DNA from: Wolbachia endosymbiont strain TRS of Brugia malayi
GTDB lineage: Bacteria; Pseudomonadota; Alphaproteobacteria; Rickettsiales; Anaplasmataceae
Reading direction: 5' to 3'
Length of the DNA stretch: 32,000 bases
NCBI RefSeq assembly: GCF_000008385.1
Contig: NC_006833.1
Coordinates: 570,001 to 602,000, forward strand
Within the stretch, counting starts at the first letter, position 1. Each line of letters begins with the position of its first letter. The translations under genes were made by a program, and so were the position numbers. The notes below the pieces were generated by a model. It made no database searches, was not told the origin of the DNA, and saw only the letters and a list, made by a program, of their open reading frames with translations. Shown here piece after piece: positions 1 through 32,000 of this stretch.

Positions 1-1102
1 TCAACATTATCATTTGTAAGATACACAATGCAGGCAGTAGGGTATGAGGTTCACATATACACTTCTCCACATTCAGTGAACTCTAATAAAAGAATAGTTG
101 TTGTAGGTGGTTATATCGAAGATAATAAATTATATAATTTACTATAGAAGAATGCCACACTGCAACTGTTGTAGCTTTTTTAGCCTTTTCCCTTTATAAA
201 GCTGATATCACCTTAATTGAAGTAGGTATGGGCGGAAGGCTTGACACAATAAATGTGACAGATAATCCAGTTTTAACAACTATTACTTCCATCGCACTTG
301 ATCATACAGAACACTTTGGCCCCACTGTAGAAACTACAGCGGTGAAAAGATCAAAATATGAAGCATAATGTTCCTTACGAATAGCACTACAAGAAAACTC
401 TATAATAAATACACTAGAACACTACGCAATAAGTAATAAATCTCCTTTATACAGAGAAGGCATTGAGTGGAGTTGCAAAAAAAAAGAATAACAAAATGGT
501 TTCTCAATCAGCTATTCAATCAATAGAATTTTTCCTACCCTTTTTAAAGGGCAATCATCAAATAATTAACTCAGGAAATGCCATTACGTCATGCAGCATT
601 TTGAGTAGAAAGTATGGGTTTGATATTGGAGAAGATGATATCACCTCAGGTTTACAGCATACTATTGGCCTGCACAACTAGAGCTCATACAAGAGGGTAA
701 TTTAATTTCTTCATTACCGAAAGATTGGTAATTATTTTTAGATAGTGCACACAATAATAACGATGCCAAAGTATTAGCTAAGTGAGTAAAAGATAATTTT
801 GCCGAAGGCATTTATATAATTTTTGATGTCACTCGTAATAGAAATGTGGAAAAATTTTTAGATACTTAAAATTGTATATCAAGCTACTATATGCGGGTTG
901 TGTTAAATCTGAGCCAAAAGCAACAAATACAAATTTAATCAGGGAAGAAGCCAACAATATAAGAATAAATGTTATTGAATGTAAATCAATCGGCGATACT
1001 ATACTAAATCACATGCCAAAAGCTCCTATCCAAAACGTTAAAATTATACTGATTTGTGGTTCATTATTTCTGACCGGAGATTTTGCCATGGGGAATGACT
1101 AA
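1..1102 (+). pseudogene. folC: folC (folylpolyglutamate/dihydrofolate synthase) remnant. The 5' end lies outside the window. Multiple frameshifts and in-frame stops.
   Basis: Frame 1 from nt 1 reads ...GYEVHIYTSPHSVNSNKRIVVVGGYIEDNKL and hits TAG at 145-147. A second frame continues ...ADITLIEVGMGGRLDTINV...LTTITSIALDHTEHFG (Mur-ligase/FolC core motifs). Further on, WPAQLELIQEG...DW*LFLDSAHNNNDAKVLAK*VKDNF carries in-frame TAA and TGA. The last piece (ORF 872-1102) ends ILICGSLFLTGDF, a typical FolC C-terminus. Confidence 0.8.
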
Positions 1103-1164
1103 GTTTTTTAAAATTTATGTCAACTAGCGCTATATTTTTCTCTGAAGGAAGCTATATTGTAATT

Positions 1165-2322
1165 ATGAACAACATAATCGTAAAAAAATTCGGTGGAACT
1201 TCATTAACCGATTTAACCAGAGTTGCAAATTTAATAAAAAAAGATGTTGATAAAGGTTATAGAATAATTGTTGTTGTTTCCGCCATTGCAGGACTTACCG
1301 ACCAAATGGTTTTTCAGGCTAGACAAACCTTAAACTTAAGCCACAAACAAGCACTATCAGAATATGATGTTATGCTTTCAGCGGGAGAGCAAATTTCTTG
1401 TGGCCTATTAGCAATTACCCTCCTATCTATCGGAGTAAATGCCAAATCGTGGCTTGCTTGGCAGTTACCAATTATAACTGATAATTCTTATTCCGAGTCT
1501 AAAATAAAAACAATAAAGATTGATCATTTGAAAAGATCTTTTGCTGAAGGTTACACTGTGGCGATCATTGCCGGTTTTCAGGGCATATATGATGATAGAA
1601 TCACTACTTTTGGAAGAGGAGGCTCTGATATATCAGCAGTTGCCCTTGCAGTAGCTTTTGGTGTCAGAGTTTGTGAGATTTTTACTGATATCGATGGAAT
1701 ATATACGGCTGATCCGAAAATTGTCCCAAAAGCACGCAAACTAAAATCCATCTCTTACGATGAAATGTTGGAGATGTCATCATCAGGTGCTAAAATATTG
1801 CATAACCGTTCAGTACAGCTCGCAATGAAACATAACATTAAAGTACAAGTGCTATCCACTTTTAAAGAGGTAGAAGGCACTGCAGTATTACACGAAAATG
1901 ATGTACTAGAGAGACACACAATTACTGGAATAACTTATAGCACTAATGAAGCTCTTATAACTTTTACCAATTTTGCAAATACCTTGCGCACTCTAAAAGA
2001 TATGGCAGGGGCAAATATTAAAATTGATATGATACATGGATCAAGTATTGTAATTTCCGAGTTCGATATCGACTTAATGAAAGAGCTACTGAACAAGAAT
2101 GAAGATTATGTTATAAACAATAATGCAGCTAAAATTTCAATCATTGGTATTGGTGTTATGTCTGTGATGTACCATACACTCAAGTTCTTCAGTGAAAAAA
2201 AGATAGAAATACTTGCGATTACAGCATCTGAAATCAAAATTAGTATTATCGTTCAAAGAGAATGTGCTGAGGCTCTAGTTAGGGATTTACATACTGAGCT
2301 GATGTGCACAGAAGGTGGCTGA
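1165..2322 (+). CDS. lysC: Aspartate kinase (aspartokinase)
   Basis: ORF 1117-2322. N-terminus MNNIIVKKFGGTSL from the ATG at 1165 matches the kinase start (IV.KFGGTS). Also VVVSA..G.TD, FGRGGSD, TDIDGIYTADP and C-terminal ACT-like repeats. The start could instead be 1117. Confidence 0.9.
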   Translation: MNNIIVKKFGGTSLTDLTRVANLIKKDVDKGYRIIVVVSAIAGLTDQMVFQARQTLNLSHKQALSEYDVMLSAGEQISCGLLAITLLSIGVNAKSWLAWQLPIITDNSYSESKIKTIKIDHLKRSFAEGYTVAIIAGFQGIYDDRITTFGRGGSDISAVALAVAFGVRVCEIFTDIDGIYTADPKIVPKARKLKSISYDEMLEMSSSGAKILHNRSVQLAMKHNIKVQVLSTFKEVEGTAVLHENDVLERHTITGITYSTNEALITFTNFANTLRTLKDMAGANIKIDMIHGSSIVISEFDIDLMKELLNKNEDYVINNNAAKISIIGIGVMSVMYHTLKFFSEKKIEILAITASEIKISIIVQRECAEALVRDLHTELMCTEGG

Positions 2323-2526
2323 TCTTATGTTTTTACTCTCCCTTTCTAATATTTCGCAGAAAGCAAGTATTCTATTCAGTAATGTAGCAGAAAGAAACAC
2401 TATGAGAGGTTAAAAAGCCTACTTTCACCATTGGTACATCTTATTCTATAGATGGGGTAATGATTTCAAACGTAAGGAAGTTGAATATTTGTGAAAAATA
2501 ATGTATAATTATCAATAATTTTTAAG

Positions 2527-3410
2527 TGAATTTCTTATAGCTTTTTTTTCTAGACCCAAAAAACAATTTAGCGCTTCGGCGCATCTTTGGCACTGAGAAA
2601 AATAAGGATATTCTCATTCATCTTCCCAATGATATTTTAGGTTGAACTGGTAAGGCTAAAATAGAGTATGTGAGTCTTCTAAGTTCCATTCAAAACCCTA
2701 ATATTACCACTAAAAAGGAGAGTATTGTTGACGTATCATTAGAGATTCTACAGGTGTGCAATTCATTTGCAGGACACACAGACCGCTTAGAACCACTGGC
2801 TTTAAAAAACACGCAAATACTACGCTGCCAAAGCTTACTTAAGACAAGTTGACGTAGGTGCCAGGTTATCAAGACCTTAAAGAGGTTATCTTCATTGCTA
2901 TAACTGATTTTGTTCTGTTTCTTGATAAACTAGAGTACAAATCCGATCACGTTACTCTTGATATGAAAACTTTCAAACGTGACCTGTAGAACTTTAGTTT
3001 TACTTTTATAAAACCACAAAAATTTCCAAAAACGCAAGAGGATCAATTAGAAAATATGGTCGAAAAGTAGTGTTATTTTTTTAAGTATGCAAATAAGACT
3101 AGCAAAGAGGGTGTAAAGAAAGTAGTAGGGAGTGATGTGATTATTGGCAGAGCTTATAATGAGTTGAACCAATATAATTGGGGTGAAGAAGAGCGTTTTA
3201 TTTATAATCAAGATAAGAAACGTGAGAATGACAATTTATCCTCCCTTAACCAAAAATTTGATGAGAGTATGCAAAGCCGATACAGAGAAAAGAAAAATCG
3301 AAGTGGCAAGAAACTTACTCAAAGCTGGTATATCTGTCAACTTAATAGCTGAACTTACTTGTTTTCCTTAAGCTGAAATTACATAGCTCAAAGAAGAAGT
3401 CACTAGCTGA
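2527..3410 (+). pseudogene. Rpn-family recombination-promoting nuclease / PD-(D/E)XK putative transposase (TIGR01784-like), decayed
   Basis: Reads FLDPKNNLALRRIFGTEKNKDILIHLPNDILG*, then in shifted frames KKESIVDVSLE.., ..YKSDHVTLDMKTFKRDL*, and the C-terminal piece EKRKIEVARNLLKAGISVNLIAELTCFP*. Order and motifs match the family, but there are several stops and frameshifts. Track ORFs 2670-2852, 3137-3352 and 3183-3371 are fragments of it. Confidence 0.75.
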
Positions 3411-3672
3411 TACTGTCTCTCAAACCGTTGGGCTGAATGGACAATGGCGTTAACTTAAGGAAAAATATCAGTGATTGTATATAAAATTTCTCCCTAAAAT
3501 CCATTATGTCTTTAGGGAAGTTCACTAAGGGAGTCTTTTAAGTTGATGCAATTGGCTGAACGGATACGAGCATGGGCATTCTGAAGCAAAACCCCTCTAT
3601 ACTTTGCCTGAGTGAAGTTACTTAAATTTTACATATCTATTGTAGAGTAAAGAAGCTAAATCTGGAACAAAA

Positions 3673-4389
3673 ATGCTAGCAGAAACTTGGGCTTTACTAA
3701 TACTTACACTACTTGAAATAATACTTAGTATAGATAATTTAATCTTTATTTCTCTAGCAATAGATAGAGTACCAAACGCGTTGAGGGAGAGAGTACGCAT
3801 CGTAGGTTTTGCACTAGCACTACAGATGCGCTTTGTAACACTATTTTTTACATCATATATATTATCAATGCAAAAACCTATATTTTACGCTGCATCGTTC
3901 AACATTTCAGTAAAAGACCTACTCATGATAGCAGGAGGATTATTCCTAATCATTAAAAGCTTCATAGAATTATGGAACGACATTTTCTCACGCAAGCAAG
4001 TTGAAAAAAAAATAGACATTAAATCACAACTGCTTCTAGCTGTACTACAAATTATATTAATAGATTTAGTTTTTTCAGTTGATTCTTTACTAACTGCTAT
4101 AGCATTAACTCATAGCATGGTAATAATTGCTATAGCATGCGTATTTTCCATACTAGCAATGATATTTTTATCAAGTTATACTGCCCAGCTAATTAAATCT
4201 AGCTCGAGTTTAAAAATAATCGCCATCCTATTTATTGTACTTGTTGGTGTGCACCTGATGCTTGATGGACTTCATGTAGAATTACCAAAAGAATACTTGT
4301 ATTCTTCATTGACGTTTGCATTATTTGTAGAAGTTACGAGTAGTATAAAGAAAAAAGTGCGGTGCATAAAGAAGAAAAAACAGTTCTAA
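3673..4389 (+). CDS. TerC-family integral membrane protein
   Basis: 238-aa ORF with multiple hydrophobic helices and the duplicated TerC signature (LLEIILSIDNLIFISLA near the N-terminus, LIDLVFSVDSLLTAIALT in the second half). Confidence 0.8.
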   Translation: MLAETWALLILTLLEIILSIDNLIFISLAIDRVPNALRERVRIVGFALALQMRFVTLFFTSYILSMQKPIFYAASFNISVKDLLMIAGGLFLIIKSFIELWNDIFSRKQVEKKIDIKSQLLLAVLQIILIDLVFSVDSLLTAIALTHSMVIIAIACVFSILAMIFLSSYTAQLIKSSSSLKIIAILFIVLVGVHLMLDGLHVELPKEYLYSSLTFALFVEVTSSIKKKVRCIKKKKQF

Positions 4390-4390
4390 A

Positions 4391-5953
4391 TTATTCCCAC
4401 TCAATAGTTGCCGGTGGTTTTGAAGTTAAGTCATACACAACTCTATTTACTCCGGAAACGTTATTAACGATTATACTGCTGACATTCTGCAAAAAATCCC
4501 AAAATATTAATGAATGCTGACTTTTATTCTCAAATGGAAATGCATCAGCCGTCATACCATCAAACGATGTCACAGCCCTCAAAGCACAAACATATCCGTA
4601 TGTACGACCATCTCCCATGACACCTACAGTTCTTATCGGCAATAGTACAGCAAAAGCTTGCCATATTTTATCATATAGATCGTAATTTTTCATTGTATTG
4701 ATATATATTTCATCTATTTCTTGCAATATTCGCACCCTTTCCTCATCAACTTCACCTATGACCCTTACCGCAAGTCCAGGTCCAGGAAACGGGTGTTGAA
4801 ATATTATCTCGTTTGAAAGCCCAATTTCTTTCCCAAGCAGTCTTACCTCATCTTTAAAGAGGTAGCGCAAAGGCTCCACTAGCTTGAGATTCATCTTCTC
4901 TGGCAATCCACCAACATTATGATGAGATTTGATTGTACTAGCATTCCCCGAAGCATGCCCTGATTCGACCACATCAGAGTAAATAGTACCCTGCATTAAA
5001 AAATCTGCATTACCTATTTTTTTTGCCTCCTCTTCAAAGACTTCAATGAAAGTGTTACCAATAATTTTTCGCTTTTCTTCTGGATCAGTTATACCTTTTA
5101 ATCTACTCAAAAACAAATTCGATTTATCAACATAATTTACTGGAATCTCTTCCAACAGAGCAATGGTCTGGTTCTTACGTAACAACCCAGTATCAATAAA
5201 AATACAGTTTAATTGTTTTCCTACGGCTTTATATGTAAGAGCCACTGCAACACTTGAATCAACCCCTCCACTTACCGCAGCAATTACTTTTTTCTCTCCT
5301 ACCACATTTTTAATTTTCTCCTTTTGCTTTTCAATGATTGACTTCATTGTCCAGTCTCTTTTACAATTTGCAATGTCCAAGAAGTTAGAAAGCAATTTAC
5401 TACCATTCGCTGTAGGCTTAACCTCAGGATGGAACTGAGTACAATATATCCTACGCTGTTCATTGGCAACTATCGCAATTGTTTGATTTATTACACCTGA
5501 TGCAATAACAGTAAACCCTTGTGGTGCAGTTTCAACACTGTCCGCATGATTCATTAATACATCCACTTCAGAATTAACATTCCACACATCCTTTACAATG
5601 GAGGATTCCTTTAGTATCTTAATCTTAGTTTTGCAAAACTCCTGTTTGAACTCTTTTTTTACTTTCGCTCCAAAGTAATGACAAATAAGTTGCTGCCCAT
5701 AGCATATCCCAAGTATAGGAACATTTGTTGCCTCATTAAATTTTATAATCTCATGTGCTACTCCACTTGCCTCAGAACAACCATCATGCACAGATTGTGG
5801 TCCTCCAGAGAGAATAAATCCATTGAATTTCGATATTGTTTCAAAACTGATGTTGCTAGGGAATATCTCACAATAAACGTCCATTTCTCTGATCTGTCTC
5901 GCGATAAGCTGCGTAAATTGTGAACCAAAATCAATAATGGCAATTGCTGACAA
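4391..5953 (-). CDS. guaA: GMP synthase (glutamine-hydrolysing)
   Basis: 520-aa ORF. N-terminal GATase ([14 protein letters not shown]), ATP-PPase motif [11 protein letters not shown]-terminal ...[14 protein letters not shown]. Confidence 0.95.
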
Positions 5954-6047
5954 CCTACTCCTCCATATTATTTAAAGCAATATTTAATAATAAAGAAAAT
6001 AACAGAGCAAGTAAACTAAGACCTCTTTAAAAGCTTTAATATATGGC

Positions 6048-6640
6048 TTAAACATTAGCTGTGATCCATTTTGAGCTGACAAAAATTTGCAGGTGGTAGC
6101 CCAGAGTTTTTAGTCCTTTTTCGGAGTCAAGGCATACTCTAAAAAAATCCCAATCGTTACAACTTTTACCAATAATTTCTTTGCCTACTATAGAAGGAGA
6201 GTTATATTTTGCTTTATTATAGATTAACTTGCCCTCACTGCTGACCGCAACTTCATATATTCTCCCTTTATATTTTCCAATAAGCGTTTTTCCTATAAAA
6301 AGATCTTGATAAATTTTTGATTTTGTGTTGAACTGTCATCAACTTGTGTAATTTTGTCAGGTTTATTCACTTTGAGTATAGCTAGTGGCTTATTACCCAA
6401 GATATTATTTAACACCTTGCATACTACATATGTCACAATCTCATTTTTGACTTCTTCTACCCTTTTATCTACATATTTTTCCACTTTACTGCACACTGCC
6501 CTTTAAAACTGTCAAGAAAGTTTTGCAAGTTGAGTAAAGTTAATTCAGATATTTCTATCAAATCCTCTAGTTCTATTGTTACCTCAATAATGAATCTAGT
6601 ATACTAAAACACTTTTAAGAAAAACGACCTAAAATTCCTG
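6048..6640 (-). pseudogene. DUF2924-like (phage/integrative-element associated) gene fragment
   Basis: Minus-strand frame ending at the TAA (plus-strand tta 6048-6050) reads IGKTLIGKYKGRIYEVAVSSEGKLIYNKAKYNSPSIVGKEIIGKSCNDWDFF. As I recall it, this fits the DUF2924 C-terminal pattern G-T-x-L-x-R-x-W-x-G-x-x-H-x-V-x-V...Y-x-S-L-S-x-x-A-x-x-I-T-G..W-x-FF. There is no start codon in that frame. The upstream parts (ORF 6293-6496 and IIEVTIELEDLIEISELTLLNLQNFLDSFKGQ) sit in other frames. Confidence 0.4.
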
Positions 6641-6830
6641 CCCTTTAGGCACAACTGTACAAACATTGTAATGACCTTGACCAAAAAAGTGATATCATTA
6701 CAATGCTTGATATACAATTGTACGAACATTTGTTTGCGAAGACAGTGTGTTAAATGTTATAGCAGATTTTACCCCAAACATAAGGATATTATGAAAACAC
6801 CTGATACTGACATGACATCTTTTTTGGACC

Positions 6831-7146
6831 CTTAAATTGAACTAGCTATAAACATTAAGAAATTTACTAAATAAAAAAAAGAAAAAGATGTCCCGTGGTA
6901 GATAGTGTTTACTCTCTAATCCTGCAAATTGGCATATTATACTGTCTTAAACGCTTTAAAAGCGAGTTTTAGCTTATATAGGTAAAAACCTAGAAATGTT
7001 GTGAAGACATAAGGTACATATAGTGCAAAAAATTAAACATAAGACATCAACTATGTAATACTTTGTTATTTAATCTGCACAGATTGAAGGTAATTGAATA
7101 CCTTTAGTACTATGGGGGCCGGCGAGGTTTGTCAAATAATTTTTGC
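6831..7146 (+). repeat. Copy A of a ~310-bp non-coding dispersed repeat (three copies in the window)
   Basis: Aligns by eye along its whole length with 20127-20432 (same orientation) and with the reverse complement of 29446-29761. Shared blocks include gtttactctctaatcctgcaaat, cagcttatataggtaaaaac and catttaatctgcacagaYtgaag. No ORF in any frame. Confidence 0.9.
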
Positions 7147-7276
7147 ATTTCTATGAGTCACTTAGATGACACCCCCTCATAACATTTGTACAGCTGCATA
7201 ACCTTTTAGCTATATTATAGATCTTGCTTTAGCCACATATTCATATAGAATTAAAAAAATCAGAGTCATAAATAAA

Positions 7277-8599
7277 ATGTTAACGAGATTCGCCCCAAGC
7301 CCAACTGGCTATCTTCATGTGGGAAACGCCCGCACTGCACTCGTTTGCTGGATGTACACACGTAGTCAAAACGGGAAATTTTTACTTCGTTTCGACGACA
7401 CTGATCTTCAGCGTTCAGACGTTAAACATATAGATAGCATAGTGCAGGATTTGAGATGGATTTGCATAGATTGGGATGTAATTTTTAAGCAATCAGAGCG
7501 CTTTAAGCATTATAACGAAGTGTTTCTGCAGTTAATAACAAAAGGGCACATTTATGCATGCTATGAAACAAAAGAAGAATTAGACATTAAACGAAAATTG
7601 CAGTTAAAACATGGGCTTCCTCCGGTATATGATAGGAGTGCATTACTTCTCACTGAACAGGAAAAATTTTGTTATGAGCAAGAAGGACGAAAACCACATT
7701 TTAGATTTAAGTTGGATAGGAATGAAGTTGTCAAATGGAATGATGAGGTTAAAGGTGAAATAAATATTGCAACCAGCAGTATAAGCGACCCCGTGGTAAA
7801 AAGGGAGGATGGAATTTATACATACATGTTACCTTCTGTTATTGATGATGTCGACTTTAATGTAACCCATGTTATACGCGGAGAAGATCATGTAACTAAC
7901 ACTGCAGTTCAGATACAAATGATACAAGCATTAGAAGCAAAAGTTCCTGTGTTTGCTCATCTTCCCCTTCTACATTTTGATGATAGTAAAATATCGAAAC
8001 GGAAAGGTGGACTGGACATCAAATCCATTAAAGAAAATGAAATTGAACCAATGGCACTCGCTAGTTATTTAATAAAACTTGGAACATCCGATCCAATCGA
8101 AGCTTACGTTAACATGCAATCTTTAATTGACTCATTTGACATTAAAAAATTTGGCTCAGCTTCTGCACAATTTAATTTGAGTGAAATACATAAGCTAAAT
8201 AGTAAAGTCCTGCAACAAATGCCATTTGAAATGGTAAAAGAGCGTTTAAGTCAAATTGGAGTTAACTCTCCAGAGTTTTGGTACTTCATAAGGAACAATA
8301 TAGAAAAATTTTCGGAAGTGGCTGAGTGGTGGCAAATATGCAAATCTAATATAGAACCTGTGGTTCTTGATAAGGAGTTTATAAAAATCGTACTCGATGC
8401 ATTGCCTCAAGGTGATTGTAATGAAAACACATTGTCGGAGTGGGTGAAAGCTATTCAACAGACAGTGGATATAAAGTTGAAAGACTTGTTTATGCAGCTG
8501 CGTTTAGCCCTAACAGGTGCAAAAACAGGCCCAGAGCTTGCTAAGTTATTAATTTTTATTGGTAAAGAAAATATCATTGCAAGGTTAAAGAAGTATTAG
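7277..8599 (+). CDS. gltX: Glutamyl-tRNA synthetase, paralogue 1 (440 aa)
   Basis: [22 protein letters not shown] (HIGH-type motif), RFDDTD, VIRGEDH, KISKRKG (KMSKS-type motif). Confidence 0.9.
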
Positions 8600-8699
8600 C
8601 TAGGCACGTGTGATTCATAGAGGAATCCTAAACTACTATAACTTAAGGTTTCAGGCATAAACCTTGAACTAAAGATTGTTTTTTCGACAAGTAAAGAAT

Positions 8700-9752
8700 G
8701 GTGAAAATTGTTTAAGGGATAACCAATAGCAAAAACTATAGAAAAAAATATACGAAATTTTTAAAGCAGCTAAAAGATCATATTACCACAAATCGTTATA
8801 AAGCAGCGCTTACAGCAAGCTCATTTACTTTATTATTATACTAGTATAGAAACTTTAAAGTGACAAAAAGAACATGGCTGGAAGCGAAAGTTTTGAATAA
8901 CTGAGTAAGAATTTGAAGGGTGCATTTCCAGAAATGAAGGATTTTAGTATGAGAAATCTGAAGTATATGCACAAATTTGCTGAAGAATATCTCGATGTTG
9001 AATTTGTGCAACAGGTTGCTTGTAGAATTGCCTTAGTTTCATACTGTGGTGATTATGGATAAGATTAAAGAGCCTTACAAGAGAGGCTTTTCTACTTTCA
9101 AAGAGCTATAGAGCATTGCTGATCACGCAATATTACAGTGAAGCAGATAGAGTGAGCGCTATATAAAAGGCAGGGAAAGGCTATTATTAACCTTAAAGAT
9201 AAGCTGTCATCTTTCCAATCAGACCTGGCACACTATACATTAAAAGATCTATATGTTTTTGATTTCTTAAGTATAGGAGATGATGCTCATGAGAGAGAAG
9301 TAGAAAAAGGGCTTGTAAAGCATGTTGAAAAGTTCCTACTAGAGCTGGGTAAAGGATTCGCGTTTGTTTGCAGACAAGTTTCACTTAGATGTTGGAGATA
9401 AAGACTTTTATATTGATTTATTATTTTACCACTTAAAGTTGTGTTGCTTTGTAGTAATTGAACTCAAAGATAAAGACTTTAAACCAGAATATGCTAGTAA
9501 AATGAATTTCTATCTTTCTGTAGTTGATGATTTACTAAAACATGCAACAGATTAATTTTCCATAGGATTAATTTTGTGTAAATCAGAGAATAGTGTGCTT
9601 GCTGAATATACACTTCGAGATATAACCAAACCAATATAGAGTTAGCAGAACATCGAATAACTGAAAATTTACCGAAAGACATAAAAACAGTTCTGCCAAC
9701 GATAGAAGAATTGGAAACCGAGTTATTAAAAATTCCAGATAAGAAAAAGTGA
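8700..9752 (+). pseudogene. DUF1016/YhcG-type PD-(D/E)XK nuclease domain protein, decayed
   Basis: Fragments in three frames: ..FPEMKDFSMRNLKYMHKFAEEY.., ..LKDLYVFDFLSIGDDAHEREVEKGLVKHVEKFLLELGKGFAFV.RQ.., ..DKDFYIDLLFYHLKLCCFVVIELKDKDFKPEYASKMNFYLSVVDDLL (ORF 9364-9555, nuclease core D..ELK), ..LPTIEELETELLKIP..*. The left boundary is approximate. Confidence 0.7.
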
Positions 9753-9763
9753 TTCTACGAAAA

Positions 9764-11095
9764 TCATTTTTGCGAGTACACAGTTTTGCCGGACACAATA
9801 GTGCGTACTACGCGCCCTTTTACTTTGCGTCCGCCAAAAGGAGAATTTTTTGACTTACTAGCAAAGCTGTCAATTTTAATCTCCCACTCGTAATTCAAAT
9901 CAACTAAAGTTAGGTCTGCAACAAAGTTCTTCTGTACACGACCACGTGGTACGTGTATTATATCTGCAGGCTTGTATGTCAGCTTTGCAAGTATATCAAA
10001 TAGGTCTATCTGCCCACTGTGGTAAAGTTCAAGTGAAAGGGGTAGCATTGTTTCAAGGCCTACAATACCAAATGCAGCGCTCTCGAGTGGCAGGTCTTTA
10101 GAACTACGATCATGCGGCGCGTGGTCGGTTGCAATGCAATCAATCACACCTGTTTTTAAACCTTCAACCATAGCTAAACGATCTTCTTCGGTACGAAGCG
10201 GCGGATTCATTTTTGCAATTGCTCCGTGTTGTTTTACTATATCTTCAGTTAAAGTGAAGTGATGAGGAGTTACTTCGCATGTGACGTTCAATCCTAAATC
10301 TTTTGCACGTTTAACAGCGTCAAGTGAATCTTTTGAAGAGATATGCAAAATATGATAGTGCACATTCTCTATATCTTTCATGAGCAGTATATCGCGACTT
10401 ACCATGACTGATTCTGATGCACTTAAGATTCCCTTTACTCCTAATGCTTCAGAAATCTTACCTTCGTTGATTGCACCGCCTGCTGATAAATTCAGGTCTT
10501 CAGCATGTTGAGCAATAGGAACATTCAGCATACTTGAATAAAGTAGCGCCTGCCTCATAATCATTGGATTCATGACCGGTATACCATCATCAGTAAACCC
10601 AACTGCACCTGCTTCTTTTAAAAGTGCCACTTCAGTTAACTTTTCCTCTGAAGTAGTGATTTTAGCATAAAATTCAATGTTCACATGTGAAGTTTCAAGC
10701 GCTCTATATTTTAAATACTTAGCCAAAATAACACTATCTATTGCTGGAGTAGTGTTTGGTTGGCAAACTACAGTTGTAACGCCCCCCGCAGCTGCGGATT
10801 TGCTACCTGTATATATAGTTTCTTTGTGCTCCTGGCCAGGCTCACGAAAATGCACGTGAATGTCAACAAGGCCTGGCATTAGAACAAGTCCTTCACAGTT
10901 TATCGTCTCATCAACTCCACTTGGCACTCCGTTCGAAAACAATGATTCACCAAAATCGATGATTTTACTCCCTTCAGTCAGCAGTGAACCCTCTATATCA
11001 AGTTTAGTTTCTGGGTCGATAATACGAGCATTTATATATGCTACCTTGTAATTTCTCTCCTGCCCTGCTTGCAATAAATTCCAAGTTTGAGTCAT
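9764..11095 (-). CDS. pyrC: Dihydroorotase
   Basis: 443-aa ORF. LMPGLVDIHVHFREPG (metal-binding HxH), ..DCIATDHAPH.., amidohydrolase fold pattern throughout. Confidence 0.93.
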   Translation of the reverse strand: MTQTWNLLQAGQERNYKVAYINARIIDPETKLDIEGSLLTEGSKIIDFGESLFSNGVPSGVDETINCEGLVLMPGLVDIHVHFREPGQEHKETIYTGSKSAAAGGVTTVVCQPNTTPAIDSVILAKYLKYRALETSHVNIEFYAKITTSEEKLTEVALLKEAGAVGFTDDGIPVMNPMIMRQALLYSSMLNVPIAQHAEDLNLSAGGAINEGKISEALGVKGILSASESVMVSRDILLMKDIENVHYHILHISSKDSLDAVKRAKDLGLNVTCEVTPHHFTLTEDIVKQHGAIAKMNPPLRTEEDRLAMVEGLKTGVIDCIATDHAPHDRSSKDLPLESAAFGIVGLETMLPLSLELYHSGQIDLFDILAKLTYKPADIIHVPRGRVQKNFVADLTLVDLNYEWEIKIDSFASKSKNSPFGGRKVKGRVVRTIVSGKTVYSQK

Positions 11096-11535
11096 AAAAT
11101 TGTAAGTACTGATTATGAAATTAATCTAAAGTTTTTTTTAACAAAGCACAATCAAATTAAAATGCGGACTACAGCCAAGGTAATCCGAAGATTTTGTTTG
11201 TTTATGCTTGTTGGCACGCGAGATACTGCAGCGGTACGACGTAGAGCTAATAGCAGTGGCATGTTTTGCAGAAAATATCAGATCTATTTTAGCTATATTT
11301 ATTATTTTTTAAGATTAAATGGTTAAAATGGTAGATAAATGCTAAAGTGAGGTTTAACTAATGATGGCAAGTTTTCTAATAAAAACTAATTTTCTGCCTT
11401 TTCACCTATATTTCGATTACATATACAACATCTAGCTCAATTTAAAAGTCTAATTCAATAGGTTGTTAGTTTAAGCAAAAGAAGCTCCAGCGCTGACAGC
11501 CAAGAAGATACATAGCTTAATAGTGGGATTTTAGT

Positions 11536-14500
11536 ATGAGTATAGATATAACTACACTAACTACTAATACAGATAAATTAGGTGAATGCACAGATAAAAA
11601 TGAAAAGCGAGAGCAGGATAGAAAGGACGAGCAATTGTATGGTGCTATGGAGAGAAAGGTAAAAAAAGAAGAGCATGAGCGTAAAAAACCAAGAGTTCGA
11701 GATGGAATCATCAAGAAGTGTACAAGGTTATTCAAAGAAGGCGCTAGCCCTGAAGTATTAACTACATTGGAAGAATCACTTAGAAAACAAGAAAAATATT
11801 ATAGGTATTATGTCCAGTGTTTCCTTCTGATATTGAATAGAAAAATACCAAAAGAATTAGACCCTATAAAAAAAGAGAGAATAGGACAAGTAATTTCTGA
11901 AATTACTTATAATAGCAAATATTATTTTAATAGTATTACCCACAACCAAAATGGCCATAGGAACAGCGAAGATAATGGAATTGGAAGTGATAGCAATCAT
12001 AAACGTCAAACTAATGACAAAGAGCCTAAGAATAGGGAAAAAATTCTTAATATATTTACAGATGAGAACATTAATGATCGTTTATTGGAAGCAGCAAAAC
12101 GAGACAATAAGAAAAAAATTAAGAAACTTGTACAAAAAGGCGCAGACATTAGCACAAAAGATGGTGACGATAACAACACTCTACACTACGTAGTTGCTTT
12201 ACAGCAAGGAAAGCAAAGAGTTGCATGTTTAAATCTAATATTAGGTTTAGTGAAAAAAGAAAAAATATCTCAAGATAAACTTAGTAAAGCTATAAACCTT
12301 AAAGAAGGACAAACACCCTTACAAAAATTGTTATCTAAAAAAATAACTAAGGGAGAGCATAGCTCTGAAAGAGTACTCGGAAAAATTGGAAAATTTCTAA
12401 AAAAGCCATTTACGCAATATGATGATCATACGATAGAGTCTGCTATAAGCTTGTTTAAGCTAGGAGCTAACGTCAATAATTTGCAGTTATCTAAAGAGGA
12501 ATTACAAAACTCAGATAAAAAGTACAGGAAGTATCATTTTAAACTCTTAGAAAAATTAGCAAAGTCAGTAGGGCGATCTACATTAGAGCAGAGAATCAAT
12601 ATAGAAAATAAAATTGAAGACATTACAGCGCGTATTATAAATACTCCAGATGCTAATGGTAATCATCTATTACATTCAATAATTGACAATTATGATAAAA
12701 ATTTTTTAAAAAAACTATTGCGAAAAGGGGCAGATATTAGCCTAAAAGATGCAAACGGAAATAATATTTTACACCTTGCTGCACTGCTAAAGAAAAAACA
12801 AAAACGCAGATCTTTAAATGCCCTAATAGAAGCAATTTCCAAGAAATATCTAGCACAACTTGTTGATAGTGAAAATCAGGATGAAAGAACTCCGCTTCAG
12901 GTGGCACTCATTGACAAAATAACAAAAGGGAAATATGGACCCCACACAATCCAAGATAATGATAACACACTTAAGTTTTTTGTTACATTATTAGAGCATG
13001 AGGTTAAACCAGATCAGTTAGAATTATCTCAAGAAGCGCTACAAAATTTAAATGAAAAGCAAAAGGTATATTATCTTAATTTCCTAGAAAAATTAGCAGA
13101 GTCAGTAAAGAAACCTGAGTTAGAACTAGAGATAAAAACAAAAATTAAAGAAATTATAGCGCGTATTATAAATACTCCAGATGGTAATGATAATTATCTA
13201 TTACATTCAGCAATTAAAAATAAAGATGAGAAACTTTTTAAGGAACTATTGCAAAAAGGGGCGGATATTAGCATTAAAGGTGCAAGTAACAACAATGCTT
13301 TACATCTAATAGTTATAGAATCAAAGAAAGAACAAAAGCTTGAATTTTTAAATATAGTATTAAATATAAGCGAGGAGAAAGGAAAAGAGCAACTTAAAGC
13401 ACAGTTTAAAAAAGCTGTAGACACTGAAAATACAGCAAAACAAACGCCACTTCATCAAGTACTTCAGCACATACAAGAAAAGAGTAAAAAATCTTCGCTG
13501 GGAAACAAAATACAAAATGTAGTTAAAAAAGAATTTAATGCTACTAATAGATATCAAACTCTAGCACTATTCCTACAAAATGGTGCTGATATTAGCAAAA
13601 GAGATGGTGAAGGAAACAATGCTTTGCACTATATTGTGTCATTTAAAGGCAAACAAAAAGTTGTATGTTTGGAGTTAATTTCAGATAAAGATGGATTTAG
13701 TAATGCTGTAAATACTCCTAACAAAGAAGGGCGAACACCTCTTCATCAATTGCTTCAGTATATAGAAAAAAAAAGTGAAAGCCAGTCGCTTACAGATAAG
13801 AAATTTGAAAAAACTAACAGGTATAAAATACTAGAGCTATTCCTACAAAATGGTGCTGATATTACTATTCAGGACAAAGAAGGAAATAATGCTCTGCACT
13901 ATATTATGTCATCAAAAGGCAAGCAAAAAGTTACATGTTTGGATCTAATATCAGGCAAAAGTGAATTAAGTGAGGCTGAGACAGACACCGACGATAAAGG
14001 TACGCTTATACAAGAAGCATTAAAGGGGAGAGCAATGAAAGAAAAATTTGAACACCTTTCTCAACATAAAAAAATTGTTTTCGGAAAGTCCGGTGGTGGC
14101 AACACAACAAAATTTTGTGCAATATTATTAAAAGAAGGTGCTAACCCTCATTCTTTATGGTTAGAAGATGAGAAATTTCATACTAAGAAGTACTATCTGG
14201 TTCTAAGAAATGCAAAGAATGATAAAACAATACCACAAAAAGCACGGGATAAAGCTAAAGAATTAAAAGAAAAGCTTGAAGCAAAATATGGTGTATGCAC
14301 CATTTCTAAATGGTTTAATTCTCAAAGTAGAGCTACTGCAGACCGATTAAAAACCACTATGAAAAAAATAGGACATACTTCCAAAGCTGTATGGAAGTGC
14401 GTTGATTCTGGCAGGAGAGCTAGTATATTGTTAGCAATTACAGTAGTAACTACCATTAGTATAATGGTAACATTTTCTTGCTTCCAAGGGCAAATTGTAA

Positions 14501-14862
14501 TCGGAGCAGCATTACCTATTATAGCTATTACTGGAATGGTCTGCCTAATATTCACTTTAGGGTTTAATGGTATTAAGAAGTCTACGAAAGAATTTACCAC
14601 TGATAAACAGGGTGTGCTTAAAAGTAAAGATGATCACCTAGCTGCAGAGCAAGGCAAAGCTCTCAAAAGCACTGTTCAACAGAACGTAGAAAATAAACAC
14701 AAAAATTCAGAGAAGGAAGAAATACAAGAGTCATCAGACCAATCAAAAGACACTGAAAGCCTTCCTAGTTCTAAAATATATGGTGTATCAATATTTCAAG
14801 TTATTAAGAGATTGTTAGGATTCAACGAGCAAATCAATAAACCCTCTTCTCTGGCGCGATGA
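11536..14862 (+). CDS. Large ankyrin-repeat protein (1108 aa) with a C-terminal two-helix membrane anchor and an acidic/serine-rich tail
   Basis: Many ANK-like units ([89 protein letters not shown]). Hydrophobic hairpin [46 protein letters not shown] near aa 970-1020. Internal duplications listed separately. Confidence 0.9.
12481..13500 (+). repeat. In-frame tandem duplication (period ~531-537 bp, about 177-179 aa) inside the ankyrin gene
   Basis: gcgcgtattataaatactccagatg occurs at 12628 and 13159 (offset 531). The protein modules [68 protein letters not shown] and [68 protein letters not shown] are collinear. Confidence 0.85.
13546..13975 (+). repeat. Second in-frame tandem duplication (period 270 bp, 90 aa) inside the ankyrin gene, with high nucleotide identity
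   Basis: ctagcactattcctacaaaatggtgctgatatt at 13561 versus ctagagctattcctacaaaatggtgctgatatt at 13831. Protein: [46 protein letters not shown] versus [46 protein letters not shown]. Confidence 0.9.
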
Positions 14863-16639
14863 AATCAATCTCATCACTCAGAGTGTTTTCAGCAACTTTC
14901 TTGTAATCAATTCTCGTATTGATTTGCCCTTCCTTTTCCTCGAGCCACGCTATAGTGTGCTTCATCCAGTTCTTGTCATCACGTTCAGGAAAATCTTCAC
15001 GAGCATGAGCACCTCTGCTTTCCTCGCGATTGGCTGCACACTCCATAGTAATAACCGCTTGTGGAATCATGTTAGCAAGCTCCAACGCTTCAACTAAGTC
15101 GCTGTTCCATACCATGCTGCGGTCTTCAATTGCAATATCAGGCATCATTTTTGCTACTCCTTTTATAGCTCTTTTACCTTCTTCTAAAACCTCAGCAACA
15201 CGGAACACTGATGCATATTTTTGCATAGTGTGCTGCATCTCGCTGCGTATTTTTGATACTCTGAGCCCTCCGGAAGCAAACCGCATTTTATTGAATCTAT
15301 CTACTATCCAATCTATACAAGCTGAGTTTAATTTTTTGTGTGGCATATTAGGCTTTAGTTTCTTTTTTGCTCTGAGTGCTGCAGCTCTACCAAAAACTAC
15401 AAGATCAAGAAGTGAGTTAGAACCAAGCCGATTTGCACCATGTACAGATATACACGCTGCTTCTCCGATTGCAAATAATCCTTCTACCACTTCTTCTTTA
15501 CTTTCCTTCAGTGTAACCACTTCTCCATGATAATTAGTTGGAATACCGCCCATATTGTAATGCACAGTTGGAATAACAGGTATTGGATCTTTAGTAACAT
15601 CAACCCCTGCAAAGGTCCTTGCAGTTTCGCTAATTCCTGGAAGTCTCAGTTTTATTATTTCCGGATCAAGATGCGCTATAGTTAAATATATGTGGTCTTT
15701 TTTCGGTCCTACACCTCTTCCCTCTCTAATTTCAATTGTTATTGCACGACTTACTACATCACGAGAAGCTAAATCTTTTACCTTTGGCGCATAACGCTCC
15801 ATAAACCTTTCGCCCTGAGAATTAACAAGGTACCCGCCTTCACCACGACATCCTTCTGTCATTAAGCACCCTGAACCATATATTCCTGTTGGATGAAATT
15901 GCACAAACTCCATATCTTCAAGTGGTAATCCAGCTCTTACCACCATTCCATTACCATCACCTGTGCAGGTGTGTGCGCTTGTTGCAGAGAAATAAACACG
16001 TCCATATCCACCTGTTGCTAATACCACCGAATGTGCACGAAATTTATGTAATGTACCCTCGCATAGCGACCAAGCGAGAACTCCACAGCACGCCCCGGTT
16101 TCGTTATCTATGATTAAATCGATTACAAAATATTCGACAAAAAATTCAGTGTTAAATTTAAGACACTGCTGATATAGAGTGTGAAGGATCGCATGCCCAG
16201 TTTTGTCTGCTGCTGCACAAGTACGCTGGGCTGATTTTCCTTTGCCAAAATGAGTTGTCATTCCACCAAAGGGACGCTGGTATATTTTACCATTCCCTGT
16301 ACGAGAAAAAGGTACACCGAAATTTTCAAGTTCAATAACAGCTTTAGCAGCGTTTTTACACATATATTCTATTGCGTCTTGATCACCAAGCCAGTCTGAG
16401 CCTTTTATTGTGTCATACGCATGCCAGCGCCAATCATCTTCAGCAATATTACCTAGAGCCGCACTAATTCCACCTTGTGCTGCAACTGTATGACTGCGTG
16501 TAGGAAAAATTTTAGAAATGCAAGCAACCGAGAAGTTAGTAGCAGCCATTCCAAGTGTTGCCCTGAGCCCTGCCCCACCTGCACCTACCACCACTACATC
16601 ATATTCATGTTCTACGATTTCATACGCTGATTTATTCAT
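14834..16639 (-). CDS. sdhA: Succinate dehydrogenase flavoprotein subunit
   Basis: 601-aa [18 protein letters not shown] (FAD Rossmann motif), [11 protein letters not shown] (FAD-attachment His region), HPTG, RLGSNSL. Confidence 0.96.
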
Positions 16640-16769
16640 ATGTGCTTATCCATAACTACAGGCTTATGATATCACAGAGGTAGAAAAAATCTATATAAGT
16701 TTTCTAACTGTAATGAACCTCGCTAAATAGAGGAGCAAAAAATTTATGGACAGAATTGCGTTACGGAAA

Positions 16770-16800
16770 CTGGATCTCAGTATCATCTATTTAGATGACA
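16770..16800 (-). repeat. Solo copy of the ~31-nt palindromic-repeat unit (same family as 19440-19680)
   Basis: ctggatctcagtatcatctatttagatgaca aligns without gaps to ctggattccagtgtcaagcaatgggatgaca (19650-19680). I count 22 of 31 identical positions, with both ends conserved. It also contains its own 7-bp inverted repeat tcatcta/tagatga. Confidence 0.55.
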
Positions 16801-16884
16801 CCAGTAATTGACATCTGTTTAGCTAGATCTTAAATTAGATAGAAAGAGGTAGTCTTGATAAAATTTACTTGCAGCAAAGCCTTT

Positions 16885-17109
16885 TCATACTTGGGCTATC
16901 AGTTTGCTTTTTTTGTATCCTAGCTTACAGCTTATTGTTTTGTATACCCTATTCATCTCTTTGGAACTAGCTATTGCGACACATAATCCTGTTACTACAG
17001 CAAAGGCTAATGTAGTAAATACTAAATTTTGTAAAAAATTCCTTCCACCAATTCTTTTTTCTTGCATACTAGCAGTGTGTATGCTTGTCAGGTTCTTGTC
17101 AATATTCAT
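16885..17109 (-). CDS. Hypothetical small single-pass membrane protein (74 aa)
   Basis: ORF only. It has a polar N-terminus, one hydrophobic helix (LVFTTLAFAVVTGLCVAIA) and a basic C-terminus. It lies upstream of sdhA on the same strand. No family recognised. The overlapping plus-strand ORF 16904-17179 looks less protein-like. Confidence 0.3.
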   Translation of the reverse strand: MNIDKNLTSIHTASMQEKRIGGRNFLQNLVFTTLAFAVVTGLCVAIASSKEMNRVYKTISCKLGYKKSKLIAQV

Positions 17110-17289
17110 GCCATGCGTGATTGTAGTTTATACATTTTACTTTCCTCCCAGGTTTAACTACTTATCCGGGAAGTACTAAGTAGGTTTTAGTGCAATTATT
17201 ATTACATTGTATTTTCACAGCCCTTACACGTGAAGCAGTAACAAGCTCAAGTTATACAAAATTATAAACTTATTGTTAATAAGTAATAA

Positions 17290-18120
17290 ATGGAAGACTT
17301 GCAACTAGAAAAAATACAGAGTGACGTAGAAGATATTTGGAAAAATAGAAGCAAACTTAGCAATCGTAGCGTGAAAAGAGCAGCAAGAGTAATAATTAAA
17401 AAGGTAATTAAGCTCTTAGATAGTGGCAAAATTAGAGTAGCAGAAAGGCTATCAGATGGGAAGTGGATAGTACATACATGGATAAAGCAGGCAATATCGT
17501 TATATTTTCTTACTGAAGAGAGCAAAATGATAGATCATACCGGTTGGTGGTTTGATAAAGTCAATAATAAGTTTGACGGATGGAATGAAGAAGAATTTCA
17601 CCAGTCAAAAATTAGAGCAGTTCCCGGATGCTTTGTTCGCCAATCTGCTTACGTAGGCACAAACGTTGTTCTTATGCCAAGTTTTATTAACGTTGGTGCA
17701 TATATTAGTTCTGGTACAATGATAGACACCTGGTCAACAATTGGTAGCTGCGCACAAATAGGAAAAAATTGCCATGTTTCCGGAGGAGTAGGAATCGGTG
17801 GAGTTTTAGAACCTATTCAGGCCTCTCCAGTTATTATAGAGGATAATTGCTTCATTGGCGCACGCAGCGAAGTAGCTGAAGGCGTTATAATAAGAGAAGG
17901 ATCTGTTTTAGGCATGGGAGTTTTCATCGGAGCGTCAACAAAGATCATTGATAGAGAAACCAATAAGGTGTTTTACGGCGAAGTGCCACCTTATTCTGTG
18001 GTGGTACCAGGATCTACTTTATCTGCAAATAACATTTCAATCTATTGTGCAATTATAGTAAAAAAAGTGGATGAAAAGACAAGACAGAAGACTTCTATAA
18101 ATGAAATATTGAGAGATTAA
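17290..18120 (+). CDS. dapD: 2,3,4,5-tetrahydropyridine-2,6-dicarboxylate N-succinyltransferase
   Basis: 276-aa ORF. N-terminal helical domain followed by hexapeptide (left-handed beta-helix) repeats: [65 protein letters not shown]. Confidence 0.92.
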
Positions 18121-18140
18121 GGCTATCTCATTTCTTATTG

Positions 18141-18413
18141 TCACTTTTTTCTATCATTATTATTAACTACAGTAATGGCATAAGCGCATAACTCTGAAAA
18201 GGGAATTCCATTTTCTTGAGATAGCTTATATAACTTCTGCAGGCTTTCTTTGACTTTATTAGGGATATTCCCTCCACGTTCTTTTACAAGCCATAGATCT
18301 TGATGATGTATTGGATGAGTATCACTTTTTGGATCCCCTATGTATATTGCAAAAGGTGAGCTTTGTCCTTTGAAATCACACTGCACAGTAAATTTTTTTA
18401 TAGAATCAGCCAT
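18141..18413 (-). CDS. Small conserved hypothetical protein (90 aa). From memory it resembles the alphaproteobacterial DUF2610 family.
   Basis: Clean ORF MADSIKKFTVQCDFKGQSSPFAIYIGDPKSDTHPIHHQDLWLVKERGGNIPNKV... Its ATG directly follows the TAG of the upstream ORF (ctttagatg on the minus strand). The family assignment is recollection only. Confidence 0.6.
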   Translation of the reverse strand: MADSIKKFTVQCDFKGQSSPFAIYIGDPKSDTHPIHHQDLWLVKERGGNIPNKVKESLQKLYKLSQENGIPFSELCAYAITVVNNNDRKK

Positions 18414-18797
18414 CTAAAGACCTCTGCCTTTCTTTTTGATCGATTTTACAGAAGGTAGAGAAGACAGTTTCTTTATAAAGTCTTGTCTGTGAAGGATACT
18501 TTCTTTGCCTTCTAAAGCTCGGCAAACATCAGCTTTGCTCAATTGTGACTCTTTTGCTAGCTTCATTCCATGCTTTGCCATAATATTAGCGTGCGCTAGC
18601 ACTTTTTTTACCAACTCTAGATCATTATTTAGCATTTGAACTAGCGCTTGAAATACTTCTGCTAAAGTTAGCCCGTCAGAACTTATAACCTTGTTTTCTA
18701 CAAAATTGACAGCTTCTTCAAGCTTATGTTCAATACTATCATCTTGAAACATAAGGGTAACGTTTTGTTCATCCATAACTGAAGCACTATTATTCAT
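18414..18797 (-). CDS. Hypothetical protein (127 aa), predicted helical, with a basic C-terminal tail (KSIKKKGRGL)
   Basis: ORF with ATG start. It abuts the downstream 90-aa gene and is divergent from the methyltransferase gene across an 82-bp AT-rich spacer. No family recognised. Confidence 0.55.
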   Translation of the reverse strand: MNNSASVMDEQNVTLMFQDDSIEHKLEEAVNFVENKVISSDGLTLAEVFQALVQMLNNDLELVKKVLAHANIMAKHGMKLAKESQLSKADVCRALEGKESILHRQDFIKKLSSLPSVKSIKKKGRGL

Positions 18798-18879
18798 AAG
18801 CTTTTAAGTCTATACTATATATATAAATACTCCACTATTTTATATTATGGCACACTATAATTAAACATTTATTAATAAT

Positions 18880-20109
18880 ATGCTCACTTATATATACGAA
18901 TTAATTGATAAAAGCCAAGGATCAATATCCATCAGTGATTTCATGAATGCTGCTCTATACCATAAAGAATATGGCTATTACATGAATAAATTACCGCTTG
19001 GCAATGGTGGCGATTTTATCACAGCACCTGAAATTAGTCAATTGTTTGGTGAAATAATTGCAGTTTGGGTAATGCACACATGGAAAAAATTGGGAAAGCC
19101 ATCAAAATTTTCTCTAGTCGAACTTGGGCCAGGTAGAGGAACACTCATTCATGATATAATAAGAGTCACTAAAAAGTACGGTAGCTTTTTTAGTTCAATG
19201 GCCATTCACCTGGTTGAGATAAGTCCTACTTTGCAAAAAATACAAAAAGAAAAGTTAAAGGGTTTAGAAATCAGTTGGCACGAAAATATCGATAGTTTAC
19301 CAGAACAACCAACCATTTTTCTAGCAAATGAATTCTTCGATGCTCTTCCAATAGACCAGTTTGTATATCGTAATGGGAAGTGGCACGAAAATAGGGTGAC
19401 AAAGCAGAATGATGGGGCATCATCCCAGTGCCCCTTTCTTGTCACCCCATTGCTTAATACTAGAATCCAGAAAAAAGATCCAAGTAAACTGGCGTTGAAA
19501 TCCAGAAAAAAGAATGTTGTCACCTCACTGTCCCTTTCTTGTCATCCTAGTGCTCCTTCCTTTTTATCCCATTGCTTGACACTTGGATCCAGAAAAATTG
19601 ATCGTAAACAAGCACACTATTCAACATTTTCGATGAAATTACAAAAAAACTGGATTCCAGTGTCAAGCAATGGGATGACAGAGGGTTTTGATGGTGCAGT
19701 AGTGGAAGTATGTTCAGCTGGGATCGAAGTATTAAAAAAGCTTGAGGATAAGATAATGAATAACGGAGGAGCCGCTTTGATTATAGATTACGGCTATGTA
19801 TATCCTTCTCACAAGAGCACTTTGCAATCGGTAAGACAACATAAGTATGCTAATTTTCTTGAAAATGTCGGTAATAGTGATATTACCGCGCTTGTAAATT
19901 TTCAAGCGTTAAGAGACTCACTAAGATACGTAGACTGTGAGATTTCAACTCAAAGAGAATTTTTATATCTTTTTGGTATAAAAGAAAGAACCCAGGCTTT
20001 AATGGAAAATGCAAGTGATGAACAAAAGAATAGGATCTTTAGCGAATTTCTAAGGTTGACTGAAAACATGGGTACTCTTTTTAAAGCAATACTGATTCAT
20101 CATTCATAG
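18880..20109 (+). CDS. Class I SAM-dependent methyltransferase of the DUF185/COG1565 (MidA/NDUFAF7-like) family, carrying an in-frame repeat insertion
   Basis: N-terminal FMNAALYHKEYGYY...GDFITAPEISQLFGE, LVELGPGRGTL (SAM-binding GxGxG), ANEFFDALPIDQF, and C-terminal GGAALIIDYGY...SDITALVNFQAL. The central ~95 aa (..SSQCPFLVTPLLNTRIQ..SHCLTLGSRK..IPVSSNGMTEG) are encoded by the palindromic repeat. Confidence 0.85.
   Translation: MLTYIYELIDKSQGSISISDFMNAALYHKEYGYYMNKLPLGNGGDFITAPEISQLFGEIIAVWVMHTWKKLGKPSKFSLVELGPGRGTLIHDIIRVTKKYGSFFSSMAIHLVEISPTLQKIQKEKLKGLEISWHENIDSLPEQPTIFLANEFFDALPIDQFVYRNGKWHENRVTKQNDGASSQCPFLVTPLLNTRIQKKDPSKLALKSRKKNVVTSLSLSCHPSAPSFLSHCLTLGSRKIDRKQAHYSTFSMKLQKNWIPVSSNGMTEGFDGAVVEVCSAGIEVLKKLEDKIMNNGGAALIIDYGYVYPSHKSTLQSVRQHKYANFLENVGNSDITALVNFQALRDSLRYVDCEISTQREFLYLFGIKERTQALMENASDEQKNRIFSEFLRLTENMGTLFKAILIHHS
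19411..19685. repeat. Composite palindromic repeat (WPE/RPE-like) inserted in frame in the methyltransferase gene
   Basis: Three copies of a ~31-nt unit: tgtcaccccattgcttaatactagaatccag (19440-19470, direct), ttatcccattgcttgacacttggatccag (19564-19592, direct), and ctggattccagtgtcaagcaatgggatgaca (19650-19680, inverted). A second short direct repeat ccctttcttgtca occurs at about 19432 and 19522. Confidence 0.8.
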
Positions 20110-20126
20110 TATTGTGTTGCCTTTAC

Positions 20127-20432
20127 ACTAAACTGCTTTAGCTACAAATATTTAAGAAATTTACTAGACAGAAAAAAAGGTAAAAGAAACCCCATGATAG
20201 AGTTTACTCTCTAATCCTGCAAATCGGCGGTTTATATTGTCTTAAACGCTTTGTAATCACGTCTCAGCTTATATAGGTAAAAACTTTTAAAGACATACAA
20301 TGCACATAGTGCAAAAAAATTAAACATAAGACACTAACTATGTGACACTCCATCATTTAATCTGCACAGACTGAAGATAACTTAATACCATCAGTGCTAT
20401 GGTGGGTTGGCAAGGTTTGTTAAGTAATTTCT
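20127..20432 (+). repeat. Copy B of the ~310-bp non-coding dispersed repeat
   Basis: Collinear with copy A. It is the most diverged copy and is shorter in the middle (aaacttttaaagacatacaatgcacatagtgc versus aaacctagaaatgttgtgaagacataaggtacatatagtgc in A). It fills nearly all of the spacer between the convergent methyltransferase (stop 20109) and gltX (stop 20443) genes. Confidence 0.88.
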
Positions 20433-20442
20433 TTTATTTCAT

Positions 20443-21804
20443 TTAAACTGCCTGTAACCTCCTTATACATTCATCTTTACCAAGAATTATCATAATATCA
20501 ATGATTCCTGGTGCATCCATCACCCCAGTTATAGGGGCTCGTAATGAATGGTAAATATCGCTTATTTTAGCACTGTGCAACTTTGAAAACTCCTTGACCT
20601 GAGAAGACAAAAAGCCCTTATTCCAGTTTTTATCCCCGATATTCGAGAGAAATGACGCAAGCAACTTGATTATATCAAGGTTAGATTTGACAACTTGCTC
20701 AGCTTCTTCGCTCAAATCAAAAGGTGGGTCTTTTATATAAAACTGCGCTAAATCCAGCAACTCGGTCAGGTAATTTGCTCTTTTTTTTAGTTCCGTTAAC
20801 CCCTGTAATAAATAGTTCTTTTTCTTGTTAGTTAGAGTGCTTTCTCCAAGCATCAGGGTCAGAATATCTTCATTGCTCATATTATTAATATAATGGTTAT
20901 TCAAATGTTCCAATTTTTTAAAATTAAGCCGTGCGGGCGAACGACCAATGCTTTCTAAATTAAACCACTTTACTGCTTGCTCATTGCTAATAATCTCGTC
21001 ATTGCCGTGACTCCACCCAAGCCTCAGCAAGTAATTACGCATCGCTTTTGGCAATATCCCCATTTTTTCGTAGTCGCAAACACTTGTTGCACCGTGCCTT
21101 TTGGACAGCTTATTCCCATCTCTCCCGTGAATCAGCGGTACATGCGCAAAACGTGGAATATCAAAATCAAGAGCCTGGTATATCAGCACTTGCTTGAAGG
21201 TATTAGTGAGGTGGTCAGAACCACGTATTATATCAGTTATTCCTGCATCGTGATCGTCAACTACCACCGCAAAAATATATGTTGGAGTATTGTCAGAGCG
21301 TAAGATCACCATATCATCAAGTTGGTCACTATTCACTTTAATGTGACCGTATATTTTATCATCGACAATGATCTCCTGTGAATCTGGTACGTTAAAACGG
21401 ACAACTGGCTTTGCGTCTGGTATTACACTAGTACATTTGTGCTTATATATTTTCCTTTCCTCTCTCGCTTTTGCCTTCTTTTCTGCAACTTTATCTTCAG
21501 GGCAACAACAGCAATATGCCTTACCTTTCTCAACAAGAAGATTTGCAACTTCGATATGCCGTTCTATTCTTTTCGATTGATATACTATTTCTCCATCATA
21601 GCTCACACCAAGCCATTTTAGTCCATTTATTATCGCATCAATTGCTTCCTGTGTTGAACGTTTTCTGTCAGTGTCCTCAATCCTGAGCAAAAATCTGCCA
21701 CCATGGTGCTTTGCATAGAGCCAATTAAATAAGGCAGTACGAGCCCCACCAATGTGCAAAAACCCTGTTGGTGATGGAGCAAATCTGGTAACTATGTTTG
21801 GCAT
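20443..21804 (-). CDS. gltX: Glutamyl-tRNA synthetase, paralogue 2 (453 aa)
   Basis: [61 protein letters not shown]. Confidence 0.93.
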   Translation of the reverse strand: MPNIVTRFAPSPTGFLHIGGARTALFNWLYAKHHGGRFLLRIEDTDRKRSTQEAIDAIINGLKWLGVSYDGEIVYQSKRIERHIEVANLLVEKGKAYCCCCPEDKVAEKKAKAREERKIYKHKCTSVIPDAKPVVRFNVPDSQEIIVDDKIYGHIKVNSDQLDDMVILRSDNTPTYIFAVVVDDHDAGITDIIRGSDHLTNTFKQVLIYQALDFDIPRFAHVPLIHGRDGNKLSKRHGATSVCDYEKMGILPKAMRNYLLRLGWSHGNDEIISNEQAVKWFNLESIGRSPARLNFKKLEHLNNHYINNMSNEDILTLMLGESTLTNKKKNYLLQGLTELKKRANYLTELLDLAQFYIKDPPFDLSEEAEQVVKSNLDIIKLLASFLSNIGDKNWNKGFLSSQVKEFSKLHSAKISDIYHSLRAPITGVMDAPGIIDIMIILGKDECIRRLQAV

Positions 21805-21964
21805 ATTTGTTTATTATAGCAATGGTAAACGGATGATAGCTAAAATCCATGTCTATAACAATTTAGAATTACTATAAATTATTTATCCTGAAAGATTAAT
21901 TTGCATTTATTTTTACAAATTGTGGTGTATAGTTCAATATCGGTTAAATATAGCCAGGTATGTT

Positions 21965-22702
21965 ATGGGTGAACTTGAATATATAAAAGGTCTGCTTTCA
22001 ACCAATACATGTGCACTTGACTGGTGTTATGCAGGTCCGTCCGATAAAGCAAAATTAATAGCGAATGGAGACAATCTCTTGCATTTAGCTGCAAGGACAA
22101 GAAATGTTGAAGTTTTTTTATCTATTTTCAAGAAAAGTATTAAAAGTGATGTCCGTTTATTAGGGTACAGCGAAGGCAACATAAATCCATTTCATATAGC
22201 AGCAAGAATGCAGATACTACTGAAAGTAATAGAAGGAATATTTGAGCACTTGAATTCAGAAAAAGCTAAATTGCAGTATGATCCAGAAAAGCTAGAAAAG
22301 TTCAAAAATTACGTCAGAAATGCGTTAAGTAGCAAATGTGCGTTAACTGACTCCACAAAAAGGACTCCCCTTGATATGGTTAGTAAGGAAGATAAAGACG
22401 ACATAAGAAAAATTGCAGGCATAAAAGAGAGCTTCTTATGTAATAAGAAATTTCACCTGTGCCTATATATAGTAGGAACTATAGCGTGTATTGCTACCTT
22501 ATGTTCATCTTTATATTTTCTGTGTCTGTGCTCTCAAGAGCTTGCACTAGCTTCAGTAGCAACAATAGCTTCTGGTGGAGTTGCATGTCTGTCTTTTAAA
22601 GCATTTAGCGAGATATACAACTCGAATGACATAAGCACTCTAATGGAGGATATTAGTGCTAAGTGTGCTGCAAAAATAGTAGCACCTGGTACTTATATAT
22701 GA
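21965..22702 (+). CDS. Small ankyrin-repeat-like protein with a C-terminal two-helix membrane anchor
   Basis: The track ORF starts at TTG 21920. The ATG at 21965 (MGELEYIKGLL) is more likely. ANK-like NGDNLLHLAARTRNVEVF.., NINPFHIAARMQ.., KRTPLDMV. Hydrophobic hairpin FHLCLYIVGTIACIATLCSSLYFLCLC..LALASVATIASGGVACLSF. Confidence 0.7.
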   Translation: MGELEYIKGLLSTNTCALDWCYAGPSDKAKLIANGDNLLHLAARTRNVEVFLSIFKKSIKSDVRLLGYSEGNINPFHIAARMQILLKVIEGIFEHLNSEKAKLQYDPEKLEKFKNYVRNALSSKCALTDSTKRTPLDMVSKEDKDDIRKIAGIKESFLCNKKFHLCLYIVGTIACIATLCSSLYFLCLCSQELALASVATIASGGVACLSFKAFSEIYNSNDISTLMEDISAKCAAKIVAPGTYI

Positions 22703-22750
22703 AGAAAGAAAATTACTTGTAGGCAATGACATAGAAATTATACTTATACG

Positions 22751-24730
22751 ATGACAGAAAAGAAGTACAATAAGATTTTAATAGCAAACAGAGGGGAAAT
22801 CGCCTGCAGGATTATCAAAACTGCTCGTAGAATGGGTATATCTTGTGTATGCGTGTACTCAGATGCAGATATAAATTCTGTGCATGTAAGGCAAGCAGAT
22901 GAGTCAAAGTATATCGGTCCTTCGCCTTCTTGCCTTAGTTACTTAAATATTGAAAAAATATGTGAAGTAGCAGTTGAAACAGGTGTACAAGCTGTACACC
23001 CAGGTTACGGTTTTTTAGCAGAAAATCCAGATTTTCCATATGCTCTACAAAAATACAATATAGATTTCATTGGGCCAAGTGCAGAAACAATAGAAGTTAC
23101 AGCTAACAAAATAACAGCAAAAAAAGCCGCAAGAAAGGCTGGGGTCAATATAGTACCAGGATATATGGGCAAGATTAACGATGCTGCCCATGCAGCTCAA
23201 GTTGCGGAAGAGATTGGGTTTCCCGTTATGTTAAAGGCAGCTTCGGGTGGTGGTGGCAAAGGTATGCGAATTGTAAATTCCAAAAAGGAAATTGAACTAG
23301 CATTTACATCAGCAAAAAATGAAGCGGAGAAGAGTTTTAAGGATGGTAGTATCTTTATAGAGAAATATATAGAGTTACCAAGGCACATCGAAATACAAAT
23401 CATAGCAGATAAATATGGCAATGTAGTGTGTCTTGGAGAGAGGGAGTGCTCAGTACAAAGGAATAATCAGAAAATAATAGAAGAAACGCCAAGTCCATTC
23501 ATCAGCGAGAAAGTAAGACAAGAGATGTATGCACAATGTGTTTCCCTGGCAAAGCAAGCTGGCTATTTTTCAGCAGGTACTATTGAGTTTGTTGCGGATA
23601 AAGACCAAAACTTCTATTTTCTTGAGGTAAACACGAGATTGCAAGTTGAGCATCCAGTAACAGAATTTGTAACTGGAATAGATATAGTAGAAGAAATGAT
23701 ACGAACTTCCTGCGGAGAAAAATTAAGGTTCGGTCAAGATGATATTAGACTCACCGGTTCCGCAATAGAAAGTAGAACTTGTGCTGAAGACCCATCGAAA
23801 AGGTTTTTCCCTTCTAGCGGAAGAATAAAATACTACGATAAACCAAATGAAAATGATCATGTGAGAGTAGATGACGGAGTTGCTGCAGGTTCAGAAATTA
23901 GCATGTTTTATGACTCGATGATTGCAAAAGTAATAACATATGGAAAAGATAGAATAGAAGCAATCAGCAGAATGCAAAAAGCATTGTCTGAATGCTATAT
24001 AGGAGGGGTAACAAATAATATAGAATTTCTAGAATCCATTTTCCACCATCCAAATTTTGTTGCAGCAAAGCTCCATACAAGATTCACTCTAGACCACTAC
24101 CCCAGTGGGTTTCATGGTGATTTTGTTACAGAAGAATATATTAAAATATTTATTTTCGCTGGGTTATATGTTCATTTAGAAAATAAAGAAAAATATTACG
24201 ATAAGCCGATCGATGAAGTGTTCGTAGCTAGAATAAATGACAACGAACATCTTGTAAATGCAAAGTACCAAGATAATATTTTAACGACAATATACAATCA
24301 TAACACGTATTCTGTAAGTGGTAAGTGGAAATCAAGTTATAGGTTGCTATGTATTACAATTAATGATGATACTAATATGACATTTAAAGTAGAAAAACAA
24401 GGCAGCAAATACTTCATAAGGCATGCCGGAATGCAAGCTGAGTGCTATATATTTAAACCTCATGTAGCTGAATTAAGTAAGTTAATGTTAAATAACGAAA
24501 CAGAAAAAGCCTCAGTAGATGCTGTAAAATCTCCAATATCCGGTTTATTAGTTAAATTACACGTAAACGTAGGAGATCAGGTAGAAACAGGACAACCTTT
24601 ATTTGTTGTGGAAGCAATGAAAATGGAAAATATCATATGTGCTGAAGCAGAAATGGTAATAAAAAACGTTCTCGTTCAAGAAGGAAAAAATGTACAGATT
24701 GGTGATGTAGTGTTAGTTCTGCTTTCTTAA
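22751..24730 (+). CDS. pccA: Propionyl-CoA (acyl-CoA) carboxylase alpha subunit: biotin carboxylase plus biotin carboxyl carrier domain
   Basis: 659-aa [29 protein letters not shown]-grasp [22 protein letters not shown], and C-terminal biotinylation motif VEAMKMEN. Confidence 0.92.
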
Positions 24731-25771
24731 ATAACATAGGAAACATAAACCTGATCCAAATAAGATAAACGAGAACATTTGGTGAGATATAGCAATAGTT
24801 ATTGGTATATGCAACAACAAAGTGACCACTCCTAAAATTATCTGGATGATGACGGAGAGTAGCATAACATACACAGATTTTACACTGGCATTTTTTATTG
24901 TGAGTACTGTTGTCAGGACCAAGATTAGCAATGCTAGTGTTCGGTGTATAAATTGTACTGTTGCTCTGTTTTCAAAGATATTTAGCCATGTAGGCTGTAA
25001 GAAAAATAAATCTTTCGGGATAATGTGTCCACCCATTAGTGGAAAGGTATTGTAAATTAAACCAGCATTTAATCCTGCAACAAAAGCCCCAAAAATTATC
25101 TGTACTACAATCAGGATCAGAATTATTCCTACGTAGTGTACAGTGCTACCACTAATCTTAAGTTTAGTTTGCTTTTGCCTAACTTGATAATTAAAAAATT
25201 GATATGATAATAATGCAAAAATAACCAATGCTAATAGCAAATGAAGTGTGAGCATATAGTGGCTCACATGTGGCTTAGCTACCAAACCGCTTTTAACCAT
25301 ATACCAACCAGTAAAAGCTTGCAAGACTCCAAATGATAGTGCTATAGATAACCTTATTACTACCTTTTTAGATATTCTTTTTTTTAGTGTAAAATATATA
25401 AATGGCAGAATGAAAATCAATCCCGTTAGCCTTGCAAACAATCTATGTACATACTCTATCAAGTATAGAGTACGAAACTCCTCCATGCTCATACCATAGT
25501 TAAATGTTTTATATTCAGGTGTAGTCTCATATTTTGATTTTTCTTGTAGCCAGTCTCGTTCGTTAAGTGGTGGAAACGCTCCAGTAATTGGGTTCCACTC
25601 TGTAATAGATAGCCCTGCTTTTGAGAGTCTGGTAAATCCACCAATCCCCACCATGAGGACTATCATGATAGAGCAGAGAAATAGCCAAATAGCTACGGAT
25701 TTTGATTGTTTTTGTTCCATAAACCATGCTGAATTTTGTTCCATTGCTGAGGGCAAGTAATAAATTCCCAC
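24713..25771 (-). CDS. ctaA: Heme A synthase (COX15/CtaA family)
   Basis: Polytopic membrane [34 protein letters not shown], and conserved His-containing helices (FIHRTLA, ISHQ). The true start is probably internal (ATG at 25744 or 25720, MEQ...). The 3' end overlaps the pccA stop by 18 nt. Confidence 0.88.
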
Positions 25772-26936
25772 AGGGCAAGAAAAGATGCAACACTATGCAG
25801 CAGGTTATAGACAGGAGAAAATACCAATGCTACATAAAAGTGAAAAGGCATCTTTTGCTGCTTGATCGCTATTGTCGAAAGAATCAGATTAGTAATGTAT
25901 ACCACTGCAAAGTAGTACAAAAATAATTTATTTAAAATTTGAGTTAATATCAATAAAAGCAATAAAAAAGGAGTAGTGAAAAACATAAAAGCTGTAGAGC
26001 CAACAAAAAGATTCAATAGTAAAATTCCTTTGAGTCCAGTATGTTTATAAAGTGACTTCATATTTTTTTAATGAATAATATAAGTTTGCATGTAGCATTT
26101 GATCCAACGTGCTCATTTTTTTCTTAATCCAAGAAAACATAGTAGTTGGTAATTCTTCTAATGTTTTCAAATCAATAATTTTAGTTTTATATCCCATTTG
26201 TGCAAGTCTCAAAACTATTCAGCATCTTCAGTAATGTTATAAGCATCCCAAAAAAGTACTTTCCATAAAATCTCTACTGAAAAATGGGTACTGCTACCAC
26301 CCAAAGGTATCTGTATGTTCATTTTTTGGAATCCAGGCAATAAGTACGGAAACAACTCATATATTTCAAAGAAAAGGATTTTGTCAGAAAATTGTGATTG
26401 TGATTATAGTAATTTAGTCTTGCCTGCACACAAGATAACTCATCGTTATCCCGGTCAAATTCAATCAGTGTTTTTTTTAACTGTAATGGGTCTAACTTGT
26501 CATCTACATCATACATTACTACATACTTTCCCCTTACAAGGCTCATAGCATAATTGTATAACCTGGCCTTTATTTTAGGTAAAAAAAGAGGTACCTTCAT
26601 TACTTCAAAATATTGTGGTAAAGTATGTTTTTCTATAGCTGTAAGCATTTCCTGATTATTACTTTCTATAAGAAACTCTACTTCTAATTCCGATCTTGGG
26701 TAATCCAAACTTTCGATACTTTCAATCAATTGTTCTATTATTGCACTTTTTTCAAAAGTAGGCAATAAAATAGTATGTATAGGAAAATCTTCTCCGTTCA
26801 TCTTATCATAACTCATTTTTCGGTTGGAGGTTTCATATAAGCTAAAAACCTTAGTTATAAATTTGAACAAATAATTAGAACATCCAACTATAAATATCAA
26901 CGTCAAAGCAAAATATGTATATTTCTCTGCTAGCAT
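25693..26936 (-). pseudogene. Family-2 glycosyltransferase (processive, NodC/cellulose-synthase-like, COG1215 type), decayed
   Basis: The N-terminal 205-aa ORF (26319-26936) holds the GT-A core (HTILLPTFEKS.., VVMYDVDD). The next segments are in other frames: LPGFQKMNIQIPLGGSSTHF..WDAYNITEDAE* (TED motif then TAG), IVLRLAQMGYKTKIIDLKTLEELPTTMFSWIKKK, then *ARWIKCYMQTYIIH* (Q/R-x-x-RW motif preceded by TGA next to a 7-nt homopolymer at 26116-26122), then the 122-aa TM tail (ORF 25693-26061). Confidence 0.8.
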
Positions 26937-27020
26937 TAAAATTGAAGTTGCAACAAGGAAAGAAGCAAAAAATACTGAGCCTAGTTTAATGTTCTTGACT
27001 AAAAAGTCATGGTTTTTATA

Positions 27021-27251
27021 TTACAAATAATTGCTCGCAAATTCTGAAATACCAAAGTGCGAGTTAAAAAAATTTAAAACTTGTTCGCCACTTGCTTTTA
27101 TTAATACATAGCCATCACCGTAGCTAGTCTTGATCCAATGGCTGATATCTCGACTTGCGTATTCAACCATAAAAAAAGTAGTGTTGCTTAATTTTTGCCA
27201 GGGTGCTATATTAAACTCATAGTAAAAGAGTTCTCCTTGCTCCCTACACAA
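27021..27251 (-). CDS. Hypothetical 76-aa ORF (TTG start), possibly the 3' part of a frameshifted gene starting at the ATG at 27310
   Basis: ORF only, no family recognised. An ATG at 27310 opens MQELPILQASNIEKISSVSI.. in a frame one nucleotide off from the 76-aa frame. That frame is open back to about 27278 but has no ATG. Confidence 0.3.
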   Translation of the reverse strand: MCREQGELFYYEFNIAPWQKLSNTTFFMVEYASRDISHWIKTSYGDGYVLIKASGEQVLNFFNSHFGISEFASNYL

Positions 27252-27315
27252 ATTGACACCGAACTTATTTTTTCTATGTTACTAGCTTGAAGTATAGGTA
27301 ATTCCTGCATTAAAC

Positions 27316-27792
27316 CTAATGCAGTTTCTTATTTAGGTTGCGCGAGAACGAAGATATAACCTCACTACTGCGCTTATCATCCTTATGTTCTTGCATTATT
27401 TTCTTTACAGCATCAGCAGCTATATTTGCTGTGTTAGCTTGCAAATCTCCAATGGCTTTTTCAACTTGATCAGTAACTTTCTCCAAGTAAGAACGGGCAT
27501 TGTCATCTAATGTCCGATCTAGCTGCTTTCTATTATGCTTAATGATACTATCAGCCTTATCAAATGCTTCATTCATCATTTTATTAACTTCCTCATCTAA
27601 TTTTTTGTATTTTTCAGAAGATTTTTTGTAATACTCCAACATATCTCTTCTGAATTTTTCAATCTCTTCATTCGTAAGCTTGCTCTTGTTGCGCTTGTCG
27701 TTAAGAGCGTTTTTTATCACTTTCTTTAATAACTTATATGAAAAGATAAAGCCTACAAAAAAAGCAAGACCAACAATTAGTGACGTAGACAT
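27316..27792 (-). CDS. atpF: ATP synthase F0 subunit b
   Basis: 158 aa. One N-terminal TM helix followed by a long charged coiled-coil. Last gene of the a-c-b'-b cluster. Confidence 0.8.
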   Translation of the reverse strand: MSTSLIVGLAFFVGFIFSYKLLKKVIKNALNDKRNKSKLTNEEIEKFRRDMLEYYKKSSEKYKKLDEEVNKMMNEAFDKADSIIKHNRKQLDRTLDDNARSYLEKVTDQVEKAIGDLQANTANIAADAVKKIMQEHKDDKRSSEVISSFSRNLNKKLH

Positions 27793-27800
27793 AAAAACTC

Positions 27801-28280
27801 CTAAAATTCTTTAGACACCAAATTAGCAACAAATTCCTTTTTAATTTCAGAATTAGTCAACTTATTGTAATAAATCAAGGCAATATTAGTAGTCATTTGC
27901 TTTAACTCATCAGTGTACTCAGACTTAAACTTTGCAACTCCTTCTTCAATGAACTTACTTATTTTTTTGTCTTCCTCTTCTAATATATTCTTCACGTTAG
28001 CCTTCATCTTTTCTACCTGGATTAATGCATCATCTATAACTCTTTTTACCTGTATCTCAGCTTGATTCAAAGCTGTATTATATTTAACAGTCTGATTTTC
28101 TATGAGCCTTAGAAGACAAATAGAACTATTAAAAGAATCCAATGCCCTTTTACTTCTAGTATTTATTATTCCATCTAACTTTGGCAGAAATAAATAACGT
28201 ACTACAAAAAACAGTAAAGAAAAAAAAATTAAAAACCAAAAAACTTGAGAAAAGAAAGTTGAAACATCAAGCTGTGGCAT
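27801..28280 (-). CDS. atpF2: ATP synthase F0 subunit b' (second b-type subunit, as in alphaproteobacteria)
   Basis: 159 aa. MPQLDVSTFFSQVFWFLIFFSLLFFVV (typical b' start MPQ(L/F)D...) followed by a coiled-coil. It sits between atpE and atpF. Confidence 0.8.
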   Translation of the reverse strand: MPQLDVSTFFSQVFWFLIFFSLLFFVVRYLFLPKLDGIINTRSKRALDSFNSSICLLRLIENQTVKYNTALNQAEIQVKRVIDDALIQVEKMKANVKNILEEEDKKISKFIEEGVAKFKSEYTDELKQMTTNIALIYYNKLTNSEIKKEFVANLVSKEF

Positions 28281-28283
28281 GTG

Positions 28284-28511
28284 TTAAGCAACGAACATCA
28301 ATAACATTGCAAGAACAAACGCGAGCAACCCCGTAAATTCAACCATACCAGCACCAACATAAACGTAAATTTTCATTTTACCTTCCGATTCAGGGTTTCT
28401 TGCAAGCCCACTTAGCATAGTAGAAAATATATTTGCTACACCAAGACCTGCCCCAAGTATGCCAAGTACGCTTAAACCAATCGCTATAAACTTTAAAGCT
28501 ACTAAATCCAT
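28284..28511 (-). CDS. atpE: ATP synthase F0 subunit c
   Basis: 75 aa. A two-helix hairpin with polar loop GLARNPE and the carboxylate in GAGMVEFTGL. Confidence 0.93.
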   Translation of the reverse strand: MDLVALKFIAIGLSVLGILGAGLGVANIFSTMLSGLARNPESEGKMKIYVYVGAGMVEFTGLLAFVLAMLLMFVA

Positions 28512-28571
28512 ATATCACCTTTAACTATTTCTTTAATGTATTAATTATAAAATATTCTAGAGAAAAGTCAA

Positions 28572-29297
28572 TTACTTTACTGCATCCGATAAATATATAC
28601 ACGTTAATATAGTAAATATATAAGCTTGTAGAATTGCAACAAACACTTCAAATCCTATTAGTGCAATTATAAACAAAAACGGTATAGGGGTTAGAATCAA
28701 ATGCATATTCATAATAAACCCTGCTACTACTTTGATAATTGTATGACCCGCAATCATGTTTGCAGCAAGCCTTATTGATAAGCTTATAGGCCTTGCCAGG
28801 TAAGCAAATAGCTTAATAAAAACCATCATGGGTGCAAGCCATGATGGGATACCTTCCGGTAACAGTATGCGTAAAAAATTTATTCCCTTTTCTTTGAATC
28901 CAACAATTGTTGTATAAGTAAAAACTATCATTGATAGGGCAAAAGTAACTATCACATGACTTGTAACTGTAAAACTATAAGGAAGCATACCAACCAAATT
29001 ACACGACAAAGTAAAAGTAAATACTGTGAATACCAACGGAATGTGCTTTAGGCCTTTGCTTCCAGTATTACTTTCTATTATGGAAGTAATAAAATCATAT
29101 ACGTACTCAACCGCAGCTTGCAAATAGCCTGGTATTACTGCCCCTTTTCTTACCCCCAAGAGCAAGAAAAGTATAACCGATACTACTGAAATCATCATAA
29201 AAAGGGATGAGTTGGTAAAATTTATGTCATGCCCAAATAATTTAGGTAACTCTACTATTGTATGTATTTTAAACTGTTCTAGCGGATTTAACGCCAT
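28572..29297 (-). CDS. atpB: ATP synthase F0 subunit a
   Basis: 241 aa. Polytopic, with the conserved Arg segment [16 protein letters not shown]. Confidence 0.93.
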
Positions 29298-29445
29298 TTT
29301 TTGATCCTATAGACTTAGATTATAATAGTAAATAAAGTACTAATTTTATAGGATGAAGTCAAGAGTTAAGATAGTACAGGGCCATATAATACTAAACTTC
29401 TTGCAAACCATATAGTTTTTGCCTGGCCATCATTTAGGTAGCTCG

Positions 29446-29761
29446 AAAAACTACTTGACAAACCTCGCAGCCCCATAGCATTGAAGGTATTTAGTTACCT
29501 TCAATCTGTGCAGATTAAATGACAAAGTATTACGTAGTTGGCGTCTTATATTTAATTTTTTACACCATATGTACCTCATGTCTTCACAACTTTTCTAAAG
29601 TTTTTACCTATATAAGCTGAAATGCGCTTATAAAGCATTTAAGACAGTATAAAATGCCAATTTGCAGGATTAGAGAGTAAACACTATCTACCACTGGATA
29701 TCTTTTGCCTTTTTTCCCACTTAGTAAACTCCTTAAATATCTATAGCTAAAGCAATTTAAG
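29446..29761 (-). repeat. Copy C (inverted) of the ~310-bp non-coding dispersed repeat
   Basis: The reverse complement is collinear with copy A and is the closest pair by eye. It contains a perfect 10-bp stem attgaaggta (29480-29489) / taccttcaat (29496-29505). It lies about 150 bp upstream of the atpB start. Confidence 0.9.
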
Positions 29762-30279
29762 AGTAGCAGCGCTATAAAAAACGCCAATATTTAAAATAAT
29801 AACTATTTGTCTCTTTTTCTAGGTTATGTAAGAAGCCTGTTAGTGATTAGTAAAATGTATACTAGAGTGCTGATTGCAGTTGTGCTGTATTTTAAAATTT
29901 AATAACTTTACTAAATTATTAAATAACTTTACTTTACACGTTATCTTATTTATAATTTAATTTTTTAGTAAGATATATCATGAATAAAATAAATTTTATT
30001 AATATTAATCAATCTTTAAATTTAGAACAGGAATTTGACAATGGACACATCAAGCTAACGGATAGTTCCTCTAACGAATATATTGGCTATTCCAAAGTGG
30101 AAAGTAAAATACTAGTGAAAGCCATGACATAATAGAAAACTTAACTATTGATGGTTACATCTACAATTTCCATGAAGACAATCATAATATAAATCTTGAG
30201 TACTATATGGGTATAGATTTAAAAAGTGATATAAACAAAATTCCTTCTCTTTGAAAAGATACATAATCACATATGTAAA

Positions 30280-30308
30280 CTTCTCTATTGTTTCTTGCAA
30301 TAGAGAAG
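30280..30308. other. Perfect 11-bp inverted repeat (stem-loop) 72 bp upstream of pheT
   Basis: cttctctattg (30280-30290), 7-nt spacer tttcttg, caatagagaag (30298-30308). No clear U-tract follows on either strand, so its function (terminator or operator) is open. Confidence 0.4.
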
Positions 30309-30380
30309 TCATTTACTACAACAAACTTTAAAAGCATTATATTTTATATTACAATAACTTTTTTGTCTCTTTAAAGATTC

Positions 30381-32000
30381 ATGAGATTTACATTATCTTG
30401 GTTACTAGAGCACTTAGAAACGAATGCTAGTTTAGAAGAAATCACTGATAAGTTAACTCATATAGGGTTAGAAGTAAAAGATGTGGTTGACAATACCAAA
30501 TTAGCTGGATTCATTGTTGCAAAAGTGTTGGAAGTCACACCTCATCCAAATGTTGATAAGTTAAAGCTGTGTAAAGTAGATAATGGAAGTAAAATCTTAC
30601 AAATAGTCTGTGGGGCAAATAACGTTAGAGAAGGCTTGAAGACTGTACTTGCATCTCTTGGCAGCACATTGCCAGAAAGTAATTTCACAATTAAGCCCAC
30701 AAAAATACGAGGGGTGCTAAGTGAAGGAATACTCTGTTCCGCTTCTGAGCTTATGCTGGCTCAAGAGAAAAGTAAAGGAATAATTGAACTCTCTGATGAT
30801 TATAAAGTGGGGAATAAATTTTTCAATTGTGATCCTGTAATCGATATAAATGTCACCACAAATCGTGGAGATTGCCTGAGTGTACATGGAATAGCTCGAG
30901 ACTTGGCAGCAACTGGAATTGGAACATTAAATTCCTTAATTTATTCTAGCGCCATTCCAGCTCATGATACTGGAATCCAAGATAGATCCAAGTCTGGAAT
31001 GACAAGGAGCTCTTCTATAAATGTTAAGGTCATCGATGGTGAGAGCTTTATTAGTGGAGTATACATTTCCAATGTGAGAAATAAGGAGAGCCCAAGATGG
31101 TTAAAAGATAGGCTGGAATCAGTAGGAATGCGTTCCATTTCTGCAATAGTTGATATTACTAACTATATTATGATGTCCTTTGGTCGCCCGATGCATGCGT
31201 ATGATGCGAAAAAAATAGAAGGGAAACTCATAGTACGCAAAGCAAACAATGGAGAAAAATTTACTGGTTTAAATGGTAAAGAGTACTTATTAAATAATGA
31301 TATAAGCGTTATTTCTGATAATAATAATATTCACGCAATTGCTGGAATTATAGGCGGTAAGTGCAGTAAATGTACACTTGAAACTACTGATGTCTTTTTA
31401 GAATCTGCTTGGTTTAATCCTATCTCTGTTACTAAATCTTCAAGGCAACTCAATATTTCCACAGACTCAAGTTACAGATTTGCACGTTCAGTTGATCCTG
31501 GATTTATTCTTGATGGGCTCCATTTTGCAGCTCAGATGATTGTTGATTTGTGTGGTGGAAAAGCCTCAAACGTAGTGTTTGCTGGCAGTTTGGATGAGGC
31601 TGATACCAAGGTGAGTTTTGATTATCAAGATGTAAACAAGTTTGGAAGTGTGTCTGTATTGCCTGACGAGATGTTTGATATCTTAACAAAATTAGGATTT
31701 AGCACTGATAAAAAAACTGAGAATAATTGGAATGTAAAAGTACCAAGCTGGAGATCGGATGTTACCATACCTGCTGACCTAGTTGAAGAGGTAGTAAGAA
31801 TATATGGATATGATAAAATAAAAGAGGAACCACTAATAGACAACGTTGAGGTAGAAATTAATACACACGATAACTTGCGTGTTTTGATGATAAGCAGAGG
31901 ATTTCATGAAGTGTTCACTTGGTCATTTATGAGTGAATCGATAGCTGAAAAATTTGGCTACTCAAATAAGTTATTTATCATCGACAATCCATTTAATAAT
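30381..32000 (+). CDS. pheT: Phenylalanyl-tRNA synthetase beta subunit (5' 540 codons; continues beyond the window)
   Basis: I translated this by hand from the ATG at 30381 and found no stop to the end of the window. [12 protein letters not shown]..., tRNA-binding domain [48 protein letters not shown]3/4 domain [40 protein letters not shown]5 region [24 protein letters not shown]. It is absent from the ORF track because the frame is open-ended. Confidence 0.93.

Follow-up and report, generated by a model that had tools for sequence, protein, structure and literature searches.

Intergenic repeats in the Wolbachia of Brugia malayi as probable eroded relics of a promoter-bearing, transcribed, MITE-like repeat

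Correia elements of Neisseria and BOX elements of the pneumococcus are short, non-coding, dispersed and modular repeats, which can carry promoters and be co-transcribed with their neighbours. Within Wolbachia, the most abundant repeat of wMel is RepeatFinder class 11, catalogued as 89 pieces at ~30 loci (Wu et al. 2004, PMC368164, Table S1). This class is probably the ‘repeat family 8' of the same paper, which is described there as having 45 copies and the hallmarks of mobile elements. Two further descriptions concern the locus VNTR-105 of supergroup A Wolbachia (wMel 1,080,340–1,081,546; Riegler et al. 2012, PMC3287509), into which sr2WO prophages integrate (Bordenstein et al. 2022, PMC9203015). 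In addition, 5′-RACE has been applied to wMel intergenic (IG) regions chosen by RNA-seq signal, and in that study these regions were not treated as one family (Woolfit et al. 2015, PMC4349823).

Here three repeats from wBm, the supergroup D Wolbachia of Brugia malayi, are compared with these systems. They are read as the worn remains of a MITE-like repeat that bore a promoter and was transcribed, a reading that is given a probability of about 0.62.

Members of a Wolbachia-wide intergenic repeat

The window, which is the whole 32-kb stretch of wBm DNA that was analysed, contains three ORF-free repeat copies (A, B and C; Table 1), with mutual identity of 77–87%. They were located by repeat finding and MAFFT alignment. 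When 1.3-kb regions centred on the copies were compared by BLASTN, each pair gave one strong HSP restricted to ~315–321 bp (A–C, 86% identity, E 1e-105; A–B, 77%, E 6e-65; B–C, 78%, E 4e-68), and their flanks gave only noise, with no significant similarity. Thus the repeat units are discrete, far beyond chance. A continuation of the A–B similarity past the right end into gltX2 was considered and set aside, being not significant in BLASTN.

All three copies are intergenic, each has 5–11 stops in every one of the six frames, and no terminal inverted repeat joins the two ends in A, B or C. The first-pass annotation had described a dispersed, non-coding family of three full-length copies with neither an ORF nor obvious terminal inverted repeats, and in these respects it holds: the family is genuine, and the copies were recovered at essentially the same positions by repeat finding, alignment and BLASTN. 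No Rfam family gave a credible match on the repeat, at gathering thresholds or with E up to 10. The product of gltX1, beside copy A, matches that of the Wolbachia of Brugia pahangi at 99% and that of the Litomosoides sigmodontis Wolbachia at 90%. The sole Rfam match in the window is WsnRNA46 at 19564–19678, away from the repeats.

Table 1. Positions of the three repeat copies and their parts in the window (− and +, strand of the window).
Feature	Coordinates	Strand	Details
Copy A	6829–7146	− (strand of the homologous wMel transcript)	first-pass orientation +; nhmmer E 4e-82; 131 bp upstream of gltX1 (7277–8599) and divergent from it
Copy A, A-run of the + strand (U-run near the 3′ part of the transcript)	6873–6886	−	
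Copy A, hairpin and palindrome AATCTGCACAGATT	7069–7108	−	arms 7083–7092 and 7099–7108; 5′-end equivalent ~7105
Copy A, −35 hexamer	7130–7135	−	TTGACA, kept
Copy B	20125–20434	− (strand of the homologous wMel transcript)	begins 9 bp past the stop codon of gltX2 (20443–21804, minus strand), same direction; other end 16 bp from the stop of a convergent methyltransferase (Methyltransf_28) ORF (18880–20109)
Copy B, hairpin region	20356–20395	−	arms 20370–20379 and 20386–20395; 5′-end equivalent ~20392
Copy B, −35 remnant	20418–20423	−	TTAACA; no acceptable −10 downstream
Copy C	29444–29763	+ (strand of the homologous transcript, rightwards)	first-pass orientation minus; 147 bp upstream of atpB (28572–29297, minus strand) and divergent from it
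Copy C, −35 hexamer	29455–29460	+	TTGACA, kept
Copy C, hairpin and adjoining palindrome	29480–29519	+	perfect stem, 29480–29489 with 29496–29505; 5′-end equivalent ~29483
Possible truncated second left module beside copy C	29761–29790	+	TTGGCGTTTTTTATAGCGCTGCTACTC on the minus strand

To follow the family through Wolbachia, an nhmmer profile was built from the three copies and then from 14 full-length relatives, and species-representative genomes, a collection that does not include wBm itself, were scanned with the gltX2 protein as anchor, which gave 14 Wolbachia loci (each compared Wolbachia locus is labelled L plus a number). An exact 22-mer scan had found 0 matches in the genome collection lacking wBm and its close relatives. 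By the profile, the family is not private to wBm: it has homologues in Wolbachia supergroups D, F, B, J and A, with nhmmer matches in wLbra, wLsig, L007–L011, L015 and the WOVitA1 flank.

The positions of these homologues are partly those of the wBm copies. The unit directly follows the gltX2 stop in wLbra (L006), wLsig (L017), L007, L008, L009, L011 and L012, and precedes atpB by 145–147 bp in wLbra and wLsig, where the orthologues of copy C occupy 2167–2477 of L006 and 2306–2578 of L017, respectively. Positional orthologues of copy A were found upstream of gltX1 in wBp (L119, 9555–9868) and wLsig (L118, 9558–9862); A, B and C are all at sites shared with the Litomosoides Wolbachia. Elsewhere, additional copies occur in L009, L010 (supergroup B), L011 and L015 (supergroup J), and a unit preceding sdhA is seen in L097 alone. 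Eight loci (L019, L010, L007–L009, L011, L012 and L015), among whose lineages are wCon (supergroup B) and wDcau (supergroup J), have nothing at the copy C site. It is filled in supergroup D only, so that the copy was most simply gained in the ancestor of supergroup D. Beside full copies, left-module fragments (HMM 1–147) stand in tandem; they were visible by nhmmer only, and Tandem Repeats Finder returned nothing on them. The segment adjoining copy C (29761–29790) resembles these fragments and is possibly one of them.

A 20-mer scan further yielded 30 metagenome loci, mostly at contig ends of sample Ga0209755, whose contigs are Wolbachia. There the assemblies break at the repeat and at least 24 distinct right flanks were seen at the contig ends, which implies many near-identical copies in that genome.

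The first-pass annotation had not recognised the element. The repeat to which the wBm copies belong was already known in Wolbachia, although without a name, and published coordinates together with one sequence indicate that it is homologous to wMel class 11: region IG-1047 (1,216,366–1,216,864) overlaps class-11 coordinates 1,216,516–1,217,060 (C11R78–83), and its insert (wMel ~1,216,539 onward) aligns to positions 5–276 of the family HMM with 135.6 bits. By coordinates, the VNTR-105 locus (IG-921) also contains class 11 pieces, and in WOVitA1, a prophage of the sr2WO type, positions 13–142, next to the serine recombinase, match HMM 166–288 (E 4e-12).

An opposite-strand promoter signature, the transcripts of relatives and their folding

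A total of 43 distinct right ends were surveyed on the strand opposite to the first-pass orientation. Their consensus is an A-rich stretch, then CTACTTGACAA, 17 nt, TATCAT and then AGTAYTGAAGCTATT, a promoter that points into the element. TTGACA was present in 32 of the 43 ends and the 17-nt spacer in 36, and the −10 hexamer was TATCAT in 22 and TATTAT in 5, while the 17-nt spacers were just 58% identical among themselves. Hexamers and spacing that stay invariant around a freely varying spacer thus look like a working sigma-70 promoter. In a promoter scan, the TTGACA-17-TATCAT arrangement scored 11/12 in both L116 and L008. No conserved promoter was found upstream on the first-pass plus strand. 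One subtype, represented by IG-1047 and WOVitA1, has the end of the recombinase gene upstream of the 5′ end instead of the TTGACA promoter.

The wBm copies have lost part of this arrangement. The ATGATA segment, which reads TATCAT on the transcribed strand, is gone from copies A, B and C, leaving TTGACA-15-TAGCAT or worse: in A the −10 box is missing owing to a 5–8-nt deletion and the best fit is TTGACA-15-CATAGT, and in C the nearest −10-like hexamer is TAGCAT at a spacing of 15 nt. The promoter scan gave zero passing sites in A, B or C. Judged by their perfect TTGACA, copies A and C might still fire weakly. That this hexamer, TTGACA in A and C and TTAACA in B, reads on the opposite strand had been noticed in the first-pass annotation, which offered, as its second choice, an opposite-strand promoter for an element whose far end is the A/T run; it is this second choice that the evidence supports. 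As to the plus orientation, use of the element as promoter of the downstream gene, gltX1 or atpB, was considered and was rejected for atpB, since the conserved atpB promoter region, ~80 nt adjoining the gene, lies outside the unit and is present in element-free lineages.

Transcripts of relatives are available from wMel. Against the family HMM, the 5′-RACE inserts of IG-1021 (155.6 bits) and IG-1047 both represent RNAs of the strand opposite to the first-pass plus strand. The adaptor junction of both inserts falls at HMM position 276–277, and these 5′ ends (primary and processed ends being undistinguished in the available text of Woolfit et al. 2015, PMC4349823), when aligned to promoter-keeping copies, lie ~7 nt beyond the −10 position, just where the hairpin singled out in the first-pass annotation starts. 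The primers used for IG-446 and IG-1049 in the same study match family members too, but in the other sense, and no RACE product came from them. The plus-strand RNA favoured at first pass is not supported by these data, as the wMel RACE products come from the opposite strand only.

The IG-1047 product covers the whole unit and passes through its U-run. For IG-1021, the same study describes co-transcription with the downstream CDS, and its authors accepted neither this region nor IG-1047 as a discrete sRNA. A search for terminators found only weak terminator-like sites, with L008 scoring terminator-like at the equivalent of the U-run; the U-run of copy A is a possible weak termination signal. 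The literature on wBm non-coding RNAs and a wMelPop Cappable-seq study, which dropped multi-mapping reads, contained nothing on these loci. A conserved small ORF on the transcribed strand was considered and discarded, as, by eye, its start codon is lost in C and its frame is shifted in B.

The RNA strand has local hairpins at SL1 (the hairpin of the first-pass annotation), SL2 (AAUCUGUGCAGAUU) and SL3 (UGCACUAUGUGCA), together with an AAAC/GUUU helix. SL1 had been described as kept by compensatory and wobble changes. Copy C indeed forms a perfect 10-bp stem (Table 1), and copy B does carry the t:a to c:g double change; however, the stem of B also has two mismatches on the plus strand (A.A and A.C), unmentioned at first pass, one of which, read from the sequence, turns into G.U on the opposite strand. 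The two differences of copy A are G.U/U.G on the plus strand only, as had been stated, yet the copy B mismatches favour the other strand, so that the wobble argument gives opposite strands for the two copies.

Statistical support for a conserved fold was sought in 23 diverse copies, aligned with MAFFT and compared with 500 shuffles, a test of limited power. Covariation was no higher than in shuffles: paired cells amounted to 89.4% versus 88.5% in column shuffles, the covariation score was 0.167 versus 0.162 and was matched by 142 of the 500 shuffles, and 4 double-change pairs were seen versus 4.1 expected. RNAalifold, run on whole units, 5′ halves and 3′ halves of both strands, predicted 0 consensus pairs on the plus strand, 4 on the other and none for the 3′ half, with energies of ~0. 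Copy A had MFE z-scores of −0.11 and −0.13, and an intact copy had −0.69 and −1.40. One-sided changes in SL1, SL2 and P1, read on the transcribed strand, gave G.U 47 times versus A.C 13 times, and the trend was reversed in P2 and SL3 (A.C 21 versus G.U 13). These wobble counts support the transcribed strand, without demonstrating selection on structure. Of the structured or transcribed, MITE-like RNA proposed at first pass, the transcription is borne out in relatives, whereas the structure finds no backing in covariation or folding.

Age, erosion and competing readings

Compared with their counterparts in wLbra or wLsig, the wBm units are 74–78% identical, with many indels. Over the same syntenic block and the same comparison, eight other intergenic segments are 79–95% identical and the genes 87–93%. 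The wBm copies resemble each other (79–87%) more than their own positional orthologues (74–78%), and a spacer deletion is common to A, B and C. This closer mutual resemblance, together with the shared deletion, argues for gene conversion in the Brugia lineage, and the wBm copies appear to have been partly homogenised among themselves. All three are still full length in wBm, wBp, wLbra and wLsig, despite the shrinking of these genomes; such retention could mean that the copies are kept for a reason.

These observations can be brought together as follows. The wBm copies are eroded representatives of a short repeat of intergenic DNA that is ancient and spread Wolbachia-wide, with a unit of ~320 bp that sometimes carries extra tandem copies of its left ~130 bp. 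Intact members have the signature of a sigma-70 promoter at one end (A-rich, TTGACA, 17 nt, TATCAT) that points inward. Transcription would start ~7 nt past the −10 box, at the first-pass hairpin, and run across the whole unit on the opposite strand. The non-coding RNA so produced would measure 290 nt or more and could read through into adjoining DNA. The family has probably multiplied and moved at the DNA level, as a MITE does, with no terminal inverted repeats or target duplications found; presence and absence of copies and their numbers suggest such mobility. In wBm, the copies have occupied three fixed sites from a time before the Wolbachia of Brugia and of Litomosoides diverged. They have lost the −10 box, appear partly homogenised, and evolve no more slowly than neutral intergenic DNA. 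Most likely they have lost their function in this genome. The sequence data are compatible with a residual function, although no measurement here requires one.

A functional multi-copy small RNA gene family still active in wBm on the opposite strand, transcribed from the weakened promoters or by read-through (from gltX2 in the case of copy B), is possible but unlikely. The defined 5′ ends of the transcribed wMel homologues and the retention of three full-length copies at syntenic sites across supergroup D would fit it, as would the location of copy B directly downstream of gltX2 in the same direction. Moreover, the transcribed interior is near-identical between intact copies while the promoter spacers differ, and local hairpins persist with scattered compensatory changes such as GCGUUU/AAACGC to GCAUUU/AAAUGC in copy C. 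What tells against continued activity is that the orthologues have diverged more than other intergenic DNA and that none of the three copies has kept its −10 box; in addition, covariation is not significant, RNAalifold energies and MFE z-scores are close to zero, and IG-1021 was not accepted as a discrete sRNA by the authors who described it, being co-transcribed with the downstream CDS.

A broader version is doubtful, in which the repeat is a self-promoted regulatory RNA gene with tens of copies in every Wolbachia lineage and the wBm copies are its weakly expressed survivors. If it were true, the 5′ stem-loops and modular 3′ repeats of the regulatory RNA would act on host or bacterial targets, and a regulatory RNA family would be the landing pad for sr2WO prophages and the seed of VNTR typing loci.

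It is improbable that the repeat is a conventional MITE, that is, an internally deleted IS derivative moved by a transposase from elsewhere, with promoter and hairpins incidental. The strict conservation of both hexamers and of the 17-nt distance between them speaks against an incidental promoter. Phage and plasmid collections yielded no relative that encodes a transposase: BLAST there returned the WOVitA1 flank only, and a supergroup-B-type query found nothing. The high copy number, with near-identical copies in one Wolbachia metagenome, the ~30 loci and 89 pieces in wMel, with mobile-element hallmarks flagged by Wu et al., the discrete boundaries and the sites present or absent between lineages are all as expected of a MITE. 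At the true ends, however, there are no convincing terminal inverted repeats, the nearest approach being a weak 11/17 inverted match, seen by eye, of AAGAAATTTACT, close to the left end, with AAAAACTACT at the right end. A target-site duplication was looked for at one empty site, that upstream of atpB (L019 and L010 versus wBm); none was recognisable, the flanks being too diverged to call one.

The structured RNA of plus orientation, with its hairpin kept by compensatory and wobble changes, is very improbable and is largely refuted. The plus-strand wobbles of copy A recur in some other copies (for example, L116), and SL3 and P2 lean slightly the same way; against these stand the copy B mismatches, the larger wobble counts of SL1, SL2 and P1 (47 versus 13), the missing plus-strand promoter, RACE that was positive for the opposite strand only, and the lack of a covariation signal. 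Least probable of all is a fragment of a known IS, group II intron or prophage gene: transposase and recombinase remnants lie close to copy A in wBm and wLsig, and HMM 166–288 is found at the end of prophage WOVitA1, overlapping the last codons of the serine recombinase, but no Rfam group II intron matches even with E up to 10, stops interrupt every frame, the same discrete boundaries recur in unrelated contexts, and the prophage overlap is better explained by sr2WO integration into a repeat copy at VNTR-105.

Comparison with known systems

Read as relics of a promoter-bearing transcribed repeat, the wBm copies may be compared with Correia and BOX elements, from which they differ in that neither inverted terminal repeats nor target duplications could be found, and to which they have no sequence relationship. 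WsnRNA-46 (Rfam RF02625) and ncrwmel02 are Wolbachia non-coding transcripts too, but are unrelated in sequence. For ncrwmel02, a validated wMel sRNA that was considered as a relative, the amplicon sequence was unrelated and the candidate was rejected.

Closer relations are found within Wolbachia. VNTR-105 may be compared with the tandem duplication of the left module that other lineages show beside full copies; the wBm copies come without a tandem array or prophage. Regions IG-1021 and IG-1047, and by primer match IG-446 and IG-1049, belong to the same sequence family as the wBm copies. Class 11 is likewise non-coding, multi-copy and intergenic, and the IG-1047 sequence within its coordinates matches the wBm copies along almost the full unit. 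It differs in its ~30 wMel loci, as compared with three diverged, promoter-eroded copies in the 32-kb wBm window, and in the 2004 paper it is given without name, strand, promoter or transcript (PMC368164).

For the window, the result is mainly corrective: its repeats are real but old and eroded, and they belong to a family that the wMel catalogue already contained. A unified unit with a defined strand and start site offers Wolbachia biologists a testable model, which would help to annotate intergenic DNA and to avoid repeat-driven artefacts, including in the Wolbachia of filarial parasites, which are drug targets. Under this model, a single transcribed unit with its own promoter appears to underlie both the most abundant repeat of wMel and several candidate sRNA regions, and probably also the typing locus VNTR-105 and the site where sr2WO integrates.

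Sequence context of the three repeat copies

A copy of the ~315-bp repeat unit adjoins each of the two glutamate--tRNA ligase paralogues in the window, being positioned upstream of gltX1 (copy A) and downstream of gltX2 (copy B), and comparison of the flanks revealed no similarity that would suggest a segmental duplication. Around copy A, short ORFs have weak matches to YhcG_C and to DUF2924/RAMA, the latter read as remnants of phage-type recombinases; the equivalent region of wLsig (a Litomosoides Wolbachia) carries a DDE_3 transposase fragment. Mobile-element debris accumulates in the intergenic zone around copy A.

Nowhere in the syntenic block is the alignment poorer than immediately past copy C (58% identity to wLbra and wLsig, with >600 gap columns), in a stretch of which ~29850-30100 is recognisable in the supergroup A/B-like loci L007, L010 and L019. 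The following ~1.1 kb is 90% identical to wLbra and wLsig, harbours no ORF of at least 60 aa and found no match in Pfam or Rfam; its minus strand is a run of 25-58 aa fragments, and the reading frames are just as broken in the two Litomosoides symbionts. It is either an old pseudogene common to all three Wolbachia or a conserved non-coding stretch.

Features of the window outside the repeat copies
Feature	Position	Properties
Short ORFs near copy A	6048-6496 and 9273-9555	weak DUF2924/RAMA and YhcG_C matches
gltX1	7277-8599	glutamate--tRNA ligase
Ankyrin-repeat gene	11536-14862	1108 aa
Direct repeat pair within it	12601-12776 / 13132-13307	80-81% identity (both pairs)
Direct repeat pair within it	13532-13594 / 13802-13864
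Methyltransf_28 ORF	18880-20109	409 aa
WsnRNA46 match, inside this ORF	19564-19678	91 bits
gltX2	20443-21804	glutamate--tRNA ligase
Region past copy C	29764-30277
Region of broken frames	30278-31415

An Rfam match within a coding sequence

The sole Rfam match across the window, to the ‘sRNA' family WsnRNA46, coincides with a weak match to the WPE palindromic-element domain at aa 255-267 of the methyltransferase ORF; WsnRNA46 may therefore represent a WPE insertion within coding sequence.

Promoter ends and hairpins of variant units

In the prophage-associated subtype (the WOVitA1 prophage flank, an IMG/VR contig and wMel intergenic region IG-1047; loci L087 7433-7734 and L086 13-142), the place of the TTGACA promoter end is taken by a serine-recombinase gene's 3′ end, yet the 5′ end of the wMel RNA is unchanged in position. 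In that subtype, this 5′ end may thus arise by processing or from another promoter. In wCon (supergroup B; L010 11350-11420) the unit is reduced to its promoter end, TTGACA-17-TATAGT, directly after the gltX2 stop with unrelated sequence beyond, and at the same position L019 carries a solo right-end fragment in inverted orientation.

One subfamily (L116 473-488; also L098, L109 and L113) is marked by a ~20-nt insertion ~120 nt past the RNA start, which forms a perfectly paired hairpin ahead of a U-run, ACCUAGACUUCUAGGU UUUUG. As the 3′ arm of this hairpin can pair instead with a downstream (A/G)CCUA, the predicted arrangement resembles a terminator/anti-terminator.
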